DNA of 64,000 nt from the NCBI GenBank assembly GCA_016288655.1, contig JAEEKX010000045.1:980-64979 (forward strand), given 5' to 3'. This document shows positions 1 through 64,000 of the stretch, in pieces. A program made the translations under genes and the position numbers. How positions within the stretch are numbered: position 1 is the stretch's first letter; each line of letters starts with the position of its first letter. The notes under the pieces were generated by a model that worked only from the letters and a program-made list of their open reading frames with translations, did not search any database and was not told where the DNA came from. This DNA is from Bacteroidales bacterium (GTDB lineage: Bacteria; Bacteroidota; Bacteroidia; Bacteroidales; WCHB1-69).

Positions 1-1044
1 GTTGAATTGGCAAAGTATATCAATGCTTACCAGGAAGTTGTAGGCGGATACAGCAAAATAATCATTGGACCAAATTCAGTGGTACGAGGCAACGAAAAGA
101 ACTACGCAAAATTCATCAACAACAATTTACCCGATGAAAAGAAAATCAACAATGTCTATTTTGAAGATGCTGTTGCCAAAGCCATTCTTTTCAAGACGGC
201 TGAAAAACGTTATGGAACCAAAAAGAATGACTATTGCATTGGTGAACTACGTCAAGTGGCTGTGCCATATACAATTTCGCTAATCAGTTATCTTACAGAC
301 AACAAACTTGATTTGTATAAAATCTGGAAAAACCAATGCCTTTCAGAAGCGTTGTCGGATTTTATCTATGATTTGATGAAACAAGTCAATGCATTTATCA
401 TTGACAATTCGCCAATTACTCATTATATCGAGTGGGCGAAGAAAGACGAGTGTTGGGAGTTAGTTAAACAACATAATTGGAACTTCAATATCGAAGAAAT
501 CAAATCCGATTTGATTGATGAGAACAATCCACCAAAACGAAAAATCCTCACTGATGAGGGTGACTCTGAAGAGGAAGAAAAACACAAAGAAGAATTGTTA
601 CGAAGCATTCCTTTTGCTTTGTGGAAAAAGATCGGCGAGTGGGGCAAAGACGCAGGTTTCTTCGACCCCTCAAAACAAGGTTGGGCAAGCGATGTGGCTT
701 TTATTGTAAAGAATAACCGTCCATTTAGCAGCCGAGATAAAAACCATGCAATGTTTCTGTTTGAAATGGTGTTAAAACATAATCAAGAACTATTAGAAGA
801 AGCCGATACCATTACCGAATTTGAAAGTCAAGGTCCTGATCTTTTCGCAAATTCATCATCTGAAGAAATAACACTTGACCTGATTCAACGTATGGTTGAT
901 TGGGACAGAAGAAAACGTATTCTTGAAGATTGGAAATGGAAAGTAATGAACGATGTCGTTCAAGGCCGAAAGCCTCTTACCGACCGAATGAAATACGCAT
1001 TCTATCTCAACTTGGAAAAGTTGAAGAAAAATGGATTTGAATAA
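1..1044 (+). CDS. AIPR-like abortive-infection protein, C-terminal part (5' end lies outside the window)
   Basis: Frame 1 is open from base 1, and the track start at 7 is only an in-frame TTG. Codon usage is AT-rich, unlike the rest of the window. The N-terminal segment 'AKYINAY...IIGPNSVVRGNEKNYAKF' resembles the segment I recall from AIPR (PF10592) proteins. The family call is from memory only. Confidence 0.45.
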   Translation, partial: VELAKYINAYQEVVGGYSKIIIGPNSVVRGNEKNYAKFINNNLPDEKKINNVYFEDAVAKAILFKTAEKRYGTKKNDYCIGELRQVAVPYTISLISYLTDNKLDLYKIWKNQCLSEALSDFIYDLMKQVNAFIIDNSPITHYIEWAKKDECWELVKQHNWNFNIEEIKSDLIDENNPPKRKILTDEGDSEEEEKHKEELLRSIPFALWKKIGEWGKDAGFFDPSKQGWASDVAFIVKNNRPFSSRDKNHAMFLFEMVLKHNQELLEEADTITEFESQGPDLFANSSSEEITLDLIQRMVDWDRRKRILEDWKWKVMNDVVQGRKPLTDRMKYAFYLNLEKLKKNGFE

Positions 1045-1108
1045 TAATCCCCCTACGCCCCGCACCCCCTATATCCCCTTTCCCCTCACATTAAACACAC
1101 AACCCCTT

Positions 1109-1342
1109 ATGCCCCCCTCTCGCATCATCGGTATCGGAGAAACCGTATTCGACATTCTCTTCAAAAACAATCAGCCGCAGAAGGCCGTACCGGGCGGCTC
1201 AACGTTCAACAGCATCGTCTCGCTGGGACGGGCAGGCATGAACTGTGCCATGGCGCAACGCTGGAGTCAGGATGTCTGCCAACAATTAGGCAATAACATC
1301 AGCGATGAGCTGGTGGCAAAACTTCAAAATGAACGGATATGA
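1109..1342 (+). pseudogene. PfkB-family sugar kinase remnant, copy A (N-terminal ~45 aa joined in frame to the C-terminal ~30 aa)
   Basis: 'RIIGIGETVFDILF...AVPGGSTFNSIVSLGRAG' is a PfkB N-terminal signature. It runs directly into the C-terminal tail 'AMAQRWSQDVCQQL...LQNERI'. At 77 aa it is far shorter than the ~300 aa expected for a kinase. Confidence 0.7.
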
Positions 1343-1596
1343 AACACCTCCTCTACAAAACCCAAGGCACCTGCTCGCAGTTCATCGATGTGACCGTTGA
1401 TGACAACGGCGTCATCCAGCAGGTCTCGTTTTATGGCGGATGCGACGGAAACCTCCAAGGCATCTGCCGATTAGTCGTCGGTCAGAAAATCGACGACGTC
1501 ATCCCGAAACTCAACGGCATCCGCTGCGGAGGCAAACCCACCTCCTGTCCCGACCAGCTCTGCCGCGCGCTGGAAGAATTGAAAAGAAATTCATAG
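1339..1596 (+). CDS. TSCPD-domain small protein (TIGR03905-like), copy A
   Basis: 85 aa with 'GTCS...GGCDGNLQ...CGGKPTSCPDQL' Cys motifs. Its start overlaps the kinase remnant's stop in an ATGA. Confidence 0.75.
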   Translation: MKHLLYKTQGTCSQFIDVTVDDNGVIQQVSFYGGCDGNLQGICRLVVGQKIDDVIPKLNGIRCGGKPTSCPDQLCRALEELKRNS

Positions 1597-1640
1597 ACAT
1601 ATTTATAGTTTGTCCATCCCAATATTTTGAAAATAATATG

Positions 1641-1648
1641 TATTTTTG
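1641..1648 (+). promoter_or_regulatory. Bacteroidota sigma-A -7 box (TAnnTTTG)
   Basis: TATTTTTG lies 81 nt upstream of the ATG at 1729. Confidence 0.45.
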
Positions 1649-1728
1649 CTGGTGATTTATTAGTTGCGGAAAGTGAGCTTGAGATTGAATTAACAAGTTG
1701 ATTAGATAATTGATAATGAGAATCATTT

Positions 1729-3186
1729 ATGGAAGGAAACTATGACATACTTGTCAAGGAGCTCTGCAAATTGCCTAAAGAAACTGGTTGGGTGGAGTTT
1801 AAGCATAATAATGATGACCCTAAAATGATAGGGGAGGATGTTTGTGCCCTTGCAAATACTGCAACATTGAAAGACCATGACTTCGCCTATATGATTTGGG
1901 GTGTCGATGATGCCACGCACGATATTATAGGAACGTCTGTTAGGCTTGTGCAACTGAAGAAAGGGCAAGAAGATATTGAAAACTGGCTGCGACACCAGTT
2001 GTCGAGGAATGCAAATTTTGAATTTTTGGAAGCAGAAACAGACGGCAAACATATCGAAATAATCAGGGTTCACAAAGCATTGCATATTCCCGTCGCTTTT
2101 GAAAAAACCGAATACATACGCAGTGGGAGCTATACTAAGAAATTGAACGACTATCCCGAATTAATGGCTCAACTTTGGGATAAGTTACGCAACAGCCGAT
2201 TTGAAGACGTATGTCCTATTAAAGATTTGAGGTATGCCGAAGTGTTACAAATGATTGATGCCGGAGCCTATTTTTCTATGCTGAATATTCCCCATCCAAC
2301 CGAGGAAAATGAAGTGATGCACTATCTTGTGGAAGATGGCATTGTCGTCAAACTAGACAATGGACTTTTTGGCATTACCAATTTAGGAGCCATATTGTTT
2401 GCCAAAGACCTGAACAACTTTCCCAGATTGGGACGTAAAGCCATGCGTGTGGTTCAATATCAAGGGAAAAACAGGTTGATAATTCAAAAAGAAGAGACTT
2501 TTAAAACGGGCTATGCTATCTGCTTCGAAGATATTGTAAGATATGTCACCGCCCTTTTGCCAAGTAACGAAGATGTTACCGCTGTAGCGCTGACTACAAA
2601 AAGCAAATATCCTCTTCCATCCGTGAGAGAAGCTATTGCCAATAGTTTAATCCACCAAGATTTGTATATAACTGGTGCTGGTCCTGTAGTGGAGGTCTTT
2701 GAAAATCGGATAGAAGTAACCAATCCCGGCACACCATTGGTGGACATAATGCGAATTATCGACAATCCCCCCAAGTCAAGAAATGAGAAATTGGCATCCC
2801 TAATGCGTCGAATGAAGATGTGCGAGGAGTTGGGACGCGGATGGGACAGAATGGTTATTGCTTGCGAAATGCAGTTTCTTCCAGCACCAAGAATTGAAAT
2901 TTTCGAGGAATCGACAAAAGTTACTTTGTTCTCTGAAATGGAGTACAAAAACATTCCCGCTGATGACAAGTTGTGGTCGTGTTATCTTCATTCTTGTCTG
3001 ATGTTTGTTCAAGGTGATGCTTTAACTAACACCTCTTTGCGTGATAGGTTTGGACTTAAAGAATCATCGGCCGGCAGTGTTTCAAGGCTTATTAAAGAAG
3101 CTGTCGAAACACATAGAATAAAGCCCATTGATCCCAATACAGCTAAAAGATATATGCGATATGTTCCTGTATGGGCGTCTGTTTAA
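1729..3186 (+). CDS. Schlafen/AlbA_2 (divergent AAA) + HATPase_c_4 + C-terminal wHTH-like protein ('RecG-like putative DNA-binding/ATP-binding protein')
   Basis: 485 aa. The N-terminus 'ETGWVEFKHN...IGEDVCALANT...YMIWGVDD' matches AlbA_2. The central 'REAIANSLIHQDLYITGAGPVVEVFENRIEVTNPG' matches HATPase_c_4. The gene is AT-rich. Confidence 0.7.
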   Translation: MEGNYDILVKELCKLPKETGWVEFKHNNDDPKMIGEDVCALANTATLKDHDFAYMIWGVDDATHDIIGTSVRLVQLKKGQEDIENWLRHQLSRNANFEFLEAETDGKHIEIIRVHKALHIPVAFEKTEYIRSGSYTKKLNDYPELMAQLWDKLRNSRFEDVCPIKDLRYAEVLQMIDAGAYFSMLNIPHPTEENEVMHYLVEDGIVVKLDNGLFGITNLGAILFAKDLNNFPRLGRKAMRVVQYQGKNRLIIQKEETFKTGYAICFEDIVRYVTALLPSNEDVTAVALTTKSKYPLPSVREAIANSLIHQDLYITGAGPVVEVFENRIEVTNPGTPLVDIMRIIDNPPKSRNEKLASLMRRMKMCEELGRGWDRMVIACEMQFLPAPRIEIFEESTKVTLFSEMEYKNIPADDKLWSCYLHSCLMFVQGDALTNTSLRDRFGLKESSAGSVSRLIKEAVETHRIKPIDPNTAKRYMRYVPVWASV

Positions 3187-3205
3187 TTTGCTGGTAATTT
3201 GCCAA
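3184..3205 (+). repeat. 22-bp direct repeat, copy 1 (TAATTTGCTGGTAATTTGCCAA)
   Basis: Identical to 3273-3294. It is itself built from two TAATTTGC half-units and overlaps the stop codon of the 1729-3186 gene. Confidence 0.9.
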
Positions 3206-3272
3206 GATGAATAATAGGATGTGTGTGTTGTGTTATAAAATATTGATAACCAGCATTATATAAATCACAATC

Positions 3273-3294
3273 TAATTTGCTGGTAATTTGCCAA
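3273..3294 (+). repeat. 22-bp direct repeat, copy 2
   Basis: Exact copy of 3184-3205, located 89 bp downstream. Confidence 0.9.
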
Positions 3295-3416
3295 TGAGAA
3301 AAAAGTAATAGGTGCTCTCCAGATGCTCGCAATAGATCGATGTGATGGATATTTGGTAGGCGAAGTTGGAAAAACGGACGAAACACACATAACCCAATGA
3401 TTAACAACTATTTAAA

Positions 3417-3815
3417 ATGAACCCCTCTCGCATCATCGGTATCGGAGAAACTGTATTTGACATCCTCTTCAAGAACAATCAGCCACAAAAGGCAGTGCCG
3501 GGCAGCTCAACATTCAACAGCATCGTCTCGCTGGACGGCAAGTTGCCCGAGATGAGCAAAGACGATGTGGTGCTGTTCGGGTCGTTCTTCGCCATCAATC
3601 CGGCCATCCGTCCTGTGGTGGGCGGCTTGCTGCGGAAGGCGCATGAGGCAGGCGACAACTTCAATGCGGGTTATATTTATGCAAAGATGCAAGGCATCGA
3701 CGACCAAGCCCGGCGCATCGCCATGGCGCAACGCTGGAGTCAGGATGTCTGCCAACAATTAGTCAATAACATCAGCGATGAGCTGGTGGCAACACTTCAA
3801 AATGAACGGATATGA
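3417..3815 (+). pseudogene. PfkB-family sugar kinase remnant, copy B (three in-frame fragments)
   Basis: It has the same N-terminus as copy A. This is followed by a mid-gene piece ('DVVLFGSFFAINP...') and the 'DNFNAGYIY' part of the PfkB signature-2 region, then the same C-terminal tail. It is only 132 aa. Confidence 0.7.
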
Positions 3816-4063
3816 AACACACTCTCTACAAAACCCAAGGTACTTGCTCGCAGTTTATCGACATTACCGTCGATGACAACGGCGTCATCCAGCAGGTCTT
3901 CTTCATGGGCGGATGCGACGGAAACCTCCAAGGTATCTGCCGCCTAATCACTGGCCAGAAAATCGACGACGTCATCCCAAAACTCAACGGCATCCGCTGC
4001 GGCGGCAAACCCACCTCCTGTCCCGACCAGCTCTGCCGCGCACTGGAACAACTGAAAAAATAG
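3812..4063 (+). CDS. TSCPD-domain small protein (TIGR03905-like), copy B
   Basis: 83 aa. By my count 75 of 83 aligned residues are identical to copy A. It has the same ATGA coupling to the upstream remnant. Confidence 0.75.
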   Translation: MKHTLYKTQGTCSQFIDITVDDNGVIQQVFFMGGCDGNLQGICRLITGQKIDDVIPKLNGIRCGGKPTSCPDQLCRALEQLKK

Positions 4064-4068
4064 CCACT

Positions 4069-4224
4069 ATGTCCCTCCTCCGTGTCCTTTTAGCCATCAT
4101 CTTCCCGCCCCTCGCCGTCATCGACCGCGGGTGCGGGTCGGTGCTTATTGTATTCCTCCTCACCTGCGCCGGATGGGCGCCGGGCGTCATCGCCGCACTC
4201 GTCATCCTCAACAAGAACGAATAA
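4069..4224 (+). CDS. YqaE/Pmp3-family small membrane proteolipid
   Basis: 51 aa, 'MSLLRVLLAIIFPPLAV...GWAPGVIAALVIL'. It has two hydrophobic helices, and this is the first ATG inside the longer track ORF. Confidence 0.7.
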   Translation: MSLLRVLLAIIFPPLAVIDRGCGSVLIVFLLTCAGWAPGVIAALVILNKNE

Positions 4225-4226
4225 GT

Positions 4227-4706
4227 ATGAAAACCATTGCCGTTTCCGCCGCCATCATCCTCGACCCGCAGGGACGCATCTTCGCCACCCAGCGCGGGTA
4301 CGGCCCGTGGAAGGACTGGTGGGAGTTCCCCGGCGGCAAGATCGAGCCCGGCGAAACTCCCGAAGATGCCCTCATCCGCGAGATCCGCGAGGAACTGGCA
4401 GTTCACATCGAGATCGATGGCTTCGACCGAACCGTGGAATGGGACTACCCCGACTTCCACCTCGTCCTCCACTGCTTCTTCTGCCACATCACCGAAGGCA
4501 GCCCCAACCTCCTTGAGCACGAAGCCGCACGCTGGCTCGCCCCCGACGAACTCGCCTCCGTGCAGTGGCTCCCCGCCGACAAGGAACTCGTTGAGGAACT
4601 GCAAAATGAATCCTACAAACTTCCTTCAGCAGCCCCGAAGGAGCAAGACGGAAACAACCCCATACCAACGCAGCGCAGTATGGGGGGAAAGCCCTCCATC
4701 CCATGA
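4227..4706 (+). CDS. Nudix hydrolase, MutT/NudG-like (deoxy)nucleoside-triphosphate pyrophosphohydrolase
   Basis: The Nudix box 'GGKIEPGETPEDALIREIREELAV' is present, with 'MKTIAVSAAIILD' as a plausible start. The track ORF's N-terminal extension overlaps the previous gene. Confidence 0.8.
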   Translation: MKTIAVSAAIILDPQGRIFATQRGYGPWKDWWEFPGGKIEPGETPEDALIREIREELAVHIEIDGFDRTVEWDYPDFHLVLHCFFCHITEGSPNLLEHEAARWLAPDELASVQWLPADKELVEELQNESYKLPSAAPKEQDGNNPIPTQRSMGGKPSIP

Positions 4707-5248
4707 CCGACACTCTCACCCCCTCCCAACGCCATACCGTCATGTCGCACATCCGCAGCCGCAATACCCAGCCCGAACTGCTGGTGCGGCGCTGGCTGTG
4801 GCACCACGGCTACCGCTACCGACTCAACGTGAAGGGCGTGCCCGGTAAACCCGATATCGTGATGCGCAAGTACCGCACCGCCATCTTCGTCAACGGCTGC
4901 TTCTGGCACGGCCACGAAGGGTGTGGCAAGTTCAGGATGCCGCAATCCAACGTCGCGTTCTGGAAGAGCAAAATCACCCGCAACCGCGAACGCGACCGGA
5001 AGAACTACCAACTGCTGCAGGACAACGGCTGGCAGGTGCTCGTGGTGTGGGAGTGCCAACTGCATCCCAAGTTGTTGGAAAACACGATGTTGCAAGTGGA
5101 GGTGCAACTCCAGAACTATTTCCTCCAAACGTTCGGCCCGAAGTCCGTGAAATACATCCACCTTCCCGCAGAGGATGACACTCCCATGGCCGCTGAATCC
5201 GCTGAAGAGTACGAAACGACATCCAATTCCAAAGGTCAGTGCCGATAG
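4703..5248 (+). CDS. vsr: Very-short-patch repair endonuclease
   Basis: 'SRNTQPELLVRRWLW..GYRYR...GKPDIV....AIFVNGCFWHGH' is the Vsr signature. The start overlaps the Nudix stop in an ATGA. Confidence 0.85.
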   Translation: MTDTLTPSQRHTVMSHIRSRNTQPELLVRRWLWHHGYRYRLNVKGVPGKPDIVMRKYRTAIFVNGCFWHGHEGCGKFRMPQSNVAFWKSKITRNRERDRKNYQLLQDNGWQVLVVWECQLHPKLLENTMLQVEVQLQNYFLQTFGPKSVKYIHLPAEDDTPMAAESAEEYETTSNSKGQCR

Positions 5249-5311
5249 TCCCAATTTGATCCCAACGTTGAGGATCGGTTCCTTTGTTCCTTGAATTTGT
5301 AAAATTTGTAG

Positions 5312-5319
5312 TATCTTTG
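5312..5319 (+). promoter_or_regulatory. Bacteroidota sigma-A -7 box (TAnnTTTG)
   Basis: TATCTTTG lies 141 nt upstream of the ATG at 5460, which implies a long leader. Confidence 0.4.
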
Positions 5320-5459
5320 CCGCGGCTTCGGCCTGATGAAAAACATCAACCACGAAAAATGAAAGAGTCGCACCAGCCGATCCGGCAAGATCGTGGATAA
5401 ATATGTGGAAATGAATGCCGTGAGAATATAGCAGAAGATATTCACTGAAAAATCAATAT

Positions 5460-6506
5460 ATGATGAAAGAAAAATATATGAAAAGAAACCGTTGGATGAA
5501 GGCCCTCTGTTTCGCCGCCGTCCTGCTGCTGGCCGTTGTGGTCGTCGCCATGCAGAGCGACGCCTGTCCTGCGCCGCACAACCTCCAGTCCGACGCCCTG
5601 CAAAAGGGTCACCGCGACACCGTGCGCTTCGTCGGCGACACGATGATCGTCTGTACTGAACTCCTCGGCAAGAAGATCCAAGGCTATGCCGGCACCGTGC
5701 CGCTTGACGTCTATCTCCTCCACGGCAAGGTTGTCAAGGTGGTGGCTCTGCCCAACAACGAGACGCCAAGCTTCTTCCAAAGCGCCGCCGCCATTCTCGG
5801 CAGTTGGAACGGACTGACGCCGAAGCAGGCCCTCGCCAAAAAGGTCGATGCCGTCAGCGGCGCCACATTCTCCTCCAGGGCTATCGTCGGCAACGTGAAG
5901 GCCGCCCTCGAGTATGCCTCCACCGTCGATGAGAAGGCCCTGCGCGCGAAGGCCGGCAACGGCACTGCGCAGGCCACCCCGCAGTCGGCCGGCTTCCACC
6001 CCATCGACGTGATGAAGCCCGGCGCCCTGCAGGCCGGCTTCCCCTTCTTCACCGACGACGACGGCCACGGACTGCTGCTCTGCAGCGGCGATGTCCAGGC
6101 CCACAACGCGATGACCATCGGCTGGGGCGGCCTCGGCACCCTGTGGAGCCGTCCCACCGTCACCGTCTATGTCGCTCAGGCGCGCTACACCCACCAGTTC
6201 ATGGACAAGTACGCGTACTTCACCGTGATGCACTTCCCCGACAACCGCGTGGTCGATTATATGGGGTCGCACTCGGGCCGCGACGGCGACAAGGCGCAGG
6301 CGCTGGGATTGCACACACTCTACACTGAGAACGGCACGCCCTACTACGCCGAGGCCGACCTGGTGATCGAGTGCCGCACGATGTACGGCCAGGACTTCGA
6401 CCCCGCTCAATTCCGCACCGACGCGCCCCGCAACTTCTATGCACGCTCTAGTTCCGGCGTCCACACGATGTACATGGGCGAGGTGGTAAGCGCGTGGCAG
6501 AAGTGA
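5460..6506 (+). CDS. Exported FMN-binding domain protein fused to a flavin-reductase-like domain
   Basis: It has an N-terminal signal/anchor ('ALCFAAVLLLAVVVVA') and an FMN_bind motif 'DAVSGATFSS'. The C-terminal half carries 'NAMTIGWGGLGTLW...YFTV', typical of flavin reductase/flavoredoxin-like domains. Confidence 0.7.
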   Translation: MMKEKYMKRNRWMKALCFAAVLLLAVVVVAMQSDACPAPHNLQSDALQKGHRDTVRFVGDTMIVCTELLGKKIQGYAGTVPLDVYLLHGKVVKVVALPNNETPSFFQSAAAILGSWNGLTPKQALAKKVDAVSGATFSSRAIVGNVKAALEYASTVDEKALRAKAGNGTAQATPQSAGFHPIDVMKPGALQAGFPFFTDDDGHGLLLCSGDVQAHNAMTIGWGGLGTLWSRPTVTVYVAQARYTHQFMDKYAYFTVMHFPDNRVVDYMGSHSGRDGDKAQALGLHTLYTENGTPYYAEADLVIECRTMYGQDFDPAQFRTDAPRNFYARSSSGVHTMYMGEVVSAWQK

Positions 6507-6515
6507 TCGCAGGGG

Positions 6516-7400
6516 ATGAACTATCTTGAAAAAAAGTATGATGTCGCCATCTGGCGGGATGTGGGCTACGCGCAGAAGCCGGGCTACTACTGCTCGTATG
6601 CGCTGCCGAAGCCGAAGGTGAAGGCGGTGGCCGACAAACGACCGCGCCGACTGAAGGTCTCCCGCCTCAACTTGCGTCTCGACCTCTACGCCCCGCGCGA
6701 TGCGCAAGATGACTGCCGTCCCACCATCCTCTTCTTCCACGGCGGCGGCTTCTTCTTCGACGACAAGGAGAGCCACAGCATCGTGCGCCTCTGCCGGGCG
6801 TTCGCGGCGCGGGGGTACAACGCCGTGTCGGTCGATTACCGGCTGGGGTTCCAATACAACAAGAAGTCGATGCGGCGGGCGGAGGAGCGTGCCATCGCCG
6901 ATGGACTTTCTGCCCTGCGCTTCCTGTGCGACCACCGCGACGAGTACGGCATCGATCCACGGCGCATCATCTTGGCCGGATCGAGCGCCGGCGCAATGGT
7001 CGCATTGCAGATGCCCTACCGTCCGTTGCCGGCAGGGGTGGAGGTGTGCGCCGTTGTCAATCTCTGGGGCGCCATCCCCGACCTCGCCCTCCTGCGACAG
7101 CGCCCTGACCTAGCCATTATCTCCTTCCATGGCGGCAAGGACTACGTCGTTCCTCCCGGCTACGGCAGCAACTACCACCGCTACTTCGGCCCGCTGTCGC
7201 TGCTGCTCTGCCGTAAAAAGTACGGTTCTGTCCGCATCCACCAGGAAGCCAAGCGGTTGAAAATGCACGAGCGGCTCTTTTTCTTCCCCAAACTCGGTCA
7301 CAAATTGTATTGGGACAGGAAGCGGCAGGCCGAGAACGCCTACTTCGACCTCATCGATGCCCGCATGACGGAGTTTCTCGCGGATGTGGTCCGTCGATAA
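6516..7400 (+). CDS. Alpha/beta hydrolase (HSL-type esterase/lipase family)
   Basis: The oxyanion motif 'FFHGGGF' and the nucleophile elbow 'GSSAG' are both present. Confidence 0.75.
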   Translation: MNYLEKKYDVAIWRDVGYAQKPGYYCSYALPKPKVKAVADKRPRRLKVSRLNLRLDLYAPRDAQDDCRPTILFFHGGGFFFDDKESHSIVRLCRAFAARGYNAVSVDYRLGFQYNKKSMRRAEERAIADGLSALRFLCDHRDEYGIDPRRIILAGSSAGAMVALQMPYRPLPAGVEVCAVVNLWGAIPDLALLRQRPDLAIISFHGGKDYVVPPGYGSNYHRYFGPLSLLLCRKKYGSVRIHQEAKRLKMHERLFFFPKLGHKLYWDRKRQAENAYFDLIDARMTEFLADVVRR

Positions 7401-7436
7401 TGACGAAAATCATCATTTTTATCAATTTTCGTCATT
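7399..7436. repeat. Perfect 12-bp inverted repeat (AATGACGAAAAT / ATTTTCGTCATT) with a 14-nt spacer
   Basis: The arms are at 7399-7410 and 7425-7436. The repeat starts inside the esterase stop codon, and no U-tract follows it. Confidence 0.85.
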
Positions 7437-7685
7437 ATCTCCCGTTTCATGGCGGTGGATTGTCATGGGAACCGACGCCCGTGGGTGGAATCGCCTCCCG
7501 CCGAACATGCATAATTCCCCGTCAACTCACCAAATTTTTTAGCGAAAATCATTTCATCTTTCCATAATAATTATGTATAATTGCAATGCGATTTTGTATT
7601 TTATAATACATTGATTGTCAAATAATTATGAATTTCTATAGGTAAAATTCTCCTATGGAATTTGAACAGGATAAAGAAGATAGAA

Positions 7686-8555
7686 ATGAACGTTGAAGAG
7701 TACATCGTTGCGCGCGTGAATGCGCTGACGCACCGCACCGACGCCGCCATCGTGAAACGGTTGGAAGGTGGCATGAGTAATTACACTTACGTGGTTTCCA
7801 CCGACGGCAAGAAATACACTTACCGTGTCCCCGGAAAGTTTGCTGAGAAGTTTGTCGATCGTGTTGATGAGTGGGATAACATACAGAAAATCAATTCTTT
7901 GAAAATCAACAGTGAAACACTGTATCTGGAGATTCCTTCCGGCGAAAAGTTAGCCGCCTACGTCGAGGGCACGATCATGTCGGAAACCGATATCGTCTCC
8001 TACAATGCGATGTCTGCTGCCGCGCTGCGGCAGTTGCACGAGAGCAAGGTGCAGATGAAACCCTACGACGCCTTCGGACGGCTGGCGCAGTATGAGGGCT
8101 ACTGCTGCGACAACGGCTACGAGCATCCCGCGGAGTACCTCGCCCTGCGCGCGAAGTTGGACGAGATGCGCGCCCAGTATGCCCAAGTGTCTCAGGTGCC
8201 CTGCCACTGCGACTATCAGCCCACCAACTTGGTCATCGCGGGCAGCAAGCTGTACATCCTGGATTGGGAGTACGCCGGCATGAACGACCCCATCTACGAC
8301 ATCGCCTGCTACGGCAACGCCGGATTTGACAAGGCGCTGGCGCTGCTGCCGGTCTATCTCGGCCACGAACCGACGCGCGACGAACTGCGCCGCCTCTACT
8401 TCCACCGCGCCTTCCAGTGCATCCAGTGGTACAACGTCGCCATCTTCAAAGACCGCATCGGGCTCAGCAAGGATCTGAACATGGATTTCAACCAGGTGGC
8501 TTTGATGTTCCAAGGGATGGCCACCGACCTCGTCAACAGTTACGATTCAATCTGA
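7686..8555 (+). CDS. Choline/ethanolamine kinase-like phosphotransferase (APH/ChoK fold, LicA-like)
   Basis: 'LEGGMSNYTY', the Brenner-type motif 'HCDYQPTNLV' and 'ILDWEYAGMNDPIYDIA' are present. The first ATG is at 7686; the track start at 7662 is a TTG. Confidence 0.7.
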   Translation: MNVEEYIVARVNALTHRTDAAIVKRLEGGMSNYTYVVSTDGKKYTYRVPGKFAEKFVDRVDEWDNIQKINSLKINSETLYLEIPSGEKLAAYVEGTIMSETDIVSYNAMSAAALRQLHESKVQMKPYDAFGRLAQYEGYCCDNGYEHPAEYLALRAKLDEMRAQYAQVSQVPCHCDYQPTNLVIAGSKLYILDWEYAGMNDPIYDIACYGNAGFDKALALLPVYLGHEPTRDELRRLYFHRAFQCIQWYNVAIFKDRIGLSKDLNMDFNQVALMFQGMATDLVNSYDSI

Positions 8556-9190
8556 AAAAAAGAGTTGAATCTCTTTTCATGCTCAATGGTCGTGTTATCC
8601 CCATGACCTACGTATAGCATTGTGTTTTCCGGCAGCGGCAGGATCTTGTACCGGATGCTGTCGATGAGCGCCTGCGTGTTGCCGGTCGGCAGGTCGGAGC
8701 GCCCCACGCTGTTGCGGAACACCAAGTCGCCGACGAAGAGCGAGCCGCTGGCCCGATGGTACAGGCAGACGCTGCCGGCGCAGTGCCCGGGCGTCTCGAT
8801 GACCTCAAGCACCTCGTGCCCGAAACAGATTCGGTCGCCCTCCTTGATGAACTGGTCGGGCTGTGGGAAGTCCTTCTTGTCGCAGTCCATCCCGAACGCC
8901 ACGCCGTAGGCCACCGAGTGGTCGTAAACCTTCATCCCGTCGGCGTTCATCAGCAGTGGCGCACCGAACGTCTCCTTGCAGTAGCCGAAACCCACCACAT
9001 GGTCGATGTGCGGGTGCGTGCCGATGACGTACTTCACCGTCAGCCCCTTGTCTGCCACAAACTGGCGCAATCGGTCGCGTTCCATCAACGTGCCCACGCC
9101 CGGATCGATGATGACCGCCTCGTTCGTGTCGTCATATAATATATAGGTCTTGACTTCCAGCGGATTGTTGTAGATGGTTTTTATCTGCAT
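8540..9190 (-). CDS. MBL-fold metallo-hydrolase (glyoxalase II-like)
   Basis: It carries the 'GTHPHIDH' metal motif and 'TPGHCAGS'. 216 aa. Confidence 0.8.
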   Translation of the reverse strand: MQIKTIYNNPLEVKTYILYDDTNEAVIIDPGVGTLMERDRLRQFVADKGLTVKYVIGTHPHIDHVVGFGYCKETFGAPLLMNADGMKVYDHSVAYGVAFGMDCDKKDFPQPDQFIKEGDRICFGHEVLEVIETPGHCAGSVCLYHRASGSLFVGDLVFRNSVGRSDLPTGNTQALIDSIRYKILPLPENTMLYVGHGDNTTIEHEKRFNSFFQIES

Positions 9191-9222
9191 GTATTTGATT
9201 TATATACAGTTATAATAATCTT

Positions 9223-10704
9223 CTATTGGTAGATGAGTTTGTTGAGATAGAAGACATACCGTTTGGCCTTGGTGGCGCGGTCGCGGTTGCGCAGGTACTG
9301 GTAGCCGCTCGCCACGAAGTTGTCACCATACCAACGTTGGATCTGCGTCCGCTTGTTGTACTCCACCACCTCGCGGGGGTTGCTGGTCTCGATGGAGATG
9401 TTGGCGGGCTTCTCCACGGTCTGCCCCTGGTTGAGCAGACTGCTGTAGATGCGGTTGTCGCGGGAATAGCAAAGGAGTGCATCGGAGCCGATGTAGGCCA
9501 GCCGCAGTACGGGCGCCAATGTCATGATGCTGATGTCGTCAAGTAGGAAATAGTTGTCCCACAATAGGTTGCCATGACGGTCGAAGGTGGTGACGTAGGC
9601 GTTGACGAAACGGTAGCCGGTGAATACGGCGGTGGGGGAGGAGGTGCCGTAGCGTAGGTCGTCGTAGTAGCCCTGATAGGAGTAGGAGTAAGAATACTCG
9701 GGGTAATAGACCTCACTGGAGATGGTGAACTGCTCGCCATCGGTGGCAGAGAGCCCTAATTGGAGTTGCAGGTTGATGTTGCTGCTCTTGCCGCTGCCGT
9801 TCTTGAGCGCGGTGAAGCTGTAGAGCATCAACGTGTCCATGTCCTGGTGCGACAACACCAACGCAAAGACGCCGGAGTGCAGGTTGTTGACCTGCTTGTC
9901 GCTGGCGATGTTGTAGGTGCCCGCCAGCAGCACGGTGTCGGCGTTGACGACGAAGGCACGGGCGGTGTGAAGCAGCAGTCCGGTGCCGTCGGTGAGTGCC
10001 CGCGGCAGTGCGATGACGGTGCCCTCGCCGCTCTGCCAATCCTGCTCGTATAAGAACAGGTGGCCGGGCGTGCCGTCGATGGACGGGTTCAGTCCCAGCA
10101 ACCAGCGGTGGTTGGCGGTGTCGGGCAGGCAGAACTGCACCTTGTAGTCGCCGATGTCATTCAGCAAGGTCAGATGGTTCTTTTGTTTGTCGAAAAAGTA
10201 GATCTCGTCCTTTTTGCTGTTGGAAGCGAAGAGCACCCACTGTTCGCCGGCGGTGCAGATGCCGCTCAACTCGCGGCTCTCCAAACTGCTCAGGTCCAGC
10301 ACGGTATGTCGGTTTTCCCGCAGATCGACAGAGACGACGAAGGTGCGCGGGGCATCCTTTTTCGGCAGGGTCTTGGCCATCAGCAAGTGGATGACGCCGT
10401 TGTCGGTGTGCGAAGCGACATAGTCCGTTTGCGACGGCAGGGAAATCTCGAAGTGGCTCTTTTTCACCAGGTTGGTGTCATAATGGATGAAGACCCAGCG
10501 GGTGGTGTCCGCGCTGATGAGTCCGGCGTCGTATAAGACGAGTGCGCCGTTGGTGTCGGCGAGGGCGAAGTGGTAGTCGTCCTGGTCCTTGGCGGCGGTG
10601 AGTTCCACGCGCAGTGGGGCGTCGTGTTGGGCAGCCACCTCCAACGGGCACTGCCACAGCAGTGTCAGCAGCAACAGCGCGAGTCGGGGAAGGAGGTGCT
10701 TCAT
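9223..10704 (-). CDS. Secreted protein of unknown function
   Basis: 493 aa with the signal peptide 'MKHLLPRLALLLLTLLWQCPLEVAAQ'. I recognise no motif. The composition is beta-rich with a Y/S-rich patch 'YYPEYSYSYSYQGYYDD'. Confidence 0.6.
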   Translation of the reverse strand: MKHLLPRLALLLLTLLWQCPLEVAAQHDAPLRVELTAAKDQDDYHFALADTNGALVLYDAGLISADTTRWVFIHYDTNLVKKSHFEISLPSQTDYVASHTDNGVIHLLMAKTLPKKDAPRTFVVSVDLRENRHTVLDLSSLESRELSGICTAGEQWVLFASNSKKDEIYFFDKQKNHLTLLNDIGDYKVQFCLPDTANHRWLLGLNPSIDGTPGHLFLYEQDWQSGEGTVIALPRALTDGTGLLLHTARAFVVNADTVLLAGTYNIASDKQVNNLHSGVFALVLSHQDMDTLMLYSFTALKNGSGKSSNINLQLQLGLSATDGEQFTISSEVYYPEYSYSYSYQGYYDDLRYGTSSPTAVFTGYRFVNAYVTTFDRHGNLLWDNYFLLDDISIMTLAPVLRLAYIGSDALLCYSRDNRIYSSLLNQGQTVEKPANISIETSNPREVVEYNKRTQIQRWYGDNFVASGYQYLRNRDRATKAKRYVFYLNKLIYQ

Positions 10705-10719
10705 GGTCGGAGGAAAGGT

Positions 10720-11944
10720 TTACAGCAGGTGTGGGCAGTGTAGCACGCATTGGTCGCAAATGGTCAGTTCGCCGTTGAGGCGCTTGCGGATCATCTCCAT
10801 GTAGCGCTCCTTCAGCGAGTCGATCTTGATGTAGTTGGCGATCTCGTTGGCGAAGGCGAACATGAGCAACATGCGGGCGTTGCGCTCGCAGATGCCGCGG
10901 GTGCGGAGGTAGAACATGGCCTCGTCGTCAAGTTGTCCGACGGTGCTGCCGTGGTTGCACTTGACGTCGTCGGCATAGATTTCGAGGAATGGCCGCGAGG
11001 TGACGTGCGCGTTGTCGGTCAGCGTGATGTTGCGGTTGGTCTGCGCCGCCACCGTGCGTTGCGCGTCGGGGCGCACCACCACGTGTCCTAAGAAGTTGGC
11101 CTGCGCCTCGTCATCCACAATGCCCTTGTAGAGCAGGTGGCTATCGCAGTCGGGCACCTGATGGTCGATGAAGATCTCGTGGTCCACATGCTGTTTGCGA
11201 TCGACCAAGTAGAGTCCGTAGAAGGTGGCGGAGGCGAACGGCTCGGTGTGATATACGTTGATGCGGTTGCGCAGGTAGCCCGCGTTGAAGGTCATGGTGT
11301 GCGAGAAGAACTGCGAATGCCCCTTCTGCTCCACATCGACCTGGTTGAACAGCAGCGACTCGGCGTTCTTGTTTTCCATCTTGTAATAGGAGAGACGGGC
11401 GTCTTCGGCCAAGCGCACCAAGGTGACGTTGTTGATGAAACTCTTCTTGAACTGGATGGAGTCGTCGCACTGTACGAACGACAGTTCGGCGTTCTTGCCG
11501 AGGACGATGAGGTTGCGGTTGTTGATCATCAACTCCTCTTCCGCGTCGGTGAGGGAAATGAGCTGGATGGGCTTGGCGGCGGTGACGTTGTCGGGCAGGT
11601 AGATGAAAAGCCCGTCGTTGAAGCGCTCGCGGTTGAGGGCGGCGAACTCGTCGTCGCGGTCGCGTGCCGGCTCGTTGAGGTAGGGGAGCACCTTCTCGGG
11701 GAACCGTTTCCGCGCCTCCGCCAGCGAGCCGACGATGATGCCCTCCGGCGTCGTCGTCAGCGGCTGACCGTCGTGCACGTACCAGCCGTTCAGGAAGATG
11801 CACATCTGCGTGTCGATGTCCTTGACCTTGCAGTGGAAGTACTCCTCCACCGGACGGTACGGCGCCGGCTCCGTCTGGACATGCCAGCGGCCGAGGTCGG
11901 ACAGGCACTCGTCGTGGATTGCAGTGGTGGTTGTCGATGTCATC

Positions 11945-11955
<11 letters not shown>
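10720..11955 (-). CDS. sufD: Fe-S cluster assembly protein SufD
   Basis: It has 'RPFLEIYADDVKCNHGSTVGQLDDEAMFYLRTRGI'. The start is either 11955 (overlapping sufC) or the ATG at 11943. Confidence 0.8.
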
Positions 11956-12709
<754 letters not shown>

Positions 12710-12724
12710 GATGGTTGTTGACGA

Positions 12725-13609
12725 TTATGCGTTGTTGTTGTCGTTGGTTGCGGCGGATGTGGATAGTCGTTCGGTGATCTTCCGTATGACGGCGTCGGTC
12801 TGCTCGCGCAGTTGGGGCCGCCAGGGACTTTCGATGACCTTGCGTCTCAGTTTGACGGGTTTCTTGTGGGCGAAACAGCGGCCGGTGACCGTGAGGTCGG
12901 GGTCGAGGGCAAGATAGATCAGTGTGGATGCGCCCTTCGCCGGCTTGTAGATGATGGGCCGGAAGAAGATGTCGCACAACTTGTCGATGACCGTGATGCC
13001 CTGACGGATGATGTTGGTGCTCACGATGCCCGGGTCGGCGCAGTTGACCGCGATGCCGCGCTCCTTCAACTCTTCCGCGAGGTCGAGGGTGAAGTATAGC
13101 AGGGCGAGTTTCGAGTCGGAGTAGGTGGAGAAGCGGTTGAAATGCTTCTGGTCGATGGGGGAGAAGATGTCGTGGTCGAGGTGCCCGAAGCGGAAGGTGA
13201 GCGACACCATGCTCACGATGCGCGAGCCGGCCGGCATGATCGGCAGCAGTTGGCGGGTGAGCACGTAGTGGCCGAGGTAGTTCACCCCGACGGTGCGCTC
13301 GACGCCGTCGTCGGTGGTGTCGGCGTGATGCAGCAGCGTGCCGGCGTTGTTCATCAGCAGATCAACGTGGTCGTACACTTCGCGGAAGGCCTCCACGAAG
13401 GCGTGGATGCTGGCGAACGACGCGAGGTCGAGTCTGATGACACGGATGGTGGCGTTGTGGGTCTTGGCGATCAGTTCCTTGCAGACGGGCCAGGCCTTCT
13501 GCGGGTTGCGGCACGCCATCACCACCTCGTAGCCGGCTCGGGCCACGGACAACACCTCCTCCTGCCCCATGCAGCCGTCGGCGCCCGTGATGATTGCGAC
13601 TTTCGCCAT
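12725..13609 (-). CDS. Short-chain dehydrogenase/reductase (SDR) family oxidoreductase
   Basis: It starts 'MAKVAIITGADGCMGQ' (a TGxxxGxG-type motif) and contains 'NNAG'. The track ORF's 135-aa Arg/Gly-rich extension overlaps the upstream gene and is rejected. Confidence 0.8.
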   Translation of the reverse strand: MAKVAIITGADGCMGQEEVLSVARAGYEVVMACRNPQKAWPVCKELIAKTHNATIRVIRLDLASFASIHAFVEAFREVYDHVDLLMNNAGTLLHHADTTDDGVERTVGVNYLGHYVLTRQLLPIMPAGSRIVSMVSLTFRFGHLDHDIFSPIDQKHFNRFSTYSDSKLALLYFTLDLAEELKERGIAVNCADPGIVSTNIIRQGITVIDKLCDIFFRPIIYKPAKGASTLIYLALDPDLTVTGRCFAHKKPVKLRRKVIESPWRPQLREQTDAVIRKITERLSTSAATNDNNNA

Positions 13610-13614
13610 GGGGG

Positions 13615-14448
13615 TTAGTTGCGCGGTTTGAGCCCTAAGATCACTCTCGCTTCGTCGGAGGTGGCCACTTCGCGGCCCAACTCCTTGGCTAAGCGCACCA
13701 CCTTGGCCACCAGTTCTCCGTTCGACTTGGCGGGCACGCCCTTGGCGAGGTTGAGGTTGTCTTCGAAGCCCACGCGCACGTTGCCGCCCATGGCGATTGC
13801 GGCGGCGGCCATCGGGAAGGCGTGGCGGCCGATGCCGGTCACCGTCCAGGTGCTGCCCGCCGGGATGGCGTTCACCAACCAGCAGAGGTTGGCAACCGTC
13901 GCGGGAGTGCAGCCCGGCACGCCCAGCACGAAGTTGAACTGCATCGGGGCGCCCGGCACCTGACCCTTGCGGGCCATGTTCAGGATCGTGTCGAGATGAC
14001 CCATCTCGAAGCACTCATACTCGGGCTTGATGCCGCGCTCGATCATGCGTTTGCCGAAAGCACGCATCGTCGGCATCGTGTTGTCGAAGATCTCGTCGCC
14101 GAAGTTGCAGGTGCCGCAGTCCAACGTCGCCATCTCCGGAATCGGGGTGGTGTCGGTCGATTGCAGGCGTTCTTCGGGCGTCATGCCCACGGCGCCACCG
14201 GTCGAGGGAATGAGGATGACGTTCGGACAGGCCTTGTAGATGGCCTCTTCGCACTCCTGGAAGCGCTCGCGGCTCTGCGTCGGGGTGCCGTCGTCGAAAC
14301 GCACGTGCAGATGCACGATGGCGGCACCGGCGTCCACGGCCGATTTCGCCTCGCGTACGATCTCCTCAACGGTGTAAGGAACGGCAGGATTCTGTTCTTT
14401 CGTTACTTCGGCTCCGCATATTGCGGCGGTGATAATCAGTTTTTCCAT
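13615..14448 (-). CDS. BKACE family (DUF849) beta-keto acid cleavage enzyme, 3-keto-5-aminohexanoate cleavage enzyme-like
   Basis: 'LIITAAICGAEVTKEQNPAVPYTVEEI...AGAAIVHLHVR' and 'VRVGFEDN' are as in the Kce/BKACE family. 277 aa. Confidence 0.75.
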   Translation of the reverse strand: MEKLIITAAICGAEVTKEQNPAVPYTVEEIVREAKSAVDAGAAIVHLHVRFDDGTPTQSRERFQECEEAIYKACPNVILIPSTGGAVGMTPEERLQSTDTTPIPEMATLDCGTCNFGDEIFDNTMPTMRAFGKRMIERGIKPEYECFEMGHLDTILNMARKGQVPGAPMQFNFVLGVPGCTPATVANLCWLVNAIPAGSTWTVTGIGRHAFPMAAAAIAMGGNVRVGFEDNLNLAKGVPAKSNGELVAKVVRLAKELGREVATSDEARVILGLKPRN

Positions 14449-14507
14449 TATTATAATATTGATTTTTAATAAATTATATTGTCAATCTATAAAGATCTTA
14501 AAGGTTG

Positions 14508-14515
14508 CAAATGTA
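14508..14515 (-). promoter_or_regulatory. Bacteroidota sigma-A -7 box (TAnnTTTG) on the minus strand
   Basis: TACATTTG (read on the minus strand) lies 60 nt upstream of the BKACE start at 14448. Confidence 0.45.
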
Positions 14516-14618
14516 CGAATTTTTTTTCAAATCCATGTCGTTTTGCCGACAACGGATTTATCCCCGTTTTTTTCAAAAAAATCCCTTTTTCCACCCCTTT
14601 ATTTAAAACGAAAAGTTG

Positions 14619-14626
14619 TACCTTTG
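14619..14626 (+). promoter_or_regulatory. Bacteroidota sigma-A -7 box (TAnnTTTG)
   Basis: TACCTTTG lies 80 nt upstream of the rpoD ATG. Confidence 0.5.
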
Positions 14627-14705
14627 CAAACTTTTTTGGGCAGGGTTTTCCTCTTTGTAACAAAATGGGAAATGCCGCCGTAAAAGCCAGCAAAAAGGAT
14701 TGAAT

Positions 14706-15572
14706 ATGAGACAACTCAACATCACCAAGCAGGTTACCAACCGCGAGACCGCGTCACTTGACAAATACCTCCACGACATCGGAAAAGTGGAGTTGATCAC
14801 CGCAGAGGAAGAGGTCGAATTGGCGCGCAAGATCAAGGAAGGCGACCATGCCGCCCTTGAGAAACTGACCAAGGCCAACCTCCGTTTTGTCGTCTCCGTG
14901 GCAAAACAGTATCAGAACCAGGGGTTGAGTCTCCCCGACCTCATCAATGAGGGCAACCTCGGACTTATCAAGGCCGCCCAGCGCTTCGACGAGACCCGCG
15001 GCTTCAAGTTCATCTCCTACGCCGTGTGGTGGATCCGCCAGTCCATCCTCCAGGCCCTCGCCGAGCAGTCCCGTATCGTCCGCCTGCCGCTCAACAAGAT
15101 CGGCACCATCAACAAGATCAACAAGGCATACGCCTATCTGGAACAGGAATACGAGCGCGAGCCCCGCGCCGACGAAATCGCCGCCCTGCTCGACATCACC
15201 GAGGCGGAGGTGAAGGACTCCATGCGCAACTCCTCCCGCCACCTCTCCATGGACGCCTCCCTGACCCAGGACAAGGACAACAACATGTACGACGTCCTCA
15301 AGTCGGAAGACTCCCTGCCGCCCGACAAGGAACTGCTGCACGAGTCGTTGAAGCAGGAGATCAACCGCACCATCGCCACCCTCCCGCAGCGCGAGGCCGA
15401 CATCATCAAACTCTATTTCGGTTTGGACGGACAGAAGCACCCGTGGACGCTCGAGGAGATCGGCGAGAAGTTCGATCTGACCCGCGAACGCGTGCGCCAG
15501 ATCAAGGAAAAGGCCATCCGTCGCCTCAAAAACCAGGCGAAGTGCAAGAACCTGAAATCCTACCTCGGTTAA
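14706..15572 (+). CDS. rpoD: Primary RNA polymerase sigma factor (Bacteroidota SigA/RpoD type)
   Basis: It has the short ~288-aa Bacteroidota form with '[12 protein letters not shown]', '[13 protein letters not shown]' and '[23 protein letters not shown]'. Confidence 0.9.
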
Positions 15573-15587
15573 TTTCGCGATTTTCCG

Positions 15588-15595
15588 TATTTTTG
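15588..15595 (+). promoter_or_regulatory. Bacteroidota sigma-A -7 box (TAnnTTTG)
   Basis: TATTTTTG lies 26 nt upstream of the prfA ATG. Confidence 0.5.
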
Positions 15596-15620
15596 CAGCC
15601 GCAAAATTGAAACCGCGAAA

Positions 15621-16697
<1,077 letters not shown>

Positions 16698-16752
16698 AAA
16701 AATGAGTTCAAAAAAAATAGTTGACACTTGTGCGTGGTATTAAAAAAAGTTG

Positions 16753-16760
16753 TACTTTTG
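16753..16760 (+). promoter_or_regulatory. Bacteroidota sigma-A -7 box (TAnnTTTG)
   Basis: TACTTTTG lies 41 nt upstream of the rplS ATG. Confidence 0.5.
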
Positions 16761-16800
16761 CACCCGCAAAAATCGTAGTGAAAAAGTAAACGTTATAGAG

Positions 16801-17154
16801 ATGAAACAGCAATTAGTTCAGTATGTTGAGGATAATTTCGTAGAGAAGAAAGAGTATCCGAATTTCAAGGCCGGTGACACCATCACCGTCGGTTATAAGA
16901 TCATTGAAGGTTCCAAAGAGCGTATCCAGCACTTCCAGGGCGTGGTCCTGCAGATCGCTGGTACCGGCGCCACCAAGAACTTCACCATCCGCAAAATCTC
17001 CGGCGGCATCGGCGTTGAGAGAATCTTCCCCTTCACTTCCCCCCGTATCACCGACATCGTCGTCAACAAACGCGGTGTGGTCCGCCGTTCCAGAATCTTC
17101 TACCTCCGCGGACTCACCGGCAAGAAGGCCCGTATCAAAGAGAAAAGAGGCTAA
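16801..17154 (+). CDS. rplS: 50S ribosomal protein L19
   Basis: It has 'FKAGDTITVGYKIIEGSKERIQHFQGVV...IRKISGGIGVERIFP'. The first ATG is at 16801. Confidence 0.9.
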   Translation: MKQQLVQYVEDNFVEKKEYPNFKAGDTITVGYKIIEGSKERIQHFQGVVLQIAGTGATKNFTIRKISGGIGVERIFPFTSPRITDIVVNKRGVVRRSRIFYLRGLTGKKARIKEKRG

Positions 17155-17182
17155 GATTTCCCTTCGCCTTATGGATAACCAC

Positions 17183-17210
17183 AAAAAAGCGCTTGAAAAA
17201 GCGTTTTTTT
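17183..17210 (+). terminator. Rho-independent terminator after rplS
   Basis: AAAAAGCGC-loop-GCGTTTTTTT forms a hairpin with a trailing T-run. Confidence 0.6.
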
Positions 17211-17229
17211 GTTTCTATTCCCGACAAAA

Positions 17230-17997
17230 ATGGCATTACTCCACTCCTTCGAGAAATCCGGCAACTGGCTCTTCCGCCACCGTGGCATCGTGCCGGTCGT
17301 TGTCTTCGCCGCCTGTTCACCCCTGTTGCTTTGGACGGCCCCGCTCCTCCATTATCTGTTCTGTCCCACCTGGCTTTTCGCCATCGTCACCATCGTGGCC
17401 ATCCTCACCTCCCTTGCCGGCATGGCCGTGCGCGCCTACACCATCGGCACCACGCCCCACGGCACCTCCGGCCGCAACACCGACAAGCAGGTGGCCATGC
17501 AACTCAACACCAAGGGCATCTACTCTGTCGTGCGGCACCCGCTCTACCTGGGCAACTACCTGATGTGGCTCGGTCTGCTCATCTTCATCTTCGACCTGCC
17601 CTTCTTGGTGGTGGTTTCGTTGGTGTATTGGCTTTATTATGAGCGTATCATGTTTGCGGAAGAACGCTATTTGGAAAAACAGTTCGGCCAGGCGTACCTC
17701 GACTGGTCGCTCACCGTGCCGGCCTTCCTGCCGCGTTTCAGAAGTTTCCAAAAAGGCGACGTGCCCTTCCATTTCAGGTCGGTGCTGCGCCGCGAGTACC
17801 CAGGGCTGATGGCGATCACCCTCTGCTTCACTGGAGTGGATTACCTGCGCACTTTCCTGCTTAATGCACCGAACACTTTTGGCGATTGGGTGCGCCCCTC
17901 TGGCATCGTCTGCCTGATAGTGGCCGTCGTCGTGCTCGTGCTGCGCCACCTCAAGCATCACAGTCCGCTGCTCGCCGCCGAGGAGAACAGGGATTGA
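17230..17997 (+). CDS. Isoprenylcysteine carboxyl methyltransferase (ICMT)/phospholipid methyltransferase-family membrane protein
   Basis: It is a multi-pass membrane protein with 'GIYSVVRHPLYLGNYLMWLG' and 'EERYLEKQFG'. Confidence 0.7.
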   Translation: MALLHSFEKSGNWLFRHRGIVPVVVFAACSPLLLWTAPLLHYLFCPTWLFAIVTIVAILTSLAGMAVRAYTIGTTPHGTSGRNTDKQVAMQLNTKGIYSVVRHPLYLGNYLMWLGLLIFIFDLPFLVVVSLVYWLYYERIMFAEERYLEKQFGQAYLDWSLTVPAFLPRFRSFQKGDVPFHFRSVLRREYPGLMAITLCFTGVDYLRTFLLNAPNTFGDWVRPSGIVCLIVAVVVLVLRHLKHHSPLLAAEENRD

Positions 17998-18155
17998 GGT
18001 TGCTGGTTAGCGTGTCGGGAAAAACGTCTCAGCGGACGGAAGCCATCCCATTGTTGTCGTATTTTTTTTCGTGTACGGCACGTGTCCTTCCGAACCAGGT
18101 CCCCTAACGGGAATGGTTTCATGCTTGGCTTTTTTTCTTTAATCCAAAAAAATCG

Positions 18156-18163
18156 TATCTTTG
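18156..18163 (+). promoter_or_regulatory. Bacteroidota sigma-A -7 box (TAnnTTTG)
   Basis: TATCTTTG lies 25 nt upstream of the ftsY ATG. Confidence 0.55.
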
Positions 18164-18187
18164 CCGCCGAATTTAAATCGCAACACC

Positions 18188-19147
18188 ATGGGTTTTTTCT
18201 CGTTTTTTTCCAAAGAAAAGAAAGAAGAGTTGAACAAGGGGCTTGAGAAGTCGAAGCAGAGTTTCTTCGCGAAACTCGCCAAGACGGTCATCGGCAAGTC
18301 GAAAGTCGATGACGAGGTGCTCGACAACCTCGAGGAGGTGCTCGTGACCTCCGATGTGGGCGTGGAGACCACCCTGAAGATCATCTCGCGCATCGAGGCG
18401 CGCGTCTCGCGCGACAAGTACCTTGGCACCGGTCAGTTGAATGCCATCCTGCGCGAGGAGATCGGCGCTCTGCTGATGGAGAACAACCAGGAGAACCAGA
18501 CCGACTTCGCCCTGCCTGAGGGATTGGGACGGCCGTATGTGATCATGGTCGTGGGCGTCAATGGCGCCGGCAAGACCACCACCATCGGTAAGTTGGCTTA
18601 CCAATACAAGCAGAAGGGCTATTCGGTGATGCTGGGCGCCGCCGACACCTTCCGTGCCGCCGCCATCGACCAGCTGCAGGTGTGGGCCGACCGCGCCGGC
18701 GTGCCCATCGTCGTCCAGGCCATGGGCTCCGACCCCGCCGCCGTCGCCTACGACACCGTCAAGTCGGCCGTCGCCAAACAGTGCGACGTGGTCATCATCG
18801 ACACCGCCGGCCGACTCCACAATAAGGCAAATCTCATGCGCGAACTCTCCAAGATCAAGAACGTCACCGGCAAGCTGCTCCCCGGCACACCCGACGAAGT
18901 GCTGCTCGTGCTCGACGGCTCCACCGGCCAGAACGCCATCGAACAGGCCAAGCAGTTCACCGCCGCCACCGAAGTTAACGCTCTCGCCATCACCAAACTC
19001 GACGGCACCGCCAAGGGCGGCGTGGTCATCGGCATCTCCGACCAGTTCCAGATTCCGGTGAAGTACATCGGGGTCGGCGAGAAGATTGACCAACTGCAGG
19101 TGTTTAACCGCACCGAGTTCGTCGATTCGTTCTTCCCGGAAGAGTAA
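18188..19147 (+). CDS. ftsY: Signal recognition particle receptor FtsY
   Basis: It has '[16 protein letters not shown]', '[11 protein letters not shown]', 'DTAGRLHNK' and '[11 protein letters not shown]'. Confidence 0.9.
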
Positions 19148-19188
19148 CGGACTTCCATCCTGGGTTCATCCTTAAAATCGTCTTTTTT

Positions 19189-20151
19189 ATGAAACGAATT
19201 TCCCTCGTTCTGTGTTTTTGTTTGTCTGTGCTGTCGGCCTTCCCGCAGGCGATGCCGCGGTTGAAGACGGGCGACACCATCGCCATCGTGGCGCCGGCTT
19301 CCGCTGTGACGCCCGAGCAGGTGGAACCCGCTGTGGAGTACTTGCAACAACGCGGCTTCCGCGTGCTGCTGTCGCCGATGCTGTACGAACAGGCCGAGGG
19401 CTTCGCGGGCACGGTCCCGCAACGCGTCGCCGCTTTCCAGGAGATGCTCGATCGCCCCGGCGTCAAGGCCATCCTCTGCGCCCGCGGCGGCTACGGCACT
19501 GTCGCCATCATCGACAGTCTCGATTTCTCCGCCTTCCGCCAACATCCCAAGTGGGTCTGCGGCTACAGCGACGTCACGGTCCTGCTGTCGCATCTCCACA
19601 CGTTGGGCTACCCCGCCCTGCACAGCGTGATGCCCATCGGCACGCGCGCCTGGCAGCCGGGCAATATCTACGCAGCATCGTTTCTCAACGCGCTGAAAGG
19701 GAAGATGTTGCACTACAAGTTCGAAGCATCGCCGCTCAATCGCACGGGCATGGTCACCGCCCCCGTTGTCGGTGGCAACCTCTCACTGCTCTATTCGCTG
19801 CTCGGCTCCGTGTCAGACATCGACACCGACGGCAAGATCCTCTTCATCGAGGATGTGGATGAGAACATCTACCACATCGACCGGATGCTGCGCGCCCTCG
19901 ACCGTGCCGGAAAACTCAAGAACTTGAAAGGCGTCATTGTGGGTGGCATGACGAAAATCACCGTCAGCGACTATTACCAAAACCACGATGTCTATTCGTT
20001 GATTGCAGAAATTCTCGGGAAGTACGACTACCCCGTCTGCTTCGGCTTCCCGGCCGGACATGGCGGACAGAACTATGCCCTGCCGATGGGGGAGACCGCC
20101 ACGCTGAAGGTGTCTGAAGGTGGCTGCTCGCTGATTTTCCGTCGCAACTAA
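19189..20151 (+). CDS. LD-carboxypeptidase (peptidase S66, muramoyltetrapeptide carboxypeptidase-like)
   Basis: It has 'GDTIAIVAPAS', 'ILCARGGYG' and 'GYSDVTVL', together with a signal peptide. Confidence 0.8.
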   Translation: MKRISLVLCFCLSVLSAFPQAMPRLKTGDTIAIVAPASAVTPEQVEPAVEYLQQRGFRVLLSPMLYEQAEGFAGTVPQRVAAFQEMLDRPGVKAILCARGGYGTVAIIDSLDFSAFRQHPKWVCGYSDVTVLLSHLHTLGYPALHSVMPIGTRAWQPGNIYAASFLNALKGKMLHYKFEASPLNRTGMVTAPVVGGNLSLLYSLLGSVSDIDTDGKILFIEDVDENIYHIDRMLRALDRAGKLKNLKGVIVGGMTKITVSDYYQNHDVYSLIAEILGKYDYPVCFGFPAGHGGQNYALPMGETATLKVSEGGCSLIFRRN

Positions 20152-21467
20152 CGGATGCTGTCGATGGCCTTCAGGAGGAGTGTCATGATGTTGTGGTAAC
20201 ACTCCATGCCGCAGCGGTCGCAGGTGTCGGTGAAATGGTGGTAGCCGCCGTAACGCCCGCCCATGGTGTAGATGAAGATGGCGGGGCAGTGCTCCGTGAA
20301 GAAGTAGTGGTCGCTGTTGGCGGCGTTGGAACGAGGTTTCACCTGCGCCACCAAGTGCTCTTTTTCATTGATTTCCACTATCTTGTCGTAAAACGGCTTC
20401 GTGTTTTCCGCCGTGGAGTTCACCACGGTGAAGCCCTCCTCGCCGCCGCATAGCATGTCGATGTTGATGAGCATCTTCACTTTGGAGAAGTCGATGAGCG
20501 GGTGCTCGACGAAGTAGCGGGAGCCGCGCAGGCCGCTCTCCTCGCCGCTGAAGAACAGGAAGACCATGGTGTATTTGGGCGGGTTCTGGCAGAAGTGGCG
20601 GGCGAGGTCGAGCACGCCGCTGGTGCCGGAGGCGTTGTCGTGCGCCCCGTAGAAGACTACCGAGTCTCCCATGCTGCCGAGGTGGTCGTAGTGGGCGGTG
20701 AGCACCACCAAACTGTCGGGTTGTTGGGTGCCGCGCACCTGGTAGCAGATGTTCTGGGTCTTGTTCATGTAGAACTTGTTGTCGAAATCGACGGAGATGG
20801 TGCGAATGCGCTTGCCCATCTTGTCGCGCTTGACGTAGATGAGGGCGTAGTTTCGCTCGGTGTCGTTGCTGCTGAGTCCCCACACGGGAAGCTCATCGAC
20901 GCCGATGAGGATCCCTTTCGAGCCGAAGGGGTTGTTGTAGGTGAGCGAGCGCAGGGCCTCCTTGGCCTGCTCGGCGGTGAAGTTCTTGTCGCGCCACTCC
21001 ACACCGTCAAGGTAGATGAAGCCGTTGCGGATGAGGTAGGCATGTCGGTCGTAGAACTTCATGAGTTTCGCAGGGTCGTTGATGAGCGACAGGTCCATCT
21101 GCACGACGGGCGCCTCCTGGAGGTGGGTGGTATGCGCGTAGGGAGCCACGCGGTAGTCCCAGAAAGGACTGAGGCGGTGGCCGTTAAACGACATCTCGAC
21201 GCGCCCCTCCATCTTGTGGGCGGCAAACTCGTAGTATTGGTATCCGTTGGCGGTGAGGGGCTGCGCACCCATGGCGCCGAGTTGGTCGTGGATGTAGCGG
21301 GCGGCGAGTTGCTCGCCGTTGTGCGAGCCGCCGCGGCCCCACATCTCGGGCGCGGTCAGCACGGCGATGTTGCGGCGGGCGTAGGTGGAATCCTGCGCGT
21401 GGAGCGTCAGAGTGAGGCCGCACAGCAGGCAGCCGATCCCAAGGGCTAAATGGCGTGTTCTTCCCAT
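20148..21467 (-). CDS. M28-family zinc aminopeptidase
   Basis: It has 'LTAHYDHLG', 'GAHDNASGTSGVL' and 'FSGEESGLRGS', with a lipoprotein-like N-terminus 'MGRTRHLALGIGCLLCG'. The track extension overlaps the upstream gene. Confidence 0.8.
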   Translation of the reverse strand: MGRTRHLALGIGCLLCGLTLTLHAQDSTYARRNIAVLTAPEMWGRGGSHNGEQLAARYIHDQLGAMGAQPLTANGYQYYEFAAHKMEGRVEMSFNGHRLSPFWDYRVAPYAHTTHLQEAPVVQMDLSLINDPAKLMKFYDRHAYLIRNGFIYLDGVEWRDKNFTAEQAKEALRSLTYNNPFGSKGILIGVDELPVWGLSSNDTERNYALIYVKRDKMGKRIRTISVDFDNKFYMNKTQNICYQVRGTQQPDSLVVLTAHYDHLGSMGDSVVFYGAHDNASGTSGVLDLARHFCQNPPKYTMVFLFFSGEESGLRGSRYFVEHPLIDFSKVKMLINIDMLCGGEEGFTVVNSTAENTKPFYDKIVEINEKEHLVAQVKPRSNAANSDHYFFTEHCPAIFIYTMGGRYGGYHHFTDTCDRCGMECYHNIMTLLLKAIDSIR

Positions 21468-22282
21468 TGTTGGTCTTTTATGTACATTAAATAACTGATT
21501 CCAAACGATTTGAGTTTCGCCACCGCATCGTCGTAACCGAGCGAGACCTCCTCCGACTTGTGGGCGTCGGTGCTGATAATCATAGGAATGTGGTAGCGTG
21601 CTACCTGCGAGAGGATGTAGTCGGAGGGGTAGAAGTCGGGACAGCGGCCTTTGTAGATGCCGCGGGTGTTGATCTCGACGATGAGGTGTTTTTGGCGTAC
21701 GAGATCGATGAGGTGGTCGGCGAGTTGCCGGTACCACGGCTCATCCTCCGTGAAGTAGCGTTTCCGGTTGTGCATCTTGATCTTGTCGCAGTGGGCGATG
21801 ATGTCGAACTGCTGGGTCTCGATCATCTCGAAACTCTGCTCCCAGAAGCGGGTGACGGCGCGGCGCACGTCCATGCCGAAGAGTCCGCGCAGACCGTTGT
21901 CGTAGATCTCGTACTTGCTGCCGTCGATGAACCAGAGGCGGTCGTCGTTCTCGGGGCGCACCAAGTGCACGCCGCCGATGAGGAAGTCGAGATGGTAGGT
22001 GTCGCGGTAATGCGCGAAGGGCTGGGTCATGCCGGGCACGAAGTCGCACTCGAGCCCCTTGAAGAGTCGCAGGTGCGGGAATTGAGACTGGTAGCCGTCG
22101 ATGGTGCGGACGTATTCGGGAATCTGCGTCTCGTGGATGCCGAAGTCGTTGGCGAAGGGCACGGGGGCGTGCGACGAGAACCCCAGTTGGTCGTAGCAGA
22201 GTCGGTCGGCCTCCTCGATGTAGTTGAGGATCGGCTCCTTGCCGTCGCAGTAGTTGCAGTGAGTGTGGAAATTGGCTTTCAT
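21446..22282 (-). CDS. PHP-family histidinol-phosphatase (HisJ/HisK type)
   Basis: It begins 'MKANFHTHCNYCDG' and has 'ISTDAH' near the C-terminus. Confidence 0.75.
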   Translation of the reverse strand: MKANFHTHCNYCDGKEPILNYIEEADRLCYDQLGFSSHAPVPFANDFGIHETQIPEYVRTIDGYQSQFPHLRLFKGLECDFVPGMTQPFAHYRDTYHLDFLIGGVHLVRPENDDRLWFIDGSKYEIYDNGLRGLFGMDVRRAVTRFWEQSFEMIETQQFDIIAHCDKIKMHNRKRYFTEDEPWYRQLADHLIDLVRQKHLIVEINTRGIYKGRCPDFYPSDYILSQVARYHIPMIISTDAHKSEEVSLGYDDAVAKLKSFGISYLMYIKDQQWEEHAI

Positions 22283-22356
22283 GGAGATTTTTTCGGAATG
22301 AAAGCGCAAAATTACACTTTTTCGGTGAAAGAGAGTTGATGTTCGGGATAAAGTTG

Positions 22357-22364
22357 TATTTTTG
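22357..22364 (+). promoter_or_regulatory. Bacteroidota sigma-A -7 box (TAnnTTTG)
   Basis: TATTTTTG lies 23 nt upstream of the ATG at 22387. Confidence 0.5.
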
Positions 22365-22386
22365 CGGCGATTAAAAAAAAACGACG

Positions 22387-22833
22387 ATGAAGAAGTTATT
22401 GTACGTGATATGCCTGATGGTCATTGTGGTTACTGGATGTGAGGACAGACGCGAGGCGCGGCTGGCGGAACGCCGTGCGGGCACCTACTGGGGCGAGTTC
22501 AACACGTTGCGCAGCAACGAGGCGACCGGCATCGACACGTTGATGGAGGTGAAGCTGACGCAGAGCCACGTAGATCCGGAGTGCCTGATGATGAACGGCT
22601 TCGAGTTGGAGCCGGAGGATGGCGTCTATGAATACGACAGCGACGCGGTGACGGCGACGGAGTGGCAGCAGGTGTGCGAATTGTGCGGTATTCCCGCCGA
22701 CTATCTCCCGGAAACCCCACGGCGGCTGTCAATAGAGGTGAAATTCTATTCCGCCAACATGACTATATATATAATGTATCGCGGCGAGGAGGATGCCTTG
22801 GGGCGGACGCAGTTCACGGGGACGCGCCGTTAA
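22387..22833 (+). CDS. Small lipoprotein of unknown function
   Basis: It has the lipobox 'VVTGC' after a hydrophobic signal. 148 aa. Confidence 0.6.
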   Translation: MKKLLYVICLMVIVVTGCEDRREARLAERRAGTYWGEFNTLRSNEATGIDTLMEVKLTQSHVDPECLMMNGFELEPEDGVYEYDSDAVTATEWQQVCELCGIPADYLPETPRRLSIEVKFYSANMTIYIMYRGEEDALGRTQFTGTRR

Positions 22834-22960
22834 TGCGGAAAAACAGAAATGAATTTTCTGCAAGTGCGGGAAAAAAGCCCGGTTTCCATCCAAAAAGTCG
22901 GTAAAATTCCGTTTTTTTGGAAAAAAATCGTCGGAAGGGAATAACAAGAAAAAATATTTG

Positions 22961-22968
22961 TATATTTG
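22961..22968 (+). promoter_or_regulatory. Bacteroidota sigma-A -7 box (TAnnTTTG) for the rpmD-led ribosomal operon
   Basis: TATATTTG lies 195 nt upstream of the rpmD ATG. It is the only such box in the 330-bp gap. Confidence 0.45.
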
Positions 22969-23162
22969 CGGGCTTGAAAAAGCACGGCGCGAAAGAGTCT
23001 GATTTCACTCTTTTCATGTTGTAATATGTTCTATTATAATATGTTAAGATGTGTGGTGGAAGAGTAGGGGAGAAGGGCGAATGGCGGGGAAAGAGGGGAA
23101 AAAACTCCGAAACGGCGTGTAATGGAGAGAAAAATTCAGTAATAACTTAATATCAAAAGTAG

Positions 23163-23342
23163 ATGAAAAAGTTAAAAATCACACAAGTAAAGAGTTCCAT
23201 CGACCGTTCGGAACGTCAGAAGAGATCTCTTCAGGCATTGGGCTTGAGAAAGATGCACCAGAGCGTTGAGCACGAGGCCACGCCGCAGATTTTGGGCATT
23301 GTAGATACGGTGAAACATTTGGTCACTGTTGAGGAAATTTAA
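23163..23342 (+). CDS. rpmD: 50S ribosomal protein L30
   Basis: 59 aa, 'MKKLKITQVKSSIDRSERQKRSLQALGLRKMHQSVEHEATPQILGIVDTVKHLVTVEEI'. It is below the track's size cutoff and was found by direct translation. Confidence 0.9.
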   Translation: MKKLKITQVKSSIDRSERQKRSLQALGLRKMHQSVEHEATPQILGIVDTVKHLVTVEEI

Positions 23343-23373
23343 TTTACGAACCATATTATAGAGAAGAGAAGAC

Positions 23374-23841
23374 ATGAATTTACATACTTTAACCCCCGCA
23401 AAGAATTCAACGAAAGGTAGTAAAAGAGTAGGACGTGGACAGGGCTCCGGCAAGGGCGGCACCTCCACCCGTGGACACAAGGGTGCGCAGTCGCGTTCCG
23501 GCTACAGCCGCAAGATCGGTTTCGAGGGCGGCCAGATGCCCATCTACAGAATCCTGCCGAAGCGCGGTTTCAAGAACATCAACCGCGTGGAGTACAGTGC
23601 TATCAACATCAGCACCTTGCAGTACATCTACGAGCGCACCAATGTCGCCGAGATTACTCCCGACGTGCTGATTTCCAATGGTTTGGTTAAGAAAAGAGAT
23701 TTGATTAAGATCTTGGGCAAGGGTGAACTCACCTGCAAGCTCAATGTCAGTGCCCACGCTTTCTCCGCCACCGCCAAGGAGGCCATCGAGAAGAACGGCG
23801 GCACCATCAGCGTCATCGGCGCCAAGGTTGAGCAACAGTAA
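23374..23841 (+). CDS. rplO: 50S ribosomal protein L15
   Basis: It has 'RVGRGQGSGKGGTSTRGHKGAQSRSG'. Confidence 0.95.
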   Translation: MNLHTLTPAKNSTKGSKRVGRGQGSGKGGTSTRGHKGAQSRSGYSRKIGFEGGQMPIYRILPKRGFKNINRVEYSAINISTLQYIYERTNVAEITPDVLISNGLVKKRDLIKILGKGELTCKLNVSAHAFSATAKEAIEKNGGTISVIGAKVEQQ

Positions 23842-23865
23842 TCAAAACCTTTTTAATCCACGATT

Positions 23866-25224
23866 ATGAAAAAATTCATCGAAACCATAAAGAACATCTT
23901 CAAGATCGAGGACCTGCGGAAGAGAATCCTCTTCACGCTGGCTATCATCTTGATCTATCGTTTGGGTACGCACATCGTGCTTCCGGGCGTTAACCCGGGC
24001 GCGTTGTCTGCCTTCACGAAGCAGTCGAGCGAGGGCCTGCTGGGCATGCTCGACCTCTTCTCCGGCGGTGCGTTCTCCAAGGCCTCCATCTTCGCCTTGG
24101 GTATCATGCCTTACATCTCCGCCTCCATCGTCATCCAGTTGCTCACCCTGGTGGTTCCCTACTTCCAGCGTCTGCAGAAGGAGGGCGAGAGCGGCCGTAA
24201 GCAGATCAACAAGATCACCCGCTACCTCACCATCGCGGTCGTCGCCATCCAGGCCCCCGCGTACATCGCCAACCTCGAAGGCACCTACGGCATTGGCGCC
24301 CTGTCGCCCTACATGCTTCACTCCGAGATCTTCGGTCTCTCCATGTTCGCCTTCGTATCCTTCATCCTGCTCATCTGCGCCACCTTGTTCTTGATGTGGT
24401 TGGGTGAGAGAATCACCGACAAGGGCATCGGCAACGGTATCTCCATGATCATCATGGTGGGTATCATCGCCCGCTTCCCCTCCGCACTCCGCTTTGAGTT
24501 CGAGTCCCGCATCACCGAGAACGGCGGTGGCCCCATCGTCTTCATCATTGAGTTGGTGGTCCTGCTGCTCATCATCATGTTCAGCATCATGCTCGTTCAG
24601 GGCACCCGCCGCATCCCCGTCCAATACGCCAAGCGCATCGTGGGCAACAAACAGTACGGCGGCACCCGCAACTTCCTTCCCCTCAAGGTGAACGCTGCCG
24701 GCGTCATGCCGATCATCTTCGCCCAGGCCATCATGATGCTGCCCTTGACCTTCATCAACATGGGCAACTTCCGCGAAGGCGGTTTCTGGTACAGCTTCAT
24801 CGACTACAACGGCTGGGGCTACAACATCATCTATTTCCTCATGATCATCCTCTTCACCTACTTCTACACGGCCATCACCATCAACCCGTCGCAGATTGCT
24901 GAGGACCTGAAGAAGAACGGCGGCTTCATCCCCGGCATCAAGCCCGGCAAGCAGACCGCCCAGTTCATCGATGACGTCATGTCGAAGATCACCCTTCCCG
25001 GCTCCTTCTTCCTGGCCTTCGTGGCCGTGATGCCCGCCATCGTGCGCGCACTGTTCGGCGTCAACCAGCAGTTCGCCCAGTTCTTCGGCGGCACCTCCCT
25101 GCTCATCATGGTCGGCGTCGTGCTCGACACCCTCCAGCAGATCGAGTCCCACCTGTTAATGAGACACTACGAAGGATTCACCAAAAACGGTAGAATTAAA
25201 GGCCGCAACAGCGCCGCATACTAA
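23866..25224 (+). CDS. secY: Preprotein translocase subunit SecY
   Basis: It is a 452-aa multi-pass protein with 'LGIMPYISASIVIQLL' and sits in the canonical position after rplO. Confidence 0.95.
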   Translation: MKKFIETIKNIFKIEDLRKRILFTLAIILIYRLGTHIVLPGVNPGALSAFTKQSSEGLLGMLDLFSGGAFSKASIFALGIMPYISASIVIQLLTLVVPYFQRLQKEGESGRKQINKITRYLTIAVVAIQAPAYIANLEGTYGIGALSPYMLHSEIFGLSMFAFVSFILLICATLFLMWLGERITDKGIGNGISMIIMVGIIARFPSALRFEFESRITENGGGPIVFIIELVVLLLIIMFSIMLVQGTRRIPVQYAKRIVGNKQYGGTRNFLPLKVNAAGVMPIIFAQAIMMLPLTFINMGNFREGGFWYSFIDYNGWGYNIIYFLMIILFTYFYTAITINPSQIAEDLKKNGGFIPGIKPGKQTAQFIDDVMSKITLPGSFFLAFVAVMPAIVRALFGVNQQFAQFFGGTSLLIMVGVVLDTLQQIESHLLMRHYEGFTKNGRIKGRNSAAY

Positions 25225-26036
25225 TGGGTATCCTGAATAGAATACATCTGAAAAGCGATTCGGAAATCGAATCCATCAAGAAAAGTTCTTTGCTTGTTGG
25301 AAAAACCTTGGGCGAAGTGGCCAAGTTGATGCGGCCGGGTATCCCGCTCCGACACATCGACATGGTGGCCGAGGCCTTCGTCCGCGCCCACGGCGGCATC
25401 CCCTCCTGCAAGGGCTATCGTCCCTACCCCGGATTCCCGCCGTTCCCCTCCACGCTCTGTCTCTCGGTCAACGAGACCATCGTGCACGGCATCCCCGACG
25501 ACTATGTGCTGCAGAACGGCGACATCGTCACGGCCGACTGCGTGGTGAGTGTAGATGGATGGCACGGCGACTACGCCTACACCTTCGAGATCGGCGAGGT
25601 GAGTGAGGAGAAGCACCTGCTGGTGCAGCGCACCCGCGAGGCCCTCATGCACGCCCTCACCTTCGCGAAGGCCGGAAACCACATCGGCGACATCAGTCAC
25701 GCCGTGGAGAGTTACGTCAAGCCGTTCAACTACGGCGTCATCGAGGAACTCTGCGGACACGGCATCGGACGGAAGATGCACGAGAAACCCGACGTGCCGA
25801 ACTATGGCCCCGCCGGCAAGGGCGAACTCATCCGCCCCGGCATGGTCTTCTGCATCGAACCCATGATCTCCATGGGACGCCGGAAAATCAAGGAAGTGGA
25901 CGACCAGTGGCCCGTGGTCATGGCCGACGGGAAACCTTCCGCCCACTTCGAACACCAAGTCGCCATCAACTCCCAAGGCAAGACCGAAATCCTCTCCACC
26001 TACCAATATATCGAAGAGGCCCTCGGCATCCAATAA
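25224..26036 (+). CDS. map: Type I methionine aminopeptidase
   Basis: It has 'GHGIGRKMHEKP' and 'FCIEPM'. Its start overlaps the secY stop (TAATG). Confidence 0.9.
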   Translation: MGILNRIHLKSDSEIESIKKSSLLVGKTLGEVAKLMRPGIPLRHIDMVAEAFVRAHGGIPSCKGYRPYPGFPPFPSTLCLSVNETIVHGIPDDYVLQNGDIVTADCVVSVDGWHGDYAYTFEIGEVSEEKHLLVQRTREALMHALTFAKAGNHIGDISHAVESYVKPFNYGVIEELCGHGIGRKMHEKPDVPNYGPAGKGELIRPGMVFCIEPMISMGRRKIKEVDDQWPVVMADGKPSAHFEHQVAINSQGKTEILSTYQYIEEALGIQ

Positions 26037-26074
26037 GCAAGAACATTAAACGAATATAAACCAAACCAACGAAT

Positions 26075-26293
26075 ATGGCAAAACAATCCTCGATCGTACA
26101 AGACGGCGTAGTCATCGAATCCCTCGCCAACGCAATGTTCCGCGTTCAGCTGGAAAACGGACACGTCATCACCGCGCACATCTCCGGCAAGATGCGGATG
26201 CACTACATCAAGATCCTGCCCGGCGACAAAGTGCAGATCGAGATGTCGCCGTACGACTTGAGCAAGGGACGCATCACCTTCAGACATAAATAA
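26075..26293 (+). CDS. infA: Translation initiation factor IF-1
   Basis: It has '[32 protein letters not shown]'. Confidence 0.95.
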
Positions 26294-26318
26294 TTAGAAA
26301 TCAATAAAAAACACAACA

Positions 26319-26435
26319 ATGAAAGTCAAAGCATCTGTAAAGAAAAGAAGCGACGAGTGCATCGTGGTGAAGAGACACGGTGTGGTCTATGTGATCAACA
26401 AGAAGAATCCTAAATTCAAGCAACGTCAAGGCTGA
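26319..26435 (+). CDS. rpmJ: 50S ribosomal protein L36
   Basis: 38 aa, '[38 protein letters not shown]'. It was found by direct translation and is below the track cutoff. Confidence 0.9.
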
Positions 26436-26465
26436 AATTTATAATCAAAAAAACACAATAAAATT

Positions 26466-26840
26466 ATGGCAAGAATTGCGGGTATAGATTTACCTAAAAA
26501 CAAAAGAGGAGAGATAGGTTTGACCTACATCTACGGAATTGGCCGCAGCATGGCCCGGAGAATTCTGGACCAGGCCCAAATTAGCTATGACAAGAAAGTC
26601 AGTGAGTGGAACGACGATGAACTGGGCGCACTGCGCGGTATCATCGGCGAGATGAAAGTGGAAGGCGCACTGCGTTCCGAAACCCAAATGAACATCAAGC
26701 GCTTGATGGATATCGGTTGCTACCGTGGCATCCGTCACCGTATCGGCCTGCCGTTGCGTGGACAGAGCACGAAGAACAACGCCCGTACGCGTAAGGGCCG
26801 TAAGAAGACCGTTGCCAACAAGAAGAAAGCGACGAAGTAG
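26466..26840 (+). CDS. rpsM: 30S ribosomal protein S13
   Basis: It begins '[14 protein letters not shown]' and contains '[17 protein letters not shown]'. Confidence 0.95.
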
Positions 26841-26900
26841 TATATCAAGTCGGCCATGAAGTGATTGATGGCCGGTAAACCAAAAGAAATACAGAAGATT

Positions 26901-27290
26901 ATGGCAAAAAATACCAAAGCAACCAAAAAGAAAGTTGTCAGAATAGACGCGCTGGGCAAGGCCTTCGTCTATGCATCTTTTAATAATGTGATCGTGTCGC
27001 TGACCAACAACGACGGACAGGTGATCTCCTGGTCTTCGGCTGGCAAGATGGGCTTCAGAGGTTCGAAGAAGAACACTCCCTACGCCGCCCAGATGGCCGC
27101 CCAGGACTGCGCGAAAGTCGCCTACGACCTCGGTCTGAGACGGGTGAAAGTCTATGTGAAAGGCCCCGGTGGCGGCCGTGAGAGCGCCATCCGCACCATT
27201 CACGCCTCCGGCATCAGCGTGGAGGAGATCGTTGACGTGACTCCGCTGCCGCACAACGGCTGCCGTCCCCCGAAACGTAGAAGAGTTTAA
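26901..27290 (+). CDS. rpsK: 30S ribosomal protein S11
   Basis: It has '[38 protein letters not shown]'. The ATG at 26901 lies inside the track ORF. Confidence 0.95.
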
Positions 27291-27330
27291 GTTGTCGTTA
27301 TTAAAGTTATCAAATTAAAAATCACAGATT

Positions 27331-27936
27331 ATGGCAAGATATACTGGACCTCGCACCAAAATTGCAAGAAGATTCAAGGAACCTATCTTCGGTGCTGATA
27401 AATATCTCGAGAGAAAGAACTACGGCCCCGGCCAGCACGGCCAGAGCAAGCGTCGCGGCAAACTGTCGGAGTACGGCATGCAGTTGCAGGAGAAGCAGAA
27501 GGCGAAATACACCTACGGCATCCTCGAACGCCAGTTCAAGAAACTGTTCCTCAAGGCCGCCAGCCGCAAGGGCATGACCGGTGAGAACTTGATCAAGTTG
27601 ATCGAGTCCCGCCTCGACAATGTGGTCTATCGTCTGGGCATCGCCCCGACCCGCGCCGCCGCCCGCCAGTTGGTGAGCCATCGCCACATCCTGGTCAACG
27701 GCAAGATCGCCAACATCCCCTCCATGCTGCTGGTTCCCGGTGACGTGGTGGCCGTCCGCGAGCGCTCCCAGGCCCTCGAGGTCATCACCAACTCCCTCGC
27801 CGGCCGCTCCACCACCTTCCCGTGGCTCGAATGGGACGCCTCCCTCATGTCCGGCAAGTTCATGAACTATCCTGAAAGAGAAGAAGTGCCCGAGAACATC
27901 AACGAGCAGTCCATCGTCGAGTTGTACTCCAAGTAA
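27331..27936 (+). CDS. rpsD: 30S ribosomal protein S4
   Basis: It begins '[15 protein letters not shown]' and contains '[27 protein letters not shown]'. Confidence 0.95.
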
Positions 27937-27977
27937 GGAGTTCGCAAATCACATCGTTCAACATAAAATTCATCAAA

Positions 27978-28976
27978 ATGGCAATATTAACCTTTCAGAA
28001 ACCCGACAAAGTGATCATGGTGCAGTCGGACGACTTCCACGGAGTGTTCGAGTTCCGTCCGTTGCAGCCGGGTTACGGCATGACCGTCGGCAACGCGTTG
28101 CGCCGCGTGCTGCTCTCCTCTTTGGAAGGCTTCGCAATCACCTCCATCAAGATCGAGGGTGTGGCCCAGGAGTTCTCCTCCATCCCCGGCGTCATGGAAG
28201 ATGTGACCGACATCGTGCTCAACCTCAAGAAGATCCGCTTCAAACAGCGTATCGCTGAGAAGACTTCCGAGAAGGCCACCATCGTCATCACCGGCCAGGA
28301 TACCTTTGTCGCCGGCGACATGAACCACTTCCTCAACGTCTTCCAGGTCCTCAACCCCGAGCAGGTCATCTGCACGATGGACAAGTCGGTGCGCATCTCT
28401 ATGGAGATCACCATCGACAAGGGCCGCGGCTACGTCTCCGCCGAGGAGAACAAGCCCCTCCACGAAGGCGTTGGCGTCATCGCCATCGACTCCATCCACA
28501 CGCCCATCCGCAATGTCAAGTACATCATTGACAACTACCGCGTGGAGCAGAAGACCGACTTCGAGAAGTTGATCCTCGAAATCACCACCGACGGCTCCAT
28601 TGAACCGAAGGAGGCCCTGCGCGAGGCGGCCAAGATCCTCATCCAGCACTTCATCCTCTTCACCGATGAGAAGAAGTTCTTGGAGGACATCCCCACCGCT
28701 TCCGGCGTGGAAAGCGAACTCAACGAGGAGGAGCAGAAGGTGCGCCAACTGCTCATGACCAAACTCGTCGATATGGACCTCTCCGTCCGCGCCCTCAACT
28801 GCCTGCAATCCGCACAGCTCGAGACCCTCGCCGACGTGGTGTCCATCCACAAGAGCGACCTGCTCAAATTCCGCAACTTCGGCAAGAAGTCGCTGTCTGA
28901 ACTGGAAGACCTCGTCAAGAGCAAGGGCTTGGAGTTCGGCATGAATGTATCAAAGTATAAATTAGATAAGGAGTAA
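27978..28976 (+). CDS. rpoA: DNA-directed RNA polymerase subunit alpha
   Basis: It has '[20 protein letters not shown]' and the C-terminal domain segment '[20 protein letters not shown]'. Confidence 0.95.
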
Positions 28977-28982
28977 TACACT

Positions 28983-29474
28983 ATGAGACACCAGAAAAGC
29001 ATCAACCATTTAGGAAGGACCGCCGCCCACAGAAAGGCCATGCTGTCCAATATGGCTTGCTCGCTCATCAAGCACAAACGCATTGAGACGACGCTGGCCA
29101 AGGCCAAGGAGCTGCGCAAGTTCGTGGAGCCGCTGGTCACCAAGTCGAAGAACGACACCACTCACTCCCGCCGTGTCGTCTTCTCCAACCTGCACGACAA
29201 ATATGCTGTCACGGAACTGTTCCGCGAAGTGGCCCAGAAGGTGGGCGACCGCCCCGGCGGCTACACCCGCATCCTCAAGACCGGTTTCCGTCAGGGCGAC
29301 AATGCCGAGATGTGCATGATCGAACTCGTTGACTACAACGAGACCTACACCCAGGCAACCGAGAAGAAGGCCAGCAAGACCAGAAGAAGCCGTGGCAAGA
29401 AGGCCGCCGCTCAGGTCGAGGAAGCCGCTCCCGCCGCAACCGCCGAGGAGCCCGCGACCCCCGCTGCTGAATAA
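28983..29474 (+). CDS. rplQ: 50S ribosomal protein L17
   Basis: It begins '[25 protein letters not shown]' and contains 'GGYTRILK'. It has an Ala/Glu-rich tail. Confidence 0.95.
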
Positions 29475-29490
29475 TCCTGATTCATCCATA

Positions 29491-29525
29491 AAAAATAGTT
29501 GGCACTCTTGTCAACTATTTTTTTT
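29491..29525 (+). terminator. Rho-independent terminator after rplQ
   Basis: AAAAATAGTTG-loop(10 nt)-CAACTATTTTT forms a hairpin followed by more T residues. Confidence 0.7.
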
Positions 29526-29535
29526 ATCCTTTTGT

Positions 29536-29958
29536 ATGAAAAGAGTCATCGCCCTTTTGTCGCTGCTGTTGCCCCTCCTCGTCGCTGCCCAGACTGACCG
29601 CAAGGTGAGTCCCGACGGCGTGATGCAGTACCAGTACAGCCGCACCTTTGCCCCCAGCACCGAGGACTCCTCGCTGTTGGTGGTCACTTTCGTCTTCGTG
29701 AACGGTGCCAACCCCACGGCGATCTCCCTCCGTCAGGAGGTGCAGGAGAGCGTCTTGCAGTGGAAGGAGATCCCCAACGGCACGCCGGGCCATGAGCCCA
29801 TCGTCGAGTTCGTCACGGCCAATCTCGCGCCATCGCAGACCGTCACGTGGACCTATGCTGTCAGCACCCGCAAGGGCAAACGTCCTGCCGCGCCCGAACA
29901 GGCCGCCCTGCTCATCATGCAGCCCGACTACGGCGTGGAGAAGGTCTGGCTTCGCTGA
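29536..29958 (+). CDS. Small secreted protein of unknown function
   Basis: 140 aa with the signal peptide 'MKRVIALLSLLLPLLVAAQ'. The start is an internal ATG of the track ORF. Confidence 0.55.
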   Translation: MKRVIALLSLLLPLLVAAQTDRKVSPDGVMQYQYSRTFAPSTEDSSLLVVTFVFVNGANPTAISLRQEVQESVLQWKEIPNGTPGHEPIVEFVTANLAPSQTVTWTYAVSTRKGKRPAAPEQAALLIMQPDYGVEKVWLR

Positions 29959-30048
29959 CATCGATACGGTGATTGTGGTGGGAGTTGATTTCGGAAGCAG
30001 GGGAGATGTAGTTTCAAAAGCGGCGGGGTTGCATATTGAAAAAATTTG

Positions 30049-30056
30049 TATCTTTG
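30049..30056 (+). promoter_or_regulatory. Bacteroidota sigma-A -7 box (TAnnTTTG) for the tRNA
   Basis: TATCTTTG lies 22 nt upstream of the tRNA 5' end. Confidence 0.55.
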
Positions 30057-30077
30057 CAGCCGCTTTCCATAGGAAAG

Positions 30078-30151
30078 GGTCCCATAGCTCAGTTGGTTAG
30101 AGCAGCTGACTCATAATCAGCGGGTCCTTGGTTCGAGCCCGAGTGGGACCA
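30078..30151 (+). tRNA. tRNA with CAT anticodon (elongator tRNA-Met; lysidine-modified tRNA-Ile2 is not excluded)
   Basis: I folded the cloverleaf by hand. The acceptor is GGTCCCA/TGGGACC, the D arm GCTC/GAGC, the anticodon stem GCTGA/TCAGC with loop CTCATAA, and the T arm CTTGG-TTCGAGC-CCGAG. There is no encoded CCA. It lacks the three G-C pairs of an initiator anticodon stem. Confidence 0.85.
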
Positions 30152-30162
30152 CTCAGAAAATC

Positions 30163-30197
30163 AAGCACTTGCAAGCCATTTTGTAAGTGCTTTTTTT
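30163..30197 (+). terminator. Rho-independent terminator after the tRNA
   Basis: AAGCACTT (30163-30170) pairs with AAGTGCTT (30185-30192) and is followed by TTTTT. Confidence 0.7.
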
Positions 30198-30214
30198 CCA
30201 TTTTGCTGCCAAAA

Positions 30215-33200
30215 ATGATGGATACATCACGCACCAGACACTCCGCCGCCGCACCGCCAACGCTCCACCGTTGGCTGCTTAGCATCGCCTTGTGCTGTGT
30301 GCTCCTCCCCGCGTTTTCCCAGTTTTACAACGGCTCCCAACTCTCTTTCGGAAAGAACAGGGTCCAATATCAGCAGCAGAATTGGGAGTATTACCGCACG
30401 ACCCAGTTCGATGTCTATTTCTACCCCACGGGCAAGGAGTTGGCGGAATACACCCTCGCCACTGCGCCGCAGGTCATCGATGAGATTGAGAGAATGCTCA
30501 ACTTCACTTCTACCAAGAAGATACAATTCATTGTCTATAATACCCAATCCGATTTCCGGGAGTCGAATTTCGCCTACGACAACGAGGACTTTTATAACCA
30601 AGGCGGTGTCACAAACATTTATGGTACAAAGGTTTATCTCTACTTTGACGGCAACCGGCAGCACTTCGACAAGATGCTGCGAGCCGGTGTGATGTCGCTC
30701 TACGCCTCTTGGATCATCAACGGTACCTCTGTCGGCGCCAACATCTCTTCCGAAAACCTGCTTGACGTGCCCAGTTGGTACTACGCTGGCCTTGCCTCCT
30801 ACTATGGCGAGGAGTGGAGCAGCACCGTCGATGCATACGTCAAGAGCGGCATCCTCACCCAGCACTACGCCGACTTCGACGAGTTGTCGCCCACCGACGC
30901 CACCTACGCCGGACACTCCTTTTGGAAGTTCATCGCTGACCGCTATGGCAGAAGTTCCATCCCGGCGATTCTCTACTCCACACGGTCGTTGCGCAGTCAT
31001 GAACGGGGCTTCTACAATGTCACAGGAGTCCCCTATAAGCAACTTCTAATTGATTGGTACAGATATTATTACATTCTTTATAAAAAGGATTTGAAACGCG
31101 ACAAGCCCGAGGGTGATGGCGAGTTGAAACGTCCGCGTAGTCAGCGTGACTACAGCCAGTTCCGGATTTCGCCCGACGGCAGTTCCTACGCCTACGTCAC
31201 CAACGAGGCCGGCCGGGTCACCATCTGGCTGAAACGCAACGACGAGGAGCGACCGCATCGGGTCTTTCGGCGTTATCACAAGACCGAGGACAATCCCGAC
31301 CTCACCTTCCCGCTGTTGGCTTGGCACCCCAACGGCAAGGTGCTGGGCTTCACCATCGAGGACGCCGGCCGCTGTTATTACTATCCCTACAACATCGAGG
31401 AAGGAAAGTGCGAAAAACGGCAATTGATTGATGTGGAGAAGATTACGGATATCTCCTTTTCCACCGACGGCAAGTTGATTCTTTTCTCCGGCTTCCTGCA
31501 CGGACAGTCCGACATCTTCGTCTATAGTCTGCGCGCCCGCTCGTTCCAAAACCTCACTCAGGACTTCTACGACGACTACGCACCCCGTTTCATCAACGGC
31601 AACAAGCAGATTGTCTTCTCCTCCAACCGCCCCGACAACCGGCTGCACCCGAAGGAGAAGTTCTACGAGTTGACGCCGCAGCAGACTTACGACCTCTTCA
31701 TGTACGACTACGATGCGGAGTCGCAGGAGTTGATGCGACTCACCTACACGCCCGACGCGACGGAGAGCGACGTGCGCCCATTGCCCGATGGCGGCATCAC
31801 CTACCTCAGCGACGCCAACGGCATCCGCAACCGCTATGTGGCGCAGTTCGACAGCACTATCAGTCGTGTTGATACCATCATTCACTACGCCTACTATGCG
31901 CATGGCAACGTCGTTACTGATAACGCTTACAGCATGTTTGAGCAGGACTACTGTCCGGAAACGGGCGAGGTGGGATCCATCATTTTGCGAAAAGGGGTGA
32001 AACGGCTCTATTTGGACAAGTTGAGCGAACAGCCGATGCCTGCGGAGGTGTTTCCGTCGGCCATGCAGGTGCAGCGTATAGCCGACCAGGCCAAGCGCGA
32101 CAGCATCGCGGCGGTCAGAAAGCCCGTGGTCGCGGGCGGCAAGCGGCGGGGCTTCCACCAACTTCACCGTAGCGACATCGGAGGGAACAGCCCTGTGCGC
32201 GAAGCGGCGGCAGCAAGCGACAGTACCGGTTACACCCGCGTCGCCGCCCGCAACTACTACACGCAATTCTCTATCAACAAACTGATTACACAGGCGGACT
32301 TCAGTTTTCTCAACACCTCTTACCAGCAGTTTACCGGCGGCACCTCGCCCATCTACCTCAACACCGGCATCAACGCCTTGGTCATGGTCGGCATCAACGA
32401 CTTGTTCGAGGACTACCGCATCACCGGCGGCTTCCGTCTCTCGTTCGATCTCCAGAGCAACGAGTTCATGTTCAGTTACGAAGACTTGCACCGGCGTCTG
32501 GACCATCAGGTGGTCGTATATCGCCAAAGCATTAAGTCGCTTGTCGGAGACTACTATTATAAGTTGCATTCCAACAGCTTGTTCTACATCATGAAATACC
32601 CGTTCGACAAGTTCAACAGTCTCCGGCTGACGCTCACGGGCAGGTACGAGACCAATACGATGGCGGGATTGAACGACTACTCGCTGAAGGAGAAGGACGA
32701 ACGTCATGGGTGGGCGGGCGTGAAACTGTCGTACGTCTTCGACTCCTCCAAGGAACTCTTCACTAACCTCTGGAAAGGCAGCAAGATCAACGTGTTCGCC
32801 GAGTACCAGCACCGGTTGGACAAAGATAACATGTACCTGTTTGTGGCAGGCATTGACGTGCGCAAGTCGGTGAAGGTCTTCCGCAACATGACCTGGGCGA
32901 CCCGCTTCGCCGCCTCCACCAACTTCGGCACCAGCCGCTTGGTCTATTACATGGGCGGTGTTGACAACTGGATCTTCGCTAAGTTCGACAGCGACATCTG
33001 GGTGGATCAGAGCAAGAACTACGCCTACCAGACGTTGGCGACCAACATGCGCGGTTTCAAGCAGAACATCCGCAACGGCACCTCTTTCGCGTTGATAAGC
33101 ACGGAGTTGCGTATCCCGTTCGTGCAGTTGATCGCGCGGCGCCAGATTTCCAATACTTTTTTTAACTCGATGCAGTTCGTCGTCTTCGGCGACGTGGGCA

Positions 33201-33445
33201 CCGCTTGGACAGGCATTACGCCGTATTCTGAAGACAACTGCCTCTATACCAGATGGGTGCAATCCGGCGACATCACGGCGCAGGTCAAACGGCATGTGGA
33301 ACCCATCATCGGTGGTTTCGGCATCGGCCTGCGTGCCAAACTCTTCGGCTACTTCCTGCGCCTCGACTATGCCTGGGGCGTGGAGGACTACAAGATCAAG
33401 GAAAAGAGAGGCCGACTTCACTTCTCCATCGGTCTTGATTTCTAA
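30215..33445 (+). CDS. Large outer-membrane protein: N-terminal domain + TolB-like PD40 beta-propeller repeats + Omp85/BamA-like C-terminal barrel
   Basis: About 1076 aa, with the signal 'LLSIALCCVLLPAFSQ'. It has PD40-like repeats ('ISPDGSSYAYVTNEAG', 'FSTDGKLILFSG...SDIFVY', 'NKQIVFSSNRPD'). The C-terminus 'GGFGIGLRAKLFGYFLRLDYAWG...FSIGLDF' ends in Phe. The track start at 30128 overlaps the tRNA. Confidence 0.6.
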   Translation: MMDTSRTRHSAAAPPTLHRWLLSIALCCVLLPAFSQFYNGSQLSFGKNRVQYQQQNWEYYRTTQFDVYFYPTGKELAEYTLATAPQVIDEIERMLNFTSTKKIQFIVYNTQSDFRESNFAYDNEDFYNQGGVTNIYGTKVYLYFDGNRQHFDKMLRAGVMSLYASWIINGTSVGANISSENLLDVPSWYYAGLASYYGEEWSSTVDAYVKSGILTQHYADFDELSPTDATYAGHSFWKFIADRYGRSSIPAILYSTRSLRSHERGFYNVTGVPYKQLLIDWYRYYYILYKKDLKRDKPEGDGELKRPRSQRDYSQFRISPDGSSYAYVTNEAGRVTIWLKRNDEERPHRVFRRYHKTEDNPDLTFPLLAWHPNGKVLGFTIEDAGRCYYYPYNIEEGKCEKRQLIDVEKITDISFSTDGKLILFSGFLHGQSDIFVYSLRARSFQNLTQDFYDDYAPRFINGNKQIVFSSNRPDNRLHPKEKFYELTPQQTYDLFMYDYDAESQELMRLTYTPDATESDVRPLPDGGITYLSDANGIRNRYVAQFDSTISRVDTIIHYAYYAHGNVVTDNAYSMFEQDYCPETGEVGSIILRKGVKRLYLDKLSEQPMPAEVFPSAMQVQRIADQAKRDSIAAVRKPVVAGGKRRGFHQLHRSDIGGNSPVREAAAASDSTGYTRVAARNYYTQFSINKLITQADFSFLNTSYQQFTGGTSPIYLNTGINALVMVGINDLFEDYRITGGFRLSFDLQSNEFMFSYEDLHRRLDHQVVVYRQSIKSLVGDYYYKLHSNSLFYIMKYPFDKFNSLRLTLTGRYETNTMAGLNDYSLKEKDERHGWAGVKLSYVFDSSKELFTNLWKGSKINVFAEYQHRLDKDNMYLFVAGIDVRKSVKVFRNMTWATRFAASTNFGTSRLVYYMGGVDNWIFAKFDSDIWVDQSKNYAYQTLATNMRGFKQNIRNGTSFALISTELRIPFVQLIARRQISNTFFNSMQFVVFGDVGTAWTGITPYSEDNCLYTRWVQSGDITAQVKRHVEPIIGGFGIGLRAKLFGYFLRLDYAWGVEDYKIKEKRGRLHFSIGLDF

Positions 33446-33518
33446 AAAATATTTTTCTTAATATGCTGACGAAATCCAACGATTTTGTCGATTTTTCTAT
33501 TCTTGTGGATATTTTTAG

Positions 33519-33526
33519 TATTTTTG
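33519..33526 (+). promoter_or_regulatory. Bacteroidota sigma-A -7 box (TAnnTTTG)
   Basis: TATTTTTG lies 65 nt upstream of the ATG at 33591. Confidence 0.5.
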
Positions 33527-33590
33527 CAAAAGATTAAAAATTCGGAATTTTTTTCGTCAACCTTTTTGGCATTAAGTAGATAGCGATAAA

Positions 33591-34517
33591 ATGAAAACAA
33601 TACAGGGTATGAAGAGCGGTTTTTTGCGCCGGATGGCGTGTGTCCTCATGGCTTGTCTCGCCTTGGTTTCGTGTAATAACAAGAAAGACGATGCTGATGC
33701 GCATGGCGTGTTCTATGCCACTGAAATCATTGTTTCGGCAGAGAGTAGTGGCAAACTGCTGCAGTTTGATGTGGAGGAAGGCGATAGTTACGAAAAGGGA
33801 ACGTTGTTGGGCTTTACCGACACGATGGATTTGGCGTTGCAGATCCAGCAGTTGGAGGTAAAGATCCGCGCCACGTTAGCCAGTCGCCCCGATATTCCTT
33901 CCCAACTCAACACGTTGCAGGCGCAGTTGCAAACCTTGGAGTTGGAACGCAATCGTGTGGCCACCCTCGTCGAAGCCAATGCGGCCACTACCAAGCAGTT
34001 GGATGACGTGAATGCGCAGATCAAGATCGTGAAGAGTCAGGTCGCCGCCACCAAATCCACCCTCAGTACACAGTCGGCGGCCATCCTTGAAAACGTGGAG
34101 GCCATGCGCATCCAGTTGGCGCGTCTGCAAAACGCCCTCGACAAGTGCAAGATCTACGCCCCCATCTCCGGAACGGTGCTCAAGAAGTTCATCGAACCCA
34201 ATGAGTTGGCTTATCCAGGCAAGCCGCTGCTCAAGATCGCCGACATCACCAACATGACCATTAAGGTCTATGTCACCGAAGACCAGCTGTCCAGTATTGA
34301 GGTTGGTCAAAAGACTGATATCCATATTGATACGGAAAACGGAGGCGGTAAGACCATTGAGGGTAAGGTGCTGTGGATTTCCGACAAGGCCGAGTTTACC
34401 CCCAAGATGATTGTCACCAAAAAGGAGCGGGCCAACATGGTCTATGCGGTGAAAATCGGTTTCAAAAACGACGGCAGCGCCAAGATCGGCATGCCCGGCG
34501 ACGTGAATTTCAAGTAG
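33591..34517 (+). CDS. HlyD-family periplasmic adaptor subunit of an ABC-2 efflux system
   Basis: It has a lipoprotein signal ('LALVSC'), a coiled-coil middle and 'IYAPISGTVL'. It precedes two ATPases and two permeases. Confidence 0.8.
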   Translation: MKTIQGMKSGFLRRMACVLMACLALVSCNNKKDDADAHGVFYATEIIVSAESSGKLLQFDVEEGDSYEKGTLLGFTDTMDLALQIQQLEVKIRATLASRPDIPSQLNTLQAQLQTLELERNRVATLVEANAATTKQLDDVNAQIKIVKSQVAATKSTLSTQSAAILENVEAMRIQLARLQNALDKCKIYAPISGTVLKKFIEPNELAYPGKPLLKIADITNMTIKVYVTEDQLSSIEVGQKTDIHIDTENGGGKTIEGKVLWISDKAEFTPKMIVTKKERANMVYAVKIGFKNDGSAKIGMPGDVNFK

Positions 34518-34522
34518 TTGAG

Positions 34523-35437
34523 ATGTCTGTCATCACTGTTTCCCATCTGCACAAGTCCTACGGAAAGGTCCAGGCCTTGCGGGACATCAGTTTCGAGGTG
34601 CGTGACCGCGAGGTCTTCGGCGTCGTCGGCCCCGACGGAGCCGGCAAATCGACGCTGTTCAACATCCTGACCACCTTGCTGTTGCCCGATAGCGGCACCG
34701 CCACCGTATTGGGGCAGGATGTGAGAGAGGGATACCTCGAAATCAGGAAGCACATCGGCTACCTGCCTGGAACATTTTCCCTTTACCCCGATCTGACTGT
34801 GGAAGAAAACCTCGTCTTTTTCGCCACCATGTACCAGAGTTCCATCCAGGAGAATATGTCGTTGATTGAACCTATCTGGTTGCAAATCAGTCCGTTCAAG
34901 AACCGGCCGGCGGGTAAGCTCTCTGGCGGTATGAAGCAGAAACTCGCCCTTTGCTGCGCCCTCATCCACAAGCCGGTGCTGCTCTTCCTCGACGAGCCCA
35001 CGACGGGCGTGGATCCCGTCTCCCGCAAGGAGTTCTGGGAAATCCTCGCCTCCATCAAGCAGCAGGGCATCTCCGTGGTCGTCTCCACCCCATACATGGA
35101 TGAGGCCACGCTTTGCGACCGTATCGCACTGTTGCAAGAGGGGCGATTCATCCAGATGGACACGCCCCAAAACATCGTCCAAGAGTTTAGAGGTCATCTC
35201 GTTACGATGACCACCCGTGACACGTTCCGACTGCTCAAACTCATGCCCGACTGCCCCATCGACTGCACTTTCTATCCGTACGGCGAGAACTTTCATGTCA
35301 TTTTCTATGATGATCTCGCCCAAATTCTTCCTGTTTTCAAGTCCTTTTTGCAAAAAAATGGCATCATCTATAATTCTCTGATTGAAATTCAACCTACCAT
35401 AGAAGACTGTTTCATTGAAATTGTGAAAGGTCGTTGA
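34523..35437 (+). CDS. ABC transporter ATP-binding protein (first of two)
   Basis: It has the Walker A 'GPDGAGKST', the signature 'LSGGMKQKL' and the Walker B 'LLFLDEPTTGVD'. Confidence 0.9.
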   Translation: MSVITVSHLHKSYGKVQALRDISFEVRDREVFGVVGPDGAGKSTLFNILTTLLLPDSGTATVLGQDVREGYLEIRKHIGYLPGTFSLYPDLTVEENLVFFATMYQSSIQENMSLIEPIWLQISPFKNRPAGKLSGGMKQKLALCCALIHKPVLLFLDEPTTGVDPVSRKEFWEILASIKQQGISVVVSTPYMDEATLCDRIALLQEGRFIQMDTPQNIVQEFRGHLVTMTTRDTFRLLKLMPDCPIDCTFYPYGENFHVIFYDDLAQILPVFKSFLQKNGIIYNSLIEIQPTIEDCFIEIVKGR

Positions 35438-35467
35438 TCTTTTTATAATAAACTAAAACACAGAACG

Positions 35468-36226
35468 TTGAGACTTCCATTTCGTCCACCTACCGCACTT
35501 GACACACCCTACTCCATCGAGGTGAAGGGACTGACCAAGCGTTTTGGCGACTTCACAGCGGTCGATCACATCGAGTTTGCCGTGGAGAAAGGGGAGATTT
35601 TCGGCTTTTTGGGAGCCAACGGCGCAGGCAAAACGACGGCCATCCGTATGTTGTGCGGACTGCTGACGCCCACGGAGGGCACGGCCATGGTGGCGGGTTT
35701 CGACCTGAACACACAGTCGAAATGGATCAAGCGCAACATCGGCTACATGAGCCAGAAGTTTTCGTTGTACGATGACCTGACGGTGTTTGAAAACATGCAA
35801 CTTTTCGGCACGATATACGGCATTCCTCGCAAGGAGTTGAAAGATCGTATCTACGATAGTCTCAAGATGTTGCGGCTGGAATCACAGGCCAAGACCTTGG
35901 TCTATTCGATTCCGTTGGGGTGGAAGCAGAAGTTGTCGTTTGCCACGGCCATGCTGCACCGTCCGCAGATTGTGTTCCTCGATGAGCCCACCAGCGGCGT
36001 CGATCCGATTGTGCGACGGGAGTTCTGGAATCTCATCTACGAGACGGCTTCTGATGGTGTAACAATTTTTGTTACAACACATTACATGGATGAAGCCGAG
36101 TACTGTGGCCGGATCTCCATCATGTCGGGCGGACAACTCAAACTCATCGGTACGCCGGCCGAGTTGAAGAAGCGCATGCAGGTGGATTCCATCGAGAAGG
36201 TGTTCGTGAAATTCGTTCAAAGATAG
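35468..36226 (+). CDS. ABC transporter ATP-binding protein (second of two)
   Basis: It has 'GANGAGKTT' and 'IVFLDEPTSGVD'. The start codon is uncertain because there is no early in-frame ATG; the track uses the TTG at 35468. Confidence 0.8.
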   Translation: MRLPFRPPTALDTPYSIEVKGLTKRFGDFTAVDHIEFAVEKGEIFGFLGANGAGKTTAIRMLCGLLTPTEGTAMVAGFDLNTQSKWIKRNIGYMSQKFSLYDDLTVFENMQLFGTIYGIPRKELKDRIYDSLKMLRLESQAKTLVYSIPLGWKQKLSFATAMLHRPQIVFLDEPTSGVDPIVRREFWNLIYETASDGVTIFVTTHYMDEAEYCGRISIMSGGQLKLIGTPAELKKRMQVDSIEKVFVKFVQR

Positions 36227-36234
36227 GAGGGAAG

Positions 36235-37338
36235 ATGAAGGAATTGCGTCAGATTTTGAAAAAGGAGTTCACCCACATCTTCCGCGATCGCATCACGCTT
36301 TTTCTGGTGCTGGCGATCCCCATCATGTTGGTGCTGCTCTTCGGCTTCACCATCAGCACGGACATCCACCATGCCACCATCTCCGTCCTCGACCTCTCCA
36401 AGGACACCCAATCGAAGGCGTTGGTGGAGAAGATCACGGCTTCGGGTTATTTCGAGGTGGCCTCTTATCCCAAGTCGGAGTCGGACATCGACCATGATTT
36501 CAAGGAGAAAAACGTAAAGTTGGCCATTATCATCCCGCAAAATTTCGAGAACCAACTGACTGCGGAAAAATTCGTTACCATACAGATTATCAGTGATGTA
36601 TCAGACTTGAACGTCGCCTCCATCCTCAACAATTACGTTTCGGCCATCTTGTACGATTTCACCGAGGAGTATAATGCCGCCGAGGGCTCGCGCAACAGCA
36701 TCGGGCTTTCGACGCAGATGATGTACAACCCGGAGGCCAACAGTGTCTATATGTTCGTGCCAGGCATTATCACGCTGATAATGATTATTGTAACGGCGTT
36801 GATGTCCTCCATCACGCTTTCGCGCGAGGTGGAAACGGGCACCATGCGGATGCTGCTCATCGCCCCGGTGAAAAAGATCTACGTCGTCATCGGCAAGGTC
36901 ATTCCCTACATGATTTTGTCGTTCATTTCCACCATTATCATCATCGTTATCAGTGTGTTCGTCTTCAAGATGCCCATTGAGGGAAGCGTTTGGCTGTTGC
37001 TGCTGCTCTGCATCGTCTTCATGCTCACGTCGGCCTCTTTCGGCATGGCCATCTCCGCCCTCGTGAAGACGCAACTTGACGCCATGATGGTCACCATGAT
37101 GGGACTTTTCCTGCCCACAGCCCTACTGTCGGGGTTCCTGTTTCCCATCGACAACATGCCCTATTTTTTCCAAATCCTGGCCAACATCTTTCCCGGAAAA
37201 TGGTTCATTATTGCCATTAAAGACGTGATGCTCAAGGGGTCGGGATTTTTCGATATCTGGCTGTATCTGGTCATTCTGTTCGGCATGGCGGTTGTGCTGA
37301 TGCTGGTGAGTTTAACCCATATTGATCGAAGGAGGTAA
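36235..37338 (+). CDS. ABC-2 type transporter permease
   Basis: 367 aa, with one N-terminal transmembrane helix, a long loop and then a cluster of five transmembrane helices, as in the YbhS/YbhR type. Confidence 0.8.
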   Translation: MKELRQILKKEFTHIFRDRITLFLVLAIPIMLVLLFGFTISTDIHHATISVLDLSKDTQSKALVEKITASGYFEVASYPKSESDIDHDFKEKNVKLAIIIPQNFENQLTAEKFVTIQIISDVSDLNVASILNNYVSAILYDFTEEYNAAEGSRNSIGLSTQMMYNPEANSVYMFVPGIITLIMIIVTALMSSITLSREVETGTMRMLLIAPVKKIYVVIGKVIPYMILSFISTIIIIVISVFVFKMPIEGSVWLLLLLCIVFMLTSASFGMAISALVKTQLDAMMVTMMGLFLPTALLSGFLFPIDNMPYFFQILANIFPGKWFIIAIKDVMLKGSGFFDIWLYLVILFGMAVVLMLVSLTHIDRRR

Positions 37339-37341
37339 CGG

Positions 37342-38685
37342 ATGAGAGTGATTTTGATGTTGATCAAGAAGGAGTTTCTCCAAGTTTTCCGCAATTCGCT
37401 GCTGTGGAAGATTCTGCTGTTGGCTCCGTTGGCGGAGTTTTTGCTCTTCCCCTATACCGCTGATTATGAGATAAAAAACGTGCACATTGCCTTTGTCGAT
37501 CACGACAAATCGACGGTGACGATGGACATCCAGTCGCATTTTTCGGCCTCGCAGTATTTCATCAACCATGGCGAGGTGGACTCGCGGGAGGAGGCCGCCC
37601 GGATGATGAAGGCCGACGAGATAGACTTCATCATCGAATTCCCAGCCGACTTCGAGAAGTCGTTGGTGCGTCAGCAGCCCACGACCATCCATATCACGGC
37701 CAACGCCATCAACACGGTGAAGGCGGGTTTGGGCAGTGAGTATGTGCAGCGGGTGTTGGCAAGTTACTTTGTCGATATGGCTTCGGAAGAGGCGGCGGGA
37801 AGGCCGCAAAGTGTTGTCCCACACGATTATAGTTCGGAAGTAGAAGACGTGCCGACCGCCTCGCCGACGGCGATGATTGCGGCGGCGCAAACTCCGCAGC
37901 AGATGCAGCAGCAACTCTCGGCACGGATGCAACAGTCGCGCGCGGAGCAGGAGGCGATGGAAGTTCAGGCCGAACGCGCCGAACAGGAGGAACGCGACCG
38001 CCAGACTGAGGCCGTCACCCGTGCCATGAATCCGCAACTTGCCCAACTGGTCACCACCAACGTCTATTGGTACAACGAGCAGATGAATTACAAAAACCTC
38101 ATTGTCCCAGGGCTTCTCATTATTCTCGTCACCCTCATCGGCGCCTACGTTACTGCACTCAACATTGTGAGAGAGAAGGAGATAGGAACAATCGAACAGG
38201 TCAATGTCACTCCCATCAAGAAGTGGCAGTTTCTGTTGGGCAAGATGATCCCCTTCTGGATTCTCGGTCTGGCGGAGTTTTCGGTCGGATTGGTCATCAT
38301 GAAGTTGCTCTTCGGCATCAGCATCCAGGGAAGTTTGCTCCTCCTCTTCGGCTTAACTGCTGTGTATCTGTTGGTTATGTTGGGCTTGGGCTTCTTTATC
38401 TCCAGCATTTCCGCCAACCAACTGCAGGCCATGTTCATCGTCTTCTTCCTCTTCATCCTCTTCGTCATGCTCAGTGGCGTGCTCACCCCCATTGAGGGCA
38501 TGCCCGATTGGGCCGCCTACATCAACTACTTCAACCCGATGTCGTTCTTCATGTCTGCCATCAAGACCGTTATCCTCAAGGGAAGTACGATGCAAAATAT
38601 TCAGAGTCAGTTTATTGCACTCTCAGTCATGGCTGTCATCCTCAATGCCGCCGCCCTCATCTTCTATCGGGAAAAAGCGAAATGA
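37342..38685 (+). CDS. ABC-2 type transporter permease with an ~85-aa Q/E/A-rich insertion in the first loop
   Basis: It has the same layout as the upstream paralog but is 447 aa. The extra segment reads 'EEAAGRPQS...QQMQQQLSARMQQSRAEQEAMEVQAERAEQEERDRQTEA'. Confidence 0.8.
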   Translation: MRVILMLIKKEFLQVFRNSLLWKILLLAPLAEFLLFPYTADYEIKNVHIAFVDHDKSTVTMDIQSHFSASQYFINHGEVDSREEAARMMKADEIDFIIEFPADFEKSLVRQQPTTIHITANAINTVKAGLGSEYVQRVLASYFVDMASEEAAGRPQSVVPHDYSSEVEDVPTASPTAMIAAAQTPQQMQQQLSARMQQSRAEQEAMEVQAERAEQEERDRQTEAVTRAMNPQLAQLVTTNVYWYNEQMNYKNLIVPGLLIILVTLIGAYVTALNIVREKEIGTIEQVNVTPIKKWQFLLGKMIPFWILGLAEFSVGLVIMKLLFGISIQGSLLLLFGLTAVYLLVMLGLGFFISSISANQLQAMFIVFFLFILFVMLSGVLTPIEGMPDWAAYINYFNPMSFFMSAIKTVILKGSTMQNIQSQFIALSVMAVILNAAALIFYREKAK

Positions 38686-38716
38686 TCCCGTTATCATATT
38701 GTCTATATTATTGAAA

Positions 38717-41392
38717 ATGAGAAAGATATTTTTGATTATACTCCTGTTTTTCACCTTGGGGCTGTCGGCACAGAATGTGGGCATCCTGCCATCTCCACAA
38801 CAGGTGGAGTTGCAGGATGGAAATTTCGTTTGGAATGCGCCTGTGATCTTTTTCAATTCCAAGATAGAAGGTGCGGACTTTCTGATGGATCTGTTATCGC
38901 AACTCCCTGAAGTCAAAGTGGATAGGGTAGAGAAGGAGGATGATGCCAAGGGTCGCCCGATGCTCTATTTTCAGAAGGTGAAGTCATTGGACGTACCCAA
39001 GAATCAATCTCAGGCCTATATGATAGAGGTGACCCGCGACCGTATCGCAGTCCGGGCGGCGACCGAGCAGGGATTATTCTACGGCATGCAGTCGTTGATA
39101 CAACTCTACCGTTTTCATTATCGTCCGTATTTTACTGAGAACGAGAGGGTTGAAATACCGTGCATGAAAGTTGTGGACTACCCTGCATTAGAGTGGCGCG
39201 GGTGGATGGATGACATCAGCCGCGGTCCCATCGTGACATTGGATTTCCTCAAAAAGCAAATCCGCATTTTGTCGGAATACAAGCTTAATTGTTTGACGCT
39301 CTATACGGAGCACACGTTTAAATCGAGCGTATATGACTATGCGCCAGAGGGTTCGCTCACGCCCGATGAAATTCGGGAACTGGAGGAGTATGCCCGCCGC
39401 TATTATGTGGAACTGATTGGAAACCAGCAGTGTTTCGCCCACATGGAGAAGATTTTGCGACAGCCGTCATTCATGCATCTGGCTGATGGCGACGACAACC
39501 TCAACCCCGCGCTGAAGGAGACCTACACTTTTCTGGAAAATGTGCTGAATGAGGAGATGTCATGCTATTCATCTCCCTTTTTTAACATTAATTGTGACGA
39601 AACAGAGCAATTGGGAACTGGGGCGGCGGCCAAGTATGTGCGGAAGGTCGGGGCAGGGAGAGTGTATGCGCAACATGTCTCCAAGGTATGTGCCATTTTG
39701 AAAAAGAAGGGAAAAATTCCTTTGATATGGGCGGATATTGCATTGAAAGATAAAGAGATACGCAGTGGTTTGCCGAAGGATGCGCAGATGCTGGTGTGGA
39801 GTTACGGCCCTGCGGACGACTTCCGGCAGATGATCTTGCCTATCCAGGAGTCTGAATCCGACTTCTGGGTTGTGCCCGGGGTGAGCATGTGGAGCACGGT
39901 ATTCCCCATCATGTCGAGTTATGAAAAGAACATTGCCAACTTCGCCCGTGACGGGAACCTGTTAGGCGCTAAGGGCTTGATTAACACCGCATGGAATGAC
40001 TCCGGCGAGGCCCTGCTCAACAGTGCGTGGCACGCTTTCGCTTGGGGGGCGGAGATGTCATGGCGTCCTATCACCGCTACTGAGGTTGCGGAAGCCGAGG
40101 CCGAACGTGCCGCCCGCCTTGCCCCCTTCGACACCAATTTCAACTTCCAGTTTTTTCATTTTTTTAATAATGAAAACATCATCGCCGACTTCTTGCGGAG
40201 GGTCTCGGAATATCAGACGAGCAATGTGCCCGAACTGTACAATACCGGCTCGCTTTGGCGTTTCTGTCCGTGGCAGTTCTTTCCCGGCAATCTGATGAAG
40301 GATGCCGAAGATGAGGTGAAGTCTGAACGCAAGCGGCTGATGATCAGCGGACAACTGTTGCAACTGCTCATGACGGAAGTCGCCCAGATGGAGAATCCGG
40401 AGATCCTTTTCTGTGCCTTGCAGGCCAATAACCGGATGTGGAACGACGTGATGTTGCGGAAGCATCAGATTGACCTCTTCCACTATCGGCAAAGTGGAGG
40501 TGTGGAGGGCGGTTTCGATTCCGAGGAGACTTATGCCGAGGATAATGAGTCGCTCATCTACTGGGTCGAGAAGTTGCGGGAGACATATAACTACCTGTGG
40601 GACTTGGAGTACCGTCCGCATTGGCGGGATGTGAACAACGCCAGGTATGATGCTCTCATCCGGCAACTGCGCGAGACGCGATCGCATGTGTTCTTCTCCC
40701 AGAGTCTGCGCAACGATACCCTGTGGCTGCGTGCGAGCACGCTGTTCAACGACATGGGCATCCATTACACCCTCGACGGGAGTGAACCCACCGAAAATTC
40801 TCCGGTTTTCGAGACGGCGATTCCGATTGCCCACTCCTGCCGTGTTCGGGTGCTCACCACGGACGATTCTATCGGTAGCATATTGGGAGAAAAAGAGATA
40901 CATGTCCATCTGGGCATGTTTGCTGAGGCACGGTCGGAGGCGCGGTACAGCATTTACCGTCCTGAATACAGCGGTGGCGGCCCGACGGCGCTCTTCGATG
41001 GCGAGACCGGTTCCGACAGTTACCGCGACGGCAAATGGCAGGGTATCCAGGGACAGGATGTTGTCATCAATTACCATTGGGAGAAAGAGCAAAATGTTGA
41101 CAGTGTGGTCGTTTCCTATCTTCATCACTATCACGACTGGATTTTAGCGCCCGAAGATGTGGAAGTCTATGCTTCCGTTGATGGTATTGACTATCAGTTA
41201 ATTAAGAGACAGCACTTCGATGTTGAACAGGTCATTCATGGTGGATGTCGGGGAAAGTTGAAGGTGGAGGGCTTGAAACTCCATACGAACTTCCTGCGGG
41301 TCATCGTCCGCAACCCAGGCGTGCTTCCGCCTGCGCATGGCGGAGCAGGCAGTCCATCCTTCCTATTTTTGGATGAAATCTTTGTGTATTAG
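38717..41392 (+). CDS. Glycoside hydrolase family 20 beta-N-acetylhexosaminidase-like enzyme with a C-terminal F5/8 type C (discoidin)-like domain
   Basis: It has the signal 'MRKIFLIILLFFTLGLSAQ', 'WRGWMDDISRGP', 'LNCLTLYTEHTF' and 'FNINCDETEQLG'. The GC content is visibly lower than in neighbouring genes. Confidence 0.65.
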   Translation: MRKIFLIILLFFTLGLSAQNVGILPSPQQVELQDGNFVWNAPVIFFNSKIEGADFLMDLLSQLPEVKVDRVEKEDDAKGRPMLYFQKVKSLDVPKNQSQAYMIEVTRDRIAVRAATEQGLFYGMQSLIQLYRFHYRPYFTENERVEIPCMKVVDYPALEWRGWMDDISRGPIVTLDFLKKQIRILSEYKLNCLTLYTEHTFKSSVYDYAPEGSLTPDEIRELEEYARRYYVELIGNQQCFAHMEKILRQPSFMHLADGDDNLNPALKETYTFLENVLNEEMSCYSSPFFNINCDETEQLGTGAAAKYVRKVGAGRVYAQHVSKVCAILKKKGKIPLIWADIALKDKEIRSGLPKDAQMLVWSYGPADDFRQMILPIQESESDFWVVPGVSMWSTVFPIMSSYEKNIANFARDGNLLGAKGLINTAWNDSGEALLNSAWHAFAWGAEMSWRPITATEVAEAEAERAARLAPFDTNFNFQFFHFFNNENIIADFLRRVSEYQTSNVPELYNTGSLWRFCPWQFFPGNLMKDAEDEVKSERKRLMISGQLLQLLMTEVAQMENPEILFCALQANNRMWNDVMLRKHQIDLFHYRQSGGVEGGFDSEETYAEDNESLIYWVEKLRETYNYLWDLEYRPHWRDVNNARYDALIRQLRETRSHVFFSQSLRNDTLWLRASTLFNDMGIHYTLDGSEPTENSPVFETAIPIAHSCRVRVLTTDDSIGSILGEKEIHVHLGMFAEARSEARYSIYRPEYSGGGPTALFDGETGSDSYRDGKWQGIQGQDVVINYHWEKEQNVDSVVVSYLHHYHDWILAPEDVEVYASVDGIDYQLIKRQHFDVEQVIHGGCRGKLKVEGLKLHTNFLRVIVRNPGVLPPAHGGAGSPSFLFLDEIFVY

Positions 41393-41411
41393 ATAGTTGC
41401 TCTCTTCTACC

Positions 41412-42698
41412 TTATTTTACCATCAGCGCTTCGATCTCCTCGACTTCGACCGGCATGTCGGGCATGAGGTTGATGGGGGTGTCTGCGACGACCACATCGG
41501 TTTCAATGCGGACGCCGATGCCCTCTTCTGCCACGTAGATACCTGGTTCACAACTCAATACCATGCCGGGCTGGAAAGTCCAGTCGCGCTCGCCCACGTC
41601 GTGCACGTCCAAGCCGATGAAGTGCGACGTGTTGTGCATGTAGTATTTTTTGAAGGCGGGCCAGGCGGGATCCTGCTGTTGGATGTCGGCGGCGGTGAGT
41701 AGGCCGAGTTTTTGAAGTTCCTCTTCCATGCGGCGGAAGACGAAGTCGTTGATTTTGTGGATGGTCATGCCCGGGCGGAAGAGCGGAATGGTCTCTTTGT
41801 AAATGGCCAGCACACTGCTGTAGATCTCCTTCTGTCGCGGAGAGAACTTGCCGTTGACGGGCACGGTGCGGGTGGCATCGCCGGCATAGTTGGCATACTC
41901 GGCGCCGAAATCCATCAGCAGCAGGTCGCCGTCGCGGATCTGCTTGTCGTTCTTGATGTAATGCAGAATGCAGGTGTCGGGGCCGGCAGCCACGATGGGG
42001 GCGAATGAGTGGGTGGTGGCGCCGTTGCGGATCATCTCGTAGGTCAGTTCCGCTTCGATTTCGTACTCGTATTTCCCTGGTTCAATGGCTTTTGCAGCCC
42101 GAAGGAACGCTTTTGTGGTGATGTCGCAGGCGTGTTTCAACGCTTGCAGTTCTTCTGCCGATTTCTGGCATCTCATGGGGTAGAGGAGCGGCGCCAGACG
42201 ACGGTAGTCGTGCAGCGGGTACTCTTCCATCAACTGCTTGGCGAAACGGTATTCACGGGTGATCGGCTCCCAGCGCAGCCGTGGATTCTCGGGCAAGTGC
42301 AGATAGACGTGCTGTACGTGGCACATCAGATCTTGCAGGATGTCGGGGAACTGCTCCGTGAACATGACGGTGCGCACGCCCGACAACTCCTTCGCCTGTT
42401 GTTTCGACAGCCGGTGCCCGAACCAGATGATCTTCTCCGGACTGGGATTCTTGATGAAGAGGATTTCACGATAGTCGGGGTTGGAATGCCACGGTGCGAG
42501 GGCAAGGTAGGTTTCTTCTTGGTCAATGCCAGAGAGATAGAGCAGTTCCGAGTTCTGACGGAAGGGCAGGGTGGTGTCGCCGCAGCGCGGAAATTCAGTG
42601 TTGGAGGTCAATAGTACCAAGGAGTCCTCGGCGATTTCGCCGACTAGGTTTTTCCTGTTTTCGATGTAAAATTGTGCGGAAAGAGGTTGGTATCTCAT
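41412..42698 (-). CDS. Xaa-Pro aminopeptidase (M24B)
   Basis: It has 'DGDLLLMDFGAEYANYAGDATRT', 'HNTSHFIGLDVHD' and 'EPGIY'. The start 'MRYQPL' at 42698 lies 2 nt after the upstream stop. Confidence 0.85.
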   Translation of the reverse strand: MRYQPLSAQFYIENRKNLVGEIAEDSLVLLTSNTEFPRCGDTTLPFRQNSELLYLSGIDQEETYLALAPWHSNPDYREILFIKNPSPEKIIWFGHRLSKQQAKELSGVRTVMFTEQFPDILQDLMCHVQHVYLHLPENPRLRWEPITREYRFAKQLMEEYPLHDYRRLAPLLYPMRCQKSAEELQALKHACDITTKAFLRAAKAIEPGKYEYEIEAELTYEMIRNGATTHSFAPIVAAGPDTCILHYIKNDKQIRDGDLLLMDFGAEYANYAGDATRTVPVNGKFSPRQKEIYSSVLAIYKETIPLFRPGMTIHKINDFVFRRMEEELQKLGLLTAADIQQQDPAWPAFKKYYMHNTSHFIGLDVHDVGERDWTFQPGMVLSCEPGIYVAEEGIGVRIETDVVVADTPINLMPDMPVEVEEIEALMVK

Positions 42699-42700
42699 AG

Positions 42701-45700
42701 TTAGTTCCATTTTACTAAACAAAGATCCATCGCGCTGGGCAACAAGGGGTTGCGCGGGGTGAGACGGAGGGCGCAGTTCCATACGCCGGCGACTTTTGCG
42801 TCGAAGTGGCAGACGAAGCGGGAGACGCCGCGTTCGGTGCCAGTGCATTGGAACTCGTACTTGCTGAAGAGTTCCATGCGGTCGCCGTTGCGGCGGGTGA
42901 AGATGATCTCCAGCCGCACTTCGCCGGGCTGGAGGTTGCCCAGGTCGATGAAGACTTCGAGGTCGCGGGCGGCACCGAGGTAGAAGGTGCTGTCGGGGTC
43001 GTCGGGGAGGGTGTTCTTGATGAAGCGGATGTTGCTCCATGCGGCGCTCACCCTTGATTTCCACTGTATTAACTCTTGCAAGTGCTTCCCTTCGTCGGCG
43101 GTCAGCAGGTCGGTCTGCGCTTCAAGTTTGCGGTAGAACTTGTCGTAGTAGTCGTCAAGTTGCCGTTTCATGGTGAAGTGGGGCGAGATCTGGGCGAAGC
43201 AGTTCTTCATCATCTGCGTCCACTCGGTCGGCACGCCATCGGTGCGGCGGTAGAACGCAGGGGCGATCTGCTCCTCGAAGATGGCGTAGATGTTGGCGGC
43301 GTCGAGTTCGTCCTGACGGCGCACGTCGGTGTAGGTGATCTGCTCATCCACGGCCCAGCCGGCGCCGGGTACGTAACCCTCTGCCCACCAGCCGTCTAAG
43401 ACGCTGAAGTTGAGCACGCCGTTCATCACGGCCTTCTCACCGCTGGTGCCGCTGGCTTCCAACGGGCGCGTGGGCGTGTTGAGCCACACGTCGCAGCCGG
43501 AGATCAACTTCTTGGCCAGGATCATGTCGTAGTTCTCCACGAAGATGATTTTGCCGATGTAGTCGGGGCGGCGCGAGAAGTCAATGATGCGCTTGATGAG
43601 GTCCTGGCCGGCCTTGTCGTGCGGGTGTGCCTTGCCGGCGAAGATGAGTTGCACGGGCTGGTCGGGATTGGTGAGCAGGGCGTGCAGTTTCTCTTCGTTG
43701 GTGAAGAGTAGATGGGCGCGTTTGTAGGTGGCGAAGCGGCGGGCGAAGCCGACCGTGAGCACGTCGTCGCGGATGGCCTTGACGGTCTTCATGATCAGCG
43801 CGGGCGAGTCGTTGCGCTGACGCATCTGCCTTTCAACCAGTCTCTTGACTTCGCAAATGAGCTCTTTGCGCAACTGGTTCTTGAGTTCCCAGATCTCGCT
43901 GTCGTTGGCACTGTAGATCTTCTGCCACACGGCCTCGTTGGAGATGTCCTGGTTGTAGTTTTCGGAAAAGATGCGGCGGTGGAACTGCTGCCACTGCTTG
44001 TGCGCCCACGTTGGGTAGTGTACGCCGTTGGTGACGTAGCCGATGTTGAGTTCGGCGGCGAAATGGCCGTCGTAGAGGTATTCGAACATCTCGCGGGTGA
44101 CGCGGCCGTGGATGCGGCTCACACCGTTCACCTCCTGGCAAAAACGGCAGGCGAGGATGCTCATCGAGAATTTTTCGTCGCTGTTGTCGGCGTGCTTGCG
44201 CCCGAGTCCCATAAACTGTTGCCAACTAATGTTGTAGCGGTCGGGGAAGTGCGAGAAGTAGGTGCGCATCATGTCCTCGCTGAAGGCGTCGTGGCCGGCG
44301 GGCACGGGCGTGTGGGTGGTGAAGAGCGACGAGGCCCGCACCAACTCCATCGCAGAGGGGAATGCCAAGTGCTTGTCGGTCATCATCTTCCACGTTCTTT
44401 CCAAAGAAAGGAAGGCGGCATGGCCTTCGTTCAAGTGGAAGATCTCCGGCTTTTCCCCGAGCAGGTCGAGGGCACGTACACCGCCGATACCGAGCAGAAG
44501 TTCCTGTTTCAAACGGTTCTCCCAGTCGCCGCCGTACAGACTGGCGGTGATCTTGCGGTCGTCGGCATTGTTCCTATCCAAATCGGTATCAAGGAGATAC
44601 AGGCGGATGCGGCCCACGTTCACGAGCCAGATGCGGGCATACAACAGACGGCCGGGCAGTCCGATGGTGATGGTGCGCCACTGCCCCTGCTCGTCGCGTA
44701 CGGGCTGGATGGGAAGTTTCGAGAAACTCTGCTGCGGGTAAAGATTGATCTGGTCGCCGTTGGGCGAAATCTGCTGCACGAAGTAGCCACAACGGTAAAG
44801 CAGCCCCACGGCCACCATGTTGACGTTGCGGTCGCTCGCCTCCTTCAGGTAGTCGCCCGCCAGCATGCCGAGCCCCCCCGAGAAGATCTTCAACTCGTTG
44901 CTGATGCCGAATTCCATGCTGAAATAGGCCACCTTCTTCTCCGTTCTCGTGCTCTTTTCTGCCATATATTGTTGGAAATCAGCATATACCTTGTCCAATT
45001 TCTCCACGAAATCAGCATTGTGACTGAAGGAGTTGAGCACGTCAAGCGGAAGCATCTGCAGCATGTGGACGGGGTTCTCGTCGAACTCTTCCCAGCGTTC
45101 CTTGCCGGCGATCTCGATGAAGAGGTCGCGGGCTTCGTAGTTCCAGCTCCACCAGAGGTTGTTGGCCAAGGTCTCCAACTTCTCCAAGTTGGTGGGCAGG
45201 TTCGATTTGATGGTGATCCGTTTCCACGTGGGTTGCTCCGCAGTGGACGGCTCGGTGACGAACGACATGTGGGCGGTCTTGAACTTGAAGGACTCATATC
45301 GCAAGTCGCTCTTCTGTAATGCTTTGTCGTATGCCGATTCGTAGTTTGAGAATAGATTCTGCCATAAGGCGTTGGAGGCGATTTCTCGGGCGTCGCGGGC
45401 GGCTTGTTCGCACATCTCCGGCGTGCGTCCCAGATGTTGCAGCATCGCCGCCACAATCTGCTCGCACACTTCGGCATCGTTGTCATCGGTGCGTTGACAG
45501 ACGGTAACGCCTTGCTGTTGAGTGAAATGTGCTTTCACCCATGCTCCAAATCCGGCGAGCGTGGTAGTCACCGTCGGGATGCCGAAGGCGACGCTCTCCA
45601 ACGGCGTGTAACCCCATGGTTCATAATAAGATGGGAAGACCGTGAGGTCAAAGCCGGCGAGGATGTCGTAGTAGGGGAGGTCGAAAACGCCGTCGTGGCC

Positions 45701-46933
45701 GTCGAGATAGACGGGGGCGAAGACGACCTTCAACGGACTTTCGGGCGCGTTGTCCAAGTTGAGACGATTCAACTCTTTGATAATCGGATCGTTGTAGGGA
45801 TCGTGCAGCGGGTGGGTGGCGTAGTCGCGCAGCACGGCGGCAGAGGCGTCGGCGAAATTGCGGTTTTCGGACAACTTCTTTATCAGTTCGGGGCGACGGC
45901 CGCTGGTGCCGGCGGGAACCATGATGAAGGCGACCACTTCGCGCTGCGGGTTGCGGTCTTTTAATTCTGCCAATGATCTGATAAACAGGTCGATACCCTT
46001 GTTTTTGAATTCGTACCGACCGCTGTTCAGCACCAACATGGCATCGGGGGCGATGGGCTGTTGCAGCAGTGCGGAGGCCACCTGCAGCAACTTGCGGCGG
46101 GCAATGTCGCGTTTCTTCCCGTACTCGTCGCCTTGCGGCACGAAATCGTTCTCGAACCCGTTGATGGTGATCTCGTCCGGCTTTTGGCTGAAGAATGCAA
46201 CGCACTCTTTTTCAGTGATTTCGCTAACGGTCGTATAGGCGTCGGCGGTTTGTGCCGAGAGGTATTCGAGGGAGAATTTCGACTGCACGCCGAATCGGTT
46301 GGCCGTGCTCTGCGGGTCGTATTGCGCGATGTTGCCGTAGAGGGGCAGCCCATTGCCAGCGATGCAGCGGCCGAGCACGGTGGCGTGTGTGGTGAAGACG
46401 GTGGCCACCTGCGGGCAGTTCTCCTCGAGATAGAGGATCCCGCCGCCCGTCATCCATTCGTGGAACTGCGCTACGATCTTGTCTAACGCGGTGCAATGGA
46501 ATTGGTAGAAACTCTCGATGACCTTGCCAGCGGCATAACCGAACAACAGCGGCTCCACGTAGTCCCACTGTCCGCTGATGGAGTCGAGTTTGTAGTCGAG
46601 CCAGAAGCGGGTGAGAATGTCGTTCTTGGACTCGAAGAAGGGGGTGAAATCGACGAGGACGACGACGGGCTGCCCGGCGACCGCCCAACGGCCGATGCGA
46701 ATGCGGAGACCTTCGCGCAGCGCCGTCTCGCGCCAACTTCTGTAAAGGTTCTCATCCTCTATGAAATCGCTGTTGCAGCCCGACTCGCGGGAGATGTCAG
46801 GACCGATGCAGATGTAATTGCTTTTGTAGTTGTTGACGACCGTGGAGGCCTTCGTGGAAAGCACCGTGTAGATGCCGCCGACCTTGTTGCAAATCTCCCA
46901 ACTGGTCTCGAAAATGTAATCCGGTTTCTTCAT
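42701..46933 (-). CDS. Fusion protein: eukaryote-type (GT3) glycogen synthase N-terminal half + alpha-glucan phosphorylase (GT35, TIGR02094-like) C-terminal half
   Basis: It is a single uninterrupted 1410-aa frame. The N-terminus 'FETSWEICNKVGGIYTVLSTKA' matches the GT3 hallmark. The C-terminal half has 'AYFSMEFG...GGLGMLAGDYLKEASD' and the PLP-lysine region 'EASGTSGEKAVMNG'. Confidence 0.8.
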   Translation of the reverse strand: MKKPDYIFETSWEICNKVGGIYTVLSTKASTVVNNYKSNYICIGPDISRESGCNSDFIEDENLYRSWRETALREGLRIRIGRWAVAGQPVVVLVDFTPFFESKNDILTRFWLDYKLDSISGQWDYVEPLLFGYAAGKVIESFYQFHCTALDKIVAQFHEWMTGGGILYLEENCPQVATVFTTHATVLGRCIAGNGLPLYGNIAQYDPQSTANRFGVQSKFSLEYLSAQTADAYTTVSEITEKECVAFFSQKPDEITINGFENDFVPQGDEYGKKRDIARRKLLQVASALLQQPIAPDAMLVLNSGRYEFKNKGIDLFIRSLAELKDRNPQREVVAFIMVPAGTSGRRPELIKKLSENRNFADASAAVLRDYATHPLHDPYNDPIIKELNRLNLDNAPESPLKVVFAPVYLDGHDGVFDLPYYDILAGFDLTVFPSYYEPWGYTPLESVAFGIPTVTTTLAGFGAWVKAHFTQQQGVTVCQRTDDNDAEVCEQIVAAMLQHLGRTPEMCEQAARDAREIASNALWQNLFSNYESAYDKALQKSDLRYESFKFKTAHMSFVTEPSTAEQPTWKRITIKSNLPTNLEKLETLANNLWWSWNYEARDLFIEIAGKERWEEFDENPVHMLQMLPLDVLNSFSHNADFVEKLDKVYADFQQYMAEKSTRTEKKVAYFSMEFGISNELKIFSGGLGMLAGDYLKEASDRNVNMVAVGLLYRCGYFVQQISPNGDQINLYPQQSFSKLPIQPVRDEQGQWRTITIGLPGRLLYARIWLVNVGRIRLYLLDTDLDRNNADDRKITASLYGGDWENRLKQELLLGIGGVRALDLLGEKPEIFHLNEGHAAFLSLERTWKMMTDKHLAFPSAMELVRASSLFTTHTPVPAGHDAFSEDMMRTYFSHFPDRYNISWQQFMGLGRKHADNSDEKFSMSILACRFCQEVNGVSRIHGRVTREMFEYLYDGHFAAELNIGYVTNGVHYPTWAHKQWQQFHRRIFSENYNQDISNEAVWQKIYSANDSEIWELKNQLRKELICEVKRLVERQMRQRNDSPALIMKTVKAIRDDVLTVGFARRFATYKRAHLLFTNEEKLHALLTNPDQPVQLIFAGKAHPHDKAGQDLIKRIIDFSRRPDYIGKIIFVENYDMILAKKLISGCDVWLNTPTRPLEASGTSGEKAVMNGVLNFSVLDGWWAEGYVPGAGWAVDEQITYTDVRRQDELDAANIYAIFEEQIAPAFYRRTDGVPTEWTQMMKNCFAQISPHFTMKRQLDDYYDKFYRKLEAQTDLLTADEGKHLQELIQWKSRVSAAWSNIRFIKNTLPDDPDSTFYLGAARDLEVFIDLGNLQPGEVRLEIIFTRRNGDRMELFSKYEFQCTGTERGVSRFVCHFDAKVAGVWNCALRLTPRNPLLPSAMDLCLVKWN

Positions 46934-46956
46934 TTAAAAATGATCATAATGGGCTG

Positions 46957-46964
46957 CAAAAATA
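46957..46964 (-). promoter_or_regulatory. Bacteroidota sigma-A -7 box (TAnnTTTG) on the minus strand
   Basis: TATTTTTG (minus strand) lies 24 nt upstream of the start at 46933. Confidence 0.55.
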
Positions 46965-47068
46965 CGAAAAAATGACGGATTTTGAAAGGAAATTTTAGGG
47001 CTGATTTTTTTCTTCTTTTTGAAACAATATAGTGACGTTTTACGTTAGAGTAAAATACGGTAAGTATT

Positions 47069-48088
47069 ATGAAGAAAGGAATATACACGATATTGCTCGC
47101 CTTGCTTGTCCTGCTTGGAGGATGCTCCCGGAAGGTGGAAAGCAGGCGATTGATGCCGATACCTGTTGAGATACAGGTGATTGGCGAAAGCATGGAGTCC
47201 GCGTCGCAGAATTATGTGGGCATGGTGGAGGCAAACTCCTCCACATCCCTCAGTTTCGCAGTGGCGGGCAACGTAACGCGCGTGTATGTGCGTGAAGGTC
47301 AGAAAGTTGCCGCAGGCACGTTGCTCGCGCAGGTCGATGAATCCACCTATCGCCAGAGTCACGATGCCGCCGTCGCCACCCTTCGGCAGGCGCAGGACGG
47401 CTACGACCGCCTCAAACAGTTGCACGACAAGGGCACCATCTCCGAAGTGCAGTGGGTGGAGATGGAGACGAAGTTGGCGCAGGCGGTCTCCACCGAGGCC
47501 ATCGCGCGCCGCAACCTTGAGAACTGCCAACTCACCGCGCCGTTTTCCGGCGTGGTCGGACAGGTGAATGTCGCCGAGGGGGCCAACGTTATGCCCGGCA
47601 TGACCGCCCTCACCCTGCTGCAAACCCATGGGATGCAGGTGACGGTGCCCATCCCGGAGAACCGCATCTCCGACATCCAGGTCGGCCAGCCCGCCCAGAT
47701 CACCGTCTCCGCACTGGACAACCGGACGTTTGACGGCAAGGTCGCCAGCAAGGGCGTCGTCGCCAACCCGCTGTCGCACAACTATGACATCACCATCCCG
47801 CTCCCCAACGCCGATGCCTCGCTGATGCCCGGCATGGTCTGCAGTGTCAGTCTGCCCTCTGCCGATACGGCACAGATCATCGTCCTGCCCAACCGCGTGG
47901 TGAAGATGGAGAACGGCCAGCATTTCGTCTGGATGGCCAGCAACGGCAAGGCGGTACGTCGCGCCGTCGTCACCGGCGGCCTCGCACAACGCGGCATCAT
48001 CATCACCGATGGACTGCAACCCGGCGACTCCGTCATTGTCAACGGTGAACAAAAAGTGAGTACAGGTTCTTCTATCACAATTAGATAG
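47069..48088 (+). CDS. RND efflux periplasmic adaptor (MFP) lipoprotein
   Basis: It has the lipobox 'LLGGC' and 'LTAPFSGVVGQVNV', and it sits directly upstream of the RND pump. Confidence 0.85.
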   Translation: MKKGIYTILLALLVLLGGCSRKVESRRLMPIPVEIQVIGESMESASQNYVGMVEANSSTSLSFAVAGNVTRVYVREGQKVAAGTLLAQVDESTYRQSHDAAVATLRQAQDGYDRLKQLHDKGTISEVQWVEMETKLAQAVSTEAIARRNLENCQLTAPFSGVVGQVNVAEGANVMPGMTALTLLQTHGMQVTVPIPENRISDIQVGQPAQITVSALDNRTFDGKVASKGVVANPLSHNYDITIPLPNADASLMPGMVCSVSLPSADTAQIIVLPNRVVKMENGQHFVWMASNGKAVRRAVVTGGLAQRGIIITDGLQPGDSVIVNGEQKVSTGSSITIR

Positions 48089-48090
48089 CT

Positions 48091-51000
48091 ATGGCAAAGT
48101 CGGTGGTTAGAAGCGCGGTCGAGTTCTCTGTCAAGCACAAGTCCATCATCATCCTGATTGTGGTGTTCATGGTGGCCTTCGGCATCTATGCCCTCGTCAA
48201 GATGCCTAAGCAGGAATTTCCGCAACTATCTATCCGACAGGGACTTGTCGTGGGTGTCTATCCCGGCGCCACATCCGATCAAGTGGAAGAACAGTTGACG
48301 AAGCCGCTGGAAGAGTTCCTTTTCAGTTATAAGGAAGTCAACAAATCCATGACCTACTCCGTCACCTCCGACGGCATGGTCGTGGTATATGTTCAACTTT
48401 CGGACGACCCTTCCGCGGATGCCGAATTTTGGTCGAAGTTCCGACTGGATGCCGACAATTTCAAACGCTCCCTACCCAGCGGTGTGGCTGGGATCTTCAC
48501 CAGCAACGACTTTGGGAGCACTTCGGCCCTCCTCATCTCGATTGAATCCAAAGAGAAGACCTATCGGGAGTTGGAAGGTTATCTGACGGAGTTGGAGAGC
48601 CGCCTGCGAACCATTCCGTCGGTATCCAACCTTCGACGCTATGGCCTTCAGAAAGAGCAGATTACCGTTTATGTGGATAAACAGAAATTGGTCCGTTACG
48701 GCATCGATGCCACCATGTTGTCGAGTGCCCTTTTCGCCCAGAATTTCACCACCATCAGCGGCAGTTTTGAAGATGATGAGCACTTGGCGCCCATCCATGT
48801 TTCTGAAACATACGAGTCGGAAAACGATGTGGCTGAGCAGATTGTGTATGTCGATCCGAGCGGGAGTGTGGTGCGGCTGAAGGACATCGCCCGCATTGAG
48901 CGCGAGTACCCGCGTCCCACCAGTTATATCGCCAATGGGGACAAGAAATGCGTCATGCTTTCCATCGAGATGTTGGATGGTAATAATATTGTAGAGTATG
49001 GCAAGGCCGTCCGTGGGGTGCTGGACGAGTTCGAGGAGACGCTGCCGCCCGAGGTGACCGTCTTCCGTGTCGCCGACCAGGCGGAGGTGGTGTCGCACTC
49101 GGTCAACATGTTCATGCGCGAAATGCTCATCGCCATCATCACGGTCATCTTGGTGATTCTGCTGATGCAACCCCTGCGTGTGGCGAGTATTTCCGCTATG
49201 ACGATACCTATTACTATGTTTATCTCGCTGGGTATCATGTATTTGGCTGGATTTGAAATCAATACTGTCACCTTGGCGGGATTGCTTGTCGTGTTGGGAA
49301 TCATTGTGGATGACTCCGTGGTGGTCATCGACAATTACGTGGAAAAACTGGATCATGGTGTGCCGCGTTTGGAAGCCACCTTATCCAGTGGTACAGAGTT
49401 ATTTAAGTCGGTCGTTTCGGCTACATTGGCCATCACGATTACCTTCTATCCGCTGCTATATACCTGCACTGGCATCTTCGGCGAGTTCCTATCTTCTTTC
49501 CCAGGGACCATTACCATCACGCTGTTCACTTCATTGCTGGTGGCTCTGCTGTTCATCCCTTTCGTGCAGTTGGCTTTCATCAAAACGGGATTCAAAAAAA
49601 GTTCGAACCGCCGTTTCAATCTCAATATCCCTGACTTCATCCAGCGGCTGTTCGACAAGGTGATTACCCTGGCGTTCCGTTTCCCCAAGCTCACGATTTT
49701 GGGGGCGGTGCTGGCCGTGGCCATCGGATGTCTCGTATTTCTGCATATCCCGCAGCGCATGATGCCCTTCACCGAACGCAACCAGTTCGTGGTGGAGATC
49801 TACCTGCCCAACAGTTCGCCGCTGTCCCGCACCGAACGCGTCTGCGATTCGGTGGCCAACATCCTGCGCCGCGACAAGCGCATCACCAATGTCACCGCCT
49901 TCGTCGGCAGTTCCGCGCCGCGCTTCCACATGTGCTACGCGCCGAAATTCCCCTCCAAACACTATGCGCAACTGATTGTCACGACCACTTCCGAGCGGAT
50001 GACCAACACCCTGCTTGATGAGTATGAGGACAAGTATATCAACTACTTCCCGGATGCTTATGTGCGGTTCAAACAGTTGGACTATGTGGTGACGGCTTTC
50101 CCGATCGAGTTCGACGTGAGTGGCGATGACCGGCAGAAGGTGGATGCCACCGCCGATAAGATTGCCGCTCAGTTGCGCCAACGCGACGATCTGCTGATGG
50201 TGACCACCACGCGCGATGAGTTGACATCGGGTATCTATGTCGATGTCAACAATTTGGAAGCCAATCGACTGGGGGTGACCAAGCCGGCCATCATGACCAA
50301 TCTGGCCTTCGACTATGGCGACGGACTTCCGATGACAACCTTGTGGGAAGATGATTATCCGGTGAAGGTGGTGTTGAAATCCGACCGAAACACCACGGGG
50401 AATTTCCAGAATATTTCTGATGAATATATCTCCTCATTAACAGGCAACTCCGTGCCGCTGAGACAGATAGCGAATGTATGCGATGACTATTCCTCTGGAC
50501 AGATCTACCATAAAAACGGCATATACACGGTTACGGTGCAGGCGGATGTGAAGCGCAATGTCAATGTCACCGGCACGACGAAGAAAATCGACAAGAGTCT
50601 GGCCCAGATGGAGATCCCCGATGGGGTGACGACCAAGTGGGGTGGCGCCAGAATGCAGGATGATGTTTTGATGCCGCAGATTTTCAACGGCTTGATCTTC
50701 GCGGTGTTGGTCATCTTTGTGATTCTGGTCTTCCATTTCCGCAGTCTCAAGTTGGCGCTGCTCATTTTGGGGGCGACCTCGCTGGCCATCTTCGGCGCCA
50801 CGCTGGGAATCCAACTCACCGGCATGGAGTTCACGCTCACCTCGGTGTTGGGGTTGGTGGCGTTGATGGGCATCATCGTCCGCAATGGCATCATCATGTA
50901 CGACTATGCCGAAACCTTACGTTTGAAGGGTGGGCATTCCGCTCACGATGCGGCTTTGGAGGCGGGCAAGCGCAGAATGCGTCCTATCTTCCTTACCAGT

Positions 51001-51204
51001 GCCGCTGCTTCCATGGGTGTTGTCCCTATGATCATCAGCCACAGCGCGTTATGGTCTCCCATGGGTGTCGTCATCTGCTTCGGTACGTGGATCTCCATGG
51101 TCTTCGTTGTCACGGTGCTGCCGGTCCTGTACTGGCTGGCCAACCGCCGCGACGACCATCTGCACCAGCCCGAAGAGAAGGAAGCCGAAATCTCCGAAAA
51201 ATAG
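48091..51204 (+). CDS. RND efflux permease (AcrB/HAE1-like)
   Basis: 1037 aa with a 12-TM, two-large-loop layout and 'GIIVDDSVVVIDN'. Confidence 0.9.
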   Translation: MAKSVVRSAVEFSVKHKSIIILIVVFMVAFGIYALVKMPKQEFPQLSIRQGLVVGVYPGATSDQVEEQLTKPLEEFLFSYKEVNKSMTYSVTSDGMVVVYVQLSDDPSADAEFWSKFRLDADNFKRSLPSGVAGIFTSNDFGSTSALLISIESKEKTYRELEGYLTELESRLRTIPSVSNLRRYGLQKEQITVYVDKQKLVRYGIDATMLSSALFAQNFTTISGSFEDDEHLAPIHVSETYESENDVAEQIVYVDPSGSVVRLKDIARIEREYPRPTSYIANGDKKCVMLSIEMLDGNNIVEYGKAVRGVLDEFEETLPPEVTVFRVADQAEVVSHSVNMFMREMLIAIITVILVILLMQPLRVASISAMTIPITMFISLGIMYLAGFEINTVTLAGLLVVLGIIVDDSVVVIDNYVEKLDHGVPRLEATLSSGTELFKSVVSATLAITITFYPLLYTCTGIFGEFLSSFPGTITITLFTSLLVALLFIPFVQLAFIKTGFKKSSNRRFNLNIPDFIQRLFDKVITLAFRFPKLTILGAVLAVAIGCLVFLHIPQRMMPFTERNQFVVEIYLPNSSPLSRTERVCDSVANILRRDKRITNVTAFVGSSAPRFHMCYAPKFPSKHYAQLIVTTTSERMTNTLLDEYEDKYINYFPDAYVRFKQLDYVVTAFPIEFDVSGDDRQKVDATADKIAAQLRQRDDLLMVTTTRDELTSGIYVDVNNLEANRLGVTKPAIMTNLAFDYGDGLPMTTLWEDDYPVKVVLKSDRNTTGNFQNISDEYISSLTGNSVPLRQIANVCDDYSSGQIYHKNGIYTVTVQADVKRNVNVTGTTKKIDKSLAQMEIPDGVTTKWGGARMQDDVLMPQIFNGLIFAVLVIFVILVFHFRSLKLALLILGATSLAIFGATLGIQLTGMEFTLTSVLGLVALMGIIVRNGIIMYDYAETLRLKGGHSAHDAALEAGKRRMRPIFLTSAAASMGVVPMIISHSALWSPMGVVICFGTWISMVFVVTVLPVLYWLANRRDDHLHQPEEKEAEISEK

Positions 51205-51232
51205 TCGCCAGACTCTGAAATTTCTTTTCGTA

Positions 51233-51286
51233 GTTGATAAATTGATTTGTAATAATTTGTAAATCAATTGTTTAATAAATATCAAC
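51233..51286. repeat. Nested AT-rich inverted repeats downstream of the RND gene (terminator-like hairpin)
   Basis: The outer arms are GTTGATA (51233-51239) and TATCAAC (51280-51286). The inner arms are AATTGATTT (51240-51248) and AAATCAATT (51261-51269). Confidence 0.5.
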
Positions 51287-51314
51287 AATGTAAGGAAACG
51301 CATTTCCACTACTA

Positions 51315-51322
51315 TATATTTG
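51315..51322 (+). promoter_or_regulatory. Bacteroidota sigma-A -7 box (TAnnTTTG)
   Basis: TATATTTG lies 30 nt upstream of the ATG at 51352. Confidence 0.5.
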
Positions 51323-51351
51323 CAGCATAAAAACAACTACAATTGCTGATC

Positions 51352-52623
51352 ATGAATGAGATGTTGCTGCACTATTTTTGGAAAAACAAGATGTTCTCGG
51401 TGACGGAGTTGGAGACGACGGAGCATCGGGCGTTGCGATTGGTGAAGGTGGGCCACGCACACCGCGATGCGGGTCCGGACTTCAAGCAGGCGGTTATCCG
51501 GATCGACGGTATCACGTGGGTGGGTGATGTCGAGATCCACGTCCGCACGTCCGACTGGCTCCGGCACGGGCACCAGCATGACAAGAAGTACCAGAGTGTG
51601 ATCCTGCATGTGGTGTATGAGGATGATGTGGAGCTGGGCGGCAACTTCCCGACGTTGGAACTGCGTCGCTACATCCCGCCCTCGATGGTGGAGGAGTACG
51701 AGCAGATGTCGTGCAGCAGCGACCTTCTGCCGTGCCGCGGCATCCTGCCGGAGGTGACAGGCCTGCAGTTCGCGGAATGGCTGACGCGGCTGGCTTTCGG
51801 TCGGCTGGAGCGACGGCGGGAGGAGGTGCTCGCCGAATTGCACGCGTGCCACGAGAGTTGGCAGGAGACCGCCTTCCGCCGATTGGTGGGCGGCTTCGGA
51901 TTCCGTACAAACGCCCCTGCCTTCGAACTGCTTGCCAAGAGTCTGCCTTACAAGTACTTGCTCAAACACAAGGACTCGCGGCTACAGGTGTATTCCCTCG
52001 TCTTCGGACAGGCCGGCATGTTGGAGCAGCCGCCCGATGAGGGTGATGCGTACTGCTGTTCCCTGCGCGACGAGTACAATTACCTACGGTACAAGTACGG
52101 ACTGGTCCCCATCCCGGTGGAGACGTGGAACCTGCTGCGCTTGCGCCCGCAGAACTTCCCTTGCGTGCGGCTCGCCCAGTTGAGCGAATGCCTCTACCGC
52201 ATCCCCGACATCATCGAGCATTTGCTGACGGACGACGGGCTGGAGGTGCTGTCCGACCTCCCCGGATTCGAGCCGCACGACTATTGGAAGACCCATCTCC
52301 ACTTCGGGCGCGCCAGTCCGAGCCACCACTGCATGATTGGTACTGCCGCTTTTGGACTGTTGGTCATCAACGTGGTGGTGCCCGTGCGGTTGGCCTATGC
52401 CGCCTTTCGGGGCGACGAGGCCGCCTCCGAGCGGGCGCTGGCGTTGCTGGAAGAGGCCGCCTTTGAGCGCAACAGCATCACCCGGCAGTATGTCGCCGCC
52501 GGGTTCCCTGATGCGAATGCCCTATACTCGCAGGCGATCCTTGAACTCTACCGCCACTACTGCACCCGCAAGCGCTGCGCCTACTGCGACATCGGATGCC
52601 TCATCCTCCGCCGGTGCCAATAG
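51352..52623 (+). CDS. DUF2851-family protein
   Basis: It begins 'LLHYFWKNKMF' and contains 'GPDFKQAVIRIDGITWVGDVEIHVRTSDWLRHGH'. The C-terminal Cys cluster is 'CTRKRCAYCDIGC'. Confidence 0.7.
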   Translation: MNEMLLHYFWKNKMFSVTELETTEHRALRLVKVGHAHRDAGPDFKQAVIRIDGITWVGDVEIHVRTSDWLRHGHQHDKKYQSVILHVVYEDDVELGGNFPTLELRRYIPPSMVEEYEQMSCSSDLLPCRGILPEVTGLQFAEWLTRLAFGRLERRREEVLAELHACHESWQETAFRRLVGGFGFRTNAPAFELLAKSLPYKYLLKHKDSRLQVYSLVFGQAGMLEQPPDEGDAYCCSLRDEYNYLRYKYGLVPIPVETWNLLRLRPQNFPCVRLAQLSECLYRIPDIIEHLLTDDGLEVLSDLPGFEPHDYWKTHLHFGRASPSHHCMIGTAAFGLLVINVVVPVRLAYAAFRGDEAASERALALLEEAAFERNSITRQYVAAGFPDANALYSQAILELYRHYCTRKRCAYCDIGCLILRRCQ

Positions 52624-52741
52624 CCATTTCCTGAGGTGTAGATGCTGTTCCTGCGACCGCAAAATACGTCAGCGTGTGCGGAAATGGTACGGTTGGGACT
52701 GAAAGGAAAGTGTTGGTCTGCGAATGCAATACAGGGGCAAA

Positions 52742-54187
52742 CTATTGGGTGACAGGTGCATCGACTTCTCTCCGCGTCCTCACGTTCAGCACCACGATCA
52801 GCGCGAATAGCCCCCAGAAGGGCAACGAGAGTTTGTCGGTGTCGAGGAAGTTGTTCATAGTGCCGTGGATGTAGTAGGTGATCAACGCCAGGGTGGCCGC
52901 CAGCGACAGCCGCCGCACCGTCGGGTCGCTGCTGTGACGGTAGGTGTTCAGCCCATAGTAGAGGACCAGCACCATCATCGCCAAGACTGTCGCCAACCCC
53001 ACGAAGCCGGTCTCCGCCGTGGGACCGATGTACTCGCTGTGGGCGTTGCCGCCGTCACCGAAGTCGGTAGAGATGATCGTCTGGTAGCGGTAGTCCTGGA
53101 ACGGAGCGTAGCAGAACTGGTAACACCCGGGCCCCCAGCCGAACAGCGGCCGCTCCTCGATCATCGCGAACGCCGAGTTCCAGCGGTTCAGACGCTCCAC
53201 ATTCGACGCGTCGGTGCTGATGTTCGAGATCGACTGCAGGTGGTCGGCCAGACTCTTCGTCGAGGAGTCCTGACTGTTTCGCGACATCGAGTAGAGGATG
53301 TCATCCGCAAAGGTGAACAACAGGCCGCCGATGATCACCACGCCCGCCGCCAGCCAACGGAACTTGATGCGCAACTTCACCACGCACCATACACCGATGG
53401 CACCGATCATGCTCAACCAAGCGGCGCGGCTGAAGGAGAGGTAGAAACCGCCTAAAAAGATCAGCAGCATCGTGGCGTAGAGGACCTTCATGCCCTTGCG
53501 TTGCTGCGGGAGGAAAAAGAAGCCCACGACGACCGGGATGAACAACGCCAGGATCGCCCCGTAGGCCGTGTGGTCGTTGTAGAACGGCGACATGATCCAG
53601 TGCGCGATGTGGTCGCCGAAGCCCGCCGCCGCATGCCTGATGGTGGTGATCACCACCACGCACGCCAACGAGACGGCATAACAGTTGAAATAGGTCACCC
53701 ACTTCTTGATGTCCTTGTCTATCAGGTGGATAACCATGAAATAGGAAGAACAGATGAACCAGATCTTCGAAGCCCAGAACTTGAACGACACCAACGGAAT
53801 CTCGCTCGTGATGCAACAGATGAACATCCACAGCAGATAGGCGAGAATGGCGATGGTGAGGGGATGCCTCACGATCTCCCGCTTCAACCGAAGGTCGTAA
53901 CAGATGCGCGCCAAAAACAGCAAGGTGAGCGCAATCATCAGTATCTCAGCGGGAAACGACAAGCTCAACTGCACCTTCTCGTTCTCCAATACGATGGAAA
54001 ACGGTGTGCTCAATGCCATGAGGTACATCGCCAGGTCAACCCGGAAAATGAGCAGGTAGGCGACGATGGCCACCAACGACAGGATAGGCACGAACAAGAA
54101 CTCTCGGTATATTGCCCATGCATTGAGCAATATGAAGAGGATCATTCCTCCGATCAACCACCACTTGCCGTACTTCTTCCAGTCCAT
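52742..54187 (-). CDS. O-antigen ligase/polymerase family membrane protein (Wzy_C)
   Basis: It is a 481-aa polytopic protein with 'SFSRAAWLSMIGA', typical of the Wzy_C loop region. Confidence 0.7.
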   Translation of the reverse strand: MDWKKYGKWWLIGGMILFILLNAWAIYREFLFVPILSLVAIVAYLLIFRVDLAMYLMALSTPFSIVLENEKVQLSLSFPAEILMIALTLLFLARICYDLRLKREIVRHPLTIAILAYLLWMFICCITSEIPLVSFKFWASKIWFICSSYFMVIHLIDKDIKKWVTYFNCYAVSLACVVVITTIRHAAAGFGDHIAHWIMSPFYNDHTAYGAILALFIPVVVGFFFLPQQRKGMKVLYATMLLIFLGGFYLSFSRAAWLSMIGAIGVWCVVKLRIKFRWLAAGVVIIGGLLFTFADDILYSMSRNSQDSSTKSLADHLQSISNISTDASNVERLNRWNSAFAMIEERPLFGWGPGCYQFCYAPFQDYRYQTIISTDFGDGGNAHSEYIGPTAETGFVGLATVLAMMVLVLYYGLNTYRHSSDPTVRRLSLAATLALITYYIHGTMNNFLDTDKLSLPFWGLFALIVVLNVRTRREVDAPVTQ

Positions 54188-54199
54188 GCGGCAGCGCGG

Positions 54200-55273
54200 T
54201 TATTCGGCGTTCGGTTGGTCTTTTTCCGCTGGAGCGGCATCGGCTTCGCTGGATTTCTCCTGTCCTTTCGCCGGCATTCCCTTCAAGTTCTCGATGACCA
54301 GAAGTATGATGATGGTCAGGATGAGTGCCGAGATGGCGGCGAAGACGGCGATGAGACTCTTCTTCGGGTAGCACTTCTTGTCGGCGACGATGGCGCGTTG
54401 CACCACGAACTTGGTGGGGATGTGGTTGTCCATATCCACCTTGGAGTCCATCATCTTCTGTTTTACTAACGACTGGTATTCGCGGAAACTATACTGCAGG
54501 TCGTGCAGGGCCTGGGCGCGTGGTCCCCAGATGGCCATCGTATCGAGCAGGGCCTGCAGGCGCTGCTGCGCGGCGGTGTTGCCCTCTTTCACGGCAATGG
54601 CCCACTGCTGCATCACCCTCTCCGACTGCGTCTCGAAATCGAAAACGCCGTGTTCCATGATCACACGGATGGAGTCATCCACGCGGTCGATTTCAGCATT
54701 TACATCCTCCAACTGCTTCTGCATCACTGCGTAAGCCGCCGCGGCACGGGCATTCTCCGTCTCCCACTTCAAGGTGTCGAGCATGTTCACCACGTCGTTG
54801 GCGATGGCGCAGGCCAACTGGGGATCCCGGTCCTCGAAGGTGATGGAGATGGCGCCGTACTTCGTGCGCTTGATGTCCAAACTCTTCTCCATGTTCTCGT
54901 ACAACTTCGTCTGCCAGTACTTGCGCGCGGTGTCGATCTCGTAATGCTCGCGCATGTGGTACTTGCGGATGATCTTGTCAAGCAACTCCCGCGAAGAGAG
55001 CAACTCCATCATCTGCTCCGTCTCTTCCTCGATGGCGTAGGCCTTGATGTCCATGCGCTCGTTGTTCGTCTCTTCGGCCAACAGGATCTTGGAGATCGAG
55101 TTGGTGCGCGGCGCAAACACCACCGCCGTCGATTTGTAATGCGGCTTGATGAAACTGGCGCATACGAAGGCCACCACGCCCGCCACCACGGTGATGATTG
55201 TCAGGAGTTTCCAATGGGATGCGATGAAGCGGATGAAATTGAAAGAACTGTATTCGTTGTCCGAATTCTTCAT
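54200..55273 (-). CDS. Wzz/GNVR-type polysaccharide chain-length determinant protein
   Basis: It has an N-terminal transmembrane helix, a long coiled periplasmic region and a C-terminal transmembrane helix, and it is adjacent to the Wzy_C protein. Confidence 0.65.
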   Translation of the reverse strand: MKNSDNEYSSFNFIRFIASHWKLLTIITVVAGVVAFVCASFIKPHYKSTAVVFAPRTNSISKILLAEETNNERMDIKAYAIEEETEQMMELLSSRELLDKIIRKYHMREHYEIDTARKYWQTKLYENMEKSLDIKRTKYGAISITFEDRDPQLACAIANDVVNMLDTLKWETENARAAAAYAVMQKQLEDVNAEIDRVDDSIRVIMEHGVFDFETQSERVMQQWAIAVKEGNTAAQQRLQALLDTMAIWGPRAQALHDLQYSFREYQSLVKQKMMDSKVDMDNHIPTKFVVQRAIVADKKCYPKKSLIAVFAAISALILTIIILLVIENLKGMPAKGQEKSSEADAAPAEKDQPNAE

Positions 55274-55360
55274 TATAAAATGGTTAAGATTTCTAAGAAA
55301 TGACTGTCACACAAACGTCGGAAACGGGCTTTTATTGCATCTGCGGAAAGATCGCGGGAC

Positions 55361-55975
55361 TCAATATTCGCCCAACGTCTGTCGGATCTTGCTGGTCAAT
55401 ATGTCGATGCCCTTCACATTCTCGCCGCCGATGGGGATAATGATGTCGGCCAACTGTTTCGACGGCTCGATGAACGACTCGTGCATCGGCTTGACGTATT
55501 TCTGGTAATGCCGGATCGACTTGTCAAGCCCGCGACCGCGCTCGTTCACGTCGCGCTGGATGATGCGGATAAGCCGCTCGTCGGCACTGGTATCTACAAA
55601 TACTTTCAAATCAAGTATTTGCGCTAACTCTGGGTCGGTGAAAATCAGGATGCCCTCCACAATCAACACCTTCGCCGGCGTCACCGGGATGGTCTCCTTC
55701 CCGCGACGGCACGTCACATACGAGTATGTCGGCATCTCGATGCTGCCCCCCTGTTTCAATATGTTGATGTGCTCCACCAGCAGCGGCCACTCGATCGCCG
55801 ACGGGTGGTCGAAGTTGATAGCCTCGCGCTGCTCCTGCGTTAACTCGCCGTTGTCACGGTAGTAAGCGTCCTGCGACAGCACACTAACCTTGTCCTGCGG
55901 CAGCGACTCTATGATTTTTTTTACAACGGAGGTCTTCCCTGACCCCGAACCTCCTGCTATACCGATAACTAACAT
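55361..55975 (-). CDS. udk: Uridine kinase
   Basis: It has the P-loop 'GIAGGSGSGKTS', 'NFDHPSAIEW' and 'ILIVEGIL'. Confidence 0.9.
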   Translation of the reverse strand: MLVIGIAGGSGSGKTSVVKKIIESLPQDKVSVLSQDAYYRDNGELTQEQREAINFDHPSAIEWPLLVEHINILKQGGSIEMPTYSYVTCRRGKETIPVTPAKVLIVEGILIFTDPELAQILDLKVFVDTSADERLIRIIQRDVNERGRGLDKSIRHYQKYVKPMHESFIEPSKQLADIIIPIGGENVKGIDILTSKIRQTLGEY

Positions 55976-56002
55976 AGTTTAAATCTTTTGTTTTTGGAAG
56001 GG

Positions 56003-56010
56003 CAAAAATA
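56003..56010 (-). promoter_or_regulatory. Bacteroidota sigma-A -7 box (TAnnTTTG) on the minus strand
   Basis: TATTTTTG (minus strand) lies 28 nt upstream of the udk start. Confidence 0.5.
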
Positions 56011-56091
56011 GTGATTTTTATCAACATGTCATGCGTATCTCATAAAAATGTACACATTAACCTCTACCCATTTGGTTTTCCATTTTTATTG

Positions 56092-56099
56092 TATCTTTG
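56092..56099 (+). promoter_or_regulatory. Bacteroidota sigma-A -7 box (TAnnTTTG)
   Basis: TATCTTTG lies 28 nt upstream of the ATG at 56127. Confidence 0.55.
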
Positions 56100-56126
56100 C
56101 ATAGTTGAATTTTAATTTTTAAAATA

Positions 56127-57737
56127 ATGAATATCAAGAGATTATTTTTGATTTGCCTCTCTTTTCTCTGGATTTTGTGTTTGAATGCTCAGGAGTGGGA
56201 ATGGAACCTGAAAGGCGAGAACTGCACCTCCATCATGGTGGGGTGCAAGGCCAGCGCCGACGGCTCCGTCATCACCTCGCACACCTGCGACGGCATGTAC
56301 CGCACCTGGGTGAACTGGGAACCGGCCGCCGACCACAAGTCGGGTGCCATGCACGCCGTCTATAAAGGCACCATGCACACCGCCACGCCGGGCGACACCA
56401 CCGGGCTCAAGTTGGCCGGCCAGATTCCGGAGGCCCGCCACACCTACGCCTACCTCAACACCGCCTATCCCTGCCTGAACGAGAAACAGTTGGCTATGGG
56501 CGAGAGCACTTTCTCCGGTCCCGATGTGCTGGTGAACGAAAAAGGGATGTTCCTGATCGAAGAGTTGCAGCGCGTCGCCCTCCAGCGTTGCGACAACGCC
56601 CGCGACGCCATCAAACTCATCGGCGAGTTGGTCGCCAAGTACGGCTACGGCGACGGCGGCGAGTGCATCACCATCGCCGACAAGAAGGAGGTATGGCAGA
56701 TGGAGATCATGGGTGAAGGCCCCGACCAAATCGGCGGCATCTGGGCTGCCCAGCGCGTGCCCGACGACCAGGTCGCCGTCAGCTGCAACATCGCCCGCAT
56801 CGGCAAACTCTACCGCAACAACCCCGACTACTTCCTCTGCTCCGACAACATCGAGGCCGTGGCCAAGAAGTACGAACTGTGGGACGGCCAGGGCGAGTTT
56901 GTCTGGTGGCGCGCTTTCCAGTCGGACTATGCCGCCGGCAAGAACCACAGCGACCGCGAGTGGTACATCTTCAGCCAACTCGCCCCCAGCCAGACCTTCG
57001 ACCTCAACGCCGAGGCCCTTCCCTTCTCCATCAAACCCGACCAGCCCGTCTCTGCAGCCAAAGTCATGGAACTCTTCCGCGCCACCTATGAGGGCTGCCC
57101 CGAACTTGACCAACTTTCCAACTTATTGAATATCAAGGAGGTGAAAGATGAGGACGGCGCGGTGAAGTACGATACCTCCATCTCCGTCGTCGCCAACCCG
57201 TGGATGGGCGGCGCCGAACGCGCACTGTACAACTACCTCAAGCCCGGCACCGTGGAGTTCCACCGCGGTGTGGCCATGTCGTGGTGCTCCTACTCCACCA
57301 TCATCCAATGCCGCGCCTGGATGCCCGACGCCGTGGGCGGCGTCTGCTGGTTCTCGTTCGAAAACCCCGGCCAAAGCCCGCGCATTCCCATCTACGCCGG
57401 CGGAACCAAACTGCCCGCCGCTTTCGCCATCTGCGGCCACCACGGATGCAACGACGCGGCCGCCCTCTGGCAGTACCGCAAGGCCAACAAACTGGCCCAG
57501 GTGCGTTGGGGCAGCGTCAAGAAGATGTTCATGGACAACGTCCTCGAGATGGAAACCGAGATGTTCAAGACCGCCGAAGCCACCGAAGCTGCTGCCATCA
57601 CGCTCTACAGCAACGGAAAGGGCAAGAAGGCCGCCCCGCTCCTCGACGACGCGACCCAGAAGATGTACGAACAAACTTCCGCCACCTGGAAGTCCATGGA
57701 AAACAAACTCTGGCAGTATCTCTGGGGTGGTTTCTAA
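56127..57737 (+). CDS. C69-family dipeptidase
   Basis: It has a signal peptide followed by 'NCTSIMVGCKASADGSVITSHTCDG', which carries the N-terminal nucleophile Cys typical of C69. Confidence 0.8.
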   Translation: MNIKRLFLICLSFLWILCLNAQEWEWNLKGENCTSIMVGCKASADGSVITSHTCDGMYRTWVNWEPAADHKSGAMHAVYKGTMHTATPGDTTGLKLAGQIPEARHTYAYLNTAYPCLNEKQLAMGESTFSGPDVLVNEKGMFLIEELQRVALQRCDNARDAIKLIGELVAKYGYGDGGECITIADKKEVWQMEIMGEGPDQIGGIWAAQRVPDDQVAVSCNIARIGKLYRNNPDYFLCSDNIEAVAKKYELWDGQGEFVWWRAFQSDYAAGKNHSDREWYIFSQLAPSQTFDLNAEALPFSIKPDQPVSAAKVMELFRATYEGCPELDQLSNLLNIKEVKDEDGAVKYDTSISVVANPWMGGAERALYNYLKPGTVEFHRGVAMSWCSYSTIIQCRAWMPDAVGGVCWFSFENPGQSPRIPIYAGGTKLPAAFAICGHHGCNDAAALWQYRKANKLAQVRWGSVKKMFMDNVLEMETEMFKTAEATEAAAITLYSNGKGKKAAPLLDDATQKMYEQTSATWKSMENKLWQYLWGGF

Positions 57738-57767
57738 TAACTGAAAATCAAGTAGATACAAATCAAC

Positions 57768-58406
57768 ATGGCTCGCACCATTTTCCAATTTCGACGACTT
57801 GTCCCCAGCATGCTGCTGCTCATCTTCCTGATGCTGGCACGGTCCGGCGTGGTGGCGCAGTCCTCCTCCAAGACGGAGTGGCAGCAGCAACGGCTCTTCA
57901 CCTCCCTCGACGAGGCGCTGAAGACACCCACGGAAGTCTATCGTCTGAAATTGAAGATCAAAGCCGACTCGTTGCCGGAAGAGGTGTTTCAACTCACTAA
58001 TTTGCAACAACTTATTGTTTCGCGCTCCCGTCTGTGCATGCTCAACTACCGCATCGGGGAATTGACCCATCTGCAATACCTGGACGTGTCGGCCAACCAG
58101 TTGGTGCGGCTGCCCGACGAACTCTGCAATCTCGTCGAACTGAAGGAGTTGATCATCAACCGAAACCATATCGAGGCCTTGCCTGAAAATATCGGCAATC
58201 TGCTGTCCCTCACCTACATAGATGCATGGGACAACCCGCTTTACGAACTCCCGCCCTCCATCGCCGACCTGCGCTACACGCTGCTCGAACTCGACCTGCG
58301 GCAGGTGGAGTTGCGCGACGAGGAGTTGGAGGCGATGGAGCGGCTGCTGCCCGCCACGCGCATCCAATACACCTCCACCTGCGACTGCCACAGCAATCGG
58401 AAGTGA
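57768..58406 (+). CDS. Secreted leucine-rich repeat (LRR) protein
   Basis: It has a signal peptide and then about six 23-aa LRRs ('LTNLQQLIVSRSRL', 'LTHLQYLDVSANQL', 'LVELKELIINRNHI', 'LLSLTYIDAWDNPL'). Confidence 0.8.
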   Translation: MARTIFQFRRLVPSMLLLIFLMLARSGVVAQSSSKTEWQQQRLFTSLDEALKTPTEVYRLKLKIKADSLPEEVFQLTNLQQLIVSRSRLCMLNYRIGELTHLQYLDVSANQLVRLPDELCNLVELKELIINRNHIEALPENIGNLLSLTYIDAWDNPLYELPPSIADLRYTLLELDLRQVELRDEELEAMERLLPATRIQYTSTCDCHSNRK

Positions 58407-58409
58407 GAG

Positions 58410-58451
58410 GTGATAGGTTACATGTTATAGGTTACAAGTGATAGGGCGCCG
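58410..58451. repeat. Three tandem 14-bp units (GTGATAGGTTACAT / GTTATAGGTTACAA / GTGATAGGGCGCCG)
   Basis: The units start 4 nt after the LRR stop codon. ATAGGTTACA is exact at 58413-58422 and 58427-58436, and GTGATAGG is exact at 58410-58417 and 58438-58445. Confidence 0.8.
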
Positions 58452-58847
58452 GCCGGGCTGTCCGCTTTACTTCACTTCGCGGCTCTTGCGGCCGTAAGGG
58501 TGTCGTGCGGCTTCCGGTGGTCGCCGCCCGGCCCCCACGGCCGCAGGTCGCCGCGCGCGTTCCGTGCCCGCTCCCATCCCTGGCGCGTGCTCTTCCGTCA
58601 CCACCGTGGAATTGCGCGGCAAACCACCTGCCGGCTCCGTCGCACCTGCCCCCGTGCCGCGCCGCCGCCGTCGGGAAACGTGCCGCAGGCGGCAATCGTC
58701 CTATTGAGCTGGATCCCCTAACGGGAATCGCTCCAAGTCTATCGGCATGGAACGGGCGCGTTTCACCACCCGGGCATTTTCAATTCTCTATTCTCTATTC
58801 TCCACAACCCATTCCCCCTCTAATCCCTGAAATCTGAATCCTAATCC

Positions 58848-59519
58848 CTACACTAAATACTGCCACACCCCGACGAACTGCAGCAGGATGCCGATCAGCA
58901 CGAATACGTGGAAGACGAAGTGCATGTACCGGCGGCGCTTACCGATAAGGTAGGTGACCGCTCCCACCGTGAAGGCCACGCCGCCTGCGATGATCCAGAG
59001 GAAGCCCGTCAGCGTCATCGCCTCGATGGTGGCTTTCAAGCTGATGATGACGCACCACCCCATCCCCAGGTAACAGGTCATTGAGAACTTCGAGTACTTC
59101 TTCAGGTCGATGGCGTTTAGCACCGCCCCGATGATCGCCAAACCCCACTCGATGCAGAAGATTGACCATCCTAACGCCGGGTTGACCGGGCAGATGCCGA
59201 TGACGGTGATGGGCGTGTAGGTTCCCGCAATCGTAAAGAAGATGTCGCAGTGGTCCACCACCCGCATCACCTGTTTGGGCATCCCCTTCGGCAGTCCGTG
59301 GTAGATACTGGACCCCAGAAAGGTGATGAGCACTGTGGTGAGATAGACGATGATGCACGCCGCCGCCAATGGGGTTGTACAGTCGCGCACCGCCAACCAC
59401 ATCATCACGGGCACGCACAGCACCCCGAGGGCGTGGCTTGCCGAGTGCAACATCTCCTCGCGCGGGGTGTAGTCGGGAAAAGGCCGTTCGCGCAACGGCG
59501 TCCGTCTTACGCTTGCCAT
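58848..59519 (-). CDS. Hemolysin III/PAQR-family membrane protein
   Basis: It has seven hydrophobic segments, 'HSASHALG', 'SSIYHG' and 'VDHCDIFF'. The start at 59519 is preferred over 59555 because it minimises overlap with thiD. Confidence 0.75.
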   Translation of the reverse strand: MASVRRTPLRERPFPDYTPREEMLHSASHALGVLCVPVMMWLAVRDCTTPLAAACIIVYLTTVLITFLGSSIYHGLPKGMPKQVMRVVDHCDIFFTIAGTYTPITVIGICPVNPALGWSIFCIEWGLAIIGAVLNAIDLKKYSKFSMTCYLGMGWCVIISLKATIEAMTLTGFLWIIAGGVAFTVGAVTYLIGKRRRYMHFVFHVFVLIGILLQFVGVWQYLV

Positions 59520-60331
59520 GACGTGCGCTGTTGGTTCAACGTCCATTGATGCCACACCGGTCCGTGACCGTGGCCGATGCGCATGCCGGCGCCCTGCCGG
59601 ATGGCTTCGGTGACGTAGGTCTTGGCGTGGCGCACGGCCTCTACCAGCGGCTCGCCCGCCCCCAAGCAGGTGGCGATCGCCGACGACAAAGTGCAGCCCG
59701 TGCCGTGCAGGTTCTCGGTCTCGATCTTCTCATCGGAGAAGCGCGTCAACTGACCGTCGGCAAAGAGGATGTCGCACATCTCGCCGCCCGCCAAGTGTCC
59801 GCCTTTTACCAACACGCCGGTGTTGTAGCGGCGCGACAACTCCTCTGCCGCCGCCGCCATCTCCTCCACCGTCCGCACAGACCGCTCCACCAACAGACTC
59901 ACTTCGTGGAGGTTGGGAGTGAGGATGGTGGCAATAGGAAAGAGCTCCTCACGGATGACGCCGATGGTGTCTTCCGCCATCAGCCGGCATCCGCTGGTGG
60001 AGACCATCACGGGGTCATAAACCACGTAGCGGGGCTGGTAGCGACGGATGCCCGCGGCGATGGCCCGCACGATGTCGGCGTCGTTCACCATGCCGATTTT
60101 CACCGCATCAACCTGCAGGTCGGTCATCACCGCGGAGATCTGCGCCGCTACGGTGGCGGGCGGGATGGGGTGTACGTCCTGCACGCCCACGGTGTTCTGC
60201 ACCGTCACCGCCGTGATGACGGAGGCGGCGTATGCACCAAGGGCGGAGATGGTCTTGAGGTCGGCTTGGATGCCGGCACCGCCGGAACAGTCGGAACCAG
60301 CGATGGTGAGGATGATGGCAGGTTGCTTCAT
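59507..60331 (-). CDS. thiD: Hydroxymethylpyrimidine/phosphomethylpyrimidine kinase
   Basis: It has '[21 protein letters not shown]', 'VKIGM' and '[12 protein letters not shown]'. Confidence 0.9.
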
Positions 60332-60333
60332 GG

Positions 60334-60930
60334 TTATTGAAGTGAGTTGATGATCTTTTGTAAATGAATGAATTGCGGAATATACTCGGCACTCGGACGA
60401 CTCCAGACCTCACCCAATACGGCGGCGCCACCGAAGCCGAATGCCGCGACTTCCGCCAGATTGTCGGCGCAGATGCCGCCCAGCGCCATCACCTTCTCGT
60501 CGATGATGCCGCTGTCGCGGGCCGTCCGCAACTGCCCGGCGTCGAAACCGGATCCGTAGCCCTCTTTTGAGATGCTGTCGTATATCGGACTGAGGAACAC
60601 GTAGTTACAGTGTTTTTTTTTCTCCGAAACCTCCGCTATCGAGTGGCACGAACAACTGACGTGGCCGGTGTAACCCGCCGGCGACTCGGAGTGCCGCCCG
60701 TTGAGGTGGATGCCCCGCAGGCCATGCCGCTCCGCCAACATAAAGAAGTCGTGGACAACGATGCGCCCGCGGTACTTTTCAGGAATCTCACGCACCAAGG
60801 TCTCCACCTCCTCCTCTGTCGCTGTCGGCTTGCGCAAGTGCAAAATTTCCAAGCCCGCATCGAACAGTGCGGTCAACGCCTTCCCCTCTTCGGGAAAGAT
60901 GGTGGGTGCGGTGATGACGATCAACTTCAT
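60334..60930 (-). CDS. thiE: Thiamine-phosphate synthase (ThiE/TenI family)
   Basis: 198 aa with 'LHLRKP', 'GIHLN' and '[13 protein letters not shown]...ALGGI'. Confidence 0.75.
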
Positions 60931-60975
60931 GATTCCTACGTGGTTATGGATTAAAATGGAGTATTGTTTTTCTCC

Positions 60976-63300
60976 TTATTCCTTGAAATGTTCCACCGCT
61001 TCCACGAACTCGAGGGCGTCCTTGGTGTAGCCGTCGGCTTGGATCTCTCGGGCGAGGATGGGTGTGAGCACAGCGCCGCCGACATAGACGGGAATGTCGA
61101 TGCCGTTGGCCTTCAGGTAGAGGTTGGTCTCTTCCATGGAGAGCACCGTGGTGGTCATCAGGGCGCTGAGCCCGATGACGATGGGATGGTACTTGCGGGC
61201 TGCCTCGAGGATGACCTCCTTGTCGGTGTCGCGCCCCAAGTCGATGACGTTGTAGCCGTACGACTCGAAAAGCACCTTGACGATGTTTTTGCCGATGTCG
61301 TGCACGTCGCCCTTGACCGTCGCGAGGACGATGTTTCCCTTGTTGCTGCCGCCCTGCGAAAACCGCTCCTTGATGACGGCGAAGGCCTCCTTGCACGCTT
61401 CGGAGGCGGAGATGAGTTGCGGGAGGAAGATCTTCTGCTGCTCGAAGTCGCTGCCGACGGTGTTAAGGGTGGGGATGAGCACGTTGTTGATGATGTCCAT
61501 GGGATGCTGGGTGGCGAGTGCCTCCCGGGTGAGGGCGATGCTGTCCTCCTTGAGACCGCGACGGACGGCGTCGGCGAGGGTGAGCGTGGAGGTGGGGGCA
61601 GGCGCGGCAGTCTGCTCCACCGACTTTTCCACAAAGTCGTCGAGGTCGTTCTTCTCTCCTCGTAATGCGTTGAATGCCAATACGGTATTTTCCATCATCG
61701 CGTTGCAGGGGTTGATGATGGGCATGGTGAGTCCGTTTTCGAGGGCCATGGCGAGGAAGGTGCTGTTGATGAGTTCGCGCTTGGGCATGCCGAAACTGAC
61801 GTTGGAGACGCCGAGCGCGGTCTTGACACCCAGTTGCTCGGTCACCATGCGCAGGGCGCGCAGGGTCTCCTTCACCAATGGCTGTTGGGCGCTGCAGGTG
61901 AGCGTAAGCGTGTCAGCCATCATGCGGTGGCGCCCGATGCCGTATTGCTCCGCTCCAGCCAGAATGCGCTTGGCGATGACCAACCGCTCCTCAGCCGTCT
62001 GCGGGATGCCGTTGTCGTCCATGGTCAGCCCGAGCACCACCGCCCCGTACTTGCGGGCGATGGGGAAGATGGCCGCCATATTGTCTTCGTTGCCGTTCAC
62101 GGAGTTGATGAGCGGAACGCCGTTGTAGTAGCGGCAGCCGGCTTCGATGGCGGCGGGGTTCGACGAGTCGATCTGTAACGGCAGCGCGGTGATCTCTCCC
62201 AACTGCGTCACCACTTTCTTCATGTTGGCGACGTCGTCGGTCTTGGGCACGCCGAGGTTGACGTCCAGAAGGTCGGCGCCGGCCTCCTCCTGCTTGATCG
62301 CCTCCTTGAAAAGGTAGTCGAAGTCGCCATTGAGGATGGCCTCCTTCAACTTCTTCTTGCCGGTCGGGTTGATGCGCTCGCCGCAGATGCGCACCTTGTC
62401 GAACACCACCACGCGGGTGGCGGAGGTGATGACAGTCTGCTTCTCCACGTGGCGTTGCACAACGGGCAGGCCCTTGTTGGCGGCAATGGCACGGATGAAG
62501 TCGGGGTTGGTGCCGCAGCAGCCGCCGATGACGGCCACGCCCTGCTGACAGAACTCCGCCATGGTGGAGGCGAAATCCTCCTGCGAAAGACTGTAGGTGG
62601 CCTTGCCGTCCTTCAACGTGGGCAGTCCGCGGTTGGGCTGCACCAGCACCGGCTTGTCGCTGTATTGCAGCAACTCTGCAACGATGGGGCGCAGGTCATC
62701 GGGACCGAGCGAGCAGTTGACGCCTACAGCGTCGGCACCCATGTTGCTCATCAGTTCCGCCATGATGCGCGGCGACGTGCCCGTGAGCGAGTGCCCCGTG
62801 GCGTCGAAGGTCATGGTGGAGAAGACGGGCTTGTCGCTGTTCTCCTTGACTGCCAGCAACGCGCACTTCAATTCGTAGAGGTCGGTGAAGGTCTCTAAGA
62901 TGAAGCCGTCAACGAGGTCGCGGGCCGTGACGACCATCTCCTTGAAGGCCTCGTAAGCGTCGTCGAAGGTGAGTTCGCCCATGGGGTAGAGCATCTTGCC
63001 CAACGGTCCGATGTCCATCATCACCTTCTGCGTCGTACGGAAGCGCGAAGCTAGTCCGATGGCGCTGCGGATGGCCATCGCACGGTCGAGGTCCGGCATC
63101 TTGATGCGATTTGCACCGAAGGTGTTGGTGGTGATGAAATCGCACCCCGCTTCGATGTAGCTCTTGTGGATGGCCGCGATCTGGTCGGGGGCGGTGATGT
63201 TCAGCATCTCCGGACATTTCGACATGATGCCGCGCTTCTCCAACTCGGTGCCGAAGGCTCCGTCGAAGATGAGGATGCTTTTGCCAAGATTTTCTATCAT
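60976..63300 (-). CDS. metH: Cobalamin-dependent methionine synthase, short form (Hcy-binding + pterin-binding + B12 cap/binding domains, no AdoMet reactivation domain)
   Basis: It has 'ILIFDGAFGTEL', 'GGCCGT', 'NVSFG' and the B12 motif 'GDVHDIGKNIV'. At 774 aa it ends right after the B12 domain. Confidence 0.85.
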   Translation of the reverse strand: MIENLGKSILIFDGAFGTELEKRGIMSKCPEMLNITAPDQIAAIHKSYIEAGCDFITTNTFGANRIKMPDLDRAMAIRSAIGLASRFRTTQKVMMDIGPLGKMLYPMGELTFDDAYEAFKEMVVTARDLVDGFILETFTDLYELKCALLAVKENSDKPVFSTMTFDATGHSLTGTSPRIMAELMSNMGADAVGVNCSLGPDDLRPIVAELLQYSDKPVLVQPNRGLPTLKDGKATYSLSQEDFASTMAEFCQQGVAVIGGCCGTNPDFIRAIAANKGLPVVQRHVEKQTVITSATRVVVFDKVRICGERINPTGKKKLKEAILNGDFDYLFKEAIKQEEAGADLLDVNLGVPKTDDVANMKKVVTQLGEITALPLQIDSSNPAAIEAGCRYYNGVPLINSVNGNEDNMAAIFPIARKYGAVVLGLTMDDNGIPQTAEERLVIAKRILAGAEQYGIGRHRMMADTLTLTCSAQQPLVKETLRALRMVTEQLGVKTALGVSNVSFGMPKRELINSTFLAMALENGLTMPIINPCNAMMENTVLAFNALRGEKNDLDDFVEKSVEQTAAPAPTSTLTLADAVRRGLKEDSIALTREALATQHPMDIINNVLIPTLNTVGSDFEQQKIFLPQLISASEACKEAFAVIKERFSQGGSNKGNIVLATVKGDVHDIGKNIVKVLFESYGYNVIDLGRDTDKEVILEAARKYHPIVIGLSALMTTTVLSMEETNLYLKANGIDIPVYVGGAVLTPILAREIQADGYTKDALEFVEAVEHFKE

Positions 63301-63306
63301 AACGAC

Positions 63307-64000
63307 TTAGTATTTTTCAGTAGGGGAGGAGGTGCCCGATTTCCACTGGGCGGCCCATACGCCGGCGATGGCGACCACCGCGCCTACGACCTTTAGCGGC
63401 GGAAAGGCCTCGCCGATGAAGAAGTAGGCGAAGATGCCCGTGAAGACCGGGATGAGGTTGGTGAAGGTGTTGGCGCGCGCCAGCCCGATCACCTGCATTC
63501 CCTTCACGTAAATGGTATAGGCCAGGGTGGAGCAGAGCACGGCCAGCAGCACGACGTACAACAACACGGTCGAGTTGCTGAGGTATTGGAACTGTGCGGC
63601 CAACTCCTGCGGTGAGTGCATCAGCAGCATCAACGGCAGCAACAGAACCAAGCCGACGGCGTTTTGGCAGGCCACGATGAAGATGGGGTTGTAACTGCCG
63701 GAGAGTTTCTTGAGGAAGAAACTGTAGCCCACGGCGGTAAACACGGCGCCGAAGGCGAGCGCAATGCCCAGCAGGTTGGCGTCCGCGGCGGTGAACGACG
63801 GCAGCAGCATCACCACTACGCCCACGACGGACAGCACTACGCCCACGATGTTGACGGCCGACAGCGACTCCTTGAAGTAGAACCAGGAGAGCAGCAGCGT
63901 CAGGATCGGGATGGTGGCGATGATGACCGACACGATGGTGGCGTCGGCAGTGACTTGCAGACTGTAGGTCTCGAAGATGAAGTAGAGGAACGGCTCGAAG
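63307..64000 (-). CDS. EamA/DMT-family transporter (N-terminus outside the window)
   Basis: The frame stays open to base 64000 ('...FEPFLYFIFETYSLQVTADATIVSVIIATIP...'). The composition is polytopic and Gly/Ala/Val/Leu-rich. Confidence 0.75.
   Translation of the reverse strand, partial: FEPFLYFIFETYSLQVTADATIVSVIIATIPILTLLLSWFYFKESLSAVNIVGVVLSVVGVVVMLLPSFTAADANLLGIALAFGAVFTAVGYSFFLKKLSGSYNPIFIVACQNAVGLVLLLPLMLLMHSPQELAAQFQYLSNSTVLLYVVLLAVLCSTLAYTIYVKGMQVIGLARANTFTNLIPVFTGIFAYFFIGEAFPPLKVVGAVVAIAGVWAAQWKSGTSSPTEKY

What the first reader, a model, noticed from the sequence alone, without database searches (positions are those of the whole stretch)
1..4063. Two AT-rich islets separated and followed by diverged direct copies of a decayed pfkB'-TSCPD module
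The layout is [AIPR-like ORF, 1-1044] - [kinase remnant + TSCPD, 1109-1596] - [Schlafen/AlbA_2 ORF and flanks, 1597-3416] - [kinase remnant + TSCPD, 3417-4063] - core genes. Both AT-rich blocks contrast sharply with the GC-rich flanks, while the two remnant modules have host-like composition. The two modules are similar but not identical. By my count 75 of 83 TSCPD residues match, and there are only 2 substitutions in each shared kinase end. The kinase remnants carry different internal deletions, so neither copy derives from the other. This pattern fits successive islands landing at the same locus, each bringing or duplicating target sequence, or recombination between divergent alleles. The cargo is of the defence-island type. 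The window probably shows only the right end of a larger element.
Basis: partly seen in the sequence, partly recalled or inferred. Interest (0 to 1): 0.62.

Follow-up and report, generated by a model that had tools for sequence, protein, structure and literature searches.

The report
Defence-gene hotspot with duplicated anchor genes
In an uncultured rumen Bacteroidales genome, two phage-defence inserts sit beside two diverged copies of a broken sugar-kinase gene and a small conserved gene, and the inner insert was swapped very recently with another genome by ordinary homologous recombination, so this is a clear but unexceptional defence-gene hotspot.

Summary
Window 1109-1596 and 3417-4063 are diverged direct copies (about 90% nt) of a pfkB-TSCPD module. 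Both kinase parts are in-frame deletion derivatives of a 300-aa PfkB kinase. Both AT-rich blocks (37-39% GC against about 56%) carry defence-type genes.

- **Left block:** it is the 3' end of an Mza anti-phage system (MzaC/D/E are visible on a contig that extends the window).
- **Right block:** it is a 1.7-kb cassette with one Schlafen/AlbA_2-HATPase_c_4 gene. Window 1577-3626 (2,050 nt) matches another genomic background without a single mismatch. The flanking TSCPD and pfkB sequences there are only about 88-90% identical. A sister contig of that background has the empty site, TSCPD-37 nt-pfkB.
- **Mechanism:** the cassette therefore moves by homologous recombination, with crossovers inside the anchor genes. 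No integrase, att-like repeat, tRNA target, phage or plasmid vehicle was found.
- **Relatives:** they share a scaffold of [C5-methylase defence system]-(pfkB)-TSCPD-Pmp3-NUDIX-Vsr, with small inserts in several slots. Two other lineages show similar duplications or footprints.

How the duplication arose is inferred, not shown. I read this as a new member of a known kind, a core-gene-flanked defence hotspot, of moderate interest.

The parts
1..1044 (+). C-terminal 347 aa of MzaE (AIPR protein), the last gene of an Mza anti-phage system. AT-rich (GC 0.375) and cut by the window edge.
   Evidence: Pfam AIPR 7.5e-17 on the part in the window. Full 780-aa protein on L003: AIPR_N + AIPR, PADLOC MzaE 1.3e-86, NCBIfam MzaE 376 bits, below the equivalog cutoff of 1050. 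L003 adds MzaD (DUF4420) and the MzaC C-terminus to the left.
1045..1108 (.). C-rich spacer. The last ~22 nt are homologous to the native pfkB upstream region of L087.
   Evidence: Homology of the Mza cassettes in L166, L169 and L170 to L003 ends at the AIPR stop codon. L087 185-352 aligns to window 1087-1253.
1109..1342 (+). pfkB remnant A (77 aa): codons 1-48 fused in frame to codons 271-300 by a 669-nt deletion with ~7 nt microhomology. Its stop overlaps the TSCPD start (ATGA).
   Evidence: The 5' part is 97.4% identical to the L086/L002 pfkB allele.
1339..1596 (+). TSCPD_A, an intact 85-aa 4-Cys TSCPD protein.
   Evidence: Pfam 5.8e-30. Against copy B: dN/dS 0.17, dS 0.40.
1577..3626 (.). 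2,050-nt tract with 0 mismatches to L001, a different genomic background. It runs from the last 20 nt of TSCPD_A through the Schlafen cassette into pfkB remnant B, including that remnant's first deletion junction.
   Evidence: mismatch positions stop at 1576 and resume at 3627. The flanking TSCPD and pfkB 3' sequences are about 88-90% identical.
1650..3333 (.). Schlafen cassette as delimited by the empty site in L086. About 1.7 kb, AT-rich.
   Evidence: L086 1-8880 equals L002 1042-9921, and L086 8918 onward equals L002 11673 onward; 1,751 nt in L002 replace 37 nt in L086. Homology of L086 to the window stops at 1649 and resumes at 3334.
1729..3186 (+). 485-aa Schlafen/AlbA_2 + HATPase_c_4 protein, a candidate defence or regulatory gene.
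   Evidence: Pfam. PADLOC PDC-S50 3e-10, N-terminal domain only. No PDB relative by sequence. The exact protein is found in two genomic backgrounds.
3178..3304 (+). 127-nt intergenic element with two copies of TTTGCTGGTAATTTGCC 89 nt apart (3187-3203, 3276-3292).
   Evidence: (D6). The element recurs at 82-84% identity upstream of DUF2357/PDDEXK_7 genes in L006 and L143.
3368..3379 (+). GGAAAAACGGAC motif about 40 nt upstream of pfkB remnant B; it marks the pfkB upstream region.
   Evidence: It is found upstream of pfkB in L086, L001 and L002 (2 copies, 33-nt period), upstream of the operon containing pfkB in L012 (3 copies), and in the L087 footprint.
3417..3815 (+). pfkB remnant B (132 aa) with two in-frame deletions (210 nt shared with L001, and 294 nt; 5 and 11 nt microhomology). 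Its stop overlaps the TSCPD start.
   Evidence: Its 3' 92 nt differ from copy A at only 2 positions, against 42 of 367 elsewhere in the repeat (Fisher p = 0.005).
3812..4063 (+). TSCPD_B, an intact 83-aa TSCPD protein.
   Evidence: Pfam 9e-31, NCBIfam TIGR03905.
4069..5248 (+). Right-hand scaffold: Pmp3 (4069-4224), NUDIX MutT/NudG-like (4227-4706) and Vsr (4703-5248).
   Evidence: The same genes, in varying order and with inserts between them, occur in L007, L008, L143, L169, L170 and L095.

Best explanation
This is the right-hand part of a recombination-driven defence hotspot in an uncultured rumen Bacteroidales lineage. Small chromosomal genes (pfkB, TSCPD, then Pmp3, NUDIX, Vsr) serve as homology anchors, and defence cargo sits in the slots between and upstream of them. 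Slot 1, left of module A, holds an Mza system (C5-methyltransferase, HATPase, Z1, DUF4420, AIPR). Its methylase is functionally matched by the Vsr gene downstream; that link is an inference. Slot 2, between TSCPD_A and pfkB_B, holds a 1.7-kb single-gene Schlafen/AlbA_2-HATPase_c_4 cassette. Cargo moves between genomes by RecA-type homologous recombination with crossovers inside the anchors, not by a dedicated recombinase. This is shown for slot 2. The tandem pfkB-TSCPD / pfkB-TSCPD arrangement most likely arose earlier, by recombination between lineages that carry the anchors in different order or as divergent alleles. That could be Campbell-type integration of a circle carrying anchor plus cargo, or a donor fragment bridging sister chromosomes; both are inferences. 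The redundant kinase copies then decayed through microhomology-mediated deletions. All three deletions kept the reading frame, possibly because the TSCPD start is translationally coupled to the kinase stop (ATGA overlap); this is a weak inference.
For: Duplication and decay. Recent transfer by homologous recombination: window 1577-3626 is identical to L001 over 2,050 nt, while the adjacent TSCPD (about 27 mismatches in 227 nt) and the pfkB 3' part (88%) are diverged. L002 carries the same cassette, but its identity tract ends at 3315 and it keeps the native intact pfkB, so the right-hand crossover differs. L086 is the same background (99.7-99.97%) without the cassette. L001 imported the kinase allele with the 70-aa deletion together with the cassette, which points to a window-like donor. 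No recombinase: gene tables and Pfam for L001-L003, L166-L170, L006-L008, L011, L012 and L143 show no integrase or transposase. There are no tRNAs near the locus, and no phage-contig or plasmid match. Hotspot scaffold: C5-methylase-containing systems lie directly upstream of pfkB or TSCPD in L001, L006, L143, L169 and L170, and L007 has a PLD-helicase restriction-like gene in that position. Fic, AAA_14/DUF4143, ATPase_2 and RhuM inserts lie between Pmp3, NUDIX and Vsr. Recurrence of anchor duplication: L155 and L153 have two full pfkB copies (979 nt, 93%) flanking a YhcG/DUF1016 nuclease. L087 has an intact pfkB, a 22-nt TSCPD stub, the pfkB upstream motif and a fully deleted pfkB in front of TSCPD. 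Divergence arose under selection: TSCPD A against B has dN/dS 0.17 and dS 0.40. The repeat itself is mosaic. TSCPD is an ordinary chromosomal gene elsewhere in Bacteroidales, commonly downstream of YebC.
Against: The event that created the duplication is not observed. No strain of the window's own lineage with a single module or an empty slot 2 was found. The left end of the island is unknown because L003 ends inside MzaC, so an integrase further left cannot be excluded. Piece-by-piece similarities do not follow a simple donor/recipient pattern: TSCPD_B is closer to L086's TSCPD than TSCPD_A is. L086 shows no remnants of outer copies, so its TSCPD->pfkB order may be an independent arrangement. 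The in-frame pattern has p of about 0.04 by chance, and the L087 deletion does not follow it. That L001/L002/L086 belong to a different species from the window rests only on the different flanks, the lower flank GC (about 0.50 against 0.56) and the 88-93% anchor identity. No shared housekeeping gene could be compared.
Confidence: 0.6

Rival explanations
1. An old in-situ tandem duplication of pfkB-TSCPD in a common ancestor was followed by slow divergence, later cargo insertion and lineage-specific decay. Horizontal transfer played no part in making the duplication.
For: A footprint of the same tandem exists without cargo in L087. The TSCPD->pfkB order in L086 fits loss of the outer copies. 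Slot 2 pre-existed the Schlafen cassette.
Against: dS of 0.40 with dN/dS of 0.17 between the TSCPD copies, and mostly synonymous differences in the kinase ends (12 nt but only 2 aa changes in the 5' end), indicate divergence while the genes were functional, probably in separate lineages. Long direct repeats in one genome tend to be homogenised or deleted. Positional copies are not each other's closest relatives across lineages. L086 shows no remnants of outer copies.
Confidence: 0.25
2. Successive integrase-mediated genomic islands inserted at a pfkB/TSCPD att site, each carrying a replacement copy of the target.
For: The architecture superficially resembles tandem island accretion. L087 has a 33-nt direct repeat at the pfkB/TSCPD junction. 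The left end of the island has not been seen.
Against: No integrase in any of the related loci. The repeats are 490-650 nt long and include a whole gene. The identity tract ends inside genes, at different places in L001 and L002. The empty site shows no target duplication. There is no tRNA, and no phage or plasmid counterpart.
Confidence: 0.1
3. Metagenome assembly artefact: contigs of two species mis-joined at shared repeats.
For: Short contigs break at the repeats (L172, L173, L175). All data come from metagenomes of the same study series.
Against: L003 spans the whole structure and L004 spans both cassette junctions at 100% identity, and they are listed under different samples. L001, L002 and L086 come from three assemblies.
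Confidence: 0.03

Closest known systems
Core-gene-flanked defence hotspots (cDHS in Pseudomonas aeruginosa, PMC10250203; E. coli defence-island hotspots, PMC10121019)
   Same: Variable defence cargo sits at a fixed chromosomal position bounded by conserved genes. Many occupants arrive without their own mobility genes. Different systems occupy the same slot in related genomes.
   Different: Here the anchors are themselves duplicated, partly decayed and reshuffled in order (pfkB, TSCPD, Pmp3, NUDIX, Vsr). There are several small slots in a row. The host is an uncultured rumen Bacteroidales lineage.
Minimal mobile elements and recombination-driven gene-content variation in Neisseria (PMC3787668)
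   Same: A cassette lies between two conserved genes and is exchanged by homologous recombination in the flanks. An empty site exists in the population, and there is no recombinase.
   Different: Natural transformation is not known for these Bacteroidales, so the vehicle is unknown. The transfer seems to cross lineages whose anchors are only about 90% identical.
Transformation-generated merodiploids in Streptococcus pneumoniae (PMC3784515)
   Same: It offers a way to obtain a tandem duplication with an insert: a donor fragment pairs with two different repeats on sister chromosomes.
   Different: This is a mechanistic analogy only and was not tested here. The simple prediction that the outer copies are identical is met for the pfkB 3' ends (2 of 92 mismatches) but not for TSCPD (30 of 249).
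Mza anti-phage system (PADLOC mza; NCBIfam MzaA-E models)
   Same: The left islet ends with MzaD-like and MzaE-like proteins preceded by an MzaC C-terminus. Relatives at about 90% nt carry the complete HTH-MzaA-B-C-D-E set.
   Different: NCBIfam scores are far below the equivalog cutoffs, so this is a diverged Bacteroidales branch. MzaA and MzaB are not visible for this genome.

Membership tests
Mza anti-phage system | AIPR-family MzaE | tested here: inconclusive
   PADLOC MzaE 1.3e-86 over nearly the full profile. NCBIfam MzaE 376 bits, against an equivalog cutoff of 1050.
Mza anti-phage system | PD-(D/E)XK MzaD (DUF4420) and Z1-domain MzaC directly upstream | tested here: met
   L003 165-1172 matches DUF4420 at 1.6e-83 and PADLOC MzaD at 1.2e-24. 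The ORF at L003 2-175 matches the C-terminus of the Z1 protein of L170 (PADLOC MzaC 2.5e-170).
Mza anti-phage system | MzaA methyltransferase and MzaB ATPase in the same operon | not testable with these tools
   Contig L003 ends inside MzaC. Both genes are present in relatives L166, L169 and L170, which is indirect evidence only.
Core-gene-flanked hotspot / minimal mobile element | Same flanks with different or no cargo in related genomes | tested here: met
   L086 is empty while L001 and L002 are filled. Cargo differs in L006, L007, L143, L169 and L170.
Core-gene-flanked hotspot / minimal mobile element | Transferred tract ends inside the flanking conserved genes | tested here: met
   The 100% tract 1577-3626 ends in TSCPD and pfkB. 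L002 has a different right end at 3315.
Core-gene-flanked hotspot / minimal mobile element | No dedicated recombinase in or beside the cassette | tested here: met
   None appears in the gene tables or Pfam scans. The left end of the window's own island is unseen.
Integrase-borne genomic island with att duplication | Tyrosine or serine recombinase at one end | tested here: not met
   Same calls as the row above. This is limited by the contig end on the left.
Integrase-borne genomic island with att duplication | Short identical att repeats at both boundaries, often in a tRNA or gene end | tested here: not met
   Filled and empty junctions show no target duplication. The only tRNA lies at 30078. 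The repeats are 118 + 300 nt at about 90% identity.
PfkB carbohydrate/nucleoside kinase | Full ~300-aa fold | tested here: not met
   Remnants of 77 and 132 aa give no Pfam PfkB hit. Residues 49-270 are deleted in A, and residues 37-106 and 148-245 in B.
TIGR03905 TSCPD 4-Cys protein | Score above the curated cutoff over the whole domain | tested here: met
   Copy B scores 105.5 bits against 67.7. Both copies hit Pfam TSCPD at about 1e-30.

The most novel reading that the evidence does not exclude
The duplicated, diverged anchor modules are not just scars. They would act as portable homology arms, making an integrase-free, self-propagating cassette system. Cargo flanked by direct anchor repeats would loop out as a circle carrying one anchor and re-enter any related genome by a single crossover. 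Each entry would create a new diverged anchor duplication, as seen here and in L155/L153. Selection would keep the decaying kinase ORF in frame so that the downstream TSCPD gene is still translated.
Probability: 0.2. Interest if true: 0.55.

Novelty: new member of a known kind. Interest (0 to 1): 0.35.

Why it matters
This locus gives a cleanly resolved example, from uncultured rumen Bacteroidales, of defence genes spreading without mobile-element machinery. There is an exact 2-kb tract shared between two genomic backgrounds, its empty site, and crossovers mapped inside the anchor genes. It also shows that such traffic has collateral costs: one recipient (L001) lost its kinase by importing a deleted allele together with the cassette. 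Finally, it leaves duplicated, decaying anchor genes that could be used as markers to find hotspots in metagenomes.

Tried and rejected
- **Leftward extension:** the exact-protein look-ups for the Schlafen protein, TSCPD_A and TSCPD_B gave only L003, which adds 2,467 nt. The DUF4420 homologue search returned relatives at 92-94% identity, not the same genome.
- **Single-module or empty allele in the window's own lineage:** none found.
- **Empty allele for the L155 duplication:** none among the fetched loci.
- **Remnants of outer module copies in L086:** alignment scores were no better than shuffled sequence.
- **pfkB directly upstream of TSCPD as a general gene pair:** not seen in the 80 species-representative loci, apart from L012, where the order is pfkB-NUDIX-TSCPD. 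The usual neighbours are YebC or GH20.
- **Phage or plasmid vehicle:** none.
- **Known RNA families in 1-5500:** none.
- **Solved structures related to the Schlafen protein or TSCPD:** none by sequence.
- **Integrase near TSCPD in L011 and L012:** none, despite a BT4734-like/PriCT_2 primase gene in L012.
- **Promoter and terminator scan of 900-4300:** nothing clearly above shuffled expectation.
- **L006 771-aa and L001 774-aa proteins:** I first thought they were homologous; they are not.
- **TSCPD_A as part of the recently transferred block:** I first read it that way. The fine-scale mismatch map showed that only its last 20 nt are.
Full report
**1. Observation**

The repeat finder and a pairwise alignment give two direct-repeat segments. 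They are 1109-1226 against 3417-3534 (118 nt, 90%) and 1247-1546 against 3720-4019 (300 nt, 91%). They are interrupted in copy B by extra kinase sequence.

Both small ORFs (1339-1596 and 3812-4063) are TSCPD proteins, with Pfam E-values of about 1e-30 and NCBIfam TIGR03905 above cutoff. They share 75 of 83 residues.

An intact 300-aa PfkB kinase was recovered from a related contig (L002 11723-12622, Pfam PfkB 7e-28). Aligned to it:
- Remnant A (77 aa) is residues 1-48 joined to 271-300.
- Remnant B (132 aa) is residues 1-36, 107-147 and 246-300.
- The deletions are 669, 210 and 294 nt. All are multiples of three, with 5-11 nt of microhomology at the junctions.

GC content is 0.375 for 1-1044, 0.537 for module A, 0.393 for 1597-3416 and 0.535 for module B, against 0.562 for the rest of the window.

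The structure is listed under several samples and assemblies. L003 covers all of it at 100% identity, and L004 covers 1255-3699 at 100%. L175, L172 and L173 are short contigs that carry the same proteins and break at the repeats. It is therefore not a chimera.

**2. The left AT-rich block**

Window 1-1041 is residues 434-780 of a 780-aa AIPR protein. L003 extends the window by 2,467 nt. It adds a DUF4420 PD-(D/E)XK protein and the C-terminus of a Z1-domain protein.

PADLOC assigns the AIPR and DUF4420 proteins of L003 to MzaE (1.3e-86) and MzaD, and the Z1 protein of the relative L170 to MzaC (2.5e-170). NCBIfam agrees for MzaD and MzaE, but with scores below its equivalog cutoffs.

Relatives at about 90% nt identity (L166/L167, L169, L170) carry the whole HTH-C5-methylase-HATPase_c_3-Z1-DUF4420-AIPR operon. 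In each of them, homology to L003 stops at the AIPR stop codon. What follows differs:
- L169: TSCPD-Pmp3-NUDIX.
- L170: Pmp3-RhuM-HAD-Vsr.
- L166: Fic-Pmp3.

No integrase flanks any of them.

**3. The right AT-rich block**

The 485-aa Schlafen/AlbA_2 + HATPase_c_4 protein occurs with exactly the same sequence on contigs of another background (L001, L002). There the gene order is two C5-methylases, NOV_C, a 1,035-aa restriction-like protein, a 774-aa protein, TSCPD, Schlafen, pfkB, then T9SS cargo genes.

A base-by-base comparison shows that window 1577-3626 (2,050 nt) is identical to L001. The adjacent TSCPD has about 27 mismatches in 227 nt. The kinase diverges after 3626 and is about 88% identical from the second deletion junction (3654) onward.

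L002 carries the same cassette, but identity ends at 3315 and it keeps its native intact kinase. L001 imported the kinase 5' part with the 70-aa deletion.

L086 is the same background as L001 and L002 (99.7-99.97% identity over about 18 kb), but it has 37 nt where L002 has 1,751 nt. This is the empty site, TSCPD-about 140 nt-pfkB. The junctions show no target duplication.

Together, these results show very recent transfer of the cassette by homologous recombination, with crossovers in the TSCPD 3' end and in or just before pfkB. A window-like lineage is the likely donor.

No related sequence was found on phage contigs or plasmids.

**4. The wider locus**

The 80 nearest TSCPD loci come from species-representative genomes, and the closest are from uncultured rumen Bacteroidales. 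Further pfkB loci came from metagenomes.

The close relatives share a fluid scaffold. A defence system sits directly upstream of (pfkB)-TSCPD-Pmp3-NUDIX-Vsr:
- It contains a C5-methylase in L001, L006, L143, L169 and L170.
- It is a PLD-helicase restriction-like gene in L007.

Single-gene inserts (Fic, AAA_14/DUF4143, ATPase_2, RhuM) lie between the scaffold genes.

L143 has the intact pfkB overlapping a single TSCPD, followed by Pmp3, an insert, NUDIX and Vsr.

In more distant Bacteroidales, TSCPD is an ordinary chromosomal gene that usually follows YebC or a GH20 gene.

**5. Origin of the duplication**

Two further observations show that anchor duplication recurs.
- L155 and L153 have two complete pfkB copies (979 nt, 93%) 3 kb apart. 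They flank a YhcG/DUF1016 nuclease gene.
- L087 has, in order, an intact pfkB, the first 22 nt of TSCPD, and about 190 nt that include the 33-nt-periodic GGAAAAACGGAC motif typical of the pfkB upstream region. A kinase start fused to a kinase end follows, and then an intact TSCPD. This is the same tandem with the opposite copies lost.

Slot 2 existed before the Schlafen cassette (L086). The cassette therefore did not create the duplication.

The two window copies are themselves mosaic. There are 12 of 118 mismatches in the kinase 5' end, 2 of 92 in the kinase 3' end and 30 of 249 in TSCPD (Fisher p = 0.005). Each piece has a different nearest relative among the other lineages.

The TSCPD copies differ mainly at synonymous sites (dN/dS 0.17, dS 0.40). 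The kinase ends also differ mostly synonymously. The divergence therefore predates the decay and probably accumulated in separate lineages.

I infer that the tandem arose by recombination between lineages carrying the anchors as divergent alleles or in different order. Two candidate mechanisms are Campbell-type entry of a circle and a donor fragment bridging sister chromosomes, as described for pneumococcal merodiploids (PMC3784515). The redundant kinase copies were then eroded. This step is not shown. An old in-situ duplication with later allele replacement remains a serious rival.

**6. Function**

- **Shown by homology:** the left block is the tail of an Mza-type system. The right block is a Schlafen-fold gene listed only as a defence candidate (PADLOC PDC-S50, 3e-10, N-terminal domain only).
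- **Inferred:** the Vsr gene, and possibly the NudG-like NUDIX gene, downstream serve the C5-methylases that repeatedly occupy this hotspot.
- **Weakly inferred:** all three deletions are in frame (chance about 1 in 27), and the kinase stop overlaps the TSCPD start. This suggests selection to keep TSCPD translated.

**7. Comparison and verdict**

The locus behaves like the core-gene-flanked defence hotspots described in Pseudomonas and E. coli (PMC10250203, PMC10121019) and like Neisseria minimal mobile elements (PMC3787668). It fails the tests for an integrase-borne island.

It is a new member of a known kind. The empty site, the exact transferred tract and the differently decayed tandems are unusually clear. 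Interest is moderate (0.35).

Noticed in passing
window 3178-3304; L006 7492-7621; L143 7504-7630: A 127-nt intergenic element with two copies of TTTGCTGGTAATTTGCC 89 nt apart follows the Schlafen gene. It recurs at 82-84% identity directly upstream of DUF2357/PDDEXK_7 (McrC-like) genes in two other islands. A related TTTGCTGGTGATTT lies at the cassette's left junction (about 1650). It could be an operator for the wHTH-bearing Schlafen protein or a cassette linker.
   Followed up: partly
window 3368-3379; L002 11642 and 11675; L087 1254 and 1287; L012 130-230: The motif GGAAAAACGGAC occurs in 1-3 copies at a 33-nt period upstream of pfkB, or of the operon containing it. It is probably a regulator-binding array. 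I used it here only as a marker of the pfkB upstream region.
   Followed up: partly
window 4227-5248; L007, L008, L143, L170: A MutT/NudG-like NUDIX gene and a Vsr gene stay linked to islands that carry C5-cytosine methylases. They may form a '5-methylcytosine damage-control' pair (repair of T:G mismatches and sanitising of modified dCTP). The association was not tested statistically.
   Followed up: no
window 3324-3345: A 22-nt stretch matches 19 of 22 bases of an internal TSCPD segment (1372-1393). It lies between the cassette and the pfkB upstream region. It may be a vestige of a further TSCPD copy or a chance match (rough estimate p about 0.01).
   Followed up: partly
L155 4501-5479 and 7548-8525; L153: In another rumen lineage, two full-length pfkB copies (93% identical) flank a YhcG/DUF1016 PD-(D/E)XK nuclease and a 242-aa unknown protein. 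This is an independent anchor duplication without TSCPD.
   Followed up: partly
L001 11689-12381 versus L002 11723-12625: Within one population, acquiring the cassette either spared the kinase (L002) or replaced its 5' part with a deleted allele (L001). Defence-gene import can therefore inactivate a neighbouring metabolic gene.
   Followed up: yes
L012 4128-5599: Directly downstream of TSCPD in this relative lie a UPF0102/NERD nuclease-like gene and a BT4734-like/PriCT_2 primase gene, a type often found on Bacteroidetes mobile elements. No integrase was found within the locus.
   Followed up: partly
window 7350-7650: A further AT-rich stretch (GC about 0.38-0.39) lies between the esterase gene and the choline-kinase-like gene. 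It appears to be intergenic.
   Followed up: no
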